Origin: Chloroflexota bacterium
Lineage (GTDB): Bacteria > Chloroflexota > UBA11872 > VXOZ01
Length of the DNA stretch: 64,000 nucleotides
Assembly (NCBI GenBank): GCA_965220045.1
Contig: OZ244803.1
Location: forward strand, 2,074,913-2,138,912
Direction: 5' to 3'
The translations under genes were made by a program, and so were the position numbers. Below, piece by piece: positions 1 to 64,000 of the stretch. Numbering within the stretch: the stretch's first letter is position 1; each line of letters opens with the position of its first letter. The notes under the pieces are model-generated. The model saw nothing but the letters and a program-made list of their open reading frames with translations, was not told the DNA's origin and made no database searches.

Positions 1-531
1 GAGCAGATGGTGGCCGAACGTCACGGGCTGAGCGCGCTGCAGATGCGTATACCCGGGCATACTCGAGGCGGCATGCGCTGCAGCGAGATCAAGGAGCGTC
101 TGCCGCACGGCGCACAGTTGGCTACCGAGGGTGTCGAGCGCGCCGCGACACCACAGCCGGACGTCCGTAGCCACTTGATCGTTGCGGCTGCGGGCGGTAT
201 GGAGTTTTCCCGCCACGGCGCCCACACGCTCCTGCAAGAGATCTTCCACCGCTGAGTGCACGTCTTCCCAACGGCCTACATCGGGGGCAATCGCGCCGCT
301 TTCGATCTCTTCGAGGACTGCCGTAAGTCCGGCGCAAATCGCGTCGACTTCTTCTGGCGCAATGATGCCCTGCTTGGACAGCATGCGGCAATGCGCCAGC
401 GATCCGGCAATGTCCTCGCGGTATAGCCGCCAGTCCACCGGCAAAGAGGAAGAAAACGCCAGCATGTCGCCGGCCAGTGCTTTGGTGAAGCGACCACCCC
501 ACAGGGTGGATGCGCTTTCAGTGTTGTCCAT
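1..531 (-). CDS. argH: argininosuccinate lyase, N-terminal 177 codons (gene runs off the left edge)
   Basis: Own translation of the minus strand from ATG at 531-529: MDNTESASTLWGGRFTKALAGDMLAFSSSLPVDWRLYREDIAGSLAHCRML...KLHTARSRNDQVATDVRLW...PGYTHLQRAQPVTFGHHLL. It has the WGGRF and SRNDQ motifs of the ASL/fumarase family. It is missing from the ORF track because it is open at the window edge. Confidence 0.9.
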   Translation of the reverse strand, partial: MDNTESASTLWGGRFTKALAGDMLAFSSSLPVDWRLYREDIAGSLAHCRMLSKQGIIAPEEVDAICAGLTAVLEEIESGAIAPDVGRWEDVHSAVEDLLQERVGAVAGKLHTARSRNDQVATDVRLWCRGALDTLGSQLCAVRQTLLDLAAAHAASSMPGYTHLQRAQPVTFGHHLL

Positions 532-634
532 TTCCCGCTATGCCTGGATTCTCTTGATTGTTCCTGCCCGCTCTTGGACTGCTCGCCGTCAATGGAAGAC
601 GAGAGGCCGGGAGTTGGATTTGGCATCTGTACAC

Positions 635-1020
635 GAAGCGTGAAGGCTTGTTCCCCGGCCTTTGTATGCCTTTAGCATTTGTAGCGCGGGGGCTTGTCCC
701 CCGCTCTTGCAATTCCCCTCGTGAAGAAAAGATGGATTCCCGCTTGCGCGGGAATGACGGAGTAGCGCACGGGCCTGTCCCCCGGCCTGGCTATGCCGTT
801 TGCCTCTGTAGCGCGGGGGCTTGTCCCCCGCTCTTACAATACCGCTCGTGAAGAAAAGATGGATTCCCGCTTGCGCGGGAATGACGGAGTAGCGCACGGG
901 CTTGCCCCCGCCCTTGCTATGCCGTTTGCCTCTGTAGCGCGAGGGCTTGTCCCCCGCTCTTACAATACCCCTCGTGAACAAAAGATGGATTCCCGCTTGC
1001 GCGGGAATGACGGAGTGACG
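635..1020. repeat. tandem array, three units of about 127 bp, built from REP-like hairpin modules
   Basis: gtagcgcg(g/a)gggcttgtcccccgc starts at 681, 808 and 934 (period 127/126). Each unit also carries atggattcccgcttgcgcgggaatgacgg (hairpin ttcccgc/gcgggaa) and gcacgggc(c/t)tg(t)cccccg. Confidence 0.9.
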
Positions 1021-1086
1021 GCCCCACTCTAATCCAACTGCTAGCCCAGTCCGCTCTCGAGGCGAATACCGGTCCATGCTCTCCAA

Positions 1087-1926
1087 CTATGCGCTGCAAC
1101 CGTTCACGCGGTACACCGGCTCCCTTGCCCCCTCTGCCGATCCTGCTGAGATGACGCCCCTCTGCAATAACTTCTTGAGTAGCGCCTGAACCTCTCCTCG
1201 TTTCCAACCAAAGAGGAGTCCGAGTTCACGCGCCGAACAGAACGGTGCGTTCGCGATCGCTTGGCAGACTAGCTGTTCCTGCGCTTTATCTTTGGTAACC
1301 GCGAGCGTCGTTGCATCGGTCGGCGCGTGTCGCTCCACCAAGTCCCAGTCGTGCATGGAGAAACCTTCCACACTGCCACCGGCAACCGTAATCAGGAATC
1401 GCTCCTGGAGCGAACGCAGAGCCGCCTGGTACTGTTTCTTGCCGGCACCGGAGAGCGCCTGCACCTCCCGCCGCAGATCACGGGATCGAACAGTACCTTG
1501 GATAGCGATTACCTGCAGCATGTGACGTTCAACCGGCTGCAATAAGCCGCTCTCCAGCACCAGGTCCACCGGTTCATGCCATCTCCAGACCTGGCGAAAC
1601 AGCGGGAAGAATCGCCATGAAATAAAGATGCCCCGGTTTCTGAGATGGTGCCCGTAGGCACAACGCTTCTTGGCAGGCAGGATATTCTTCCAGTGCCACA
1701 CATTGAGCGAAAACGTCTCAATGCTGCCCCGTGCCTTCAGTTCCGCATCGCTGACGTTCGGCCACGGCAGTGTGCCCGGCGCGAAAAGATGGACGAAGCC
1801 CCGCTCATTCACATAGGCCGCCGCGTCGGCTTCATCCCGCACGCCGCGCCCATCGGCCAGCAAGAGCCTGCTGCTGCGTTCTTCCTGGAGCGCTTCGACT
1901 GAGACGGTTGTCCCGACACTCACCAT
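1087..1926 (-). CDS. hypothetical protein with a winged-helix-like C-terminus (possibly distantly YcaQ/AlkZ-like)
   Basis: 279-aa ORF with ATG at 1926, co-directional with argG and argH. The C-terminal LGLLFGWKRGEVQALLKKLLQRGVI looks like a wHTH. No motif I can assign with certainty. Confidence 0.55.
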   Translation of the reverse strand: MVSVGTTVSVEALQEERSSRLLLADGRGVRDEADAAAYVNERGFVHLFAPGTLPWPNVSDAELKARGSIETFSLNVWHWKNILPAKKRCAYGHHLRNRGIFISWRFFPLFRQVWRWHEPVDLVLESGLLQPVERHMLQVIAIQGTVRSRDLRREVQALSGAGKKQYQAALRSLQERFLITVAGGSVEGFSMHDWDLVERHAPTDATTLAVTKDKAQEQLVCQAIANAPFCSARELGLLFGWKRGEVQALLKKLLQRGVISAGSAEGAREPVYRVNGCSA

Positions 1927-2012
1927 GCCGCCACTTGCTCACGACAACCTGTTAAATACCATGTTGACGGTTTGCGCCGGGCAAGCATCAAAGACCCGCG
2001 AAAGGCAGGTGC

Positions 2013-3278
2013 TCATTCATCCCCAGCTTCTTTCGCCTCCAGCCGCTTGGCTTGGGGCAGCAGCGGCGCGTCGTTTCCATGAATTTGCTGGCGCGCCTGC
2101 ACCTGAGTGCTCAAGCCCCAAATCTTCACAAAGCCCTCGGCTGCGCGATGGTCGAACGCGTCGCCGCTAAGGTACGTCGCGAGGTCTTCGCGATAGAGCG
2201 AGTGCGGCGACTGCCGGCCAACGACGGTCGCCTGGCCGCGGTAGAGCTTGACGCGCACCGTGCCGCTCACAGCACGCTGGGTGCTATCGACAAATGCCAT
2301 CAGATCGCGGTTGAGTGTCGAGAACCACAAACCGCCATAGACGAGGCGCGAAATCTCTTCTGCCACCACGCGCTTGAAGTGGGACTGGTCGCGGGAGAGT
2401 GTCATCTGCTCCAAAGCCTCATGGGCCTTAAAGAGGATCGTACCCGCGGGGCACTCATAGATCTCCCGCGACTTGATGCCAACCACGCGATTTTCCACGT
2501 GGTCCACGCGGCCGACGCCGTGGGCGCCGCCCAAATCGTTGAGCTCTTGTATCAGGTCGATGCCGTTCATATCGTGGCCGTCAATGCTTACGGGAATCCC
2601 TTCATCGAATCCAATCTCGACGTAGGCGGGCGTATCCGGCGCGTTCTCCGGCGCGACCGTCCACTCATACGCATTCTCCGGGGGTTCCACCCAGGGGTCT
2701 TCCAATGGACCGGATTCAATGCTGCGGCCCCAGAGATTCTGGTCGAGGCTGTATGGCTGGCGCGACCCTTCCGGCACGGGAATGCCGTGCTCCTTGGCGT
2801 AGGCTTCCTCCTGGTCGCGGGTCAGACCCCACTCGCGCACCGGCGCAATGACCTGCAACTCCGGCGCGAGCGCATGCACGGAAACATCAAACCGCACCTG
2901 GTCGTTGCCCTTGCCGGTAGAGCCGTGGGCCACGGCTTGAGCGCCCTCTTCGCGGGCCACGTCCACGAGCAGCTTTGCGATGAGCGGGCGGCCCAACGCC
3001 GTCGCCAAGTAGTAGGCGTTCTCATAGACGGCGCCGGCCTTCAACCCGGGCCAAATGAAGTGCGCGATGAAGAGATCTCGCGCATCGACGACGTACGCCT
3101 TGCGGGCGCCGGTCTGAATTGCCTTGTCGCGAATTGCGGGTAAGTCAGGCTCGTGACCCAAGTCAATGGTGAGCGTGACCACGTCCATGTCGTAGTGCTC
3201 TTGCAACCAGCGTATGCACACACTGGTGTCCAGGCCTCCTGAGTAGGCCAGAACTACGCGCCCGCGGCGAGTAGCCAT
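2013..3278 (-). CDS. argG: argininosuccinate synthase
   Basis: 421 aa. N-terminal VVLAYSGGLDTSV ATP-pyrophosphatase motif, typical length and ArgG-like sequence throughout. Confidence 0.95.
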   Translation of the reverse strand: MATRRGRVVLAYSGGLDTSVCIRWLQEHYDMDVVTLTIDLGHEPDLPAIRDKAIQTGARKAYVVDARDLFIAHFIWPGLKAGAVYENAYYLATALGRPLIAKLLVDVAREEGAQAVAHGSTGKGNDQVRFDVSVHALAPELQVIAPVREWGLTRDQEEAYAKEHGIPVPEGSRQPYSLDQNLWGRSIESGPLEDPWVEPPENAYEWTVAPENAPDTPAYVEIGFDEGIPVSIDGHDMNGIDLIQELNDLGGAHGVGRVDHVENRVVGIKSREIYECPAGTILFKAHEALEQMTLSRDQSHFKRVVAEEISRLVYGGLWFSTLNRDLMAFVDSTQRAVSGTVRVKLYRGQATVVGRQSPHSLYREDLATYLSGDAFDHRAAEGFVKIWGLSTQVQARQQIHGNDAPLLPQAKRLEAKEAGDE

Positions 3279-3393
3279 AGTGGAATTCTCCTCTACACAA
3301 TCATCAAGTTCAAAAATTCATTAACGCTGGGTCCCCAAGACCTAACACAAGGTTCGGGGATAGGTAAACGGGCAGAATGGAGCGGAGTCTGCT

Positions 3394-4581
3394 CTAGAGA
3401 ATTCCGCTCAGGGTCTTCTCTACCCGCGCCAGGCCCTCATCGGCCTCCGCATCGGTTAGCGTCAACGCGGGAGCCATGCGGATGCTGGGCGGCGCCACAC
3501 GGTTCACGATGAGACCGCATTCCAATCCGTGCGCCAGAAATTTCTCCGCGCGTTCCTCTCCCAGATCGAATGCCAAGAGCAAGCCCCTGCCGCGTATGTC
3601 TGTGATTGCATTGCCGTGACGGGCACTGATTGCCGCCAGCCCTGCCTTGATGCGCTCGCCCTGCCGGGCGGCGTTCTTCCACAGTTCATTCTCGATAACA
3701 TGCCGCACGACGGCGGCAGCGCCCGCGCAAATGAAGGGATTGCCGCCAAACGTGGACCCATGATCGCCGGGCACGAAGACCGCGGCGCGTTCGTTGACCA
3801 TGCACGCACCGATTGGCAGCCCGCCGCCCAGCGCTTTGGCCAGCGCCATCACGTCTGGCTGAATGCCGTAGTGCTCGTAAGCGAAAAGCCGCCCCGTGCG
3901 GCCGATGCCGGTCTGCACTTCGTCCAGTGCCAGCAGCAGGTTGTTGTCGTCGCAGAGCTTGCGCAAGCCTTGCACGTACTCTTGATCGGCTTCGTAGACA
4001 CCGCCCTCGCCCTGAATAAGCTCCACCAAGACGCCGGCGGTCTTTGGTCCCACCGCTGCCTGCGCCGCCGCCAAGTCATTGAACGGCACCCGCACAAAGC
4101 CCTCCGGCATGGGCACGAAGTCCTCTTGATAGTGTGGATTCGCCGTGGCCGCCACGGAGGCAATCGTGCGACCGTGAAAGGCGTTCGTCATCACGATGAT
4201 CTCGTATGCCCCGTCCCGGTTCAGCTTGCCGTACTTGCGCACGATCTTGATAGTTGTCTCCAGCGCTTCGGAGCCGCTGTTGACGAAGAAGACGCGGTCC
4301 AGGGCAGAGTTTTCGACCAATAGTTCAGCCAATTCATACTGCCGCGGCACATGGAAAAGCGATGATGTGTGGAGCAAAGTGGTTGCTTGCTGCGCTATCG
4401 CCTTGACTTGCACGGGATGGGCATGGCCTAACGCGTTGACGGCAATGCCCTGCAAGAAGTCCAAGTAACGCCTGCCGCGATCATCCCACACCCACGAGCC
4501 ATCGCCGGATACCAACGTCACCGGCAGGCGGTTGAATGTGTTCATATAATATTGTTTCTCTTTGGCAGGCCAGTCGGTCAT
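3394..4581 (-). CDS. argD: acetylornithine aminotransferase (class III PLP aminotransferase)
   Basis: 395 aa with FFVNSGSEALE, LLALDEVQTGIGRTG and STFGGNP motifs. Sits next to argG. Confidence 0.9.
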   Translation of the reverse strand: MTDWPAKEKQYYMNTFNRLPVTLVSGDGSWVWDDRGRRYLDFLQGIAVNALGHAHPVQVKAIAQQATTLLHTSSLFHVPRQYELAELLVENSALDRVFFVNSGSEALETTIKIVRKYGKLNRDGAYEIIVMTNAFHGRTIASVAATANPHYQEDFVPMPEGFVRVPFNDLAAAQAAVGPKTAGVLVELIQGEGGVYEADQEYVQGLRKLCDDNNLLLALDEVQTGIGRTGRLFAYEHYGIQPDVMALAKALGGGLPIGACMVNERAAVFVPGDHGSTFGGNPFICAGAAAVVRHVIENELWKNAARQGERIKAGLAAISARHGNAITDIRGRGLLLAFDLGEERAEKFLAHGLECGLIVNRVAPPSIRMAPALTLTDAEADEGLARVEKTLSGIL

Positions 4582-4626
4582 CCCAATCCCTTCCTTCCTG
4601 CAAGGCTGAAAAAACGCTGTTTACCT

Positions 4627-4655
4627 AGTATAGCGCAGTATTGGGCGGTTTTGAA
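4627..4655 (-). promoter_or_regulatory. candidate sigma70-type promoter for argD
   Basis: Minus strand reads TTCAAA, 17 nt, TATACT, about 45 nt upstream of the argD ATG. Motif match only. Confidence 0.3.
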
Positions 4656-4780
4656 CCGGGTCACAGCCGCTAACGGATGCCTGCGGTTGCCGCCCAATCA
4701 TAATGGACAGCCCCCGGCAAAACCGCTACACTAGCGCGCAGCAGTTAGTTTTTCCCTTCCTGTCAAGGAGTTCTTGCCTA

Positions 4781-5641
4781 ATGAAGTTCATCTTGTTCGC
4801 CAAGCACTTTGAGCATCTCAGCTACGAGGAGTTGGCGGATACGATTGCCGATATCGGCCTGGACGGCGTCGATCTGACCGTGCGCAGTCCCGGCCACGTG
4901 CTGCCGGAGAACGTCAAGACCGATCTCCCGAAGGCTGCCAAAGCCTTCCGAGACCGGGGGCTGGATATCGGCTGGCTTACGACGAACATCTTCAGCGCCG
5001 ACGCGCCTCATGCCGAGGATATTCTGGCCACCGCCAGCGACCTGGGCATAACGCAGTTCAAGCTCGGCTACCACAAGTACGACGGCTTCGGGAATCTCCA
5101 ACGCCAGCTTGCCGAGACCCGCGACGCCGTGCGCAGCATCGAGCGCCTTTGCCACAAGTACGACGTCCAAGGCGGCATGCACATCCACTCCGGGCCGTAC
5201 ATGTCCGCGGTAGCGACGATAGTCGGCCCGCTTATCGAGGACTTTGACCCGCAGGCCATCGGGGTCTATGGCGACTTTGGGCACATGGGCGTCGAGGGCA
5301 GCTTCGGCGGCTGGATCCAGGGGCTGGACTTGATCTCCGATAGGTTGGTCATGCTCGCGCTGAAGAACATGGGCCAGTTTTGGGAAGAAGACTCCAAGTC
5401 CGGCGATTACAAATGGCATCGGAAGCTCGTGCCGCTCGAACGGGGCTTCACGCCGTATCCCGAGGCGTTCGGCTACCTGAAGCAGATTGGCTATGACGGC
5501 TACGCCTCATTCCACAGCGAGTATCAAGGCGGCGCCACGTGGAAGCACCTGGAGCACGATGAACTGATCGCACAGACGAAAGCCGACTTCGCGTATGTCA
5601 AAGGGGTCTGCGCGGACTTGGGCATCCCCCACGGCGCATAA
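4781..5641 (+). CDS. sugar phosphate isomerase/epimerase (xylose isomerase-like TIM barrel)
   Basis: Starts MKFILFAKHFEHLSYEELADTIADIGLDGVDLTVR. AAGGAG lies 10 nt upstream of ATG 4781. The longer ORF from 4703 lacks an RBS. Confidence 0.75.
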   Translation: MKFILFAKHFEHLSYEELADTIADIGLDGVDLTVRSPGHVLPENVKTDLPKAAKAFRDRGLDIGWLTTNIFSADAPHAEDILATASDLGITQFKLGYHKYDGFGNLQRQLAETRDAVRSIERLCHKYDVQGGMHIHSGPYMSAVATIVGPLIEDFDPQAIGVYGDFGHMGVEGSFGGWIQGLDLISDRLVMLALKNMGQFWEEDSKSGDYKWHRKLVPLERGFTPYPEAFGYLKQIGYDGYASFHSEYQGGATWKHLEHDELIAQTKADFAYVKGVCADLGIPHGA

Positions 5642-5739
5642 ACAGGCTACCCGTCACGGTCGCCGGCGTAGCCCGTCAGCAACGTAGCATAGGGAGCTGA
5701 TTACAGGAGATCCGCTCGAGTACCTAGTGAGGATGGAGC

Positions 5740-7071
5740 ATGTCAGCACTGCCGGCAATTCTTGGCGGCGAGCCCGCCGTCACGCTGGACCATAGCCACT
5801 ATACCCAGTGGCCGATCTATACCGAGGAAGAAGTAGAGGTAGTATCGGACCTCATCCGCGACCATGCCCTCGCCAGCCAGTTCGGCGGCCCGGGGCCGAT
5901 AACCGAATTGGAGAGGATGGTAGCGGAGACCTGGGGCGTCAAGCACGCCCTGGCGCATTCTTCCGGCACGGCTTCACTGCGGGCGGCCCTGTTTGGCGTT
6001 GGCGTCGGCAAGGGTGACGAGGTCATATGCCAGTCGGCAATCCACCCGTTCAACTGCTTGCCCATCGTCGGCAGCGGCGCCGTGCCGGTCTTTGCCGACA
6101 TCGATCCGGTCACGCTCACCCTCGATCCAGAGGACATTGCGTGTAAAATCACGCCTCGCACGAGAGCCATCATGGTCGTGCACTGGCCCGGCTGTCCGGC
6201 GGACATGGATGCCATCATGGATATCGCGGCGCGGCACTCTCTGCGGGTGGTTGAAGACAACTGCATTTCCCAAGGAGCGACCCACCGCGGGCGCATGTGC
6301 GGCAGCATCGGCGATGCCGCCGCTATCAGCTTCCAACACGGCAAGAGCACGTCCGCCGGCGAGGGCGGCGTTTTCATGACCAACGATACCGAGGTCTATC
6401 AACGCGCCGCGTGCCTGGGCCACTACGAACGCCTGCGGGAACTGCCCAATCCCAAATGGCGCGCCATGACCGGCTTCAGCTTTGGCGAAAAGTACCGCAT
6501 GGCGACCCTTTCGGGGGCCATCGGCAGCGTCCAGATGAAGTATTGGAAACAGCGCCTCGACGTGCGGCACGCCAACACGGACAAGCTGGGAGAGGCGGTC
6601 GCGGAAATCGATGGCTTCTCCGCGCCGGACTACCCAGACTACTTCCCCTCGCCGTACCAGAGCGGGCGCATCATGTTCGATCCTGACAGACTCGGAGGAA
6701 TGTCTCGCGAGCGGCTGCTTGAGGTTTTGCAGGCTGAGGGCGCGCAGGTCTCTTCACCCGCGCAGAAGGCAACGCTCACGCCGCACGCCAACGGGCTCAC
6801 CCACATGCTCCACAAGCATCCGGTCTTCCAGGGCAACGAGCACGGGACCGGGGACGTCCTTTGGGAAGTCCTGGGGCCGAACGTCACCAGAATTGATTAC
6901 AGAGACGTCGTGCTCCCGGTCACGGAAGACCCTGAGATTCCCTACGACTCAATACGCGTGCCCAGCTTCACGCGTCCGGCGGCTGAGTTGATTGAGCAGT
7001 ACATCACGGCGTTTTCCAAAGTCGCGGCGCATGCGGAAGAACTCAGCGGAGCGCTGGCCGAAGCTCGCTAG
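5740..7071 (+). CDS. DegT/DnrJ/EryC1/StrS-family PLP aminotransferase
   Basis: 443 aa. LPAILGGEPAV N-terminus, HSSGTASL, VVEDNCISQGA, and the F-x-x-GKS lysine region (FQHGKSTSAGEGG). Confidence 0.85.
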   Translation: MSALPAILGGEPAVTLDHSHYTQWPIYTEEEVEVVSDLIRDHALASQFGGPGPITELERMVAETWGVKHALAHSSGTASLRAALFGVGVGKGDEVICQSAIHPFNCLPIVGSGAVPVFADIDPVTLTLDPEDIACKITPRTRAIMVVHWPGCPADMDAIMDIAARHSLRVVEDNCISQGATHRGRMCGSIGDAAAISFQHGKSTSAGEGGVFMTNDTEVYQRAACLGHYERLRELPNPKWRAMTGFSFGEKYRMATLSGAIGSVQMKYWKQRLDVRHANTDKLGEAVAEIDGFSAPDYPDYFPSPYQSGRIMFDPDRLGGMSRERLLEVLQAEGAQVSSPAQKATLTPHANGLTHMLHKHPVFQGNEHGTGDVLWEVLGPNVTRIDYRDVVLPVTEDPEIPYDSIRVPSFTRPAAELIEQYITAFSKVAAHAEELSGALAEAR

Positions 7072-7107
7072 GGCAATATTCTATCTGGGTAAGTGCGTGG
7101 ATCCGAT

Positions 7108-7345
7108 GTAGCGCGGGGGCTTGTCCCCAATGGTGCCACATTAACACCCGAGCCTGAGCCGTTCGCCCTGAGCTGCGTCGAAGGGTGGACGGCTCAGGCG
7201 ACGGTTCGTCGGTATTGGGCCTACAACGCTCCGTTTGCGCTGCGACAAGGGCTTTGTGATGCCCAAGCTTCGCGCAGCCCTCAGCACGAATGGAGAAAAC
7301 TGAAGCCATCCACTTTAATGCGACAGCATTAGGGCTTACCCCGGC
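7108..7345. repeat. MITE-like element copy A (about 238 bp, about 33-bp imperfect terminal inverted repeats)
   Basis: Left end gtagcgcgggggcttgtccccaatggtgccacattaa; right end tttaatgcgacagcattagggcttaccccggc is its imperfect reverse complement. The interior matches the reverse complement of 54605-54827. Confidence 0.85.
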
Positions 7346-7464
7346 TCTTCTACCAGCCCCATGATAACGCTATCGCGGTAGCCGCTTAGAACCCACCTTG
7401 CGACTGCTCACATCATTGAATGGCACGACACCCCCGACAGTCTATAGACCGCCGAATTCCCGCG

Positions 7465-8640
7465 TCATTCGCTCACTACCACAGTTTCTCGCTGCTGCCG
7501 AACCCTCTTCCCATTGAGCATCGTTCCAATCGGCGTATAGCGCACGCCAAGGTGATACGTCGCAAGCAGAATGCCGGTTACGGTGACGCAGATAAACAGG
7601 AGCTTCAGATGCGCGTTCATGGGCCACGCCAGCACGAGCCGCTGGGCAAAGACAATGAGAGGCAGGTGCCACAGGTAGAGCCAGTAGGACGAATCCGACA
7701 CGTAGCGCACCCAACTCCGCTCCCGCGAAGCTATCAAGCGGAAAAGTCCGATTAGCCCAAAACACATCAGCCACGCATACCCAACCTGGAACACGGCCGA
7801 GACCGGCGGCGCCCACGCTGTACCATCCGTTGAAAACAGAGACACAAGAGCGACCGGGAATACCAAGAAGAGCGCCGGCAGTAGTCCCACCGCCCACCAA
7901 CCGCGCATTGTGAAACGACGCCGGTAGAGGAATGCGCCAAAGAAGAAGAAACAGGCATAGTAGGCCACGACGAGCGGATCAGAGACAAGCCCGTCGGACG
8001 TATCCGGACCGACAATTGGTTCGTGCATGTACACTTGCGGTGCCAGCACAAGTGGGACGAGCAACCACCAGAGCACCGGATGGGTAAACCGCACCCCTAA
8101 CCGGGCGAGCGCGAGGAACGCGGCGCACAGCCAAAGGAGTATCCAGAGAAACCACAGGTGGTGAAAGCCGTACAGCCAGTAGAACGGCCAGAAGGCAAAG
8201 CTGAACTCACTACCGATAAAGGCCCATGTGTTCACCGGAATCACGGTGACACAGCACAGGGCGAGGGGCAACGCTATCCGCTTCGCGCGGTGCGATGCCA
8301 GTTGGCGCAGACCGCGCCGCTCCCAGAGCATGGCGGTAAAGAATCCGCTAAGCAGAAAGAAGACCGGCATACGAAAGCCGTGGATTACATTCAAGGCAAT
8401 GCCATAGAGGTCTCCTGGCGGATCGGCATGCTGGATCGGCCACGCATCAGGTATGAGGAAGAGAAAGGCATGCAGGACTATGCCCAGGAGCATAGCCACG
8501 GCACGTAGGGCATCCAATTCGTGAAACCGTGGACCCTGCGGCTTGGTGCCCGGCTGCGGGACGATTGCGTCCGCTGAGACCGGCGGAGATTCAGGCTCCT
8601 TTGGCGCCTCGATGGATCCAGGCGTGCTCGTATCGGGCAA
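7465..8640 (-). CDS. acyltransferase family 3 membrane protein
   Basis: 391 aa and polytopic. FHELDALRAVAMLLGIVLHA is the typical acyltransferase_3 N-terminal motif. The listed start is TTG, so the true start is uncertain. Confidence 0.75.
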   Translation of the reverse strand: MPDTSTPGSIEAPKEPESPPVSADAIVPQPGTKPQGPRFHELDALRAVAMLLGIVLHAFLFLIPDAWPIQHADPPGDLYGIALNVIHGFRMPVFFLLSGFFTAMLWERRGLRQLASHRAKRIALPLALCCVTVIPVNTWAFIGSEFSFAFWPFYWLYGFHHLWFLWILLWLCAAFLALARLGVRFTHPVLWWLLVPLVLAPQVYMHEPIVGPDTSDGLVSDPLVVAYYACFFFFGAFLYRRRFTMRGWWAVGLLPALFLVFPVALVSLFSTDGTAWAPPVSAVFQVGYAWLMCFGLIGLFRLIASRERSWVRYVSDSSYWLYLWHLPLIVFAQRLVLAWPMNAHLKLLFICVTVTGILLATYHLGVRYTPIGTMLNGKRVRQQRETVVVSE

Positions 8641-8738
8641 AGTTCAACCGCTCTCCGCACTCGGTCTTATCGATTTAGCATCTTGGCGTCGAGCGACGGC
8701 TATGGCGCGCGTCCCATTCACATAGAATCCGGGAGACA

Positions 8739-9590
8739 TCATTCTAGTCCCAACAGTCGAGCCCCGTTTTCCCAGAGCATCGCGCGGCGCTCCATTGTGC
8801 TGAGTTGCGCCTTGCCCAGATGCTCCAACGCGCGCCGGTGCGACATGAGGGGAAAATCGCTCCCAAAGAGCACCCGAGAGCCGACAAGCTGCGCGCCAAT
8901 CTCATAGATCTGCGGCGAGTAGAGAAACGGCGTAGCCGCAGAGTCGTAGTAAGTGCTGCCGGCAGACTCGTTTACTTCCGGCATCAACTCATGGAAGAGC
9001 AAGCCGCCGCCCCAGTGTGCCAGGACGATTGGCACGCCTTGCGCCAATGCCAGCAGGCCCGCCAGCTTCTCCGGTGTAGTCGTGCCCTTGCCCGGATAGC
9101 TATGACCCACCGGTTCACTGGCATGGAGGAGCAAAACCATACTATGCGCCCGGCAAGCTTCGAAGACGGGCCGCAGCGTGCGTTCATCAGTTATGTCAAA
9201 TCCCTGCCCGTCGGCGTTGAGTTCGCCGACCCCGCGAAAGCCCAAGGCGGCGCACCGCTCAATCTCCTGCGCAGCGCCCGGATCCCCCGGCACAACCGCG
9301 CAGAAGGGCACAATCTGGCGATGCGGCTGCAGAGCTTCTAAAATGGAGTCGTTCGTTGCGCGGCAGAGTCCCGGGTCGCGCCAGCCGAAATTCAACGCCA
9401 CCGCGGCGGCAATGCCGTCCCGCGTCATCGCTTGCGCGAGGTCGCCGGCAGTCGCGAGGCGGCTCTGTGGGTCGGCATTAAGAGCCTCAAACCAGGGCTC
9501 GTTGGCAAAATAACGCTCACGCGCCTGTACGATATCTGCGGGAAAGACATGGGTGTGGAAGTCAAGAACGCGCTCGCCGTCTATTTGCAC
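8739..9590 (-). CDS. Amidohydro_2-family metal-dependent hydrolase
   Basis: 283 aa. N-terminal VLDFHTHVFP (HxH metal motif) and C-terminal LFGSDFP. GTG at 9590 is the only in-frame start upstream of the HxH motif. Confidence 0.8.
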   Translation of the reverse strand: MQIDGERVLDFHTHVFPADIVQARERYFANEPWFEALNADPQSRLATAGDLAQAMTRDGIAAAVALNFGWRDPGLCRATNDSILEALQPHRQIVPFCAVVPGDPGAAQEIERCAALGFRGVGELNADGQGFDITDERTLRPVFEACRAHSMVLLLHASEPVGHSYPGKGTTTPEKLAGLLALAQGVPIVLAHWGGGLLFHELMPEVNESAGSTYYDSAATPFLYSPQIYEIGAQLVGSRVLFGSDFPLMSHRRALEHLGKAQLSTMERRAMLWENGARLLGLE

Positions 9591-10748
9591 ATTCCCTTCT
9601 GCCGCGTGCGGTGTCCGTACTGCGATTTTAACACGTACGCCGGCATGCAGTCGCTCGTGCCGGCATACGTGGCAGCATTATGTCGCGTTATCGCTCGTGA
9701 GGGCGCAGACAGCGGCTTCCGGGCCGCGCGCACGGTGTATTTTGGCGGCGGCACCCCGTCGCTGCTGGAGCCGTCTCATGTAGGCCAAATCCTAGCAGCG
9801 GTCAATCGTGTATTGCCGCTTACGGCGGACTGCGAGATCACGCTTGAAACCAATCCGGTCACGGCCGACGCCGGGCGCTTCGCCGGATTTAGGGAAGCCG
9901 GGGTCAACCGCCTCTCGTTCGGCGTGCAGAGTTTGAACGACCGTCTGCTCAAGGTGCTGGGACGCGACCATGACGCCGCGCAGGCGAAGCGGGCCTTGCT
10001 CCTTGCACGGCAAGCTGCCTTCCAGAACGTCAGCCTCGATCTGATGTATGCCGTGCCCAATCAATCCCACGCCGATTGGGAGCACGACGTTGAGCAAGCC
10101 CTCGCGCTCGTGCCGGAGCACATGTCACTCTACTGCCTGACCGTGGAGCCCGCCACGCCCTATGCCCGCTGGGTAGCAAAAGGCCACATTCAGCTACCAC
10201 CCGACGATACCGCCGCTGACATGTACGCATTTGCGCGGGAGCGCTTGGCGGCTGCCGGCTATGCGCACTATGAAATCTCAAACTGGGCGCTGCCCGGCAA
10301 TGAGGGTGAACACAATTCGATTTACTGGCGTTACGAACCGTACCTGGGCCTGGGCGCAGGCGCGCACGGCTACGTGCGCGGCACGCGCACTGAGGAGATT
10401 CGCGCTCCGCGCATGTACATTGAGCGTGCGCTCAAGGGAGAATCGACCATCCAGCACCGAGAAGAAGTGTCGCAGAAAACTGCCATGGAAGAGACCGTCT
10501 TCCTCAATCTGAGGCTGCTGCAGCGAGGCATTGTGCGCCGGGAATTCGGCGATCGCTTTGGGGTCGATCCTGTTTCTCTGTTCGGAGGTGTGTTGGAGGA
10601 GTTAACCCACGCTGACCTGGTCTCCATCGACGAGAAGCGCATTCGCCTCACGTCAAACGGCTACTTCCTTGCCAACGAGGTCTGCGTCAGGCTCATGTCC
10701 GCGTTGGAGTCTGTGGAAACAGCGGCCGTGCCGGTTCAAACCCGCTGA
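9549..10748 (+). CDS. hemW: radical SAM heme chaperone / coproporphyrinogen-III-oxidase-like protein
   Basis: MGVEVKNALAVYLHIPFCRVRCPYCDF contains the CxxxCxxC cluster. YFGGGTPS is present, and length and C-terminus are HemN_C-like. ATG 9549 is chosen over the longer ORF from 9432. Confidence 0.85.
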   Translation: MGVEVKNALAVYLHIPFCRVRCPYCDFNTYAGMQSLVPAYVAALCRVIAREGADSGFRAARTVYFGGGTPSLLEPSHVGQILAAVNRVLPLTADCEITLETNPVTADAGRFAGFREAGVNRLSFGVQSLNDRLLKVLGRDHDAAQAKRALLLARQAAFQNVSLDLMYAVPNQSHADWEHDVEQALALVPEHMSLYCLTVEPATPYARWVAKGHIQLPPDDTAADMYAFARERLAAAGYAHYEISNWALPGNEGEHNSIYWRYEPYLGLGAGAHGYVRGTRTEEIRAPRMYIERALKGESTIQHREEVSQKTAMEETVFLNLRLLQRGIVRREFGDRFGVDPVSLFGGVLEELTHADLVSIDEKRIRLTSNGYFLANEVCVRLMSALESVETAAVPVQTR

Positions 10749-10846
10749 GCGTCTGCCATAGGACTGCAGATGCAGCCAGTTGATTCCTAGGTGGCGTTGC
10801 CCCAAAGACGTACTCTTGTGTCTCGGGCTCGCCAGGAAGGTGCCGT

Positions 10847-12130
10847 TCAGGAGGCGGAAGCCTGACTGGGACTACTCGGGGAGGGCGCGCTGCCTGTGGG
10901 CGGACTCACGGAGGCCTTTTTCTGCTCGTAACGCTGGACCACCAGCAAGCCGATCGTCGCAACGACCACTAGGACGATGGCGCCATGGACGAACCGGATC
11001 GCACCCGGCGGAAACGTGTCCCACAGTGCCGCGACGGCTACCGTGAATCCGATGGCTCCGAGGACGAGGTACGCGACGAGCATTCCGATTTGCGTCTTCT
11101 TGGTTCTCGCCTGGGCCATGAAGAACGCAATGATGGCGTACACGATTGCACAGTAAACCGCAGTCAAACCGGCCCGCAAGAAGTGCTCCCACATCTCAAT
11201 ACCGGACACATCCCTGGCACCCCACCATAGGGCATCGAGTATCTCCCCGGCGACCAGAGCGATGAGGACGTACACGACCCGACGCACCGCCTGGTAAATC
11301 CGGTGCGAGCCAATGGCGGCAAGTGACAAGTATCCGCCATACGTCCCACAAACGCCAACGCCGACCAGCGAGAACATCGCCCGCCGGAGCTCGTTGGGAC
11401 CGCCAGCGAAGTCCGTCCACACCTGCCCAATCATGATGGTCAATCCCACGCACAAGAAGGCCAACCATAGCATTGGCAAGAATGACAACGCCTGCCACAG
11501 GTCGCCTGTCCGATCGCGGTAGTTAAGGGTGAGATAGATGTTGGCAACCACACTGAGCATGATGCCAATGATGATCAACATGGTGAAGAACAGGTCTTCG
11601 AGATTCAAGAACGAGAGGTCGAACCGGAGCGAAATCAGTCCGAGAACGGCCCACGCGAGGATGCCTACGGCGGCAATCCAAATGCAGAGCGGGGTCACAA
11701 CTCCCATGAGCCCGCCGGACGAATCAATTTTCAGCAAGCGCGAGTATTTGCTCCAGTCCTTGTCTTGAGCCGATGCGCCATCCTGCCGGTGGGGTTGGGG
11801 GCCGCTCGCCTTTGCCGTATCGGCGCCTTCATCGCTTTGGGGCTGTTTGGCGGACTCTCGTGGCGCCACCGGAGAGCTCTCCGTGCACGGCTGCCTGGTG
11901 GCCTCGACTGCCGTCGCTGAACCAACATCCTCACGCGATGTCCTGCCGGTCTCGCCTGCCGTCACCTGGACATCTTCGCTGCGCGGTTGCTCGGCGGCCT
12001 CGCTGGCCGTCGGCGCTTCATCCTGCCGCGTTGGCGAGCCGCATTGTCCACAGAACTTGGCCCCTGCAATCAATTCACTGCCACAGTTTGTGCAAAACTT
12101 GCCAACACGTTCCATACGACTACCTTCCAT
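10847..12130 (-). CDS. zinc-ribbon domain polytopic membrane protein
   Basis: The N-terminal FCTNCGSELIAGAKFCGQCGSP has two CxxC pairs. An acidic, low-complexity linker follows, then about 8 predicted TM helices. Confidence 0.7.
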   Translation of the reverse strand: MEGSRMERVGKFCTNCGSELIAGAKFCGQCGSPTRQDEAPTASEAAEQPRSEDVQVTAGETGRTSREDVGSATAVEATRQPCTESSPVAPRESAKQPQSDEGADTAKASGPQPHRQDGASAQDKDWSKYSRLLKIDSSGGLMGVVTPLCIWIAAVGILAWAVLGLISLRFDLSFLNLEDLFFTMLIIIGIMLSVVANIYLTLNYRDRTGDLWQALSFLPMLWLAFLCVGLTIMIGQVWTDFAGGPNELRRAMFSLVGVGVCGTYGGYLSLAAIGSHRIYQAVRRVVYVLIALVAGEILDALWWGARDVSGIEMWEHFLRAGLTAVYCAIVYAIIAFFMAQARTKKTQIGMLVAYLVLGAIGFTVAVAALWDTFPPGAIRFVHGAIVLVVVATIGLLVVQRYEQKKASVSPPTGSAPSPSSPSQASAS

Positions 12131-12176
12131 TCCAGCTAACCGGCTCAGAGCCTCTATGCCATTTGCCTAAAATGGC

Positions 12177-12204
12177 TTGCAGTGCTGACATCCCGTAGTA
12201 TATA
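12177..12204 (+). promoter_or_regulatory. candidate sigma70-type promoter for the ankyrin gene
   Basis: TTGCAG (12177-12182), 16 nt, TATATA (12199-12204). Motif match only. Confidence 0.35.
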
Positions 12205-12368
12205 ACAAGCTGCGCGGCAGAGGGTGTGGCCGGCTATGTGCTACCCTCTTTGCGCGTTACTGCTTGTTCTTGGGAGCGCCTACCTGCCCGCAGGCCGGCG
12301 CAGTTAAGAGTGGCCCGCGTAACTGCTATTGGAGAACCGGGGCACCACGGAGATCGGAGGCAATTGCC

Positions 12369-13232
12369 ATGCTTCGCTACGTCTTGGGGTTCGTTTTCGC
12401 AGTTGCCATAGTCGCCGCCGGTGTCGTCGTGTTGGTCATCGTTTACGATGAGCAGGCTCCGGCGGCGCGTCCCGCGGATACTCAGGACGCTGCGAAACGC
12501 GATACGGAACCTGCAAGTTCAGCCTCCAGGCCGACGCCCTTACCGCCGCCAGCCCGCGATTCGCAGCCCTCGCCCCCATCGCCGACGCCTACCGTAGCGC
12601 CTCTGCCGACATTGCCGCCGGTGCCGGACCCTACGCCACTTGCTGCCGGTGATCCCGAGCTCTATGGGGCGATTTGGCGGGGCTCCGTCAGCGCGGAAGG
12701 GCTGCAGGCGCTCGTCAGCGAAGGCGGAGAGGTTAACGCCAGCAACGAACAAGGCGATCCGTATTTGTACACGGCGGTCTGGCGGGCCTCCCCCGAAAAG
12801 GTTCAAATTCTCGTGGACGCCGGCGCAGATGTAAACGCCCGCGACAGCGACAACGATCCCTTACTCTACACTGCCATTTGGCGGGATAGAGACGAGGCGC
12901 TGCGCATACTCGTAGCCGCCGGCGCGGATGTGAACGCGCGCGATAGCAATAACGAACCGCTGCTGCATGCGGCGATTTTCTGGGGTAAGTCCGAAGCACT
13001 GCAGATGCTCGTGGATGCCGGCGCCGATGTGAATGCGCGCGACAGCAACAACGACCCGCTGCTGTACGCAGCAATGCGCTGGCGCAATGTCGACGCACTA
13101 CGGATCCTCGTCGCTGCCGGGGCGGATGTGAATGCGAGGCTGGCCGATGGCCGGTCTCTCCTGGCAGCAGCGAGTCTGGAGAGCACACCGGAAGTGGTAG
13201 AGATTCTGATTGCTGCCGGGGCGGATGAATGA
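12369..13232 (+). CDS. membrane-anchored ankyrin-repeat protein
   Basis: MLRYVLGFVFAVAIVAAGVVVLVIV forms a TM anchor, followed by a Pro-rich linker. Five 33-aa repeats then follow, of the form GADVNARDS(D/N)N(D/E)PLL(Y/H)xA...AL(R/Q)(I/M)LV(A/D)A. Confidence 0.85.
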   Translation: MLRYVLGFVFAVAIVAAGVVVLVIVYDEQAPAARPADTQDAAKRDTEPASSASRPTPLPPPARDSQPSPPSPTPTVAPLPTLPPVPDPTPLAAGDPELYGAIWRGSVSAEGLQALVSEGGEVNASNEQGDPYLYTAVWRASPEKVQILVDAGADVNARDSDNDPLLYTAIWRDRDEALRILVAAGADVNARDSNNEPLLHAAIFWGKSEALQMLVDAGADVNARDSNNDPLLYAAMRWRNVDALRILVAAGADVNARLADGRSLLAAASLESTPEVVEILIAAGADE

Positions 13233-13695
13233 CAAGAACGAAGTGACACATTGCCGAGAACGCGTCTTGAAGAAAGCAAAGATCACTCGCAGGTGCTCTT
13301 CGAACGCTATAAAGGGCGCTGGCACGCGACAATGATGCCGCGCGACGTACGTACCTCACTGAAGGGGAGACTCTGAACAACATAGGTTGATCTCTCTCAG
13401 CGCCTGTTTTCTCCGCTCCGCGAAAGCCGCGGGCCGCACGGCTAACCGCTAAGATAGTGTCCTCAATTGGGCGCTTGCTCGCTCCAAATCCATGGGGTTC
13501 GACACTGGGCCGGCGAATGGAAAGCGGCACCCCAAAGGTACGCCCCGTAGGCGGTTGGCCTCCGGAGTTTGGCCTCCGACCGGCTCCGGCGTCCACCGTA
13601 ACGAGATTGTTCCCGTTCTGCCCGGTTGTTACTATGGCCTGCAGGAGAGTGCGCTGTATTTCCGTTCAACAAACTGGGAAGAGGTCATAGATTCC

Positions 13696-14061
13696 ATGCG
13701 CACTGTGTACAAAGGTGCTCTGCCCTTTGACTTTGACGGCCTCTCTATACGGAAACTCACGCCAGCCAGCCTGCAGACCGCCTCGATTGCTACAATTGAC
13801 GTGCCTGCCGGCGCGCGGCATCGCACGGCGCGCTCCAGCAGGAGCGATAAGCTCTATGTTTGCCTCGAAGGTCCAATCACATTCGTTGTCCAAGACCGGG
13901 AGATTACGCTGGGAGAACTGGACGTCCTCCACTTAGACGCCAAGTAGTGGTTCAGCTATTCCAACGAAAGTGGCAAGCCTGCTAGACTCCTGCTGGTGCA
14001 TGTTCCATCCTTTGATCTCGCGAGCGAAGAATTCTTGGAAGTGCAGGACGATAGCAGTTAG
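13696..14061 (+). pseudogene. cupin-domain gene interrupted by one in-frame TAG (13945-13947)
   Basis: ATG 13696 with a GGGAAGAGG RBS. The frame reads ...ITLGELDVLHLDAK-TAG-WFSYSNESGKPARLLLVHVPSFDLASEEF... to TAG 14059-14061. The two halves together give a normal 121-codon cupin. Confidence 0.6.
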
Positions 14062-14160
14062 TCACAGGTAAGAAACGGGAGGTGGGAAGAGAGCAAAGCC
14101 GCAGAAAAGAGCTTGAGAAAGAACGCAAATGTCTAAACAACCATCTGAAGGGAGCAACAA

Positions 14161-14547
14161 ATGGCAGTTTTCTTACATACCCGCGTGCGCGTGAGTGATC
14201 TTGACAACTCGATAAACTTCTATTGCGAACACCTCGGCTTTAGAGTGATCAGCCGGAGTGAGCGCTCACCTGACGGCAATCAAATCGCCCATCTCGAACT
14301 ACCCGGCAACCTGCACACCTTGGAGCTTACGTACTCCGACGACTACGACCTCAACGTGCCTGAAGATCTCATGCACTTTGCAATCGGCGTTCCCGATCTA
14401 ATCGCATTCTGTGCCGAGCTCGAGGGCAAAGGGATTGAGATCTGGCCCGACGGGTGGCGTGAGGTGTTCGCCGAGGGGAGAAAGATGGGGTTCATCGACG
14501 ATCCGGACGGGTACGAAATCGAGTTGCTCGAGCGGAAAGACGCTTGA
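14161..14547 (+). CDS. gloA: lactoylglutathione lyase / VOC-family glyoxalase I
   Basis: 128 aa. LHTRVRVSDLDNSINFYCEHLGF...LELTY...HFAIGV...DPDGYEIELLE is a typical GloA pattern. Confidence 0.8.
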   Translation: MAVFLHTRVRVSDLDNSINFYCEHLGFRVISRSERSPDGNQIAHLELPGNLHTLELTYSDDYDLNVPEDLMHFAIGVPDLIAFCAELEGKGIEIWPDGWREVFAEGRKMGFIDDPDGYEIELLERKDA

Positions 14548-14584
14548 AGCGGCGGATTGCCTGTGCCGACCAACACGCCGGTAC

Positions 14585-14605
14585 AAGCGCAGGGCGCGCT
14601 TTTTT
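14585..14605 (+). terminator. intrinsic terminator downstream of gloA
   Basis: aagcgc-agggc-gcgctt gives a 6-bp stem, followed by a T tract (tttt). Lies between convergent gloA and folK. Confidence 0.55.
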
Positions 14606-14629
14606 ACCCGTACCAATCTGACGCTAACG

Positions 14630-15151
14630 CTAGGTGAGTAATTCCGGCGCTGCTTCGGCATACCAATTCTGGTCGGCGAAGTGACGGGTCTCTTCCAGAC
14701 CGGTAGTTGTTGCCAGAATGCTCTCCATGGTAAGTCCCGAGACGGGATGTTCCAGGAGTGGCGCGATCTCGGTCAGAGGGCACAGGGTGAAGCCGCGTTC
14801 CGTTAGGCGTGGATGGGGGATCGTCAGCCTTGGGGAGGCAATCACGGCTTCACCATAGAATAGGATGTCTATATCTATGGTACGCGGCGCATCGGGAAAC
14901 GGCCGTTGCCGCCCGAGCGCCTTCTCCGTTGTCAACGCAAGGCGGAGTAGTTCCTCCGCACTCAACTCCGTATACCCTTCGAGCACGGCATTGAGAAACC
15001 AGGGTTGGTCTGCATATCCAACGGGCTCCGTTTCGTAGACCGAAGAGACCTGCGTAATGATGGTCTCGGTGTGCAGCCTCCCCGCGGCGTTGCGCAGATT
15101 GGCTAATCTGTCCCCGCGGTTGCTCCCTAGTCCCAGATAAACTACCGGCAT
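14630..15151 (-). CDS. folK: 2-amino-4-hydroxy-6-hydroxymethyldihydropteridine diphosphokinase
   Basis: MPVVYLGLGSNRGDR, ETEPVGYADQPWFLN, IDIDILFYG and IPHPRL motifs. ATG 15151 is preceded by GAGGAAG. The longer ORF to 15304 adds a non-homologous extension. Confidence 0.9.
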   Translation of the reverse strand: MPVVYLGLGSNRGDRLANLRNAAGRLHTETIITQVSSVYETEPVGYADQPWFLNAVLEGYTELSAEELLRLALTTEKALGRQRPFPDAPRTIDIDILFYGEAVIASPRLTIPHPRLTERGFTLCPLTEIAPLLEHPVSGLTMESILATTTGLEETRHFADQNWYAEAAPELLT

Positions 15152-15374
15152 TGTTGCTTCCTCTGCTAGCGCAGCACTGGCGCCAAGTTCTACGTCACCG
15201 AACGGCTTTAGCTCTCCGGCTTCCGCCGCCAATGGAGCCTGCACATCCCGTGTCGTTCCTGGATCTCTTTGTCGTCGGGCCTCGCGTAGTAATTTTGGCT
15301 CCAAGGGTCAGTTGGCCCGTACCTCATTGTGTTTCGATTTAGAAGTGACGCACACGTGAGCGGCTACGAATCGC

Positions 15375-16013
15375 TCACCCCTCCTGGAATGCAAAGCGCC
15401 GAGTGACCGTGTACTCCGCTCCCTGGGGCTTCAACGCACTCTTCATAAGCAGAACATCGGCAACCCGGAACGTAATCTCCGGCATTTCACGCTGTGCCAG
15501 CGCCCATTCATCGAGCTCTTCCTGCTCCCAGGGCGCAATACCGTCACGCACCCGGGCAAGAGTAATATGGGGCGAGAGCGACCGTCTCTCCCGTGCGAAC
15601 CCTTCCTGCTCCAACAGCCTCTCCGACCTGCCATGCAACCGCCGCAATTGCCCGTCGGCATCTTCCACGGTCGCCCAGACCATACTGGGCCTCCTGCCCC
15701 GGCGGACGACCTTCACGCCAGTAATTGCGAGGTCGAAAGGCCGCACTCTGGCGGACACGCGGTCCATTGCGGACACAATTGTCGCCTTCCGTTCTGCGGT
15801 CGTGTCGCCAAAGAACTTGAGCGTTATGTGGACGTTTGCCGTAGACACCCATCGCACTTTGTCGGCGCGTTCCGCTGTGGCCCGCACCCGCTCCTCCAGG
15901 CTACTGCGGACGCAGCTCGGTAAAGCAATGGCAAGAAAAAGACGCTCAGTTTCCACCTGGTTTGCTCGCTGCGTCAATGAGAAAAAGCCTAGCAGATGAC
16001 GTCTCTGCAACAA
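15375..16013 (-). CDS. thpR: RNA 2',3'-cyclic phosphodiesterase (2H family)
   Basis: RLFLAIALP plus two HxT motifs (HITLKF, HITLAR). Start is uncertain: TTG 16013 or GTG 15956. Confidence 0.8.
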   Translation of the reverse strand: MLQRRHLLGFFSLTQRANQVETERLFLAIALPSCVRSSLEERVRATAERADKVRWVSTANVHITLKFFGDTTAERKATIVSAMDRVSARVRPFDLAITGVKVVRRGRRPSMVWATVEDADGQLRRLHGRSERLLEQEGFARERRSLSPHITLARVRDGIAPWEQEELDEWALAQREMPEITFRVADVLLMKSALKPQGAEYTVTRRFAFQEG

Positions 16014-16119
16014 TAACGTTGGGTGCTTCCTTCAATCCGCGCGGCGTTAGTGTTGCCCGTGGAGCACTCAAGAATTGAGTTCAACCCTTGTTTCTGCGTC
16101 CAACACGCCTTCGCGACCC

Positions 16120-16149
16120 TTGTCACCAATTACATGTGAAAAGTATAAT
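16120..16149 (+). promoter_or_regulatory. near-consensus sigma70 promoter upstream of galU
   Basis: TTGTCA (16120-16125), 18 nt, TATAAT (16144-16149), about 200 nt upstream of the galU ATG. Confidence 0.45.
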
Positions 16150-16352
16150 CGCTGTGAAAACAGACCGTCTACTCAGAGGCCGGTTCGTTGGCGCATGGCC
16201 TCCATTGAGTGCGCCTTGCGGTGAGTCTACGTTCCCGATGAGACCCCGCAGAACGCAAGTTCACGGGCCGCCCTACAGAACAACAGTCGATTATTTTCTT
16301 TTTTGCCATAGATCTCAAATAGAAGCTGTACGCACTCTGCAAGGTCAGCCCC

Positions 16353-17237
16353 ATGAGCGTACGTAAAGGCGTCTTTCTCGTTGCCGGCTTGGGCACTCGC
16401 ACGCTTCCGGCTGCGAAGTCCATCCCCAAGGTCATGCTGCCGCTCGCGGACAAACCCGCGATCCACTACGTTGTGGAAGAGGCCGTGGCGGCAGGCATCG
16501 AGCAAGTGATCCTTGTCACGGCTACCGGCAATCAAGCGGTCGAGGACTACTTCGACACGGCCTATCGTCTCGAAGAGAGTCTCGCCGCGAGGGGGAAGCA
16601 CCAGGAGCTCGCGGAACTGCAGGCGCTCAAAGACATGGCCACCGTCATTGGCGTGCGGCAGCATGCGCCGCTGGGTACCGGCGACGCCGTGCGCACGGCA
16701 CGCAGCGTAGTCGGCGACGAGCCGTTCGCCGTGTTTCTACCCGATGACGTAATCGAAGGCGACCCGCCGGCCATCAGGCAACTCATCGACGTGCACGACA
16801 CCCACGGAGGGGAAGTTGTCGCCGTCATGCCCGTGCCTCACGCTCACGTCAACCGGTACGGCATCGTGGAAGGCTCACACGTCGCGGCAGGCGTACAGCG
16901 GCTGCACCGGCTCATTGAGAAGCCGTCCGCTGACGAAGCGCCATCCAATCTGGCCATCGTTGGCCGCTACGTCTTTACGCCGGCGATCTTCGATTACATC
17001 GATCGCATTCCGACCGGAACCGGCGGTGAAGTCCAAATCACTGATGCCATCAACATGCTCGCGCAAGATGGGCCCGTGCACTCCTGCGAGTTCACCGGCA
17101 AGCGCTACGACATGGGTGACAAGGTTGGGTACTTGACCGCATCCATCGACCTTGCACTGCAGCGGCCGGACCTGAGGCCCGGTCTGCTCGAGTACTTGCG
17201 CGGCCTCGATCTTGACCGCTCGGACTCCGCCACGTGA
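16353..17237 (+). CDS. galU: UTP--glucose-1-phosphate uridylyltransferase
   Basis: VFLVAGLGTRTLPAAKSIPKVMLPLADKPAIHYVVEEA and VEKP-like LIEKP motifs, 294 aa. Confidence 0.9.
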   Translation: MSVRKGVFLVAGLGTRTLPAAKSIPKVMLPLADKPAIHYVVEEAVAAGIEQVILVTATGNQAVEDYFDTAYRLEESLAARGKHQELAELQALKDMATVIGVRQHAPLGTGDAVRTARSVVGDEPFAVFLPDDVIEGDPPAIRQLIDVHDTHGGEVVAVMPVPHAHVNRYGIVEGSHVAAGVQRLHRLIEKPSADEAPSNLAIVGRYVFTPAIFDYIDRIPTGTGGEVQITDAINMLAQDGPVHSCEFTGKRYDMGDKVGYLTASIDLALQRPDLRPGLLEYLRGLDLDRSDSAT

Positions 17238-18331
17238 GCGCCGAGAAAGCGCCCGCTCGCCTGGTCGCGGAGCTATCCTCACGCCGCGATCCCGTGTATG
17301 CCTACCTGCAAGCGGCGCTTGGCCGCAACGCGTTGCGCTCTCTCCATCTGGGAGAAGCGGTCGCCCACTACGTGCAACAACCGGGCAAGGGTCTGCGGTC
17401 CAGCATGCTCATGATGAGTTGCGGTGCGACCGGCGGCGCCGAACGGGTTGCTGTCCCTGCCGCCGCCGCGGTAGAACTCTTTCACATCTGGACGCTGGTA
17501 CATGACGACATCATCGATCAGGACGACACGCGCCGCGGCAGGCCGACCGTGCACGCGAACTTTGCCGCGCGCGCTCAAGAGGACCTGGGCCTGACCGCTG
17601 GCGATGCCGCTCACTATGGGCTAACGCAAGCCCTGCTGGCGGGGGACATTCAGCAGGGGTGGTCCGCCGCTCTGCTTACGGAATCTGCCACTCAATTCGG
17701 CGTCGATGCCACGCTCGTGCTTCGCCTCATTGCGGAGCTCTTTGGCCCGGTGGAAGCGCACCTCGTTGACGGCGAGGCGCTTGACGTGCAGTTCAGCCTG
17801 CAAGCGCTCGAATCCGTCGCTGAAGCGGACATACTCGACATGATGCGCAAGAAGACTGGCGTTCTCTACGCATTCGCCGCCACGGCCGGCGCGTGCATCG
17901 GTCTGAATGCTTGGCTGCCCGACGATCCCGTTGTGAAGGCGCTTACCGACTTTGCGCGCAATTGCGGGCTGGCCTTCCAACTGCAAGATGACGTGCTCGG
18001 CATCACTGGAAACGCAGCAGCCACTGGCAAGCCCGTCGGCGCGGATATTCGGGAAGGTAAGCGCACGCTCATCGTGAAGGAAGCCCTGCGCAATGCTGCG
18101 CCCAAGCAACGCGGGACTCTGCTTGATACCCTCGGCAACCGCACGGCCCCAGATGAAGAGATAGCCACCGTAACGCGACTGTTACAGGACTTGGGGGGTG
18201 TAGCTTACGCTCAATCGCTCGCACGCACGTACATTGATCAGGCACACGACAACTTGACGCACGTGCAGCGCCAGCCCTATCGAGACCTCTTGCACGCAGT
18301 GGCGGACTTCGTCCTGGAACGTGACTCCTAA
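17234..18331 (+). CDS. polyprenyl (geranylgeranyl-type) diphosphate synthase
   Basis: LVHDDIIDQDDTRRG (first Asp-rich motif) and FQLQDDVLG (second). The GTG start overlaps the galU stop (GTGA). Confidence 0.85.
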   Translation: MSAEKAPARLVAELSSRRDPVYAYLQAALGRNALRSLHLGEAVAHYVQQPGKGLRSSMLMMSCGATGGAERVAVPAAAAVELFHIWTLVHDDIIDQDDTRRGRPTVHANFAARAQEDLGLTAGDAAHYGLTQALLAGDIQQGWSAALLTESATQFGVDATLVLRLIAELFGPVEAHLVDGEALDVQFSLQALESVAEADILDMMRKKTGVLYAFAATAGACIGLNAWLPDDPVVKALTDFARNCGLAFQLQDDVLGITGNAAATGKPVGADIREGKRTLIVKEALRNAAPKQRGTLLDTLGNRTAPDEEIATVTRLLQDLGGVAYAQSLARTYIDQAHDNLTHVQRQPYRDLLHAVADFVLERDS

Positions 18332-18577
18332 CCCATGCACCGTTTGCAATCAGCAGTGGGGTGGCGTACTCTAGCGCCAAGTGAGACAGGGGCTCCGAGC
18401 CTCTCGTACGGCCCTGCGCGGCGTTGCGGTAGATTTGGTTGAGAAACCAATCGTCGCTGCTAAAAACGTGCAGGAAGTACACATTCCAACGAGTCGGCAA
18501 ATGAAAACAGTGGTTCATGGGTCTTCGTGACGAGCATGGGCCGGCGAGGACGCTTTGCGACACAAGGAGGACATGGC

Positions 18578-19606
18578 ATGGCAGACGTAATGGGAGTTGG
18601 CCTGGTAGGCCCCGGCTGGGTAGCCAGCGAGCACATGCGCGCATTCAACAATAACCCACACACCCGCATGGTAGCGGTTTGCAGCCGGGATCTGGCCCGC
18701 GCGCAGGCAGCCATCGATGAATTCGGTCTGGACGCCAAGCCATACACTGACTACGAAGCAATGCTTGCCCATCCCGATGTAGACATCGTCTCCATATGCA
18801 CGCCGAATTTCGCGCACGCCGAGCAGGGCGCCTTGGCAGCGGAGGCCAACAAGCACCTAGTCATCGAGAAGCCTATCGCCATCTCCCCCGAGCAGCTAGA
18901 GCGCTTGGTTTCCGCAGTACGGAAAGCCGGCGTTAAGAGTGTCGTGAGTTTCGTGCTCCGCTGGAATCCGCTCGTGCAAACGCTGCACCATCGGCGCGAG
19001 GCGGGCGACTTTGGCCGCATCGTCTACGCCGAGGCCGATTACATGCACGAGGTCGGCTACCTGCGTCCGCCCGGCCATTGGGGACGCTATCAGAAGAATG
19101 TCGGCAGCGCGATGCTCTCCGGTGGCAGCCATGCCATGGACTGCATCCGCTGGTTGACCGGCAAGAACGTCGAGTCCGTATCCGCCTATTCAACGCCCGT
19201 GCGCCTGGAAGAGAAAGGCTTCGACTTTCCCCTCACAACCGCGGCGGTGCTGCAGATGGAAGACGGCGTGGTTGGGCGTGTCACCGCGACTATGGAAGCC
19301 CACATGCCGTATGTTTTCCACATGTCGCTGCAAGGTGACGGTGGCTCGGCCCGCAATAACCAAATCTATAGCTCGGCGTTTCCCGGCTTGACCGGCTTTA
19401 TGGATATACCAACCGTGCCGCCGGACTCCGGCGACGTGGCCCATCACCCGTTCCAAGGCGAGATTGACCACATTGTCGACTGCATCCTCAACGATGAAGA
19501 CTCGTACGCCGACATCTTCGACTCGATAAACACGCATGAAGCGTGCTTTGCCGCCGACCTATCGGCCGCGGAAGGCCGTCCCGTGGCGTTGCCCATGATC
19601 GGCTAA
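18578..19606 (+). CDS. Gfo/Idh/MocA-family oxidoreductase
   Basis: GVGLVGPGWVASEHMRAF Rossmann N-terminus and the EKP motif (LVIEKPIA). AAGGAGGA RBS before ATG 18578. Confidence 0.85.
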   Translation: MADVMGVGLVGPGWVASEHMRAFNNNPHTRMVAVCSRDLARAQAAIDEFGLDAKPYTDYEAMLAHPDVDIVSICTPNFAHAEQGALAAEANKHLVIEKPIAISPEQLERLVSAVRKAGVKSVVSFVLRWNPLVQTLHHRREAGDFGRIVYAEADYMHEVGYLRPPGHWGRYQKNVGSAMLSGGSHAMDCIRWLTGKNVESVSAYSTPVRLEEKGFDFPLTTAAVLQMEDGVVGRVTATMEAHMPYVFHMSLQGDGGSARNNQIYSSAFPGLTGFMDIPTVPPDSGDVAHHPFQGEIDHIVDCILNDEDSYADIFDSINTHEACFAADLSAAEGRPVALPMIG

Positions 19607-19630
19607 GCGTACATCTGGTGAGCAAACCGA

Positions 19631-20467
19631 ATGCCAATTGTCGAATCTCACGTCCACATTTGGACACAAGACGAGAATTACCCGTTCGCGCCAACGCTGC
19701 CCGACGTGCCGGTGCCCACCACCAACGCCACTGCGGAGATGCTGCTGGAGGAAACGGGAAATGCGGGCGTCGACCACGTCGTTCTCGTCCAGCCGAGCAC
19801 GTACGGTTGGGACAACCGCTACCTCGCGGATAGCATTGCCCGCTATCCGCGGCAGTTAGCGGGGGTCTGCCTTGTCGACCCATTGGACGACAAAGCGCCG
19901 GAGCAGCTTGAGTATTGGATATCTGAGCGCGGCTTTCACGGTGTGCGGCTCCACGCGGTCCGACCCGATAGCGCAGGTTGGTTCACTACGGCGCAGACCG
20001 ACCGCATCTGGCAGAAGGCTGCAGATCTTGGTATCCCCATCTGCTTACTTTTGGACTTGGTGCATGCGCCGATGGTTGAGGAGATGCTGAAGCGCTTCCC
20101 CGAGGTGGATGTTGTTCTCGATCACATGGGTCGCATCGATGTTTCCGAGCAGCCGCCATATCCTGTTTTCAACCGCTTTCTCACGCTCGCAGACTACCCC
20201 CGCACTTACGCCAAAGTATCGGGCATGCTGCACTATAGCGCTGAAGCGTATCCTTTCGCGGATACACACCCCTTCTTCCGCATGGCAAAAGACGCGTGGG
20301 GGCCGCAGCGCCTCATGTGGGGCACCGACTGGCCGATGTTGCTCGACAAAGCCGGTTACCTGCCGCGCCTCACCGCAGTCAGGGACGAAATGCCGTTCTT
20401 TAGCGAAGCCGACTTGGAATGGATTCTCGGTCGTACGGCTCTTCGACTGTGGGATTTCACCGCCTAG
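19631..20467 (+). CDS. Amidohydro_2-family hydrolase (lactonase-like)
   Basis: MPIVESHVHIW (HxH), VLDHMG and WGTDWP motifs. Lies 24 nt after the oxidoreductase. Confidence 0.75.
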   Translation: MPIVESHVHIWTQDENYPFAPTLPDVPVPTTNATAEMLLEETGNAGVDHVVLVQPSTYGWDNRYLADSIARYPRQLAGVCLVDPLDDKAPEQLEYWISERGFHGVRLHAVRPDSAGWFTTAQTDRIWQKAADLGIPICLLLDLVHAPMVEEMLKRFPEVDVVLDHMGRIDVSEQPPYPVFNRFLTLADYPRTYAKVSGMLHYSAEAYPFADTHPFFRMAKDAWGPQRLMWGTDWPMLLDKAGYLPRLTAVRDEMPFFSEADLEWILGRTALRLWDFTA

Positions 20468-20722
20468 AGTATCGAAAGACCGGGCCGTGACTGACCGGTA
20501 ACGAGCCGCAAGAGAAGCTGACGGCGCCAGGCGTGCCGACTTCTCCTCCGACATTTCGCGCGATTCAGATTTACGTCTTAGCGATTGCCGAGCCTCCCTC
20601 TTCAATAGCTCCCACCGTGCCAAACGCTCAGAACTCAACTGCGTGTATTGCACCACCCGCCGCGGTAGTGTATTATTGTTGTTAGCAGTTTGCTCAATCC
20701 AGCCGAGCGGGAACAACGTTGT

Positions 20723-22237
20723 ATGCCCGTGCACCCTAAACTCGGCAGACTGTTTACCTCCCTCGTCGCAGGTATCACCCTCAGTCTGCTTTTCTCCTTT
20801 GTCCCTCTTTACGCTGCTGACTCCATGGACCAGGCAATCAGCGGCGGGCATTTCTATCGGCAAGCCAACGGTTTTGGCGGCCGCGGCGATCAGGGATTCC
20901 TCATCTGGGACGAGCCCGGCGGGCCCGCGTTCTACAGCGAATTTCGCGAGCTTGGCGGCGTAAGCACGCTTGGCTACCCAGCGTCCCGGCGCTTCGAGCA
21001 GGACGGCTACGTCTATCTGATTACGCAGGGCGCGCTGCTGCAGTACCACCCCGATTTGCAGAGAGTGTTTCTCGCCAATACCTTCGAGATACTGGAAAGA
21101 GCCGGCCTGGACGCTCTCCTCTACGCTCGCGGCATACCCATGCCCATCGTCGATGACGGTTCCGATGGCGACTTTGAAGTTGCCAAGCAGACTCGCCTTG
21201 ATTGGCTCACGAATGAAGCCATCAAGCGCCACTACCTTGGCGCAGGCGGCGAAGAGGCGGCGATCCGGCTGTACGGTCTCCCCATGTCCAAGCCGCAGAC
21301 TTTCGGCCCCTTCATCACCCAGCGCTTCCAGCGCATAGCACTGCAGTACTGGATGGAAGACGTGCCCGGTATTGCTCGGAGCGGCGACGTCACGACGATT
21401 CTCGGCGGAGACCTCTTGAAAGAGTTCGATTTGCTGCCCTTTGAGGCAAAGCTGCCGCACATGAGCTACGAGCGGCCGGCGCCGATCGAGTTCAATGCGG
21501 GTCAAGCTGAGCAGCGGTTCGCCGTCGTTCTAGCCGAAGGCACGTCGGAATTCGCCGGCTCTTCGCGTTCGCGCGTGCACAACATCGTCACCGCGGCATC
21601 CAAGATTCACGGGTACGTCATCCAGCCGGGAGAGTCCTTCTCATTTCTAAAGGTGCTGGGTCCGATCACGGGCAGGACGGGCTTTCGAACGAGTCTTGTG
21701 ATCTGGGGCGACAAGACGATCTGGGGTGTTGGCGGAGGCGTCTGTCAGGTCTCTACCACCGTGTTCCGCGCTGCGTTCTGGGCAGGATTACCGATTGCGG
21801 AGCGCCATCCGCACACCTATCGCGTGAAGTATTACGAGCAAGACGGCAGCCCGCCGGGCTTCGACGCCACCATCTATAGCCCTTGGCTCGACCTGAAATT
21901 CGTCAACGACACCGCACATCCCATGCTGCTCCAGGCGTTCGTCGACGAGCAAGCGATGAAGCTCACGATCACGCTGCGCGGCGGAGAAGTCGACCGCACC
22001 GTGGAGATGTTGCCCGCGATCAAGAAGAACGTCGAGGCTCCGGGACCTCCTCTACCGGACTTGCTCGATCCAAGTCTGCCTCGCGGCGTGCGCCTGCAGG
22101 TGGAATGGGCTGTCGACGGCATGGAGACCGGTATCATCAGGCAAGTTGTGCAGGGTGACAGCACGCGGACCGATGAGTTCTGGAGCGAATTCACTGCTTG
22201 GCGAGAACGCTGGGCAGTGGGCACCAGGAGATACTAG
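20723..22237 (+). CDS. VanW-family protein with N-terminal membrane anchor
   Basis: GYVIQPGESFSF...GGGVCQVSTTVFRAAFWAGLPIAERHPH is the VanW core. ATG 20723 precedes the hydrophobic segment. Confidence 0.8.
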   Translation: MPVHPKLGRLFTSLVAGITLSLLFSFVPLYAADSMDQAISGGHFYRQANGFGGRGDQGFLIWDEPGGPAFYSEFRELGGVSTLGYPASRRFEQDGYVYLITQGALLQYHPDLQRVFLANTFEILERAGLDALLYARGIPMPIVDDGSDGDFEVAKQTRLDWLTNEAIKRHYLGAGGEEAAIRLYGLPMSKPQTFGPFITQRFQRIALQYWMEDVPGIARSGDVTTILGGDLLKEFDLLPFEAKLPHMSYERPAPIEFNAGQAEQRFAVVLAEGTSEFAGSSRSRVHNIVTAASKIHGYVIQPGESFSFLKVLGPITGRTGFRTSLVIWGDKTIWGVGGGVCQVSTTVFRAAFWAGLPIAERHPHTYRVKYYEQDGSPPGFDATIYSPWLDLKFVNDTAHPMLLQAFVDEQAMKLTITLRGGEVDRTVEMLPAIKKNVEAPGPPLPDLLDPSLPRGVRLQVEWAVDGMETGIIRQVVQGDSTRTDEFWSEFTAWRERWAVGTRRY

Positions 22238-22362
22238 AACAAACTCGACTTGAGATTCCCGGCTCCGCACGATTCCCTCGACTGGTGCGCTTCTGACGCC
22301 CGCGCAACCTCCGGCGTCCATCGGCATGAGAGAACCTCAGACTGAGCAGCCACACCGCCAAG

Positions 22363-22405
22363 AGACCTGCCTTCCATATGGAGTGGAAGGCAGGTCTTCT
22401 TCTTA
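22363..22405. terminator. bidirectional hairpin terminator between convergent genes
   Basis: agacctgccttcca-tatggag-tggaaggcaggtct gives a perfect 14-bp stem, followed by tcttcttat. Confidence 0.65.
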
Positions 22406-22466
22406 TGCAACGCTACAGAGAATTCGCTGGGCGGTAAGCTCAGTCTAACCAAATGTGTGCGACCCG

Positions 22467-23240
22467 CTAACGTACCATCACCTGTTGCTCGAACGCCATT
22501 ACGACCTCCAGCAGTTCGTCATCGAGCCGCGAGAGAGCGAAATCGCGAATGTCCCCAGGCACACCGCCAAAGTAGGGTTCCGCCATGGAACCGGTAATGC
22601 AGGCCAAGGTGTCGGCATCGCCGCCCAGCGAAATGGCATTGCGTATTGCATCCTCAAAGTCCTTGGCTTCCAAAAAGGCGATGATTGCCTGTGGCACCGT
22701 TCCCTGACACGATTCGTCGAAGGTGTAAGTAGGGCGAATATTATCCAGGCTCTGCTGCAAGTCATACCCGCACGAGGATTCCACAAACTCCTTGATGTCA
22801 CTCTTCTCGTGACCGGTGCGCGCCAAGAATATGGCGGCGGCGGTGGCCTGTGCTCCGCGTATGCCCTCAGGGTGGTTATGCGTTACCGCGGCGCTTTGCT
22901 CCGCCAACTCCAGCGCCTCATCGAGGCTCTTGGCGACGTAGGCCGCCGGACTGACCCGCATCGCCGACCCGTTGCCCCAACTGTTGTAGGGCTCAGAAGA
23001 GTTAGAGGCCGCCCAGATGTGAAAACTCGTTCCATAGCCGGCATCGGGATAGCGCCGGTAGTAGTCTTTGAGCGTGACGGCATAGTCAAGATCGTGCAGC
23101 AGCGCGTCGGCCAGAGCCACGGTCAACACGCTGTCATCGGTAAAGAAGCACTTAGGGTCGAAGAGCGGGAAATCCTTGGTCTTTGTGCTTATGTACTCGT
23201 GGACCGACCCGATTACGTCACCAGCAATCGCCCCAATCAT
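22467..23240 (-). CDS. ADP-ribosylglycohydrolase-family protein
   Basis: MIGAIAGDVIGSVHE N-terminus, ...GNGSAMR..., and C-terminal GGDADTLACITGSMAE. 257 aa. Confidence 0.8.
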   Translation of the reverse strand: MIGAIAGDVIGSVHEYISTKTKDFPLFDPKCFFTDDSVLTVALADALLHDLDYAVTLKDYYRRYPDAGYGTSFHIWAASNSSEPYNSWGNGSAMRVSPAAYVAKSLDEALELAEQSAAVTHNHPEGIRGAQATAAAIFLARTGHEKSDIKEFVESSCGYDLQQSLDNIRPTYTFDESCQGTVPQAIIAFLEAKDFEDAIRNAISLGGDADTLACITGSMAEPYFGGVPGDIRDFALSRLDDELLEVVMAFEQQVMVR

Positions 23241-23257
23241 AGCCCGTTCTCCAAGTG

Positions 23258-24133
23258 CTACTGCACGCCAATAAACGCAATGGCGAACAGTGTGAGTACG
23301 ATACCAATCGCCGTCAGACGCCCGAACCGCTCACCAAACAGCACCATACCGCCGAGCAGGGTGGTCGCCAAGCCCACGGTAGCCGCGAGCGGGAAAACAA
23401 CCGTACCGGGTAAGGAGTCTAACGCAAGGAGCAGCATGGCCAACTGAAAGATGTTAGCTGCGCCCATCAACACGCCCAAAGCCAGGTTGTTGCGCATCGA
23501 GACATCTCGCCACTCGGGCAAACGGTAGCGCCGGCGCAAGGGCCAAATGAAGCCGGCGCCCAAAGTAGCCGCCACGAAGAGCGAGGCCGTATACAGCGGC
23601 TGGTAATCCGGCGTGCTGTAGACAGTAAACGCCTTTGCTGCGATAAACCCGGCCCCGGAGAGAAGCAGTACGGCCAGCAGGATGCCCCATGTCCACAGGG
23701 AGCGCCCACGATGTTGGCGCGCCGCCTGATGCGCGTCTGCCCCCAAGAGCGGCAGCGCGACAAATGCAATCGCGAGACCCACCACTTGGAGCGCCGCCGG
23801 TTGCTCTCCCCAAAAGAAAATCGACGCCAGCGTCGGCAAGGCAACGGCGAGACGTACGATGCCGAACGTAATACCGATGCCGACGATTTCCACCACCGTG
23901 AAGAGCACCACGAGGCTCAATTGGTATTGGAGCCCGTTGATGACACCCAGAAGTATGACGAGCAGGTCCAAGCTTGGTGCGCCGCTCAGCAACAGCCAGC
24001 CCACTGCCATCGCCGCCGCCACCGCGTAGTTTATCGATCCTACCGTGAGGTAGTGGTATTGTTTCCCTCGCGCTTTGCGCAGCGACATGGCAAACACGAA
24101 GTTGCCGAAAATCTGGCCGGCAATGAATGTCAT
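23258..24133 (-). CDS. DMT-superfamily (EamA/RhaT-like) transporter
   Basis: About 10 TM helices, with the C-terminal LFGERF...G..L motif typical of DMT. The ATG overlaps the stop of the upstream oxidoreductase (ATGA at 24130-24133). Confidence 0.6.
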   Translation of the reverse strand: MTFIAGQIFGNFVFAMSLRKARGKQYHYLTVGSINYAVAAAMAVGWLLLSGAPSLDLLVILLGVINGLQYQLSLVVLFTVVEIVGIGITFGIVRLAVALPTLASIFFWGEQPAALQVVGLAIAFVALPLLGADAHQAARQHRGRSLWTWGILLAVLLLSGAGFIAAKAFTVYSTPDYQPLYTASLFVAATLGAGFIWPLRRRYRLPEWRDVSMRNNLALGVLMGAANIFQLAMLLLALDSLPGTVVFPLAATVGLATTLLGGMVLFGERFGRLTAIGIVLTLFAIAFIGVQ

Positions 24134-25233
24134 GCCGGCGGGAAATGAGCCGGCCGGACCGCTTTGCCGGTCTTCCAGGATTCGATAGCGGCGAGCGCCA
24201 CAGAGACCGTATTTGCCCCCTCCCAAACACTGGTTAGAGGTTGTCGGCCGTTGGTGACGCACTCGTACACGTGATCAACGACAGCGGCAATCGGCTTGCC
24301 CCCGGGTGGTTGAAAGGGCACCGGCCACTCGTCTTCTGAGAATTCATGCTCTGCCGACGCACGAAACTGCTTGTCACGATCCTGCCGACCGCGCGCCCGC
24401 TCGATTGAACCCTCCGTCCCAAAGAGCACCAAATTGTGCATTGTATCCCGCACCAAGCCATACGATGTTGTGCACTTCCCGACCGCGCCATTCGCGAAGT
24501 GCAAGGTTGCTATCATGCAGTCCGGGAAAGCAAAGTCCGGCATCGCCCGCTGGGCGGCCTCACAATGTACGCGGTCTACATCCCCCACCAGCCAACGCAA
24601 CATATCCAGCGAATGGGATCCGCCTCCCAGGATGGGGTAGTGTGAGTGTTCCGCTGAGCCGCGCCACACGGTGCGCTCACGGATCAACCGGGTGGTGTTG
24701 TGAAGGTAGTCCGCCTCGGCATAGTAGATCTCGCCCAAGCCTCCCTGGTCCACGTGCGCCTTTACAGACTGGTAGTAGGGATAGAACCGCAGCACCTGAT
24801 CGACCGCCAGCAGTTTGCCGCTCTCCTCAACCGCCCGGACCATGGCCTCACACTCGTGGAGTGAGACACACATCGGCTTCTCCACAATCACGTGCTTGCC
24901 CGCGTGCAGTGCCTGTACCGCCATAGAGGCATGGAGCGCATGGGGAGTCGCAATCACCACGAGGTCCACATCGTCATCAGCCACCACATCGGCATAGTCT
25001 TCGTAACAGCGCGGAATCGCATGCTCGCGACTAACTGCCGCAAGAACATCCGTCTCTTTCCCGCAGACGGCAGTGACGTTCGTATGTGGGTGGGCGGTAA
25101 ACGCTTCCACGAATCTCCGGCCTACGCCCAGCCCGACCACTCCCACGCTTAAGCTCGGTTGACTAGCTTCCACCAGACCTACCCATCCTTGTCCTGCATG
25201 TGACTCTCGATGCGCCGACTGACGTAAGCGCAT
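24130..25233 (-). CDS. Gfo/Idh/MocA-family oxidoreductase
   Basis: SVGVVGLGVGRRF Rossmann start and the VIVEKPM motif. Start is uncertain: ATG 25233 with GGAG, or GTG 25173. The listed 25266 is TTG. Confidence 0.8.
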   Translation of the reverse strand: MRLRQSAHRESHAGQGWVGLVEASQPSLSVGVVGLGVGRRFVEAFTAHPHTNVTAVCGKETDVLAAVSREHAIPRCYEDYADVVADDDVDLVVIATPHALHASMAVQALHAGKHVIVEKPMCVSLHECEAMVRAVEESGKLLAVDQVLRFYPYYQSVKAHVDQGGLGEIYYAEADYLHNTTRLIRERTVWRGSAEHSHYPILGGGSHSLDMLRWLVGDVDRVHCEAAQRAMPDFAFPDCMIATLHFANGAVGKCTTSYGLVRDTMHNLVLFGTEGSIERARGRQDRDKQFRASAEHEFSEDEWPVPFQPPGGKPIAAVVDHVYECVTNGRQPLTSVWEGANTVSVALAAIESWKTGKAVRPAHFPPA

Positions 25234-25420
25234 TGCGCTCCGCAATCGCGCTCCATTGTAACGCAAACGCTCCGGGTCTTCGCGGACTCACGCGGGACGG
25301 CGCAGTGCTCCCGGCGAAACACCCCCGCGATCAGACGGCGCCAAACGCCACATGCCCTTGACACGCATTTGTAGTACTATGTCTCTGGTAAAAGGAGCAG
25401 CACAAACAAACCTACCTACG

Positions 25421-27046
25421 ATGCACTTCGAAGTAATCCTCTCCATTGGACTGCTCATCGTAGTCGCCAAGCTGTTGGAAGGCGTCTTCCGACGCTTCCG
25501 GCTCAATGCCATCGTGGCTTACACGGCGGCGGGGGTGGCGCTCGGCCCCATCTTCGGCTTCATTGAGCCGACAGACGAGTTGGATATCATTCTTGGCATT
25601 GGTATCTTCCTTTTCTTCTTTCTCATCGGCTTGGATGAGATCGACATTTCCGGCTTCATCGCCACAATCCGCGGACGATTCTTCGTAGCGGCCACCCTTT
25701 CGGTTATCATCTCCCTCCTGTTGGCTCTGACCGTTACCTCCGATGTTCTCTACGACTTCGGGCTGGGACTCAACTTTACTGAAGCGCTTGCTCTGTCAGG
25801 AATCCTCTCGCTCTCCAGCCTTGGGCTGGCGAGCAAGGTCTTGGCCGACGAAGGCCATCTTCAAAAACCCATCGGTATCCAGATATTCGTCACCGTCCTC
25901 ATCGCTGAGTTGATTGCCCTGTTGCTCATTGGCTTCACCATCGGTGAGCACGTACCCGAATTCAACGTGCCGAGCGTGCTCATCCTGCTGGCGAAGATTG
26001 TTGGCTTTACGCTGGTGACGTGGATACTCTCCAGATACGTCATACCGCCGCTGATAGAGATTCTGCAGCGCACGATACGCGTGCCCCAGCTCTCCTTCGG
26101 CCTGCTCATCGGTGGACTCTTCGTGGTTGTCGGTATCTCGGAAGCCGTGGGGACGCATGGGTCCCTGGGAGCGCTACTCTTTGGCGCCGCGCTTTCAGGA
26201 CTGCCCTATCAATTGCGCCGCGATATCGTGCCCGGCATGCGCAGCACGGCTGAAGGGCTCTTCGTGCCGCTCTTCTTCGCTTCGGCAGGGTTGCACCTCA
26301 GCCTCTCGTTCACCGAACTGCCAATCGGGACGATAGCGGCGCTGGTGACAATTCCACTTTTGGGCAAGTTTGCCGGCTCTCTCATCGGTGCCTTTGTGTC
26401 CCGGTTGGAAATGCCCTTTGCCCTGGCCACCGGGCTCATGGCCAAGGGTGTGGCGGAAGTCGCCCTCCTCCTGGTGATGCTGGAAACCGGCATCATTGGG
26501 GAGGACATCTTCTCGTTGCTCGTTTTGATCATGTTTGCCTACATCCTCTTCGGACCCTGGGTCATCAACTTTGCCATCGACCACGCCAGACCGAAAGAGC
26601 CGGCCACACTGCCTGATTCTTTGCCGGCTTCGCTGGTCCAATTCGCTCTGGATGACATTTCCGTGGACGACATACTTGACCGCACGCGCGCCTACCCCAG
26701 CGCGAAACTCTCGGTCAGGCACTTCGTCGATCAGTGGATACTGCCTCATCAGCAAGACTATGTAGTTGTCAACAATGGCAGTGTCTCCGGCGTCGTCTCC
26801 CTGAGCATGTTGCGCTACTTGCCCAAGGAGAGATGGTCTGAGACGCAATTGGATAGTGTGGTGCGCCGCACTGCGCCTCCGCACGCCTGGCCTGATGAGC
26901 CGGTGGAAGATGTGCTGCAACGAATGACAGAGAACGGGCTGACAACTATCCCGGTCCTCGACCGCGAGTCCGAACAGTTCCAGGGGACGGTAACCAGCCA
27001 GGACGTGTTGGACCTCATCACTTTGGAAGCGCGCGGCGAGCACTAG
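25421..27046 (+). CDS. CPA2-type cation:proton antiporter with C-terminal CBS pair
   Basis: MHFEVILSIGLLIVVAKLLEGVFRRFRLNAIVAYTAAGVALGP resembles a Kef/NapA-type N-terminus. About 12 TM helices. The C-terminal 150 aa show CBS-like repeats (VVNNGSVSGVVS..., IPVLDRESEQFQGTVTSQDV). Confidence 0.8.
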   Translation: MHFEVILSIGLLIVVAKLLEGVFRRFRLNAIVAYTAAGVALGPIFGFIEPTDELDIILGIGIFLFFFLIGLDEIDISGFIATIRGRFFVAATLSVIISLLLALTVTSDVLYDFGLGLNFTEALALSGILSLSSLGLASKVLADEGHLQKPIGIQIFVTVLIAELIALLLIGFTIGEHVPEFNVPSVLILLAKIVGFTLVTWILSRYVIPPLIEILQRTIRVPQLSFGLLIGGLFVVVGISEAVGTHGSLGALLFGAALSGLPYQLRRDIVPGMRSTAEGLFVPLFFASAGLHLSLSFTELPIGTIAALVTIPLLGKFAGSLIGAFVSRLEMPFALATGLMAKGVAEVALLLVMLETGIIGEDIFSLLVLIMFAYILFGPWVINFAIDHARPKEPATLPDSLPASLVQFALDDISVDDILDRTRAYPSAKLSVRHFVDQWILPHQQDYVVVNNGSVSGVVSLSMLRYLPKERWSETQLDSVVRRTAPPHAWPDEPVEDVLQRMTENGLTTIPVLDRESEQFQGTVTSQDVLDLITLEARGEH

Positions 27047-27089
27047 TGGTGCGACACGCTCGCTTTGATGGGCAAGGTCGCCGGTAGCG

Positions 27090-27132
27090 TAGGTTTGCAA
27101 CCTGCGCCGTTTATTAGGTTTGCAACCTGCGC
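27090..27132. repeat. two 18-bp direct repeats taggtttgcaacctgcgc (period 25 bp)
   Basis: Identical copies at 27090-27107 and 27115-27132. Each contains the palindrome AGGTT-N3-AACCT. Confidence 0.85.
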
Positions 27133-27465
27133 GGTCTTGCCGTGTTGCCGAGCAGCGTCCATTGCGCTACTGATCGTCATTACAGTAGTGTTCAACCACT
27201 AGAGACCACACCTATTGGGTCAGCTGTGTCATTTAGAGCAAGTAGTCGAGGGTTTTTTTGCATTTCTTGCGTTGCAATCCAGCCACCCCTACCCACGATG
27301 AGTGGTCCTCGATACTCCCCCTATGCCGCGGAACGCAGCCAACAGTCACTGTTGCCGCGGTCGCTTGCCGAGGCCTTGGATCATTCTCGCACCAAGCGAA
27401 TCTGCTACTATGGAGCGAGATGTGGGACAAAACACCGTGTAAATCGATAGGACAATAAGACACCT

Positions 27466-28644
27466 ATGAGCGTCGTCGACGATACGCGTATCCAGGAATC
27501 AGCGGAGCTACTCTCTTCACTCGTAAGCATCCCTAGCATGAATCCGGCGTTCATGGCCGACGGTTCCGGCGGCGAGGCTGGGCTCGCCGGTTTTGTTGAG
27601 TCCCAGTTGCAAGACCTCGGCATGGAGACCCAGCAACATGAAGTGCTGCCGGGCCGCCCGAACGTTTTCGGCCGCCTGCGCGTGCCGAACTCCAAGGGCT
27701 TGCTGCTCTTCGAGTGCCACATGGATACGGTCGGCATCGACACGTGGGGGCCGGAGGCATTGGAGCCGCGTGTGGAAGGCACCACGCTGCACGGGCGCGG
27801 CTCGTGCGACGCCAAGGGCTGCCTGACCGGCATGCTGCTGGCACTACGGGAATTGGTGAAGCAGCCGACAGAGCTTGACTACGATATTGGCTTGCTCGGT
27901 GTCGTTGATGAAGAGTACCGCTTTCGCGGCATCGAGGGCTTCATCAAACAGGAAATCGAAGTCACCGCAGCCGTCATCGGCGAACCGACCAGACTTGAAT
28001 TGGTGACTGCCACCAAAGGCGCCGTGCGCTTCACGTTGCAGACGAAAGGCCGCCCGGCCCACAGCAGTCAGCCCGAGAAAGGCAACAATGCCATCTACCA
28101 GATGGTAGACGTCATCCAACGCCTGCGGAACACCTTGGATCCGCGTTTCGCGGCGCGCTCCCATCACCTTGTGGGCTATCCCACGTGGGCGATCGGCATC
28201 ATCCACGGCGGCCATGCCGCCAATGTCATACCGGAGACCTGTCAGATCGTTGTCGACCGCCGCATCATTCCAGGGGAGACCTCCGAAGGCGCGATTCAGG
28301 AATTTGAGGATGCCATACAGGAACTGGCGGCGACGAACCCGGACATGCACCCCAGCGTCGCCTCACGCGACCTCGCGGACTGGCCGCTGGATACCCCGGA
28401 AGATGAGGAAATCGTCCAAGCCGCTATGCGGGCACTCCGGGCGCACAATCTTCCACCGGAGCCGCAGGGCGTCACCTACGGCACCGACGCCAGCAAGCTG
28501 CAGGTTAAGCAAGATGTGCCCTGCATCGTCTACGGCCCCGGCGACATCGGCTACGCCCACACCGACCACGAACGCGTCGACCTCACCGAGGTCGTCCAAA
28601 GCGCCGATGTCTACGCCAAAATCGCCCGCGAGTTCAAGCCGTAG
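27466..28644 (+). CDS. M20-family metallohydrolase (ArgE/DapE/acylase type)
   Basis: 392 aa. LLFECHMDTV, GRGSCDAKG and GVVDEE motifs, and a GT(D/T)A region near the C-terminus. Confidence 0.8.
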   Translation: MSVVDDTRIQESAELLSSLVSIPSMNPAFMADGSGGEAGLAGFVESQLQDLGMETQQHEVLPGRPNVFGRLRVPNSKGLLLFECHMDTVGIDTWGPEALEPRVEGTTLHGRGSCDAKGCLTGMLLALRELVKQPTELDYDIGLLGVVDEEYRFRGIEGFIKQEIEVTAAVIGEPTRLELVTATKGAVRFTLQTKGRPAHSSQPEKGNNAIYQMVDVIQRLRNTLDPRFAARSHHLVGYPTWAIGIIHGGHAANVIPETCQIVVDRRIIPGETSEGAIQEFEDAIQELAATNPDMHPSVASRDLADWPLDTPEDEEIVQAAMRALRAHNLPPEPQGVTYGTDASKLQVKQDVPCIVYGPGDIGYAHTDHERVDLTEVVQSADVYAKIAREFKP

Positions 28645-28786
28645 CACGAACTATTGGCCGGCCGGTTGCGAGTGGGTGATGCACCCTTCATGCTGCCACT
28701 GCCTCATGGCGCTTTGCAGATGACGTCCTGCTCATCTGTCCATGCGAGACACAGGCGCGTGACGTGAGATGATGCCCCGGTCCTCG

Positions 28787-29530
28787 CTACGTCTCAAGCT
28801 GGGGTGGGGGGAGAAGCTGCGTGACGTGCGCCATGGCGGCGTCGACGTGGCGTTTGCCGTCCTGCAAGCTGATGCTCACGTGGCCGGGGAAGAACTGCGT
28901 AAACTCCAGTTCGGCGAATCGCTCAACGGTAGCGATCGACTCCTCAAGCGAGCAATCCCAGATGTTTTGGAGCAAGATACGTCCGCCAAAGAAGAGGGCG
29001 TCGCCGCTGAAGAGAGCGTTGCCAGCACCATCGTCCACGAGAAACGCCAGATGTCCCTGGCTATGCCCATCGGCCTTGACGACCTTCACGGAAAGCGCGC
29101 CCACGTGAATCACATCGCCATCTGAAGCGCCGGTTGCGGAGTCCACGGGCCGCAGGCGGTTCTCCACCGGGTACATGCCGGTCTGACGCGCGGCCACCAG
29201 GCTCGCCGCCTCTTCATCACCGCTTTCCAGCCAGCCCGCCACGTCTTGGGAGGCAACAATTTCGGCGCCGCTCAGCCGCTGCAACTCCGCCGCGCCGCCG
29301 GCATGGTCGAGGTGCAGGTGGGTAATGAATATCTTCGCAATGTCGCCGGGGGCAAAGCCTGCTGCCTGTATCTGGTCTACTATCGCCGGTACGTCTCTGC
29401 CCACGCCGGTATCGATCAGGGCCAGTTCCGATCCACCATCGAGCAGATAGACGTGACAATCCAGCGGGTGGGTAAGACTGAATCCGTTCTGACCGCTACC
29501 GACGAGATGTACGGTTTCCGTAAGTTGCAT
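28787..29530 (-). CDS. MBL-fold metallo-hydrolase
   Basis: ITHLHLDHAGG (HxHxDH) and a later H (KADGHSQGH). 247 aa. Confidence 0.85.
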   Translation of the reverse strand: MQLTETVHLVGSGQNGFSLTHPLDCHVYLLDGGSELALIDTGVGRDVPAIVDQIQAAGFAPGDIAKIFITHLHLDHAGGAAELQRLSGAEIVASQDVAGWLESGDEEAASLVAARQTGMYPVENRLRPVDSATGASDGDVIHVGALSVKVVKADGHSQGHLAFLVDDGAGNALFSGDALFFGGRILLQNIWDCSLEESIATVERFAELEFTQFFPGHVSISLQDGKRHVDAAMAHVTQLLPPPQLET

Positions 29531-29726
29531 TGGCTTCGTTCTTTCTTAGCAGGGACTCTTGCCAAAACGGTCCACGCATGCGGCATGGATATGCCCTAGG
29601 AGGGTCCCGCCCTTACTTCAGACTCTCCCCCGGTCGACCATTTGCGAAGCCCTTTCTTCCATGTAGGAGACCTTTGCTCAACTAGGTCTAGAGGGTAAGG
29701 AAGTACCCCCTCTCCCTGGGGGGGGG

Positions 29727-30991
29727 TGTACAGACTGGGCTGATAGGTAACAGGTGTTCGGGTTGATAGGTTACACATTTTGATCTCTGAGGTCTATGGA
29801 TTTTATGCGTTGTATTGAGAAGTACACGTTCCAGACGCCGTCTGTTTGGGTGGGTCGCAGTGCGACCTGTTTGTGAGTGAAGGCTCTGCCAACACGGAGC
29901 TTCCTGCCCTGGAAGGAGATGCGGCCGGAGACATCGACGCTGCGCACCTGATCGTCGGGGCTGTATGCAAGGGCAGGCAGGGTCTCGGGGAAGGAGCGTG
30001 CACTGGGAGTGTACCGGCTGATGGGAGTGTCGAGGTTCAGGGAATGATGGGGGCGTTCCAGGTTGTAGAATTCACGCCAAGTGTCGAAGGCGCGTTGGCA
30101 GTGCTCCAGGTCGGTGAAGGTACGGCCCTGCAGCAATTCGCTCTTCAGCGAGCGGTGGAAGCGTTCGAGCTTGCCGAGGGTTTGGGGATGGTTGGGGCGG
30201 CTGTGGCGCACGTTGATGCCCAGGTGCATGAGCCAGACGGTGAAGGGCGTGTAGGGCTGTCCGGCGTTGTTGCCCCAGGGGGCGCCGTTATCCATGAGCA
30301 TGGCCTGGGGCAGGCCGTAGCCGCGAAAGACTGTGGTGAGGCGGTCTTGCACCGTTGCTCCCTGCTGGTTGGCACAGGCTTGGAGAGCGAGGTTGAAGCG
30401 AGAATGATCGTCCAGGAGAGTGAGCGGATGGCAGCGGTCGTGCTGCATGGCGAAATGCCCTTTGAAGTCCAGCTGCCACAACGCGTTGGGATCGGGATAT
30501 TCAAAGCGCACCTGGGGCGTGTGCTTGGCGCTTTCCGTTTCATCAATGAGCCCAGAGCGCTTGAGTATGGCTTGGATCGTGCTCTTGGCCGGCACGTTGG
30601 TGACCCCTTGGTTCTGCAACATTCTGTGCAGCACATGGGCACCCTTGCCCGGATGCGCCAGCCGCAGCGCGATGATGCGGTCCTCCATCTCCCGGCTCGT
30701 GCGGTGCGGACACGTGTGCGTGCGGTGCGACCGGTCCTGCAGACCGTTGGCGCCACTCTCCGCGTACCGCCGCAGCGTCTTGTACCCTGTCTTGCGACTG
30801 ATCCCCATGCGCCGACACAGCTCACTCATGTTCGCCCCGTCAGTCAGCGCCAGGGCGATAAACTCTTCCCGAGCAGACATAAGCGTTTCCACCTTCCACG
30901 GCATGGTCATCCTCCTGCTGCAAGATTCTCCATGCCTTTAGGTGTAACCCATCAGCCCGAACAAGTGTTACCCATCAACCCGGTCTATACA
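29727..30991 (-). mobile_element. IS481-family insertion sequence (1265 bp) with 50-bp imperfect terminal inverted repeats
   Basis: Left end is tgtacagactgggctgataggtaacaggtgttcgggttgataggttacac. The reverse complement of the right end (30942-30991) is tgtatagaccgggttgatgggtaacacttgttcgggctgatgggttacac. My alignment gives 42/50 identical. Each TIR holds two ~23-bp sub-repeats. Confidence 0.85.
29771..30910 (-). CDS. IS481-family transposase (HTH plus rve/DDE integrase core)
   Basis: MTMPWKVETLMSAREEFIALAL...MSELCRRMGISRKTGYK (HTH), WQLDFKG, DNGAPW and a later E. The stop codon lies inside the left TIR. Confidence 0.85.
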   Translation of the reverse strand: MTMPWKVETLMSAREEFIALALTDGANMSELCRRMGISRKTGYKTLRRYAESGANGLQDRSHRTHTCPHRTSREMEDRIIALRLAHPGKGAHVLHRMLQNQGVTNVPAKSTIQAILKRSGLIDETESAKHTPQVRFEYPDPNALWQLDFKGHFAMQHDRCHPLTLLDDHSRFNLALQACANQQGATVQDRLTTVFRGYGLPQAMLMDNGAPWGNNAGQPYTPFTVWLMHLGINVRHSRPNHPQTLGKLERFHRSLKSELLQGRTFTDLEHCQRAFDTWREFYNLERPHHSLNLDTPISRYTPSARSFPETLPALAYSPDDQVRSVDVSGRISFQGRKLRVGRAFTHKQVALRPTQTDGVWNVYFSIQRIKSIDLRDQNV

Positions 30992-31148
30992 GGGGAGAGG
31001 GCTGGGGTGAGGGGATTCCTTGCCGTTCTAATCGTATGACATATACAGTCAATACATATCTAAGCCAAACTGGCTGGCGTTTAGAGCAGATTCACCCTCA
31101 CCCCCGTATCCTCCGATACTGTGTATCGGCTTACGGGGCAGGCTCTAA

Positions 31149-31171
31149 CCCTCTCCCGTCAAGGGAGAGGG
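31149..31171. repeat. REP-type perfect hairpin ccctctccc-gtcaa-gggagaggg
   Basis: Perfect 9-bp stem. The same arm sequences flank the IS element at 29708-29716 and 30993-31001. Confidence 0.8.
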
Positions 31172-31384
31172 GACTACCTCGCTGTGGCGGGGGCTATGCA
31201 AAGGTCTCCATGTTGGGGGCCTGAAATGAGGGAGAATACCGACTTTGCCGCCAACAAGTCCCAAACTTCCCCTTGCTTCCCTGGATTCCGGCTATCGCCG
31301 GAATGACGATGCAATGCAGGGCCTCAAAATTGAGACAGGGATGCTGTATCTCGCTTCCACGAGTGCGAGCGGTTACTGCATTCG

Positions 31385-31885
31385 TCAACGGCGGATGAGA
31401 CGGAAGAGGACATAGCACAGACCGATGATAAGGCCGCAGATGGCCGCGCCGCGGGTATCGAGCAGCGTATTGACGTTGCCATTTACACGGCCGCCAACCA
31501 CCACCACGCTCGCCACCTGCTCGGCTTCGATCTGCCCGCCGACGATCCACTGCGACACTGAGTAATTCGTATCCACGCTGCCACCGACCACCAGCCACGT
31601 GGCTCCTTCCGTCACGCTCACTTCATGACCGGCGGCGATGCCTGTGAGCCCCTGCTGCAGGGAAGCGGCCTCAGCCTGCACGACCCCCGCAGCGGTATTC
31701 TGCATGTCGATGTCGTCCGCGACCACGTGCCGCACGAGGCTATTGGTGATCTGGAAGCGCTCGTCTACGTCAGTGCCGTCTCCGACTGCTGCTGGATCGG
31801 CGTCGCTTTGCGCACCGTTGGTCGCGTCTTCCGAAACGTCTTTGCTCGCCGGCACATTTTGCGGCTGCACTTCAGAAGACTCCAT
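31385..31885 (-). CDS. hypothetical tail-anchored membrane protein
   Basis: ATG 31885 preceded by AAGAGG. An acidic N-terminus is followed by a Gly/Val-rich repetitive region and the C-terminal TM AAICGLIIGLCYVLFRLI. No recognised family. Confidence 0.5.
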   Translation of the reverse strand: MESSEVQPQNVPASKDVSEDATNGAQSDADPAAVGDGTDVDERFQITNSLVRHVVADDIDMQNTAAGVVQAEAASLQQGLTGIAAGHEVSVTEGATWLVVGGSVDTNYSVSQWIVGGQIEAEQVASVVVVGGRVNGNVNTLLDTRGAAICGLIIGLCYVLFRLIRR

Positions 31886-31993
31886 TATCGGCACCTCTTC
31901 TTCGCTATCCACGATTCGTTCGTTTCTTCCTTGATTGCCATTCACCCTACACACTCTATGATACCAGCCCCACACCAGGGGCAAGCGAGCGCG

Positions 31994-33160
31994 CTATGGC
32001 GCGGCCGTGCGCGCGTAATCCATGACTTGCTTGACAGGCACCTGTGCCGCCGCCGCTACCCGCAGGCAGTCATCGTATTCGGGGCTGCGATTGACCACCT
32101 GGCCGTGCCAATACGCCACCTTTCTCCGCACCGTTCCCCAAGGAGTCTCTACGTGCTCGACCTCTCGGCGCAACTTGATACGGTCAACCCGATGCAGGCG
32201 CACACCAATGGTTGTCGTCTCTCGAAAGATTATGTCCAGCAGCGGCCCGTGGTCTGTAGCTTCCGTTAGCACACTGAGCACGTGGCCCGGCCTCCCCTTC
32301 TTCAATTGGACCGGGGTCAGCGAGACATCCAGCGCGCCAGCCGCAAACAATTGTGTGGAGACGTGACCGTACACTTGCGGATTCATGTCGTCAATCGTCG
32401 TTTCGATGACGGTTGCCATGCCACTCGTGTCCTCAGCGGAATCCTCTCCCACGACGAGGCGCAGTACATTGGGAATAGCAGTGTCGCGCATGCCCGCGCC
32501 ATAGCCGATGGACTTCGCGCGCATGACCGGCATCAGCCCGAATTCACCAGCCAGCTCACTGAGCAGGAGCGCGCCGGTGGGCGTGAGTGTCTCTCCCATG
32601 TCCGGCACGGCGTAGATGGGCTTATCTTTCATGAGATCGAGCGTCGCCGGACCCGGAATCGGCCACCAGCCGTGGCGGGTCTGAATGGGCGGGCAACCGC
32701 CGACATTGACCGGCGAGCAGACGATCCGCTCGATGCCGAGCGCCTTGAGCCCCGCCACGACGCCCACGACGTCGAGGATTGAATCAACCGCGCCGACTTC
32801 GTGGAAATGCACCGCTTCCGGCGCGACGCCGTGCATGCGTCCCTCGACTTCTGCCAGCCGCACGAAGAGCCGCCTACTCGTGGCTACGATGTCTTCGTCA
32901 AGGCTGCTTGCCTCAAGCAATTGCAGAATGTCGTTGAGATTCCGCTCTACTGTGTGCTCTTTGGCATCGATCTCGATATGGATTTGCAGGGCGCGCAGCA
33001 ACCCCTTGCGCACTTCCTCCGCGCGAACCTTATACCCGCCAAGCGGAATTCGGGAAAATGTCGCCTTGAGGTCGTCCAGCGGCCACCCGCAGTCCACCAA
33101 TGCGCCAAGCAGCATGTCGCCGGACGCGCCCGCGAAGCAATCAAGAAAGGCGACTCTCAT
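31994..33160 (-). CDS. larC: nickel-pincer cofactor nickel insertase (DUF111)
   Basis: MRVAFLDCFAGASGDMLLGALVDCG N-terminus, 388 aa. The start overlaps the larB stop (ATGA). Confidence 0.85.
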   Translation of the reverse strand: MRVAFLDCFAGASGDMLLGALVDCGWPLDDLKATFSRIPLGGYKVRAEEVRKGLLRALQIHIEIDAKEHTVERNLNDILQLLEASSLDEDIVATSRRLFVRLAEVEGRMHGVAPEAVHFHEVGAVDSILDVVGVVAGLKALGIERIVCSPVNVGGCPPIQTRHGWWPIPGPATLDLMKDKPIYAVPDMGETLTPTGALLLSELAGEFGLMPVMRAKSIGYGAGMRDTAIPNVLRLVVGEDSAEDTSGMATVIETTIDDMNPQVYGHVSTQLFAAGALDVSLTPVQLKKGRPGHVLSVLTEATDHGPLLDIIFRETTTIGVRLHRVDRIKLRREVEHVETPWGTVRRKVAYWHGQVVNRSPEYDDCLRVAAAAQVPVKQVMDYARTAAP

Positions 33161-33933
33161 GGCTCCGGCTGCTCCCCAACCTCTGCTGCCATGCGGCAGA
33201 TCAGACCGGCCATGTAACCGGCGCCAAACCCATTGTCGATGTTGACCACGGAGAGTCCGGCGGCGCAGCTATTGAGCATGGTGAGGAGAGGCGTCAAACC
33301 GCCTAAGGAAGCGCCGTAACCGACACTCGTCGGCACGGCAATGACGGGGCGATCGATCAAGCCGGCGAGCACGCTTGGCAGCGCACCCTCCATGCCGGCC
33401 ACGGCAACGACCGCCCGGGCCCGCTGCACCACATCGAGGTTCAACAGGAGACGGTGCAGGCCTGCCACTCCCACGTCCGTCAGGCGATCCACCCGGCAAC
33501 CCATGAGTTCAGCGGTAAGACCGGCTTCAGCGGCCACCGGCAAGTCCGCCGTGCCCGCCGCAACCACCGCGACACGCCCATGGACGAGGCGCTGTGCGGT
33601 CCGCCGGACCACGATTGCGCGGGCATCCTCATGGTATTCGGCACTCGGAATGCGCGCTTGCACCGCTGCAGAGAGTTCCGGAGACGCCCGTGTAGCCAGC
33701 ACTGTCTGATCATGGGCCAGAAGCTCCTCCGCAATGCCGATGACTTGCGGCGCCGTCTTGCCAGGACAGAAGATCACCTCCGGAAAGCCGACCCGCAATT
33801 GGCGCTGCGCATCAACCTTGGCAAAGCCGAGATCTTCGTAAGGAGCCAAGCGGATGCGGCGCACGGCCTGCTCGATGTCAATAGAGCCGCGCTGCACGTC
33901 CGCTAACAACGCACGCAGAGTGTTCGTATCCAT
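33157..33933 (-). CDS. larB: nickel-pincer cofactor biosynthesis protein LarB (AIR-carboxylase-like)
   Basis: YEDLGFAKVDAQRQLRVGFPEVIFCPGKT, followed by a PurE-like domain (AVVAAGTADLPVAAEA ... AVAGMEGALPSVLAGL). Confidence 0.85.
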   Translation of the reverse strand: MDTNTLRALLADVQRGSIDIEQAVRRIRLAPYEDLGFAKVDAQRQLRVGFPEVIFCPGKTAPQVIGIAEELLAHDQTVLATRASPELSAAVQARIPSAEYHEDARAIVVRRTAQRLVHGRVAVVAAGTADLPVAAEAGLTAELMGCRVDRLTDVGVAGLHRLLLNLDVVQRARAVVAVAGMEGALPSVLAGLIDRPVIAVPTSVGYGASLGGLTPLLTMLNSCAAGLSVVNIDNGFGAGYMAGLICRMAAEVGEQPEP

Positions 33934-33938
33934 AGGGC

Positions 33939-36120
<2,182 letters not shown>

Positions 36121-36251
36121 CTCGCTCCAACCCCTCTCTTGCTGCTGTGTATCTCTCCCGATTGACCCCAAGTATCGCAGTGATTTGAGCTAGACACCTT
36201 CACCATCGACTCAAACCGAACCTATCCGGCATGAGTGTCGCTGACATTGTG

Positions 36252-36893
36252 CTACCGCGAGAACGAAAGTGCCTCTTCTCGCGCCATTGCCACTTGGGTG
36301 TATGCCGCAAGACGTTCGCGCATGGCCGAGACGACGCTTTCATCCTTGATGTAACCCAGGCTGGCCTCAATCGTGACTACCGTCCCCTGCAGCGCAGCGT
36401 CTGTCAAGAGCACCGCCATGATTGCATCTGAAACCAGGTTGGTATTACCGTGCTTCACGAGCCACAGGGCATGCTCGCTAACGGCAGCGCACGCGTCCGC
36501 AATCTCGAACAGTATCTCGGTAGCCTGAACCGACGCCTGTTGGATGTGCTTGTTACGCGCCGCGCGTTCCGCACCAGTGCCGCGAGGCATGGCAAAACCC
36601 TGTCCGACGACGCCATAGGCATCGATGTCCTTCTGCACCAGACTCTCTAACAACGGCATGGCTTGGCCCAAATCCGCCAGCCGTTCCGCAACTTCCGGTG
36701 CGACCGCGGCATATTTCTTCCTGCCCTGCGTGAAATTGGCGACCATCGCAGACAAGCCTGCGGCGAGCGCCCCCACGAGCGCGGCTACACTGCCGCCTCC
36801 TGGGGTCGGCTCATTGGCTGCAAGCGCTTCTAAGTAAGCATGGATGCTCTGCTCGGTAATCACGACGTTCTCTTCCTCTCGCCTGCCGGTCAC
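36252..36893 (-). CDS. cyclodeaminase/cyclohydrolase-family protein (FTCD C-terminal-like, methenyl-THF cyclohydrolase type)
   Basis: EPTPGGGSVAALVGALAAGLSAMVANFT signature. The GTG start overlaps the purN stop (GTGA). Confidence 0.75.
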   Translation of the reverse strand: MTGRREEENVVITEQSIHAYLEALAANEPTPGGGSVAALVGALAAGLSAMVANFTQGRKKYAAVAPEVAERLADLGQAMPLLESLVQKDIDAYGVVGQGFAMPRGTGAERAARNKHIQQASVQATEILFEIADACAAVSEHALWLVKHGNTNLVSDAIMAVLLTDAALQGTVVTIEASLGYIKDESVVSAMRERLAAYTQVAMAREEALSFSR

Positions 36894-37552
36894 GGCGCGT
36901 CACCCCACCAGCGGGAAGGGATTGCACCCGCTATCTGCACTCTATCATTCTCAATGTGCACTCTGCCTTCGGCAAACCACTGCACGACCTGCGGCAAGAG
37001 TCGATGCTCCTGTGCCAGGATGCGTTTCGCCAGAGTCTCCACTGTATCGCCCGCGAGTACGGGCACGGCGGCTTGCGCGATGATTGGTCCAGCGTCCACT
37101 TCAGCGGTGGCAACATGCACGGTGCAGCCCGCGATCTTCACGCCGGCCTTCAAAGCATCTTCCTGCGGCTGTGGATTCATGCCGCCGGCAAAGGCGGGCA
37201 AAAGGGACGGATGAATGTTAATGATCCGATTGGGATAGGCATCCACCCACGCCCGCGAAAGAATCCGGTCAAAACCCCCAAGCACGATAAGTTCCGCGCC
37301 ATGGGACTGTGCGCAGTCCAACATTGCTTCGTGTTGCGCCTCGCGAGTCTCAAAATCGCGCCGCACGAAGACGAATGCGGCAATGCCGGCAGCGCGCGCC
37401 CGCTGTATGCCCGGCGCGTTCTTGTGGTTGCAGATAACGGCGGCAATCTCAGCATGCAGGCGTTCCTGTTCGATTGCGTCGATGAGCGCCTGCAAGTTGC
37501 TGCCGCGCCCCGAAATCAACACCGCAATGCGTAAGGCCGTATCTCCCGCCAA
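36890..37552 (-). CDS. purN: phosphoribosylglycinamide formyltransferase
   Basis: LRIAVLISGRGSNLQALID, NIHPSLLPAF and the D in VDAGPII. TTG start at 37552. Confidence 0.9.
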   Translation of the reverse strand: MAGDTALRIAVLISGRGSNLQALIDAIEQERLHAEIAAVICNHKNAPGIQRARAAGIAAFVFVRRDFETREAQHEAMLDCAQSHGAELIVLGGFDRILSRAWVDAYPNRIINIHPSLLPAFAGGMNPQPQEDALKAGVKIAGCTVHVATAEVDAGPIIAQAAVPVLAGDTVETLAKRILAQEHRLLPQVVQWFAEGRVHIENDRVQIAGAIPSRWWGDAP

Positions 37553-37584
37553 TTTCGAAACACCGCTTCTCTGCTGTTACAGGA

Positions 37585-38616
37585 TTACCGCTCAACGATC
37601 ACGCGAGGCTCGCCGGCGCAGCTCTCAACATTGCCTATGCGGCACAGGGACGGTTCCAGGAGCTGCGCTTCCTCCGCCTCGCCCTCAGCGCAGATCACCA
37701 CATAGCCGACGCCCATATTGAAAACATGGCACATCTCATCAAACGCTACCACTCCGCGCTCCTGAATGAGCGGGAAAATGGGCGGTACCGGCCAAGATCC
37801 CCACTGCAAGCGAACCTGGGTTTCTTGCGGCAACACCCGCGGGATGTTTTCCCACAGTCCGCCGCCCGTTATATGGGCCATGCCCTTTATGTCGAGTTTG
37901 GAGCGCAGATGCTGTACGGGGTGCAGATAGCAGGTATGCACCGCCAGCAGCGCATCAGCCAGCGATTCTCCCAGTGTCGGCTCTGTCTCCTCTAACGCAT
38001 CTTCAGCAAAGACACGGCGGGCCAACGAATAGCCATTCGTATGCAGACCGTTGCTGGGAAATGCCAAGACCGCATCGCCCGGCTCGATTCGTTCACCGCT
38101 GACGATTTGCGCCCGTTCCACAACGCCTACAATGGTACCGGCAAGGTCAAAGTCGCCTGCCGCGTAGAGGTCGGGTATCTCCGCCAATTCGCCGCCCAGC
38201 AGCGCACACCCGCCCTCTCTGCACGCCGCTGCCGCACCGGAGACCGCATCTCGCATGACCTCGGGCACCAGCTTGCCTACCCCTACATAGTCCAGAAAAA
38301 ACAGCGGCCGCGCGCCGAGGGTGAGAATGTCGTTGATGCAGTGATTGACGATGTCTTGCCCGACCGTGTCGTACCGCTTCAGCAGTGTCGCCAGCTTGAT
38401 CTTGCTGCCGACACTGTCGGTGCTCGCCACAAGGACGGGTTCTGAGTAGTGGGACGGCAACTGAAAGAGACCGCCAAAGCTGCCGATACCGGTAAGAACT
38501 TCCGGTCCGTGGGTGGACTCCACCTGCGTTTTGAAGAGGCGTACGGCCTCATTGCCGGCGTCGATGTCTACACCGGCCTGCCGGTAGGTCGAAGGAGGGT
38601 GGCGTGTGTCACGCAT
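37585..38616 (-). CDS. purM: phosphoribosylformylglycinamidine cyclo-ligase
   Basis: YRQAGVDIDAGNEAV, DGVGTK-like STDSVGSKIK and HITGGG motifs. ATG 38616 preferred over TTG 38655. Confidence 0.9.
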   Translation of the reverse strand: MRDTRHPPSTYRQAGVDIDAGNEAVRLFKTQVESTHGPEVLTGIGSFGGLFQLPSHYSEPVLVASTDSVGSKIKLATLLKRYDTVGQDIVNHCINDILTLGARPLFFLDYVGVGKLVPEVMRDAVSGAAAACREGGCALLGGELAEIPDLYAAGDFDLAGTIVGVVERAQIVSGERIEPGDAVLAFPSNGLHTNGYSLARRVFAEDALEETEPTLGESLADALLAVHTCYLHPVQHLRSKLDIKGMAHITGGGLWENIPRVLPQETQVRLQWGSWPVPPIFPLIQERGVVAFDEMCHVFNMGVGYVVICAEGEAEEAQLLEPSLCRIGNVESCAGEPRVIVER

Positions 38617-38858
38617 TGGCCGAGACCAGCCGCTGGATACGCAAGCCGGCGGCAAGACGAAACGGGTTCGTAATATGCGGAGAGGAACTCGATGCGGCCG
38701 CGCTAGGGCCGATTGCTATCACTTGCGGGCGAGACCCGGAGGACCCATGTGTGAATCCAACCCTATGCGCAGTTCCAAATCTAGGCAAGGCGAAAGTCCC
38801 CTGGTACTTCAATGTGCTCCGCAAAACGCAATCGCACCCGCGCAGTCCGCAACCGCCG

Positions 38859-40313
38859 TCATGAAACCGGCTCCCGCACTTGCTCGAGCGACAGCTTGTC
38901 GAATTCCATCTGCACAGGCACCGGATAATCGCCATTGAAGCATGCCAGGCAGAAGTGACTGTACGGGAGGTCTACGGCCTCCACGATACCCTCGATGCTC
39001 AGGTATCCCAAGCTATCCGCCTGAATGGCATTGCCGACAGCCAGTTCGGCTTCCTCTTGCGACTGGAACGCTGACGCGATGATCTCATCCCGTGTCGGCA
39101 TGTCAACGCCCAGGAAACAAGGATGACGAATTGGCGGCGCCGCAATGCGCACGTGAACTTCCACCGCACCGGCTTGGCGCAACATCTTGACGATAGGCAG
39201 CGTGTTCGTGCCGCGCACGATGGAGTCGTCAACTACTACCACCCGCTGTCCTTCCAACACCTCCGGCATGGGATTGTACTTCAAGAGCACACCCTCCCGG
39301 CGCAGTTGGTCGGTCGGCTGGATAAACGTCCGATGAATGTAGCGGTTGCGCACCAGGCCGTCGCGCAACGGTATTCCACTCTCCTCGGCGTATCCCTGTG
39401 CCGCGGCAATGGCGCATTCCGGCACGCCCATAACTAAGTCAGCACCCGGAGCCGGACGTTCCCGCGCGAGTTGGCGGCCCATCTCGCGCCGGGCGTGGTA
39501 GAGCAGCGTATCCTCTATGTAGGAGTCCGGTCGCGCAAGATACATAAACTCAAACATGCAGACTGCCCGCTTCGTAACCGGCTGAACGCGATAAGACCGC
39601 AGCCCTTCCTCACCAATCGAAATCAATTCTCCGGGCTCAATCTCACGCACAAACTCCGCACCGACGGTCTTCAGCGCGCAACTCTCTGAAGCCACCACCC
39701 ACGATCCTTCGAGGTTCCCCAGGCAGAGCGGACGATTTCCCAGAGAGTCTCGCGCCGCCAAAACGTGGTCTGCGGTCGCCATTACAAAGGTGTATGAACC
39801 AACCAAGCGAGGTAGAGTGTGTTGCAGTTTCTCCGGCCACGTCGTCCCCGGCGCGAGCGCAATGAGCCACGCCGCAATCTCGCTATCGGTTGAGGACTTG
39901 GGCCGGACACCGAACTCATCGAGGTCCTTCAGTAATTGGTCTGCATTGACGAGATTGCCATTGTGGGCTAGTGCGAAAGGGCCCAGCGGACCCTCAATGA
40001 AGATGGGCTGGGAATTGTCTTCCCTGCTCGAACCCTTCGTGGAGTAGCGCGTATGCCCAACAGCCAGAATGCCCTGCAAGTCTTCCAGGATTTCTTCCGA
40101 GAATACGTGAGAAACCAGCCCCATGCGGCGGTAGACCTGCATGCGCTTGCCGTCGGCGCTGGCAATGCCGGCGCTCTCCTGGCCGCGATGCTGCAGCGCA
40201 TGCAAACCGAAGTACGTGAGTTTCGCAACGTCCAACTCACGGCCGTAGATGCCAAAGACGCCGCACGCTTCGCGCGGGGAATCAGTGTCGGCGGTAGCTG
40301 GTGTTCGGTCCAT
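38859..40313 (-). CDS. purF: amidophosphoribosyltransferase
   Basis: CGVFGIYG Ntn nucleophile region, HRGQESAGIA, and the PRTase motif VVVVDDSIVRGTN. Confidence 0.95.
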   Translation of the reverse strand: MDRTPATADTDSPREACGVFGIYGRELDVAKLTYFGLHALQHRGQESAGIASADGKRMQVYRRMGLVSHVFSEEILEDLQGILAVGHTRYSTKGSSREDNSQPIFIEGPLGPFALAHNGNLVNADQLLKDLDEFGVRPKSSTDSEIAAWLIALAPGTTWPEKLQHTLPRLVGSYTFVMATADHVLAARDSLGNRPLCLGNLEGSWVVASESCALKTVGAEFVREIEPGELISIGEEGLRSYRVQPVTKRAVCMFEFMYLARPDSYIEDTLLYHARREMGRQLARERPAPGADLVMGVPECAIAAAQGYAEESGIPLRDGLVRNRYIHRTFIQPTDQLRREGVLLKYNPMPEVLEGQRVVVVDDSIVRGTNTLPIVKMLRQAGAVEVHVRIAAPPIRHPCFLGVDMPTRDEIIASAFQSQEEAELAVGNAIQADSLGYLSIEGIVEAVDLPYSHFCLACFNGDYPVPVQMEFDKLSLEQVREPVS

Positions 40314-40346
40314 GGCGCGCGCTGCCCCCTCTGATTTTGCGTGCCG

Positions 40347-42557
40347 TTACCCTTCCGCAGCCAGTGCTTCCGCCACTCCATTCTGCCATGCATGCAGCGC
40401 GGATGCCAGTGGGACCGACACCTTGTCGCCCAGCGCGAGCGCCTGCCCGTGAACGTATCCGATGACGGCGAACGGCACGCCCTGCTCTGCGGCCATTGCA
40501 CTCGCAGCAGCTTGATTCTCTGGAGGCAGGCTGATGACGATTCTTGACTGGCCCTCGCCAAAGAGTAGGCCGTCGGCGCGGCCATCACCGGGGATGTCCA
40601 CCGTAAACCCGATTCCACCGGCCATGGCGCACTCCGCGAGAGCGACGGCGAGGCCGCCTTGCGAGCAATCGTGCGCGCTATTGACGAGACCCTGGCGAAC
40701 AAGCTGCCGGCAGACAGACTGCACGCGCGCTTCCACGTCGAGATCGATAGGGGGCGCCTGACCGGTAACCTGGCCGTGAACGCATGCCAGGTACTCGCTG
40801 CCGCCGCAGTGGTCGGTCTGAGGGCCCAACAAGGCGATGCTGTCCCCATCTTGCCGGAAAGCCGGCGTCGTACGCTCTTGGATTGATTCCAGCTTGCCGA
40901 TCATGCCGACCATTGGTGTGGGATAGATGGCCTGGCCGCGCGTTTCGTTGTACAGGCTGACGTTGCCGCTCACCACCGGCACGTCGAGGGCCGCGCACGC
41001 CGCGGCCATGCCCCGTATCACGCCTTCCAATTGGTAGTAGACGTCGGTCTTTTCCGGGTTGCCAAAGTTGAGGCAGTTGGTCAGCGCAAGGGGTTCCGCG
41101 CCCACACATGCCAGGTTCCGCGCCGCCTCCGCCACCGCGATCGCGCCGCCGGCAAACGGATCGAGATAGCAATACTGCCCGTTGCCGTCAATTGTCACTG
41201 CCAGTCCGGCGGGTGTTCCCTTTACGCGGAGCACAGCAGCATCTCCACCCGGCCCTTCCGCTGTGTTTACCTGGACGCTGTAGTCATACTGCCGATAGAC
41301 ACACTCTTTGCTCGCGATGTTGGAGCTGGCAAGCAGGGCAAGGAACGTCTCATTATAGTCTTGCGGCTCCGGCAAGTCTTCCTGCTGAAACGCGTGCGAT
41401 TCCCGCAAGTAGCCCGGGACGGTACCTTCCCTTTCATAGGTCGGTGCATCTGCCAGCAAGTGCGCCGGAATCTCGGCTTCCACCTCCGCGCCGTTGCGCA
41501 CGCGTACCAGCCCATCACCGGTGACCCGGCCGATCACGGTCGAGTGCAAGCCCCAGCGCGAGAAGATCGCTTCTACCTGCTCTTCCGCGCCCTGGCGCAC
41601 AATCGCGAGCATGCGCTCCTGGCTCTCGCTCAGCATGATTTCATAGGGAGTCATGCCCTCCTCGCGGCACGGCACGCTACTGACGTCAATGTCCACGCCA
41701 CTCTCGCCTTTGTATGCCGCTTCCACGGCGGAGCTCGTCAAGCCCGCCGCGCCGAGGTCCTGCAATCCCACGAGATAGTCTGTTTCCCCCAGTTCAAGAC
41801 ACGCCTCGATGAGGAGCTTTTCCATAAAGGGATCGCCCACTTGCACCACACCGCGGTGTGAAAGTTCAGGGTCGTCCAAGGAAGCAAATGCAGCGCCATG
41901 AATCCCGTCCCGGCCGGTCGCCGCGCCCACAAGCATCAAGGTATTGCCGGCGCCGCGCGCCCGCGCGCGAATGAGCTTCTCCTGCGGGATGATGCCGACG
42001 CACATGGCGTTGACGAGGGGATTGCCGCTATAGCACGCCGCGAAATTCACTTCGCCGCCCACGTCGGGAATGCCAACACAGTTGCCATAGTGGCTGATGC
42101 CGCTGACAACGCCGTTGAACAGGTAGCGGTTCCGGCTGTCGTCCAGGTGACCGAAGCGCAGCGAGTTGAGCAGAGCGATGGGGCGCGCGCCCATGGTGAA
42201 TATGTCGCGCACGATGCCGCCGACGCCGGTGGCCGCGCCTTGGAACGGCTCCACGGCGCTGGGATGATTGTGGCTCTCGACCTTGAAGACCACGGCGAGC
42301 CCGTGGCCGATATCGACCGCACCGGCGTTTTCCTCACCGGCGCCAATCAAGACGTGCTTGCCGTCAGTGGGCAGCAACTTCAGCAGCGGACGCGAGTTCT
42401 TGTAGCCGCAGTGCTCACTCCACATGGCGCCGAACATGCCGAGCTCAACCGGTTGGGGGACGCGACCGAGTTGAGCGCAAATGCGATCAAACTCACTTCG
42501 GGTCAGCGAGACTTCCCGGAGGTCGGCATCTGTTACGGTGATTTCCGTTTGACTCAC
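40347..42557 (-). CDS. purL: phosphoribosylformylglycinamidine synthase subunit PurL
   Basis: MWSEHCGYKNS and ESHNHPS motifs, about 735 aa. GTG 42557 (GAGG 7 nt upstream) preferred over GTG 42608. Confidence 0.9.
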   Translation of the reverse strand: MSQTEITVTDADLREVSLTRSEFDRICAQLGRVPQPVELGMFGAMWSEHCGYKNSRPLLKLLPTDGKHVLIGAGEENAGAVDIGHGLAVVFKVESHNHPSAVEPFQGAATGVGGIVRDIFTMGARPIALLNSLRFGHLDDSRNRYLFNGVVSGISHYGNCVGIPDVGGEVNFAACYSGNPLVNAMCVGIIPQEKLIRARARGAGNTLMLVGAATGRDGIHGAAFASLDDPELSHRGVVQVGDPFMEKLLIEACLELGETDYLVGLQDLGAAGLTSSAVEAAYKGESGVDIDVSSVPCREEGMTPYEIMLSESQERMLAIVRQGAEEQVEAIFSRWGLHSTVIGRVTGDGLVRVRNGAEVEAEIPAHLLADAPTYEREGTVPGYLRESHAFQQEDLPEPQDYNETFLALLASSNIASKECVYRQYDYSVQVNTAEGPGGDAAVLRVKGTPAGLAVTIDGNGQYCYLDPFAGGAIAVAEAARNLACVGAEPLALTNCLNFGNPEKTDVYYQLEGVIRGMAAACAALDVPVVSGNVSLYNETRGQAIYPTPMVGMIGKLESIQERTTPAFRQDGDSIALLGPQTDHCGGSEYLACVHGQVTGQAPPIDLDVEARVQSVCRQLVRQGLVNSAHDCSQGGLAVALAECAMAGGIGFTVDIPGDGRADGLLFGEGQSRIVISLPPENQAAASAMAAEQGVPFAVIGYVHGQALALGDKVSVPLASALHAWQNGVAEALAAEG

Positions 42558-42689
42558 ACGAGACCTCGCTGAGGATTGCGTGATAGGAGACGCACCATTA
42601 GGCAGCACCTACGGATAGGACTAGCTCCATACCAACAAGAGTTTCAGCTTGCCACCAGTGTGACGCGACGGCGCGATGTGCTGAGCCGC

Positions 42690-43397
42690 CTACACGCGCA
42701 CCGGCGCAGCTCGAAGGGCGAGTACGATCGCCTGCCAGATGCCGAATCCATCCACGCCGCCCAGCGCAGGCTCGGCGCATCTCTCCGGATGCGGCATAAG
42801 GGCGAAGACATTGCCGGCTTCATTGCAGACACCGGCGACGTTTGCGATGGAACCGTTTGGGTTCGCAGCCGCCGTTATGTTTCCCTCGGCATCACAGTAG
42901 CGCAAGACGACCTGGCCGTTGTCACGCATGCGGCTGAGGACGTCCGGATCGGCTATGTAGTTGCCGTCGCCGTGCGCAATCGGCATGCGCACGACCTGGC
43001 CCTGCTCGTAGGTCGCCATGAATGGGGTCTCTACACTCTCGACGCGCAGATAGACCCAGCCGCAGCGAAACTCCACCGAGTCGTTCCGAAGCAGCGCACC
43101 CGGCAGGAGTCCGGCTTCAGTGAGAATCTGGAAGCCGTTGCAAATGCCGAGCACGAGCCCTCCGGCATCAGAGAATGCCGTGACCGCGCGCATGACGGGG
43201 GAAAAGCGCGCTATCGATCCGGACCGCAAATAGTCACCGTACGAGAAGCCCCCCGGTAGCACCAGTGCATCATAGCCTGAAACGTGCGTCTCCTCATGCC
43301 AAACAAAGTCCGCTTGAACATGGAGTACTGAGCGGGCAACGTGCAGGCAATCGTAGTCACAGTTTGAGCCCGGAAACTGCACTATGCCAATCTTCAC
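42690..43397 (-). CDS. purQ: phosphoribosylformylglycinamidine synthase glutaminase subunit PurQ
   Basis: VKIGIVQFPGSNCDYD, GGFSYGDYLR, ICNGFQ (Cys nucleophile) and MPHPER. The GTG start overlaps the purS stop (GTGA at 43394-43397). Confidence 0.9.
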   Translation of the reverse strand: MKIGIVQFPGSNCDYDCLHVARSVLHVQADFVWHEETHVSGYDALVLPGGFSYGDYLRSGSIARFSPVMRAVTAFSDAGGLVLGICNGFQILTEAGLLPGALLRNDSVEFRCGWVYLRVESVETPFMATYEQGQVVRMPIAHGDGNYIADPDVLSRMRDNGQVVLRYCDAEGNITAAANPNGSIANVAGVCNEAGNVFALMPHPERCAEPALGGVDGFGIWQAIVLALRAAPVRV

Positions 43398-43645
43398 TGC
43401 ACCGTCTCCAAGTCGAAGCGGTAGCTTTCGATGACGGGATTCGCCAGCAGTTGCTCGCACATTGCCTCCACGTCTTCCCGTGCCTTACCGGCATCGTCCG
43501 TGCCCAGTTCGACTTCCAGGTACTTGCCCATGCGCACGGATTCAACACTCTCGAATCCCAGGTGGTGGAGCGCTGTCTGGATTGTATTGCCCTGAGGGTC
43601 CAGCACTGTGGGCTTGTATGTGACGTATATGCGTGCTTTGGTCAC
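43394..43645 (-). CDS. purS: phosphoribosylformylglycinamidine synthase subunit PurS
   Basis: VTKARIYVTYKPTVLDPQGNTIQTALHHLGFESVESVRMGKYLEVEL..., 83 aa from GTG 43645 (AGGGA upstream). The 145-aa ORF in the track adds a non-homologous N-terminus. Confidence 0.85.
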   Translation of the reverse strand: MTKARIYVTYKPTVLDPQGNTIQTALHHLGFESVESVRMGKYLEVELGTDDAGKAREDVEAMCEQLLANPVIESYRFDLETVQ

Positions 43646-44051
43646 CGTAACAAGATCCCTGTATTCAATCTGAGCGACGTATTTCGGGTACGGACCGACG
43701 CGCCAATTCGTGCCCCAAGAAAAGCTTCGCGAGGCACACCCAGCGCGAATGGGAATAGTTCTTCCCCATAGACAACCGATCACATCCGGCGCACGGTCCC
43801 GTGGCGCCAGCCAACCTGCCAGTCGAGCCACTCTATTGTCCCGATGGCCCTTCTAAGTTAGCCCGTACCGTTCCCACTGAGTTTGCCGAAGGAGCGACCG
43901 GCCTGCCACCCAAAGACTCCTGCGTTGCCCTCGCAGATGCAGAATAACTGGTCTCAGTGCGCGCTTCAACGCAGACAAAGTAGCAAACCAATGTACGCGC
44001 ACAGCGAAAGCCGCCGGCCTGCTAACGCTTTATGTACTGCAGGCCGGAACA

Positions 44052-46922
44052 TTACTCCTCTTGTTGCCTCTGCAACTCATCGAGAAGCTGTTGCATCAGC
44101 TCATTCTGGCGCCGGAGTTGCTCAAGCAGGTCGTCAATCGTCGAGTCAGACTCCGGTGTCGCAGCGGCGGGTGGCGCGAGCTCACTGGGCGCCGGCGTAG
44201 CTCCTGTCTGAGGCGTCACACTTGGCGCCGATGTTGGCTGCGGCGCTGCCGTCGGCTGCGGTTCCGCAGTCGGCGTTGGCAATACCGCAGGCGCAGGAGT
44301 AGGTGTGGCCGTCGTTGTAGAGCTCGACCCGCTCTGCGTTGCGCTGTCTCCGGTCATCGTGATCCCTGTGAATATGCCATCTACGCCCTCTCCGAACAAC
44401 TCCCGCAGCCCGAGCAATACGCTTTCCGCCATCACCACATTCGAACCGTTGGCGATGATCACGCGCTTGAGCTCAGGCAACTGGCCCTGCTCGGACTGAA
44501 GATAGATGGGCTCCACGTACAAGTTGGATTGACCGATGGGCACAACCAACAGGTTGCCGCGGATCACGCGTGAACCGCCCTGTCCCCATAGCGTGAACTG
44601 CTGCGAAATCGTCGTATCCTGGTCCGCCCGGGCTTCGATCTGCATAGGTCCGAACACAAGCTTGTCCTTGGGGTATTTGAAGGCAAAGAGCGAGCCATAG
44701 CCCTCCGGATCAGACCGCGCTGCCAACCAAGCCACCATATTGTCCTTTTGAATGGGTGTGTACGGCATGATGAGGATGAATTCCTCGCGCGGGAAGTCGG
44801 GGAGCCGCATGATGACGTAGTAGGGCCGCACGGGCACCTGGCCGCCGCCATACAGTTCGCGCGGCCGCGACAGTGCATCCTCGCGATTGTAGAAGATATC
44901 CGGCTTCTGCATGTGGTAGAGCGAGTACAACTCTACCTGCACCTGAAACAGGAAGGCCGGATAGCGAATGTGCTGCAGAATCGCCGGCGGCATCTCAGTC
45001 AGCGGTTGAAAGAGATCCGGAAAAGCCCGCGAATATGCCTGCAGGATCGGCTCATCTTCCTCAACCGCATAGAGCTGCACCGTGCCGTCGTATGCGTTTA
45101 CGGTGGCTTTTACGCTATTGCGGATGTAGTTGAAGGCTCCGGCCAGCGGCTGAGAATACGGGTAGCGGTCGGTGAACGTATAAGCGTCAACAATCCAGAA
45201 AAGTTGACCGTCGGCTACCACAATGTACGGATCTTGGTCGATGACCAAGAAAGGCGCCACCGTCGCGACGCGCTCGCGCACCTGACGGCGGTAGAGAATC
45301 TGGCTCTCGGGCGTCAATTCGTCGGAAAGCAGGATGTTTACGTCCTTGAGATACCAGGCGTAGAGCAACTTGCGGAGATACGTGCCCACGCCGACGCCGG
45401 TGCGGGATTGGTAGGTCGAGCGCGCGTTGTCGTCACCGCGCGGGTAGTCGATTTCCTGAATGCGCGCGTTGACAATCACATAGTCAAATGTCTTTTCACC
45501 GTAGTAGATCTCCGGGCGATTGACTTCCATGATGCCCGTGGGCGGCACGTCCTTCAGGAAAAATGAGGGCAACCCCTCCGGCGAGACCTCGTTTACGGGA
45601 CTCATCACCACGCCGTAGCCATGGGTGAATTGCAGTCTGCGGTTCACCCACGTCTGCGCCGAGGCCGGGAGCTTCTCCGGTGAGAGTTCCCTCGCGCCGA
45701 CCATCACCTGCCTGTATTCGCCGTCCACGTAGTAGCGGTCCACGTCCGCATCGAGTATGTCGTAATAGAGGCGGATACTCTGTACCTGGTTATACGTAAT
45801 CAGCAGAGGCTCAGGGTCCCACAGTCGGAAATTACGGACGGTCAGCGGGTTGCCGACCAGTTCTTCCTCCGTTACGGCAGGTTCACCGGGGTGCTCCATT
45901 TCCACAATGCGGTTTAGACCGTACGCTTCACGCGTATACTCGATGTTGTTCTCAATAAACGGTCGCTCGCGCTCCAGCTCATTCGGCTGCACCTCGAGGC
46001 GATGCGCCAGGCCGGGATAGGCCCACCCACCTACGACCAGAACGAGCAGCCAAAGTCCCAAGCCGCCGATGGGCAGCCACTGTTGATTAAGGACAGCGCC
46101 GCTCACAAGCCCGATCGCCGCCACAACCGCCAGCACAATGAGCACCTGCTGAACCGGTTGCATGATGTTCACGTCGATGTAACTGGCGCCGTAGGCAGCG
46201 CCGCGCGTCGAGAATTCCAGCGTGTGCAAGCTCAGCCAGTGGGCCCAGCCTATCAGCACCATCAGCAGAAAACCGAGAATGGAAAGGTGAATGCGGATAG
46301 GCGGCCCCGCGACGAGGCTCTTGGGTATTTCGCGCCGTTCCCCTTCATCGTCTTCCGGGGAAATCATATACGGCAGCACCAGACGGAACCCATAGGCGAA
46401 GACCGCAACTATCAGTACCAGAATCACCGCTCGGAAGAGCCAGCCCTGCACGAACTCCAGCAGCGGGAGCGTGAATACGAAGAAAGAAAGGTCTCTACTG
46501 AAGAGGGGGTCCGTGCGCCCAAACTCGACAAGATTCTGGGCGCGGAGCACCGTATTCCATTGACCGGAAGCGAGTAAACCGAAGAGCACGGAAGCGATGA
46601 CGCCCACAAGGCCGGAGATGATCCGCGATGCCTGTTCCGTCCGCCGCGCCGAGTTGGAAAGAAAATCTTCACCGGTTCTGTACGCCTGCCGTTCGACAAT
46701 CTTGCGTACGAGGGTCATGTTCCCAAAGTACAAGACGCCGAATACGATGAGGCCGGCGGCAAAGAGGCCTATTTGCAGCGTGATAATTCTGGAGAAGACA
46801 TCCGTGCGTTCGAGACTCTGGTACCAGAGCCAGTCGGCGATGATATTCGGTACAACAAGCACGAGCGCGATAGATACGACGATGCCGACAAATACGGCAC
46901 CAATCACGGTGTTGCGCTGCAT
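44052..46922 (-). CDS. UPF0182-family large membrane protein
   Basis: About 956 aa. The N-terminus has several TM helices and the ADWLWYQSL motif. A large soluble region follows, then a Pro/Thr-rich tail and a Q/E-rich coiled coil. ATG 46922 is preceded by GAGGAA. Confidence 0.8.
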   Translation of the reverse strand: MQRNTVIGAVFVGIVVSIALVLVVPNIIADWLWYQSLERTDVFSRIITLQIGLFAAGLIVFGVLYFGNMTLVRKIVERQAYRTGEDFLSNSARRTEQASRIISGLVGVIASVLFGLLASGQWNTVLRAQNLVEFGRTDPLFSRDLSFFVFTLPLLEFVQGWLFRAVILVLIVAVFAYGFRLVLPYMISPEDDEGERREIPKSLVAGPPIRIHLSILGFLLMVLIGWAHWLSLHTLEFSTRGAAYGASYIDVNIMQPVQQVLIVLAVVAAIGLVSGAVLNQQWLPIGGLGLWLLVLVVGGWAYPGLAHRLEVQPNELERERPFIENNIEYTREAYGLNRIVEMEHPGEPAVTEEELVGNPLTVRNFRLWDPEPLLITYNQVQSIRLYYDILDADVDRYYVDGEYRQVMVGARELSPEKLPASAQTWVNRRLQFTHGYGVVMSPVNEVSPEGLPSFFLKDVPPTGIMEVNRPEIYYGEKTFDYVIVNARIQEIDYPRGDDNARSTYQSRTGVGVGTYLRKLLYAWYLKDVNILLSDELTPESQILYRRQVRERVATVAPFLVIDQDPYIVVADGQLFWIVDAYTFTDRYPYSQPLAGAFNYIRNSVKATVNAYDGTVQLYAVEEDEPILQAYSRAFPDLFQPLTEMPPAILQHIRYPAFLFQVQVELYSLYHMQKPDIFYNREDALSRPRELYGGGQVPVRPYYVIMRLPDFPREEFILIMPYTPIQKDNMVAWLAARSDPEGYGSLFAFKYPKDKLVFGPMQIEARADQDTTISQQFTLWGQGGSRVIRGNLLVVPIGQSNLYVEPIYLQSEQGQLPELKRVIIANGSNVVMAESVLLGLRELFGEGVDGIFTGITMTGDSATQSGSSSTTTATPTPAPAVLPTPTAEPQPTAAPQPTSAPSVTPQTGATPAPSELAPPAAATPESDSTIDDLLEQLRRQNELMQQLLDELQRQQEE

Positions 46923-47037
46923 GGAATTCCTCACAGTTTACTGCGTCGAGCGCAAATTCAATGGTCCACTAATCGTGCGTAACCCACGGCGAAAAAGAGC
47001 GCACTATCCTCATGCTATGCGCAGCACGCTGATAGTG

Positions 47038-47091
47038 CGCAGTTTCCGACAAGGCCGCAGTCTCCGACAAGGTCGCAGATTTCGACAAACT
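47038..47091. repeat. three tandem 18-bp direct repeats cgcag(t/a)(t/c)t(c/t)cgacaa(g/a)(g/c)(c/t)
   Basis: cgcagtttccgacaaggc, cgcagtctccgacaaggt and cgcagatttcgacaaact lie head to tail in the spacer between the FtsH-like stop and the UPF0182 start. Confidence 0.85.
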
Positions 47092-47131
47092 CGCCATGAG
47101 CCAAGCGTAATCAGCCATTCCCAACTCTGGT

Positions 47132-48949
47132 TTAGGAATCAGATTCTTTGACCGTTTCCTCGCTTGACTCCACTTGATTGTCAGGGGAATCGACCGGATT
47201 GCCATTCGGGCCTGGAGAGTCTGACGGGCCGTTACTCTGCTGGCCTAACGCCAGGCCGCTTGAATAGCCGGTCAGCGCGGCGACCCCCACGGGTTCACGC
47301 TGCGGCTTCTGCGACTCGAGAATTTCCTTGATGTCCTCGCCGTGCAGTTCCAGTTCCTTGAGGAGCCGCTCAGAGATAATACGTACTTCATCGGAATGCT
47401 CTGCCAGGAGTTGCTTGACCTCGCGATATTGCTCGTCCAGCAAGGCCTCGATACGGCGCTTGGTATCAGGGTCGATTCCGCCCAGTCCGCTCGGCATGGC
47501 TAAGTACGAATAGAAGCTATTCCCCATTCCATAGAAGCCGAAGTACCCCATTGCCAGCATTGTCGCCTGCTGCAGGTCGGATGTAACGCCCGTAAGGCCG
47601 GTTCCCAGGAAGAGTTCCTCCGCGGCGCGGCTGGCAAGCGCAACCTTGATTTCCGATAGCACTTCCTCACGGGACTGCGTATAGCGCTCTTCAAGCGGCG
47701 TGCTCGCAGCGAGGCCGAGAGCGCGGCCGTAGCGGATGATCGTAACCTTGTAAAGCTCATTCTCCGGCTGCAACAGGGCCATCGCAATCGCGTGGCCCGT
47801 TTCGTGATAGGCCAGCCGCCGCCGTTCCTTCTCGCTCATGCTGCGGATAGGCTGGCGCAAGCCCCATTCATTCGTCTCACGCGCCTCGCTGAAGTCCGTG
47901 TACGAGATGTAGTCTCGCCCCTCGAAGTGCGCTACCACAGCCGCCTCGTTGATGAGGTACTTGATACTAACCGGCGTGTACCCCACCGTATCGGCGGCAA
48001 TCTTATCGATGTCGATATCGGGGTCGTGGCGGACCTTGTCCATGTAGTACTGGATGACGTCCTTGCGGCCGTCGAAATCGGGCGCGTCGATTGTAATCTT
48101 GCGGTCGAAACGTCCCGGCCTGAGCAGTGCTTGGTCCAGAACTTCGGCAATGTTCGTGGCGCCGATCGTCAACACCACCGGCTGTATCGCCTTGCCCCTG
48201 CGGAGACCGAGCCGGCGGAGAATGCGAGCTTTCATACTGGTGTCAACGTTGGGCGGATCCATTTCCAACAAGAGCGTGTTCAGCATGCCCATGCCGCCGC
48301 CGAACATGCCGCCCATCGCACCCATGCCGCCGCCCATTTGCGACGTGCGCGCCGTGCCGACGGCATCGATCTCATCGATGAAGATAATGGCGGAGCCGTA
48401 CTTTCGCGCGAGCCGCCGCGCTTTGCCGTAGAGCATCATGATACGCAGGTTGCCGACGCCCATGAACATATTCTGAAAACCGGGCGCGGACGCGTACGCA
48501 AACGGCACGCCGGCCTCGGTGGCAATGGCTTGGGCCAGATAGGTCTTACCAGTACCCGGAGGGCCAATAAGCAAAAGACCGCGCGAGACCTCGCCGCCCA
48601 TGCGCTTGAAATCGCGCACGCCGCGGAGCAGAGTCACAATGCGCGCGGAGACCTCAAGTACCTGCTCGTTGCCGCGGTAGTCCTTAAAGGAAATCCCGGT
48701 CTCACCGCCGGGCATAATCCAATAGACACGGCCGCGGCCGAGGAACCAGAATAGCGCTACGAACTGAATTAGGACAAAGAGAATCGCAAAGGCAAGCTGG
48801 AACAGCGTGGCAAAGATGAGAAACAGAATCTGCAGGACGTTTCCTGCACCGAACGTTGCAACCGACCACCAAAAACCGATCGCAACCAGCACCCATAGAA
48901 GAATGCCGCGCCAGTGCCGACCGATGAACCCCAGGACTCCGCCTATCAT
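47132..48949 (-). CDS. FtsH-like AAA+ zinc metalloprotease paralog
   Basis: GPPGTGKTYLAQ (Walker A), IIFIDEIDAVG (Walker B), ATN...LRPGRFDR (SRH) and HETGHAI (HExxH). N-terminal TM helices. Atypical Gly/Met-rich segment at aa 204-222. Confidence 0.85.
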   Translation of the reverse strand: MIGGVLGFIGRHWRGILLWVLVAIGFWWSVATFGAGNVLQILFLIFATLFQLAFAILFVLIQFVALFWFLGRGRVYWIMPGGETGISFKDYRGNEQVLEVSARIVTLLRGVRDFKRMGGEVSRGLLLIGPPGTGKTYLAQAIATEAGVPFAYASAPGFQNMFMGVGNLRIMMLYGKARRLARKYGSAIIFIDEIDAVGTARTSQMGGGMGAMGGMFGGGMGMLNTLLLEMDPPNVDTSMKARILRRLGLRRGKAIQPVVLTIGATNIAEVLDQALLRPGRFDRKITIDAPDFDGRKDVIQYYMDKVRHDPDIDIDKIAADTVGYTPVSIKYLINEAAVVAHFEGRDYISYTDFSEARETNEWGLRQPIRSMSEKERRRLAYHETGHAIAMALLQPENELYKVTIIRYGRALGLAASTPLEERYTQSREEVLSEIKVALASRAAEELFLGTGLTGVTSDLQQATMLAMGYFGFYGMGNSFYSYLAMPSGLGGIDPDTKRRIEALLDEQYREVKQLLAEHSDEVRIISERLLKELELHGEDIKEILESQKPQREPVGVAALTGYSSGLALGQQSNGPSDSPGPNGNPVDSPDNQVESSEETVKESDS

Positions 48950-49406
48950 AGCTTCACCGTGCCTTCCGTGTTGAAAGAGGATAGGTTAACGCTAATGTAA
49001 CACGTTCCTCTATCCCCACGACCCCATTCCTGCCAAACCACACAAAGAATCCGAGCGTCAACTGCTACCCATTATAGCATGGGGTATTATGACGATAGTT
49101 GCCGGTCTCTAGACAACCTTAAGAATTGTATAAGAGTCTGACGTTTACGGTAAGAAACATTACATTTCTCACCGCAGGAGGCGCTCACGGTTGCTGGCCT
49201 GCCGCCAAGTACGGGCCATCGGCTCTGGCGAGAGCGAATTTGAGTGCGCAATGTCGAGCGATTGACCAATGGCGAGACTCCCAAGCAACCATCGCTGCGA
49301 CCCGTGCGCGCAGGCCAGTCCATGACCGGCACACCGACCTGGAGCGAGAGGAGATAGTCTTGATTGACTCGTACTCCGAAACGAAGCTTTGGGGTTAGTA
49401 GAGACT

Positions 49407-50165
49407 ATGAACGTTGACAAACGTCGCATCATGGCGGGCCTTCGAGAGCTTGGCGTCGTTCCCGGCGATCACTTGCTCGTCCACAGCTCCTTGCGCAGCT
49501 TTGGCTACGTTGCAGGGGGCGCCGACACCGTAGTCGATGCACTCCTCGAGACTGTTAGCGAGAGCGGCACCGTTCTCGTGCCCACGTTGACCTTCTCGAT
49601 CCTCAAGTCTTACCCGCATGTGTTTTCCGTGGAACGAACTCCGTCGTCTACCGGACGCATAACCGAGACTCTTCGTCAGCGTAAAGGGGCTTTGCGCAGC
49701 GCGCATCCCGTTTCTTCCGCCGCGGCCATTGGATCGCAGGCTGCTTTTCTCACCGCCGCACACCGGGATACGCCTTGCGGCCCAGACTCGCCATATTTCC
49801 GCCTGTACGAATTGGGCGGTAAGGTCGTCTTCTTTGGGGCGTCGCTCGGCAGCAATTCGGTCTTTCACTGCGCGGAGGAAATCGCCAGTCCTGCCTATTT
49901 GGGCTTCGCAACGATCGAGGATGCCATCGTGGAGCACATGGACGGCCGCCGGCACACCGTCACCGCCCGCCGTTACGACTGCTCTGATCGCGGGATTTCG
50001 CGCCACCTCGGCAATATGGAACCCATTTTTCTCGAGCGGGACCTTCTGCGCCGTGCCACGATCGGCCGGAGTAGGACGTACGTCATCAACGCGCGGGACA
50101 ACGTCGAGGTTTCGTGTGAGATCTTGGCGGAAGACCCAGGGTACATCCTTGCGCCGCTCAGCTAA
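49407..50165 (+). CDS. aminoglycoside N3-acetyltransferase-family (AAC(3)/Antibiotic_NAT) protein
   Basis: LRELGVVPGDHLLVHSSLRSFGYVAGGADTVVDALLE, TLTFS and HCAEE motifs. 252 aa from ATG 49407. Confidence 0.75.
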   Translation: MNVDKRRIMAGLRELGVVPGDHLLVHSSLRSFGYVAGGADTVVDALLETVSESGTVLVPTLTFSILKSYPHVFSVERTPSSTGRITETLRQRKGALRSAHPVSSAAAIGSQAAFLTAAHRDTPCGPDSPYFRLYELGGKVVFFGASLGSNSVFHCAEEIASPAYLGFATIEDAIVEHMDGRRHTVTARRYDCSDRGISRHLGNMEPIFLERDLLRRATIGRSRTYVINARDNVEVSCEILAEDPGYILAPLS

Positions 50166-50304
50166 CTACATATAGCTCATTCAACACTTTATGGAAACTA
50201 CATACTGTGCTATAGTGGTGACTGTCTAGTTCCGAGGCGGCTAGTTTGCTGGCAACTGCGTAGCCGGCTCGCGCAATCTATCTGTAGTCTGGGGAGGTAT
50301 GCCC

Positions 50305-50943
50305 ATGCGCTGCCCGCAATGCGCCAAGCATGACACCCGAGTGGTAGACAGTCGACCGGAAGAGATGAGCATCCGCCGCCGCCGCGAGTGCGGCAACTGC
50401 GGCCACCGCTACACCACGTATGAGCGTCTGGAAGTCCTCGCCTGTCCGCACTGCGAATCAATTGAATCCCGCGTCGCGTCCTACCAATTGTTGAGGGCCG
50501 GCTCGCGACGATTTCGCGAGTGCCTGCGCTGCGGCAGAGAGTTTACGACGACTGAGCGCGTGGACACTGTTCCGCTCACGGTAGTCAAGCGCGACGGCAG
50601 GCGCGAGGAGTTCAACCGGGGCAAGTTGCGGGACAAGATCAGCACGGCCTGCTGGAAGCGTCCGGTGAGTTCTGAGCAAGTGGGCAGCATCGTTGACGGC
50701 ATCGAACGCGACCTACTCGCACTGGGCGAGCCCGAAGTAGAGTCCACCGTTATCGGCGATAGGGTAATGCAGCGGTTGCGCGTTCTCGATGAGGTTGCCT
50801 ACGTGCGGTTTGCCTCCGTGTATCGCCATTTCGAAGACATCGACAGCATTGCCGAAGAGATCGCTGACTATCAGCAGTGGAAGCGGCGGCGCGCTCAGCC
50901 CGATCAAATTGCGCTGCTGCCGGAAGAAACGACCATCCCATAG
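50305..50943 (+). CDS. nrdR: transcriptional repressor NrdR with duplicated N-terminal zinc ribbon
   Basis: MRCPQC...CGNC, then a second CPHC...CLRC, then the ATP-cone (VVKRDGRREEFNRGKL ... VAYVRFASVYRHFEDI). ATG 50305 has GGAGG at 7-nt spacing. Confidence 0.9.
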   Translation: MRCPQCAKHDTRVVDSRPEEMSIRRRRECGNCGHRYTTYERLEVLACPHCESIESRVASYQLLRAGSRRFRECLRCGREFTTTERVDTVPLTVVKRDGRREEFNRGKLRDKISTACWKRPVSSEQVGSIVDGIERDLLALGEPEVESTVIGDRVMQRLRVLDEVAYVRFASVYRHFEDIDSIAEEIADYQQWKRRRAQPDQIALLPEETTIP

Positions 50944-51037
50944 GCTAGTCGCGGATGTTTTTCGAAATTGACTGCCAGATCGGGGCCCGCGAGTGCCGGA
51001 TTGTCAGCGCCCTAGCGTTTGAGTAGAAGTCCTTCCC

Positions 51038-51460
51038 GTGAAGCCCTCCCCCGTGCCCAACATTCTCTTCTATTGGTTGCCCCCACTCGTCTGGATGGCT
51101 CTCATCTACTACGGTTCCGCGCAACCCACGTTGCCGTCACTCACCCATAGCCTCCTCGATTCGCTGTTGAAGTACGGCGCGCACTTTGTAGAATACGCAG
51201 TCCTGGCGGCGCTCTGGTACCGTGCGATCTACTCGCGCTTTCCCCACCCGAAGATTCAGCCCTTGGCACTCTTGATTGTCGTCATCTACGCCCTCAGCGA
51301 CGAGTTCCACCAGTCATTCGTGCCGGGCAGAAGCGCCACGTGGCAGGATGTGGCCGTAGACGTGATTGGCGGTGCGAGCGCACTCCTCGTGTGGAATGTC
51401 GTGCACCAATGGCGCAACCGTACCCGCACGCCCCCCGCGGCGCGCCGGCAAGAACCCTAG
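51038..51460 (+). CDS. VanZ-family membrane protein
   Basis: Four TM helices and the motif SDEFHQSFVPGRSATWQDVAVDVIGG. GTG start. Confidence 0.75.
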   Translation: MKPSPVPNILFYWLPPLVWMALIYYGSAQPTLPSLTHSLLDSLLKYGAHFVEYAVLAALWYRAIYSRFPHPKIQPLALLIVVIYALSDEFHQSFVPGRSATWQDVAVDVIGGASALLVWNVVHQWRNRTRTPPAARRQEP

Positions 51461-51473
51461 CCCTGTCTACCGC

Positions 51474-52877
51474 CTACTTGCCAATGCAAAAATCGGCAAA
51501 GATGCGGTCCAGCAGATCTTCCGTCGCGCTTTCGCCGGTGAGTTCTCCCAGGGCATTCACCGCAGCGCGCAGACCAATGCAGGCAAAGTCCTCCGGCAAC
51601 TGTTCGACCGCGGCTTGGCGCGCTTCCCTGAGCGCCGTTTGCGCCTCCTCCAGAACCTCCCGATGCCGGAGCGAGGTAATCACGGCGCCGTCGCTGGGCA
51701 GCCCTCCTTTCAACAGCAAGTTGCTGATTCTCGCGCGCAACTCCGCCAGGCCGTCAGGGGTGACTGCAGAGGTGTGCACGACCACGGCGCCGTTCACCAG
51801 ATCCTGCACGTCACTTGGCAGAAGGGCTTTCGCCTTGTCGGCCTTATTCAGTGCGACGACTGCCACTTGGTCTGAGCCTGGGGCACAAGCGCTGTTCACT
51901 TCGGCAATTACGTCCTGGTCTGCCGGCTGTAACGGCATGCTGCCGTCCAAGACGAGGATCACAAGGCGGGCAGCAGCCAGCGATGCCCGGCTCCGTTCAA
52001 CGCCGATCTTTTCCACCGCATCATCGGTAGTAGCAATTCCCGCCGTATCCGCCAACACGAGCGGTATGCCGCAAATGTCAACCGTTTCCTCAAGTACGTC
52101 GCGCGTCGTCCCGGGTATATCGGTGACGATTGCCCGGTCGGCAGACAAGAAGGCGTTGAGCAGGCTCGACTTGCCGACATTCGGGCGGCCCACGAGCACG
52201 GCAGGCACGCCCTCGCGTACCAGTGCGCCGTTCTGAGCCGTCGCGAGCAATGCATCCAAGGCGGTCAGCGCTTCTTCAATGGATGCTGCCACTTCATGCG
52301 TGGGAACAGCGGGCACGTCGTCCTCGCTAAAGTCGATATTGGCCTCCAAGCGCGCCAATAGCCCCAGCACCTGTTGGCGCAATGCCTGCACTTGACGGGA
52401 CAGGCGACCCTCCAACTGACTGAGCGCGAACGACACGCCCTTGCCCGTGCGAGCGCGCACCACGTCCATCACCGCCTCTGCCTGGGCCAGATCGAGTTTC
52501 CCGTTGAGAAAGGCGCGCAGCGTAAACTCTCCCGGCCGCGCCAAGCGCGCGCCTTGCGCTACGAGCATCGCCAGGACGTGGCGCAGCACGGCGGGGCTGC
52601 CGTGGCAGGAAAACTCTACGACGTCCTCTCCCGTGTACGACTGCGGGCGCCGCATAAAGGTGCAGAGCGCCTGGTCGAGCCGTTCGTTGGTAGCCGGGTC
52701 GACGACGAATCCGATATACGCCCGGTGGCTCTGCCATCCGCACGGTTTCTGTGGTCGATAACAGCGCCGGCCAATGGCGAGCGCCTGGCTGCCGCTCAGC
52801 CGTACGATGCCGATCGCGCCTTCACCCGGCGGCGTCGCCACGGCAGTAATAGTATCGTCAAGGTCTACCCGTGCCAT
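51474..52877 (-). CDS. mnmE: tRNA modification GTPase MnmE
   Basis: IAAVATPPGEGAIGIVRLSG-like N-terminus, G-domain GRPNVGKSSLLN and DTAG, C-terminal FCIGK. Confidence 0.95.
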   Translation of the reverse strand: MARVDLDDTITAVATPPGEGAIGIVRLSGSQALAIGRRCYRPQKPCGWQSHRAYIGFVVDPATNERLDQALCTFMRRPQSYTGEDVVEFSCHGSPAVLRHVLAMLVAQGARLARPGEFTLRAFLNGKLDLAQAEAVMDVVRARTGKGVSFALSQLEGRLSRQVQALRQQVLGLLARLEANIDFSEDDVPAVPTHEVAASIEEALTALDALLATAQNGALVREGVPAVLVGRPNVGKSSLLNAFLSADRAIVTDIPGTTRDVLEETVDICGIPLVLADTAGIATTDDAVEKIGVERSRASLAAARLVILVLDGSMPLQPADQDVIAEVNSACAPGSDQVAVVALNKADKAKALLPSDVQDLVNGAVVVHTSAVTPDGLAELRARISNLLLKGGLPSDGAVITSLRHREVLEEAQTALREARQAAVEQLPEDFACIGLRAAVNALGELTGESATEDLLDRIFADFCIGK

Positions 52878-52970
52878 TCCCTACCTCTGGCAGCAACCAA
52901 GCTCTCGGCGCACAGGGGTGCAGAAAGTCAGGTTGGTGTTTCACGCTACGCGAGATCGCGTCCGCCGGCA

Positions 52971-53534
52971 TCAGCTAGTGCGGAGTGAGGCATCGACGCC
53001 GAGATCGCCGATTGTGTAGATGGACTGATAGGCGTAGCCGGCGGCGGCTATGGCAGCAGCCCCGCCCTGCAGGCGATCGACAAGGGTCCAAATGCCGGTT
53101 ACCACACCGCCCGCCTCCGTAACCGCCTCCGCGGCGCGCAACACGGAGCCGCCGGTCGAAACCGTATCCTCCAGGATCGCTACGCGCATGCCCGGCTGCA
53201 AAGGACCTTCCACCTGCTTTCCGGCGCCGTGCTCCTTCGCCTGGCTGCGCACGATGAGAGCGGCAAGCGGCGTATTTGCGGTGAAACTGGCAACGGCAAC
53301 CGCGGTCACTACCGGGTCTGCGGCCACCGTCATGCCGGCAACGGCGTCGGGCAAGGGCTGGCCCAAGGCCCGCAACATCACGCGCCCGGTCAAGAATGCG
53401 CCTTCCGCGGAAAGCGTCACGAGACGGCAATCAACATAGTATTTTGCCCGCTGGCCGGAGCTGAGGATAAAGTCCCCCACCGTGACGGCTTCTGTCTGCA
53501 GTAACGCGCGTAACCGTTCTCGTTCAGTCTCCAC
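52971..53534 (-). CDS. pyrE: orotate phosphoribosyltransferase
   Basis: FILSSGQRAKYYVDCR and the PRTase motif VAILEDTVSTGGS. GTG start preceded by GGAAGGGGA. Confidence 0.9.
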   Translation of the reverse strand: METERERLRALLQTEAVTVGDFILSSGQRAKYYVDCRLVTLSAEGAFLTGRVMLRALGQPLPDAVAGMTVAADPVVTAVAVASFTANTPLAALIVRSQAKEHGAGKQVEGPLQPGMRVAILEDTVSTGGSVLRAAEAVTEAGGVVTGIWTLVDRLQGGAAAIAAAGYAYQSIYTIGDLGVDASLRTS

Positions 53535-53744
53535 GGAGATCCCCTTCCGCGTCTAAGGTGTTCAGAGTCACTAACGATTTTAGCCAGCCGTCACAACCCT
53601 GACCAGAGCCGCCTATCGTCGCGAAGTTCCGAGCATTGTTCGTGCCGGCATCCGGAGTGAATTCTGCAGCAAGTGGCTGGACTTTGAAAGCCCAGGCAGC
53701 ATCCCTGCAACCAATTGCCTGATCGAGGCATCTTGCCAATCCGG

Positions 53745-53774
53745 TTGACATGTGCTGAATTGCCGTCAGACAAT
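53745..53774 (+). promoter_or_regulatory. candidate sigma70-type promoter for the HAD hydrolase gene
   Basis: TTGACA (53745-53750), 18 nt, GACAAT (53769-53774). Motif match only. Confidence 0.3.
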
Positions 53775-53832
53775 ACAGCAAACCCACGAACGCAAGCATC
53801 CCCGGTTTCAACACGGCATCCACTGGAAAACT

Positions 53833-54546
53833 ATGGCACAAGACTCGCTCAAGGGCATATTCTTTGACTTAGGCGGCACCCTGACATCAGCCTATCCCTC
53901 GGTAACTGAACACATAGTGCAGACCCTCGCTGATCTTGGGCATCCGCTGCCCCACCGCGACGTGGCGAGCGCGGCGGCTTCGCTCTCGCTTCGATTCGAG
54001 GATCCCAGGAACCGCGGGTGGTCGCTAAGCCATGAGCGCTCCTTTGCCTTTTGGAATCAGTATTACCGTGATCTCCTGGAAATCCTCAAAATCCCACGGG
54101 CTGAACGCGCAAATTTCGCCTTGCGCATCTACGAAAAACTGAGCAGGCCGCAGGGCTACGCGCTCTATCCCGATGTGATACCGGTGCTGGAACGCTTGGC
54201 GGCGGAGGGATATCGGCTGGCGCTGGTCTCCAATTGGGAAGCCTGGGGCGCGGAGCTCGTCGACTATCTGGGCATCAGCCGCTACTTTCCCACGCAGGTG
54301 CTCTCGGGTTGTGTCGGTGTGGAAAAACCGGACGCGGCAATATTCAGGCTTGCCCTCGAACAGGCGGCTCTGCCGCCCGAGCAAGTTCTCTTCATCGGTG
54401 ACATAGTGGAACTTGACATCGAACCCGCCGAGGCCGTCGGCATGCAGGCGGTCCTGATCGATCGCCATGCCGAGAGGAGCGCCCAAGACCCTGCATGCAT
54501 CCGCTCTCTCCATGAGTTGCACGACCACGAATTCTTGCAACGCTAA
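53833..54546 (+). CDS. HAD-superfamily hydrolase (subfamily IA-like)
   Basis: GIFFDLGGTL (DxG variant of motif I), LVSNW and FIGDIVELD motifs. ATG 53833. Confidence 0.75.
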   Translation: MAQDSLKGIFFDLGGTLTSAYPSVTEHIVQTLADLGHPLPHRDVASAAASLSLRFEDPRNRGWSLSHERSFAFWNQYYRDLLEILKIPRAERANFALRIYEKLSRPQGYALYPDVIPVLERLAAEGYRLALVSNWEAWGAELVDYLGISRYFPTQVLSGCVGVEKPDAAIFRLALEQAALPPEQVLFIGDIVELDIEPAEAVGMQAVLIDRHAERSAQDPACIRSLHELHDHEFLQR

Positions 54547-54604
54547 GCATGTGTATTTGGCTAAAGTGCGCTTACGCTGCAATATTGAAATTCACCAACA
54601 AGCC

Positions 54605-54827
54605 GTAGCGCGGGGGCTTGTCCCCAATGCTGTCACATTAAGTGGATGTCTTCAGTTTTCTCCGTTCGTGCTGAGGGCTTCACGGAAGCCCTTGTCGAAA
54701 CGCAATCGGAGCGTAGAATGCCCAAGACCGACGATTTCGTGCCTGAGCCGTTCGCCCTGAGCTAGGTCGAAGGGTGAACGGCTCAGGCACGGGCTTAAAT
54801 GCGACACCAATGGGGCTTGTCCCCCGC
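54605..54827. repeat. MITE-like element copy B (about 223 bp), inverted relative to copy A
   Basis: Ends are gtagcgcgggggcttgtccccaatgctgtcacattaa and ttaaatgcgacaccaatggggcttgtcccccgc. The interior is the reverse complement of 7145-7315 (for example gtggatgtcttcagttttctccgttcgtgctgagggc versus gccctcagcacgaatggagaaaactgaagccatccac). Confidence 0.85.
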
Positions 54828-54944
54828 CTCTTCGCGCCAAGAGTAAACAAGGTCTCAAGCAGGAGTTTAGTACCGGTAAGCGCAGCGAGACGATAAGGAA
54901 GAGAAGAAAGCATTTCCATACCGGTAGCGCAAAGGCAGCCAAAA

Positions 54945-57302
54945 GTGGCACGCGATCTTACCGACATCCTGAAGTCGACGTTTGGGCACGATAGCTTCTT
55001 ACCCTTGCAGAGAGAAGCCATCGAAAACGTCCTGGCCGGCCGGGATTCGCTGGTTCTCATGCCCACCGGCGGCGGCAAGTCATTGTGCTACCAATTGCCC
55101 GCTCAGTGCTTGGAGGGCATGACGCTTGTGATTTCGCCACTCATCGCGCTGATGCAGGATCAAGTTGACGCCTTGAAAGCGCGCGGCATTTCCGCGGCGT
55201 TCATCAATAGCACACTCACCGCCGCTGAAGCGCGACGCGTGCAAGTCAGTGCTCACAGGGGCCAAATCGGTCTTCTGTACGTTGCGCCCGAGCGCGTCGT
55301 AACGGCATCGTTCCGCGACTTCCTGCACTCTTTGAAACTCAGCCTCATCGCAATCGATGAGGCGCACTGCATCTCCGAGTGGGGACACGACTTCCGACCT
55401 GACTACCGAGCCCTGCAGGTGCTACGCAGCAACTATCCAACGGTCCCGGTGATTGCGCTCACGGCCACCGCGACGGAGCGCGTCCGGCAAGACATTGTCA
55501 ACCAACTCCGCATGCCCGACGCCAACCAGTTCGTCGCCAGCTTCAATCGTCCAAATCTGACCTATCACGTTAGACCGAAGCGGCGGAGCTTTGAGACTCT
55601 GCTCGATTTATTGGGAAAGCACCGGGATAGCCCTGCAATCATCTATCGATTTTCACGGCAGAGCACCGAAGACTTGGCTGCCGAATTAGCGGCGCACGGC
55701 TTCAATGCATTGCCCTATCACGCCGGGCTTGAGGACGATTTGCGCAGGCAGACACAAGAGGCCTTCCTGCGCGATGACGTGCCCATTATCGTTGCGACAA
55801 TCGCGTTCGGTATGGGCATTGACAAGCCGGATGTCCGTTTGGTTGTACATTACGACCTCCCCAAGACGATAGAGGGCTACTATCAAGAGACCGGCCGCGC
55901 CGGGCGCGACGGCCTGCCCAGCGAGTGCGTGCTCTTCTATTCGTACGGCGACAAGATCAATCAGGAGTACTTCATAAACCAGATCGAGGATGACTCCGAG
56001 CGCGCTAACGCCAAAGAGAAGCTCGCCCAGATGGTCGCGTACGGCGAAACCGGAACCTGCCGCAGAGAATTCCTGCTTGCTTACTTTGGCGAAGAGTGGC
56101 AAGAAGAAAACTGCGGCGCGTGCGACGTGTGTGTTGCCAAGGCAGAGCCGCACACCGCCGCGCACACGTATGACGGCACCGAAATTGCACTGAAGGTGCT
56201 ATCTACCGTCGTACGGACCGGCGAACGCTTTGGCGCCAACCACGTCGTTAAGGTATTGCGCGGCAGCCGGGCGCGGCTAGTCCGACAATTCCGGCATGAT
56301 GAATTGCCCGTCTACGGCATCGCGCGCGACTTTACCAGAGACGGCCTGCAGGATGTCATCGAGCAACTCATCGACCAGGAATTTCTGGCACGCAGCACGA
56401 GCGGCAGCTACCCGACACTCTGTGTTACGGCCAAAGGGAGGTCTCTCATTCAGAATCGGGATACCGTCATGCTTGCCGGCAGCACGGTGCCTGGGGCAGA
56501 TGCGGCAGACGCACCCGATCACGGTTTATTCGAGAGGCTGCGCGCTCTGCGGCAAGAAATCTCTTCTGAAATAGCAGCCCCGGCATTCACGGTATTTCCC
56601 GATGAAACGCTCAGGCAAATGGCGGTCCATCAACCGGGGGACGACGCAGCGCTGCTGCGCATCAAAGGGGTAGGGCCCAGAAAGCTCGAGCAATTTGGCG
56701 AACGGTTTCTCGCAGTGATAGCAGAGCACCGCAAACAGCACGGCACTGCCGACTCGTCCTCACCAGTTGAGGCAGCACAAGAGCGTCCGGCAAGCGCACA
56801 CCTGGACCAGACACGCACGTCCTACCCACGCGCCTATGAGAGGTGGCAACCGGAGGAAGAAGAGCGGCTCCAGAGCCTGTTCACGGCGGGCCGCTCGATA
56901 CCGGACATCGCGTTGGAAATGAAACGGCAGCCTTCGGCAATTGCATCGCGCCTCCGCGTACTGGGGTTGGCTCCCGATAATCGCTTAATGCTTAGCGCTA
57001 CGGAACAGCAAACGTTAGACTTAGTGCGCCGGAACTTGAGCATTCAGGATATCGCTAGGGAGCGCCAGCTTTCGCCGGGAACGGTGCTTGCACACATGGA
57101 GCGCATTGCCGAAACGAACGAGGTTATGGACATTAGCCACATGCTGCCTGCGCCGGATCGCTGCGAGCGCATTGCGGAGGCCTTTGGCAACTCGGAGAGT
57201 GACTATTTGCTGGCGCCGGTGAAGGAACGGCTGGGTGAAGATTTCACGTACGAAGAACTGCGGCTCGTACGCATTCAGTTGCGCCAGGGTAAACCGGCTT
57301 AG
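54945..57302 (+). CDS. recQ: ATP-dependent DNA helicase RecQ with C-terminal HTH extension
   Basis: FGHDSFLPLQREAI, MPTGGGKSLCYQLPA, DEAHCISEWGHDFRPDY, the Zn-binding CRR...CGACDVC, an HRDC-like region, then about 185 extra residues. GTG start. Confidence 0.9.
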   Translation: MARDLTDILKSTFGHDSFLPLQREAIENVLAGRDSLVLMPTGGGKSLCYQLPAQCLEGMTLVISPLIALMQDQVDALKARGISAAFINSTLTAAEARRVQVSAHRGQIGLLYVAPERVVTASFRDFLHSLKLSLIAIDEAHCISEWGHDFRPDYRALQVLRSNYPTVPVIALTATATERVRQDIVNQLRMPDANQFVASFNRPNLTYHVRPKRRSFETLLDLLGKHRDSPAIIYRFSRQSTEDLAAELAAHGFNALPYHAGLEDDLRRQTQEAFLRDDVPIIVATIAFGMGIDKPDVRLVVHYDLPKTIEGYYQETGRAGRDGLPSECVLFYSYGDKINQEYFINQIEDDSERANAKEKLAQMVAYGETGTCRREFLLAYFGEEWQEENCGACDVCVAKAEPHTAAHTYDGTEIALKVLSTVVRTGERFGANHVVKVLRGSRARLVRQFRHDELPVYGIARDFTRDGLQDVIEQLIDQEFLARSTSGSYPTLCVTAKGRSLIQNRDTVMLAGSTVPGADAADAPDHGLFERLRALRQEISSEIAAPAFTVFPDETLRQMAVHQPGDDAALLRIKGVGPRKLEQFGERFLAVIAEHRKQHGTADSSSPVEAAQERPASAHLDQTRTSYPRAYERWQPEEEERLQSLFTAGRSIPDIALEMKRQPSAIASRLRVLGLAPDNRLMLSATEQQTLDLVRRNLSIQDIARERQLSPGTVLAHMERIAETNEVMDISHMLPAPDRCERIAEAFGNSESDYLLAPVKERLGEDFTYEELRLVRIQLRQGKPA

Positions 57303-57347
57303 GGCCATGTCATCAGACACCGTCTGACTAAGGATGAAGGAAGACCC

Positions 57348-57923
57348 GTGAGCGACGATACGCAAGACGATGGACGCCCGCCGCTGGGCTGGAAACTCAT
57401 CGACTCGAAGGTTGTCTTTAGCGGCCGCTTCCCGGTACGGGAGGACGTCCTGGAAGCGGAGCTAGACGGTAGACGCATGCTGTATACCTACCTGGACATT
57501 CGCCGGGATGCGGTTGCCGTGCTTGCGCTCACCGACGCAGACGAAGCCGTGCTCGTGCGCCAGTACCGCCACCCGTTGCGCCGCACGACGTTGGAAGTGC
57601 CCGCGGGAGCGCTTGATCCGGATGAAGACCCTGCGTCGGGCGCACGGCGCGAGTTGGAAGAGGAGACGGGGTACCGGGCCGGCAAGATGCGACCGTTGGG
57701 ACTCTACCATCCCAGCACACCCCTGCTGCCGCTCAAAATGCGTCTTTACTTCGCAACCGAACTTGTCTATCATGCACCACAGCGAGATGAATTCGAGATT
57801 ATGCAGGTCGAGCTCGTGCCCGCAAGAGAGATCTTGCAGCAGGTGCTCGACGGCAAGCGACCGGAGGCGGCGTTGACCGTTAGCGTGCTTCTCGCCGCTC
57901 AACGCGGTTGGCTGCCGGATTAA
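57348..57923 (+). CDS. NUDIX hydrolase (ADP-ribose pyrophosphatase-like)
   Basis: Nudix box GALDPDEDPASGARRELEEETGY. 191 aa, GTG start. Confidence 0.8.
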   Translation: MSDDTQDDGRPPLGWKLIDSKVVFSGRFPVREDVLEAELDGRRMLYTYLDIRRDAVAVLALTDADEAVLVRQYRHPLRRTTLEVPAGALDPDEDPASGARRELEEETGYRAGKMRPLGLYHPSTPLLPLKMRLYFATELVYHAPQRDEFEIMQVELVPAREILQQVLDGKRPEAALTVSVLLAAQRGWLPD

Positions 57924-57983
57924 GTACGTTTCTAATGGCCGCGTTTGCCCGTAGCAGCGGTGCCCTATGCTTGGGAATGCCAG

Positions 57984-58883
57984 ATGATGTCCAGCCAATC
58001 TGTACTCTTAGTTGGCGCAGATAACCTCGCGGAGCGCGTTGAGGCCTATAGGCGGCTGCTCCCGGCGGACGCCATCACTATTCTCAAGCCTGAAGGCGTT
58101 GAGGAAGGTCGGAACACGTTTCTGGGAGTACCGGTTGCGCATGAGTGGCCGCAGGCCAGCGGCGGCATTGCAGACATTGCCGGCGACATAACCGCAAGAG
58201 CGGTCACCGCGCGCCGTGCCTTGGAATACGGCAGACAAGCTATCATCCATCCGCCCTTTGGCGATTCCTACACGAATGCCGAGGCAATCCTCGCGGCGGC
58301 AGACGGCGCAATGCGCGTGGCGCTGCCGGTCCACTACACGCACAAGTACGAAGCCGCCGCCCAGTCAGCGCGATCGGGGATCGGCGAGACTATTACGGTG
58401 CGCGCCATACGCGTCTTTCCGCCGGCTCAAGCGTGGGAACAGAGCCTCTTTCACCTGTTGGAGTCGTTGGTCTTGTTGGGCGGGCCGCTGCAGAGAGTCT
58501 ACGCGAAGGCAGCGTCACTCAAGGCATCGGTCACGGACACCGTATTTTGCAACGGCCGCTTTGCAAATCGCGCCATCTTCTATGGCGAGATGAGCACCGC
58601 CTATCCCAGCCAGTACAGCAAAGAGGTCATCGAAATAACCGGCCGCGACGGCATGGTGGAATACGATTCCAATGCGCGCAGCTTCTGGATGGCAACCGAT
58701 AGCGGGGTTGCGCTTACCGAGGCCTATCACCGTGCGCCATACGAGAAGATGGCCGCCGCGTACGTGCAGTCGTGGGAGTCCGGCGGCGAGATCATCCGGG
58801 GCCTGCCGGATCCTTTGCCTGTACTGAAAGCCTATTGGCGGGCTATGGAGAGCATCATGCGGGATCAGGTGGTGACGCTGTGA
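57984..58883 (+). CDS. degenerate Gfo/Idh/MocA-like protein lacking a recognisable dinucleotide-binding glycine motif
   Basis: Size and layout resemble the neighbouring oxidoreductases, but the N-terminus reads SVLLVGADNLAERV and I see no EKP motif. The stop overlaps the next gene's GTG (GTGA 58880-58883). Confidence 0.5.
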   Translation: MMSSQSVLLVGADNLAERVEAYRRLLPADAITILKPEGVEEGRNTFLGVPVAHEWPQASGGIADIAGDITARAVTARRALEYGRQAIIHPPFGDSYTNAEAILAAADGAMRVALPVHYTHKYEAAAQSARSGIGETITVRAIRVFPPAQAWEQSLFHLLESLVLLGGPLQRVYAKAASLKASVTDTVFCNGRFANRAIFYGEMSTAYPSQYSKEVIEITGRDGMVEYDSNARSFWMATDSGVALTEAYHRAPYEKMAAAYVQSWESGGEIIRGLPDPLPVLKAYWRAMESIMRDQVVTL

Positions 58884-59911
58884 GTACGGAACGGGCCCTG
58901 AACATTGCCTGCATCTCATTCGACCACGGTCACCAGAATGGCTACGTTTCCGCAATGCTCGATCTCCCTTCCGCCCAACTCGTCGCAGCATCGGATACGG
59001 TCCCGGAACAACTCGACCGCATGCATGCCATGCTCGCCGCGCATCCGGAAGCCCCGGAAGTGCAAGTGTTCGCCGACTACCATGAGCTTTTGGAGCTGAA
59101 CGAGGTCGAAGCGGTATCGATCTGCTCGGCCAACGCCGATCACGCGCAGATGACCATCGACGCCGCCCAGGCCGGCAAGCATGTGCTGTGCGAGAAGCCG
59201 CTCTGCATCACGCTGGAAGAAGCCGACGCCATGATCGCCGCCTGTCGAGAGGCCGGTGTCTACTTGGCCACGGCATATCCCTGCCGGTTCGCGCCCGTTG
59301 CCTGGCAGGCGAAACAACGCGTGGATGCCGGCGAAATCGGCGACATTCTCGCCATGCACGGCACGAACCATCTGCGCCCGTTTACGGAAGGCTGGTTTAT
59401 CGATCCGCAGCGCTCCGGCGGTGGAACGATTCGCGATCACATCGTGCACGTTACCGACCTGATGCGCTGGTTTACGGGAAAAGAGGTGGCGGAGATCTAC
59501 GCCGAGGGTGATACTCTCAAGCGGCCGCACATCGCAGTCGATGACGTGGCGATCCTCGTCGAGACCTTTGAAGGCGGCATACTTGCCTCCACTGACCCCT
59601 CCTGGAACCGGCCGGAGAATTGGTCAAAGTGGGGCAACGTCTATCTGCGCCTGCTCGGCACGCGGGGCATGATCGAGTTTGAGATAACGGGACAAGCCGT
59701 CGTGCGCACCGAAACCAAGAGTGGGGCCATCTCGTCGATTGATACATCAGAGTCAATGAATTACTATTTGCTTAAGGATTTTTGCGAGGCAATTATCGCT
59801 GGACGCTCTCCGTTAGTCACAGGGGAAGACGGTCGCGCCGGAGTGGAAGCCATTCTGGCAGCTTATCAGTCCATTGAAGAAGGGCGACCAATCCGACTGC
59901 GCGATGGATGA
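58880..59911 (+). CDS. Gfo/Idh/MocA-family oxidoreductase
   Basis: LNIACISFDHGHQNGY N-terminus (a variant seen in this family), the VLCEKPL motif, 343 aa. Confidence 0.8.
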   Translation: MSTERALNIACISFDHGHQNGYVSAMLDLPSAQLVAASDTVPEQLDRMHAMLAAHPEAPEVQVFADYHELLELNEVEAVSICSANADHAQMTIDAAQAGKHVLCEKPLCITLEEADAMIAACREAGVYLATAYPCRFAPVAWQAKQRVDAGEIGDILAMHGTNHLRPFTEGWFIDPQRSGGGTIRDHIVHVTDLMRWFTGKEVAEIYAEGDTLKRPHIAVDDVAILVETFEGGILASTDPSWNRPENWSKWGNVYLRLLGTRGMIEFEITGQAVVRTETKSGAISSIDTSESMNYYLLKDFCEAIIAGRSPLVTGEDGRAGVEAILAAYQSIEEGRPIRLRDG

Positions 59912-59971
59912 TGTCATCGGTCCTAGCGATGGACAGCCCTTGATTTAGGCTCATTTGAGCGGAGGGAAATA

Positions 59972-60352
59972 ATGCGAAGACGAGTCTTCCTGGTAGCGGC
60001 GGGTGGCACACTTCTCAGCGCTTGCCAGCTTGGTATCGGTGAGAAACCCCCTGAAGAAGCGCAGTTTATCCCCTTGCGCATCTTGACGTACTCTGAGATC
60101 GTCCACCGGGGCAAGACAGCCATTCTCCACGCGGCTTCGAAGGAAGGGGCCGAAGTTACGCCGGTCCTCATACGGGGCGAAGAGACAATCGCAATTGAGG
60201 AGTTTACGGCGCAGACGGCGGGGGCGGACGGTTTTGTGCGCTGGACGTGGACGGTGCCCGAATCGCTGGAGCCCGGCACCTACATAATCGAGGTCACGGC
60301 GGTGGCCGAAGAGGGCCAGATCTCGTGGACTGAGGAATTCGAGGTCAAGTAG
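59972..60352 (+). CDS. small secreted lipoprotein, unknown function
   Basis: MRRRVFLVAAGGTLLSAC contains a lipobox (LSAC). GGAGGG RBS. The mature part is beta-rich. Confidence 0.65.
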   Translation: MRRRVFLVAAGGTLLSACQLGIGEKPPEEAQFIPLRILTYSEIVHRGKTAILHAASKEGAEVTPVLIRGEETIAIEEFTAQTAGADGFVRWTWTVPESLEPGTYIIEVTAVAEEGQISWTEEFEVK

Positions 60353-60372
60353 CCGCAACTCGGGAGACTGCC

Positions 60373-61437
60373 ATGGCTGGCGACCGCCTGCCCACCGCCG
60401 TCGTCGGTGTACCCACCGCAGTCGTCGGTGTGGGCCTGATTGGTGAACAACACGCCGACGTCTACGCTGCGTACGACCGGGCCGACCTCGCTTTCGTCTA
60501 TGATGCCAACCCCGATCGCGCACAGGCAGTCGCCGACCGCCTCAATTGCGCGGCCGCCCCCAATTTGGAGACGATTGTCCACTCAGAGGTAGCCCTCGTC
60601 AGCGTGGCCACCCCCGACTTCGCCCATCGCGATGCCGTCGTCACCATGCTGGAGGCCGGCAAGCACGTCCTCGTCGAAAAACCGCTGGCCACCTCCGTTG
60701 CCGACGCCGTGGCCATGGTGCAAGCCGCCGAGCGCAACAACCGCCTCTTCAGCGTGAGCCTCGGCAATCGCTGGGTCAGCGATATACAGGAACTGCGCGA
60801 CTGCGTGCAGAGCGGAGAAATCGGCGAGCCGGTCTTTGGATACTCGCGCCTCTCCGACACAGTCTGGGTGCCCACCCAGATGCTCTCCTGGGGCAGCCAG
60901 TCCGGCCCGCACTGGTTCCTCTTTCCGCACACCATGGACTACATGCGCTGGATCATCGGGCAGGAAGCGCTTAGCGTCTATGCCCGCGGCGAAAAGCGCC
61001 TGCTGCCGCAGAAGGGCGTGGATGCCTACGACTTCGTGCAGGCCATGGTGGAATTCGAGAACTGCACGATCACGTTTGAGACCTCCTGGATCGTGCCGGA
61101 AGGATACCCCGCTATCGTCGAACAATATCTCTCACTCTATGGCACCAAGGGTAAGGTCGCGCTCGACCGCTCCAGCCGCGGCTTTACGTTGGATACCGAG
61201 GAGCGCCAGCTCACAATCCGGCCCAAGATGTGGTCTTACTTCAAGACCGATGACTCGTGGGGGAATTCCATGCGCAATATGGTGGACTGCGTGCTGGACG
61301 GCGGCGAACCGGCGATATCCGCACGTGACGGTCTGGCGGTGGTCGCCATGATCGAGGCCGCCGAGCGGTCTATCGAGACCGGTCAACCGGTTGCGCCCGC
61401 CGACTTGATCGAGGAGGAGATGCAGCAGGTAGATTGA
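60373..61437 (+). CDS. Gfo/Idh/MocA-family oxidoreductase
   Basis: VVGVGLIGEQHADVY Rossmann start and VLVEKPL. The N-terminus carries a duplicated PTAVVGV heptapeptide. Confidence 0.85.
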   Translation: MAGDRLPTAVVGVPTAVVGVGLIGEQHADVYAAYDRADLAFVYDANPDRAQAVADRLNCAAAPNLETIVHSEVALVSVATPDFAHRDAVVTMLEAGKHVLVEKPLATSVADAVAMVQAAERNNRLFSVSLGNRWVSDIQELRDCVQSGEIGEPVFGYSRLSDTVWVPTQMLSWGSQSGPHWFLFPHTMDYMRWIIGQEALSVYARGEKRLLPQKGVDAYDFVQAMVEFENCTITFETSWIVPEGYPAIVEQYLSLYGTKGKVALDRSSRGFTLDTEERQLTIRPKMWSYFKTDDSWGNSMRNMVDCVLDGGEPAISARDGLAVVAMIEAAERSIETGQPVAPADLIEEEMQQVD

Positions 61438-61575
61438 CCGGTTTAGATTGGGTCAAGTCCGCGCCTATCTAATGCACTCGGTAGAACACGGACAGTTGTA
61501 GCTTTCTCACAGATTGCTTCGCCATGTTGTTTCGTGATTCGACTCTTCGGTAAGCTCAGGATTGGCAAGGTCTGC

Positions 61576-61788
61576 GCGCAGCGTTTAGCATGTAAAGATT
61601 GTTGCCATGTCCGTTCGCCCTGAGCCTGTCGAAGGGCTCTTCTGCGCAGCACTTAGCGCGAAGAGATTGTTACAAATTCCGTTCGCCCTGAGCCTGTCGA
61701 AGGGCATATCGGAGCAGCGCTTAGCACGAGAAGATTGTTACAAATTCCGTTCGCCCTGAGCCTGTCGAAGGGCTCTTCTGCGCAGCGC
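61576..61788. repeat. tandem array, three units of 68 bp, REP-type
   Basis: g(c/a)gcagc starts at 61576, 61644, 61712 and 61780 (period exactly 68). Each unit contains ccgttcgccctgagcctgtcgaaggg and a ctcttc(t)gcgc/gcgc-gaagag hairpin. Confidence 0.9.
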
Positions 61789-61887
61789 GAGGCACATACG
61801 AGAGGTGTTCTATTTTTTAGCCGCTAGATTGCGAGCCGCGTGGGGCGCAGGGACACGCCCACGCTTCATCAAAAGGGGAAGGGCATA

Positions 61888-62898
61888 ATGGACCAAATCG
61901 GCATCGGCGTCATTGCCGCCGGACAGATGGGGCAGCGGCATGCCAACGTCTATCGGCAGCTCCCTGAGGTGCAACTGCGGGCCGTGGCCGACCTCAATCC
62001 TCAGGCCGCCCACGCTGCCGCCAATCCGGCCGGCGCTGATGTCTACGCCGACTGGCGCGATCTGCTCGCCCGCGACGATGTTCACGCGGTAAGCATCTGC
62101 CTGCCGGATTGGGACCACCGCGACGCGGTGATTGCGGCGGCTGAGGCCGGGAAACACATCCTACTGGAAAAGCCGCTGGCCATCGACGTGAGCGACGCCG
62201 ACGATATGGTTGCCGCGGTGGAGCAGGCCGGAATCACGGTGCTGGTAGGACACACCCTCCACTTCGACCCCCGCTACGCCATGCCCCTAGAAGACTACCG
62301 TCGCGGCGCCATCGGCGACATCATTCACGTTTACGCCCGCCGCAACAATCCCATTGACAGCGCCGAAAAATTCGAGGGCAACACGACGGTGCTGCAATTC
62401 CTCGGCATTCACGACATCGAATACGTGCTCTCCATGGTGGACGAACCGGTGGTGCGCGTGACGGCGGAGTCCCATCAAGTGCTCGCGACCGACCTCGGCA
62501 TCGATGACGCCGTCTTCACCCTCGTGAAGTTCGCCTCCGGCGCCGTCGCCAGCTTCGAGCACGCGTGGACGCTGCCCGCTCAGACGTATCGCGCGTTGGA
62601 TGCCCGCCTCGACGCCGTCGGTTCTCAAGGCATGATCCGCATCGACTGCGCCCCTGCCACGAGCATGACGATTGGTCAAGATCAGGTCGAGACCCACGAC
62701 ACGTGGTACGGGCCCACGCTGGGCACAGACTACGTCGGCGCTATCTTCCACGAGGTGAAGCACTTCGTGGACTGCCTGCGCACCGGTGCGGAACCGGCCG
62801 TCAAGCTAAAGCACGCCCATGAAGCGGTGCGCGTGGTGGATGCGGCGCAGCGCTCAGCCGCCAGCGGCAAGACCGTCGAGCTGGCAACGGGCGCGTAG
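61888..62898 (+). CDS. Gfo/Idh/MocA-family oxidoreductase
   Basis: MDQIGIGVIAAGQMGQRH and ILLEKPL motifs. ATG 61888 preceded by AAAAGGGGAAGGG. Confidence 0.85.
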   Translation: MDQIGIGVIAAGQMGQRHANVYRQLPEVQLRAVADLNPQAAHAAANPAGADVYADWRDLLARDDVHAVSICLPDWDHRDAVIAAAEAGKHILLEKPLAIDVSDADDMVAAVEQAGITVLVGHTLHFDPRYAMPLEDYRRGAIGDIIHVYARRNNPIDSAEKFEGNTTVLQFLGIHDIEYVLSMVDEPVVRVTAESHQVLATDLGIDDAVFTLVKFASGAVASFEHAWTLPAQTYRALDARLDAVGSQGMIRIDCAPATSMTIGQDQVETHDTWYGPTLGTDYVGAIFHEVKHFVDCLRTGAEPAVKLKHAHEAVRVVDAAQRSAASGKTVELATGA

Positions 62899-62965
62899 AG
62901 TTCACGGGGACCATCTTCACATCTCGTCTATCAGGCGGACCGTCAGGTGTTTCGGGGCCAGTCCA

Positions 62966-63006
62966 CCGTTCGTGCTGAGTGCTGCGCGAAGCCCTTGTCG
63001 AAGCAC
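62966..63006. repeat. solitary REP module ccgttcgtgctgag...gcccttgtcgaagcac
   Basis: Same module as 54662-54700 inside MITE copy B. Lies between convergent gene ends. Confidence 0.7.
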
Positions 63007-63037
63007 TCCTAGACCGACGCTCGCATGCCACCTGCTC

Positions 63038-64000
63038 TCACGCCAAGACCCGCTCAAGCTGCCCGAACACCTTCTCAAACGCCCGCACGTACCCCGCCAT
63101 CAGCGTTTCATCGTTGGGCGGTGTCAATCCCATCACTGGTATGACCCTGTCGACTGCGTTTGATGCGTGCGGATAGTCCTCCGGCCTGTACTCGATCGAG
63201 CCGTCGTAGCAACATTCCCAGGGACAGCCGCGACCGTAGCCCTCCTGCTCTTGGAAGAGCGTCATCCGCGGCAGCAGAAATTCCGCGCGGCCGAGGCCGA
63301 CGCCTTCCGCCCGCAGCGCCTCCCGCACCTTTTCACTGGCGGGCCCCGCCGCGACGTTCAGTCCTGCCTCTTCCGGCGCGAATTCCGCCACGTAGCGGAA
63401 GTAGACGTGGGTGCGGTCGGGCGGCACGTGCGGCAAACGCAGACCCGGAATCCCCGCCAGGTGTTTGTCTAGATAGGCGGCGTTGGCCTGGATGTGCGCC
63501 GTAGTGGCGTCGACGCGCGTCAGTTGCGAGCGGATGAAGGCATTCGTCATCTCGGTGCCGCGGTACATCCAGCCCATACCGTAGACGTTGTACTCACGTT
63601 CGCCGTCGGAGCGCCGCCGTTCGCCGAACTGCTGCACCCGCGCCGCCATGTCCCAGGCATCCTCGTCGTCGGTGACCAGCGCGCCGCCTTCGCCGCCGGG
63701 TAGGTTCTTGTTGCCGTTGAAGCTGAACGCGCCGACGTGCCCGAGCGTGCCGACCATGCGCCCCTGATACGTCGCCCCCTGCGCCTGACAGCAGTCCTCG
63801 ATCACCTGCAGACCGTGCTTCTCTGCCACCGCCAGAATGCCGTCCATGTCGGCGGGCAGACCGTAGAGATGGACCGGCAGGATGGCGCGAGTACGCGTCG
63901 TGATCTTGGCTTCTACCTGCTGCGGGTCCAGCGTGTACGTCGCCGGATCGATGTCGGCAAAGACCGGGATGGCGTTGTGGTGGAGGATGCACGTGGCCGT
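63038..64000 (-). CDS. DegT/DnrJ/EryC1/StrS-family aminotransferase (5' end beyond the right edge)
   Basis: The frame stays open from 64000: TATCILHHNAIPVFADIDPATYTLDPQQVEAKITTRTRAILPVHLYGLPADMDGILAVAEKHGLQVIEDCCQAQGA...FSFNGNKNLPGGEGG. The track lists it only from the internal Met at 63847. Confidence 0.85.
   Translation of the reverse strand, partial: TATCILHHNAIPVFADIDPATYTLDPQQVEAKITTRTRAILPVHLYGLPADMDGILAVAEKHGLQVIEDCCQAQGATYQGRMVGTLGHVGAFSFNGNKNLPGGEGGALVTDDEDAWDMAARVQQFGERRRSDGEREYNVYGMGWMYRGTEMTNAFIRSQLTRVDATTAHIQANAAYLDKHLAGIPGLRLPHVPPDRTHVYFRYVAEFAPEEAGLNVAAGPASEKVREALRAEGVGLGRAEFLLPRMTLFQEQEGYGRGCPWECCYDGSIEYRPEDYPHASNAVDRVIPVMGLTPPNDETLMAGYVRAFEKVFGQLERVLA

Follow-up and report, generated by a model that had tools for sequence, protein, structure and literature searches.

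The 64,000-nucleotide stretch of Chloroflexota DNA analyzed in this study (the window) carries an nrdR gene whose product has two tandem zinc ribbons ahead of its ATP-cone. NrdR is a near-universal bacterial repressor of dNTP synthesis that is under study as an antibacterial target. It senses ATP and dATP, represses ribonucleotide reductase (RNR) genes, and binds DNA under the control of ATP/dATP-dependent oligomerization. Its mechanism rests on the way in which pairs of zinc ribbons and pairs of ATP-cones are arranged in tetramers and larger assemblies. The two-ribbon protein is apparently an undescribed variant of this well-known regulator that is common in a Chloroflexota clade. The reading that we favor, with reasonable but limited confidence, is that the protein is a functional NrdR in which an ancient ribbon duplication has become fixed, such that pairs of the first ribbon (ribbon 1) read the operator boxes and the second (ribbon 2) serves as a dimerizing spacer that is blind to DNA.

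Domain architecture of the window protein

By every sequence criterion, the window protein is an NrdR, and it departs from other members of this family in architecture only. The gene and the domains that it encodes are positioned as follows.

50305 to 50943, + strand: nrdR coding sequence, 212 amino acids plus stop codon (ORF list and translation, TIGR00244, homologue starts, and GGAGG)
50305 to 50436, + strand: zinc ribbon 1, the predicted canonical DNA-reading head (best PF22811 stretch, residues 3-42; HMM; AlphaFold2)
50437 to 50568, + strand: zinc ribbon 2, a diverged copy (second PF22811 stretch, HMM, residue table, dN/dS, and AlphaFold2)
50578 to 50838, + strand: ATP-cone, the nucleotide-sensing domain (PF03477, 80.9 bits, residues 94-180 of the 214-aa ORF)
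50839 to 50940, + strand: C-terminal tail of variable sequence, …QQWKRRRAQPDQIALLPEETTIP (alignment A1, sequences, and low AlphaFold2 pLDDT)

The ORF that holds the gene (50299 to 50943, + strand) is 214 aa long and reads MPMRCPQC…TTIP, with an upstream in-frame ATG at 50299 that adds the residues MP. Translation probably starts at the ATG at 50305 (MRCPQC) rather than at 50299. This choice was made because a GGAGG at 50293-50297 lies 7 nt 5' of the ATG at 50305, and because the homologues P0001-P0004, which are all close, begin at MRCP. An exact-match look-up of the 214-aa product found none on record.

The protein matches the NCBIfam equivalog model for NrdR (TIGR00244) with 200.1 bits against a cut-off of 124.65. 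The Pfam model for the NrdR zinc ribbon (PF22811, Zn_ribbon_NrdR) matches in two stretches and reaches 82 bits, where the cut-off is 27.2. We also trained a ribbon HMM on the ribbons of 297 single-ribbon NrdRs. In a six-frame scan of the 64-kb window with this HMM, ribbon 1 scored 70 bits and ribbon 2 scored 37 bits, and no match was found in the window beyond these two nrdR ribbons. When the window protein was compared with the canonical-ribbon HMM, ribbon 1 scored about 76 bits and ribbon 2 scored 43 bits, close to the averages for two-ribbon proteins (74 bits for ribbon 1 and 46 bits for ribbon 2). The linker between ribbon 2 and the ATP-cone is the usual short one (ERVDTVPLTVVKRDG). An earlier note on this DNA, made from the sequence, had described two tandem zinc ribbons followed by an ATP-cone. 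The double matches to both ribbon models, with the PF03477 match after them, agree with that description.

In the numbering of the 214-aa ORF, the CxxC motifs are CPQC at 5, CGNC at 31, CPHC at 49, and CLRC at 75. The ORF translation also confirms the offset and spacing reported previously: the repeat unit is exactly 44 residues (132 nt), and the CxxC pairs are 22 residues apart in both copies. The first unit ends in RYTTYERLEV and the second in EFTTTERVDT. The span originally given for the second copy, 50437-50571, does contain this copy (50437-50568) but is one codon too long.

An AlphaFold2 model of the monomer, based on alignment A1, has a mean pLDDT of 80.3 and presents two three-stranded ribbons followed by the cone. 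The strands of ribbon 1 (residues 11-18, 22-29, and 35-41) have pLDDT values of 81-92, and those of ribbon 2 are formed by residues 55-63, 66-73, and 79-85. Together with the second PF22811 stretch, this model supports the expectation that the residues of the second copy fold as a zinc ribbon. At the junctions, pLDDT falls to 68 and 62. The full-length protein has a pTM of 0.54 and its N-terminal 108 residues one of 0.44, and the model gives no confident orientation of the two ribbons and the cone relative to each other.

The top matches of this model in a Foldseek comparison with the PDB are all NrdR structures (9fxk, 9fvr, 9gex, 7p37, and the integrative model 9a6n), with E values of about 1e-15. 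Structures of NrdR from Escherichia coli and Streptomyces coelicolor are likewise the best matches when PDB sequences are searched with phmmer. Every NrdR chain matched in the PDB has one ribbon, with 145-153 residues modelled, which is consistent with the premise that a single ribbon is the canonical state.

Divergence and distribution of the ribbon copies

The two ribbon copies are identical at 16 of 44 residues and at 66 of 132 nt, and the in-register identities at codon positions 1, 2, and 3 are 23, 23, and 20 of 44, respectively. The longest exact word common to both copies is 9 nt (CGCGAGTGC). An assembly stutter is not credible because there is no repeat between the copies that is long enough to cause one.

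Furthermore, the two-ribbon architecture is shared by proteins of about 25 clusters (47-96% identity), drawn from numerous independent assemblies of Chloroflexota. Four of the two-ribbon proteins (P0001-P0004) are 81-96% identical to the window protein, and a more distant set (P0006-P0012 and P0014-P0017) is 47-55% identical. The same layout is present in P0122-P0126, P0269, and P0270, the last two of which were the only additions from a second homologue search that used an N-terminal profile. Five clusters defined at 90% identity have 69, 59, 58, 21, and 12 members, and five others that were looked up have 1-10. The members reside on contigs of up to 5.2 Mb (NCBI, ENA, JGI, and Logan), and those that are named are all Chloroflexota MAGs. 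Among the matches listed from a scan of genome contigs with the N-terminal profile, at least one is a clear two-ribbon genome (L001), and the longer matches that were translated (L002, L003, L006, L027, L041, and L074) are single-ribbon proteins.

Some database entries have the appearance of artefacts. P0130 carries two identical ribbons, and P0121 and P0163 carry internal partial repeats.

None of the eight cysteines varies among the 16 sequences of alignment A1. Comparisons among the window, L001, and L081/82, at dS values of about 0.7-2, placed dN/dS at 0.04-0.07 in ribbon 1, 0.03-0.07 in ribbon 2, and 0.02-0.05 in the cone. The equality of the ribbon 2 values with those of the rest of the protein indicates that ribbon 2 has been subject to the same strong purifying selection. 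Between subgroups, ribbon 2 sequences are 0.39-0.57 identical to each other and 0.32-0.48 identical to any ribbon 1. Since the ribbon 2 copies are closer to each other than to any ribbon 1, this sequence comparison favors one old duplication behind the two-ribbon subgroups A-E. The proposal in the earlier note of an old in-frame duplication, and not an assembly stutter, is thus borne out by the diverged copies, the many independent assemblies, and the purifying selection on ribbon 2.

The two-ribbon proteins do not form one clade in a neighbor-joining tree of the ATP-cones, which has no bootstrap support and whose deep nodes are unresolved, and which fits either a single origin followed by losses or several origins. 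Three single-ribbon proteins (P0321, P0380, and P0327) are nested inside one two-ribbon subgroup, a placement that suggests either later loss of a ribbon or survival of the state that preceded the duplication. The only source of the two-ribbon protein P0124 is an 847-bp contig (L090); in the tree it is placed among other cones, and it may represent an independent duplication event.

It had also been considered that this architecture might already be the common annotated form in the lineage. It is indeed common in a Chloroflexota clade, where it is deposited as plain NrdR, but our literature search found no paper on a two-ribbon NrdR. The deposited names are “transcriptional regulator NrdR” or “ATP cone domain-containing protein” (HJO06432.1, MCY3694344.1, and MYD95088.1). 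In addition, gene calls from GenBank and JGI often begin at or past ribbon 2, which yields forms of 171, 169, 187, or 122-125 aa that are missing ribbon 1 or both ribbons. These late starts hide the two-ribbon architecture and remove the real DNA-binding head from the predicted protein.

DNA-reading residues and operator geometry

Residues that serve each function of the ribbon are known from two canonical proteins. In S. coelicolor NrdR, the phosphate contacts come from R12, R26-29, and R37, and base reading is the role of D15 and R17 (PMC9110341). In E. coli NrdR, the DNA face consists of D15, R17, R26, R28, and R37, and ribbon pairs form a six-stranded sheet via beta-3 (residues 39-45) that is held by R27, R29, and E42 (PMC12176259). 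The E42A substitution renders E. coli NrdR monomeric (bioRxiv 10.1101/2025.03.28.645925). With the canonical HMM as reference, we aligned the two ribbons of each of 92 two-ribbon proteins and recorded the occupancy of these positions in E. coli numbering (n = 92 for each line).

Four cysteines, Zn ligands: ribbon 1, 98-100%; ribbon 2, 100%
D15, base reading: ribbon 1, D 96%; ribbon 2, D 0% (S/Q/K/E)
R17, base reading: ribbon 1, R 100%; ribbon 2, R outside the four commonest residues (E/Q/S/A)
R26, DNA face: ribbon 1, R 100%; ribbon 2, R 76%
R28, DNA face: ribbon 1, R 100%; ribbon 2, R 44%
R37, DNA face: ribbon 1, R 100%; ribbon 2, R 67%
R27, dimer interface: ribbon 1, R 97%; ribbon 2, R 100%
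R29, dimer interface: ribbon 1, R 100%; ribbon 2, R 98%
E42, dimer interface: ribbon 1, E 100%; ribbon 2, E 100%

In the window protein (212-aa numbering), ribbon 1 carries CPQC, CGNC, D15-S16-R17, R24-R27 (the RRRR motif), R35, and E40. This is the full set of DNA-contact and dimer residues known from the E. coli and S. coelicolor proteins, and judged by these residues, the distal ribbon 1 is a complete canonical reading head. Ribbon 2 of the window protein retains CPHC, CLRC, the beta-3 strand, and the Arg/Arg/Glu salt-bridge triad of the dimer interface (R69, R71, and E84), and four positions of the DNA face are substituted (D15 to S59, R17 to Q61, R28 to F70, and R37 to E79). The segment VVDSRP of ribbon 1 corresponds to VASYQL in ribbon 2, and the loss of DSR that had been noted there extends to the larger set, as seen in the D15 and R17 lines above. 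Indeed, the base-reading residues are missing from ribbon 2 in all subgroups.

We infer that ribbon 2 is a zinc-binding and dimer-competent module that is blind to DNA sequence, because neither base-reading residue (Asp or Arg) and only about half of the phosphate-binding arginines remain. Non-specific DNA contacts by ribbon 2 are conceivable, since several arginines are kept (the R12 equivalent in 94% of the 92 proteins and the R26 equivalent in 76%). Given the retained dimer-interface residues of ribbon 2, an altered form of oligomer-dependent DNA binding is plausible.

Typical NrdR boxes are 16 bp long and occur as pairs, roughly three helical turns from each other, in the promoters of nrd genes, of nrdR, or of both. 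A strict search of the window for NrdR boxes, allowing up to 3 mismatches to the consensus, returned nothing. With a relaxed score out of 16 that required C4 and G13, two candidate boxes were located directly 5' of nrdR, in association with a putative promoter.

50163 to 50178, no strand assigned: candidate NrdR box 1, TAACTACATATAGCTC, which scores 10/16 against ACACWATATATWGTGT with C4 and G13 and overlaps the stop codon of an AAC(3)-like gene that lies upstream
50195 to 50210, no strand assigned: candidate NrdR box 2, AAACTACATACTGTGC, the sole box in the window that scores at least 12/16, near-identical in L001 and L081/82
50188 to 50216, + strand: putative nrdR promoter, with a -35 element TTTATG at 50188-50193, box 2 within the 17-nt spacer, and an extended -10 element TGCTATAGT at 50208-50216

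From centre to centre, 32 bp separate the candidate boxes at 50163 and 50195. They form the sole such pair in the 64-kb window, compared with the 0.12 pairs per 64 kb that shuffled sequences yield by chance. The presence of C4 and G13 is partly built into the search, and therefore the independent evidence is only the in-register recurrence of the boxes in diverged sequences. In L001 and L081/82, a counterpart of box 1 with C4 and G13 recurs 32-33 bp upstream of box 2 despite the diverged sequence. A third box-like 16-mer at 50275-50290 was put down to chance, as relatives do not have it. The block ATGGAAaCTACATAcTGTGsTATAGT is conserved between the window, L001, and L081/82, whose flanking sequences have diverged. 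A strict sigma-70 and terminator scan around nrdR made no calls, and the promoter is thus placed by conservation only.

We found no RNR genes in the window among ten scanned ORFs, including all six of at least 500 aa. These ORFs encode PurL, UPF0182, FtsH-like, RecQ, and similar proteins. A six-frame scan of the window detected one ATP-cone only, and an Rfam scan of the window gave no match. Likewise, no nrd genes adjoin nrdR in the lineage of the window within flanks of up to 10 kb. The association with RNR genes comes from a Dehalococcoidales MAG (L086/87) of the subgroup that includes P0006 and P0013. Here the two-ribbon nrdR gene is the first in the arrangement nrdR-nrdJ-dcd, and nrdJ encodes a 769-aa class II RNR. 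The region 5' of nrdR contains TTGACA and a -10 element, together with the boxes TACCTAGATCTTGTGG and GCACAACATGTAGTCA at a distance of 32 bp from each other. Because the window holds no nrd gene, regulation of RNR in this genome is an extrapolation from a relative that is about 55% identical.

Box pairs 32 bp apart also precede the two-ribbon genes of L091 and L092/93. Across the two-ribbon loci of two subgroups (L001, L081/82, L086/87, L091, and L092/93), the boxes are 16 bp long and 32-33 bp apart. The distances at single-ribbon loci from many phyla, Chloroflexota among them, are 31 bp (4 loci), 32 bp (6 loci), 33 bp (1 locus), and 41-42 bp (3 loci). One further subgroup locus (L094) has a good box whose sole partner is 40 bp off, and no boxes were found upstream of nrdR in subgroups B and E or for P0122. 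As judged from these candidate boxes, the operator geometry of two-ribbon loci is canonical. The earlier note had suggested that a two-ribbon NrdR could read a differently spaced or extended operator. This suggestion is unsupported, since the box spacing of two-ribbon loci is the same as that of single-ribbon loci.

Proposed mechanism and comparison with canonical NrdR

In the mechanism that we favor, ribbon 1 pairs contributed by two chains would read each palindromic 16-bp box in the way that the E. coli and S. coelicolor proteins do. Ribbon 2 pairs would form a second ribbon dimer behind the ribbon 1 pairs, connected by the short linker to the ATP-cones, and would act as a rigid spacer or a second clamp between the DNA head and the cone. 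The cones would sense nucleotides and thereby control the availability of the DNA heads. The target would be the unchanged operator, consisting of two boxes 32 bp apart that overlap the promoter. In this manner, two-ribbon NrdR would repress its own gene in the window lineage and the nrdR-nrdJ-dcd operon in the sister lineage. This repression would depend on nucleotides. Given that the AlphaFold2 monomer offers no confident orientation, homotypic pairing of the ribbons is deduced from residue conservation and from the presence of both half-sites. Such an arrangement would be a natural split of ribbon dimerization from DNA reading, functions that overlap in canonical NrdR. It would also constitute a test of geometry, of how far the head-sensor spacing can shift without loss of binding to the same 32-bp operator.

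Alternatively, ribbon 2 could pair with ribbon 1 of the same or the partner chain via beta-3 and the Arg/Arg/Glu residues. It could then serve as a built-in decoy, covering the DNA head while the protein is in the inactive ATP state, or it could create another oligomer topology (e.g., dimers replacing the canonical tetramers). The full dimer triad is present in both ribbons, and the lower AlphaFold2 pLDDT values at the junctions suggest that the ribbons are mobile. Canonical NrdR becomes inactive when it forms dodecamers or filaments in which the DNA face of its ribbon pairs is buried, and so a mask in cis is conceivable (PMC9110341; PMC12176259). However, beta-3 of ribbon 1 runs almost directly into the first zinc knuckle of ribbon 2, and with so short a connection a fold-back in cis would be sterically doubtful. 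Moreover, the boxes keep both the C4 and G13 half-sites, as expected for two reading heads per box, and AlphaFold2 predicts no confident packing of ribbon 1 against ribbon 2. We therefore regard hetero-pairing as unlikely.

We consider it rather improbable that ribbon 2 is a built-in regulatory partner that pairs with ribbon 1 of its own or another chain and thereby provides a different form of on/off switching. If this were true, intramolecular masking of the DNA head might replace the sequestration in dodecamers or filaments that is used by the S. coelicolor and E. coli proteins. Another version would be a repressor built on dimers rather than tetramers. The protein would then be a natural experiment in rewiring the coupling between NrdR ribbons and cones.

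It is likewise improbable that ribbon 2 touches DNA as well, such that the protein uses longer boxes, another spacing, or extra flanking contacts. Ribbon 2 is net positive with several arginines at phosphate-contact positions, and the 40-bp distance at L094 could be read as a different spacing. Nevertheless, the box length and spacing (32-33 bp) are indistinguishable from those of single-ribbon loci, no subgroup has the base-reading residues in ribbon 2, and the spacers of the window, L001, and L081 resemble each other, by eye, only in the putative -35 region.

Finally, despite the artefact-like database entries (P0130, P0121, and P0163), there is very little chance that ribbon 2 is misassembled or a decaying, functionless relic, because the copies are only 50% identical in nucleotides, the architecture recurs in dozens of independent assemblies that include multi-megabase contigs, conservation of the cysteines and of the dimer triad is close to 100%, and dN/dS lies at 0.03-0.07.

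A dimerizing, DNA-blind ribbon 2 behind a canonical reading head thus remains our preferred interpretation, and it can be set against the known systems. Canonical NrdR (E. coli and S. coelicolor; PDB 9FVR, 9FXK, 9FZF, 9GEX, 7P37, and 7P3F; TIGR00244) likewise has a PF22811 ribbon followed by an NrdR-type ATP-cone. Over the aligned part, the window protein is 42-45% identical to the E. coli protein and 35% identical to the S. coelicolor protein. It also resembles canonical NrdR in its paired 16-bp candidate boxes, which are 32 bp apart and overlap the putative promoter, and in the class II RNR gene context seen in a relative. Unlike canonical NrdR, the window protein has two ribbons in 212 aa, with two Zn sites predicted per chain, and a degenerate ribbon next to its ATP-cone. 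Because the degenerate ribbon is the cone-adjacent one, an additional zinc module of 44 residues separates the predicted DNA head from the nucleotide sensor. In the structural papers, NrdR is a protein of 140-220 residues that consists of a single ribbon and a single cone (PMC9110341; PMC12176259).

Among single-ribbon proteins, those of other Chloroflexota (P0018, P0044, and P0032) have the ATP-cones closest to that of the window protein (about 58-65% identity). Two of these nearest single-ribbon relatives (P0018 and P0044) also have the C-terminal tail of the window protein, including the motif QEWKRRxE…. Single-ribbon Chloroflexota loci with nrdR-nrdJ (L003, L015, and L032) have the same operator layout upstream of nrdR as the window. 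Other NrdR-like proteins carry two ATP-cones (P0019, from Zixibacteria, and P0102) or three (P0137). A domain has been duplicated in the NrdR scaffold in these proteins too, but it is the sensor rather than the DNA-binding domain.

Neighborhood of nrdR and box-like sites

The window holds a single tRNA gene, and no Rfam family was detected at gathering score across the whole 64 kb. This tRNA gene and the gene preceding nrdR are as follows.

17735-17810, + strand: tRNA-Val, anticodon GAC, the only tRNA in the window
49389-50165, + strand: aminoglycoside 3-N-acetyltransferase family gene (PF02522), immediately upstream of nrdR

The stop codon of this AAC(3)-like gene overlaps box 1, the first candidate NrdR box in the window. 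The related loci L081/L082 keep the same gene order: AAC(3)-like, nrdR, VanZ-like, and then, on the other strand, mnmE.

A third box-like 16-mer, AATCTATCTGTAGTCT (50275-50290; 11/16), lies just upstream of the nrdR ribosome-binding site. Its conservation was sought in the related loci L001 and L081/82 and was found in none of them, and therefore we consider its resemblance to an NrdR box to be probably due to chance. Separately, the region upstream of a two-ribbon nrdR gene from the P0126 subgroup (L094:9901-9956) includes one good box, ATACTAGATGTAGTGG, whose only partner is 40 bp off. This pair would fall into the long-spacer class as described for streptococci.

Shortened gene calls of two-ribbon NrdRs

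Two-ribbon NrdRs frequently appear too short in public gene calls, their start being set within ribbon 1, at ribbon 2, or past both ribbons. The annotated two-ribbon protein then lacks its real DNA-binding head. Shortened calls include the following.

P0005: 171 aa
P0013: 187 aa; the true start in its locus, L086, is a GTG at 2695
P0270 (locus L091): an ATG precedes the annotated start
MCY4438545.1: 169 aa
Cluster members of 122-125 aa

Ribbon and cone number among NrdR homologs

Three single-ribbon NrdRs (P0321, P0380, and P0327; 153-157 aa) are nested in subgroup D, a two-ribbon subgroup that includes P0010, P0017, and P0269. The start of their lone ribbon resembles ribbon 1 and its junction to the cone resembles ribbon 2, a pattern that fits either an ancestral state or the loss of one unit by recombination. 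In the two-ribbon NrdR P0124 (L090, an 847-bp contig), the ATP-cone clusters with other sequences (P0243, P0262, and their neighbors). Its two ribbons may have arisen by a separate duplication, outside the main clade of Chloroflexota.

Other homologs carry unusual repeats. P0130 (179 aa), whose C-terminus is apparently incomplete, has two ribbons linked via CKGKRKAETS. These ribbons are identical, whereas those of the window NrdR have diverged, and they stem either from a duplication that is very recent or from an artifact of assembly. P0121 (261 aa) and P0163 (221 aa) have internal partial repeats that restart mid-ribbon or mid-cone, and are probably chimeric or collapsed assemblies.

Some NrdR-like proteins have one ribbon but more than one ATP-cone: two in P0019 (252 aa, from a Zixibacteria metagenome-assembled genome) and P0102 (255 aa), and three in P0137 (373 aa). 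In these proteins the duplicated part is the sensor domain, whereas in two-ribbon NrdRs it is the DNA-reading head.
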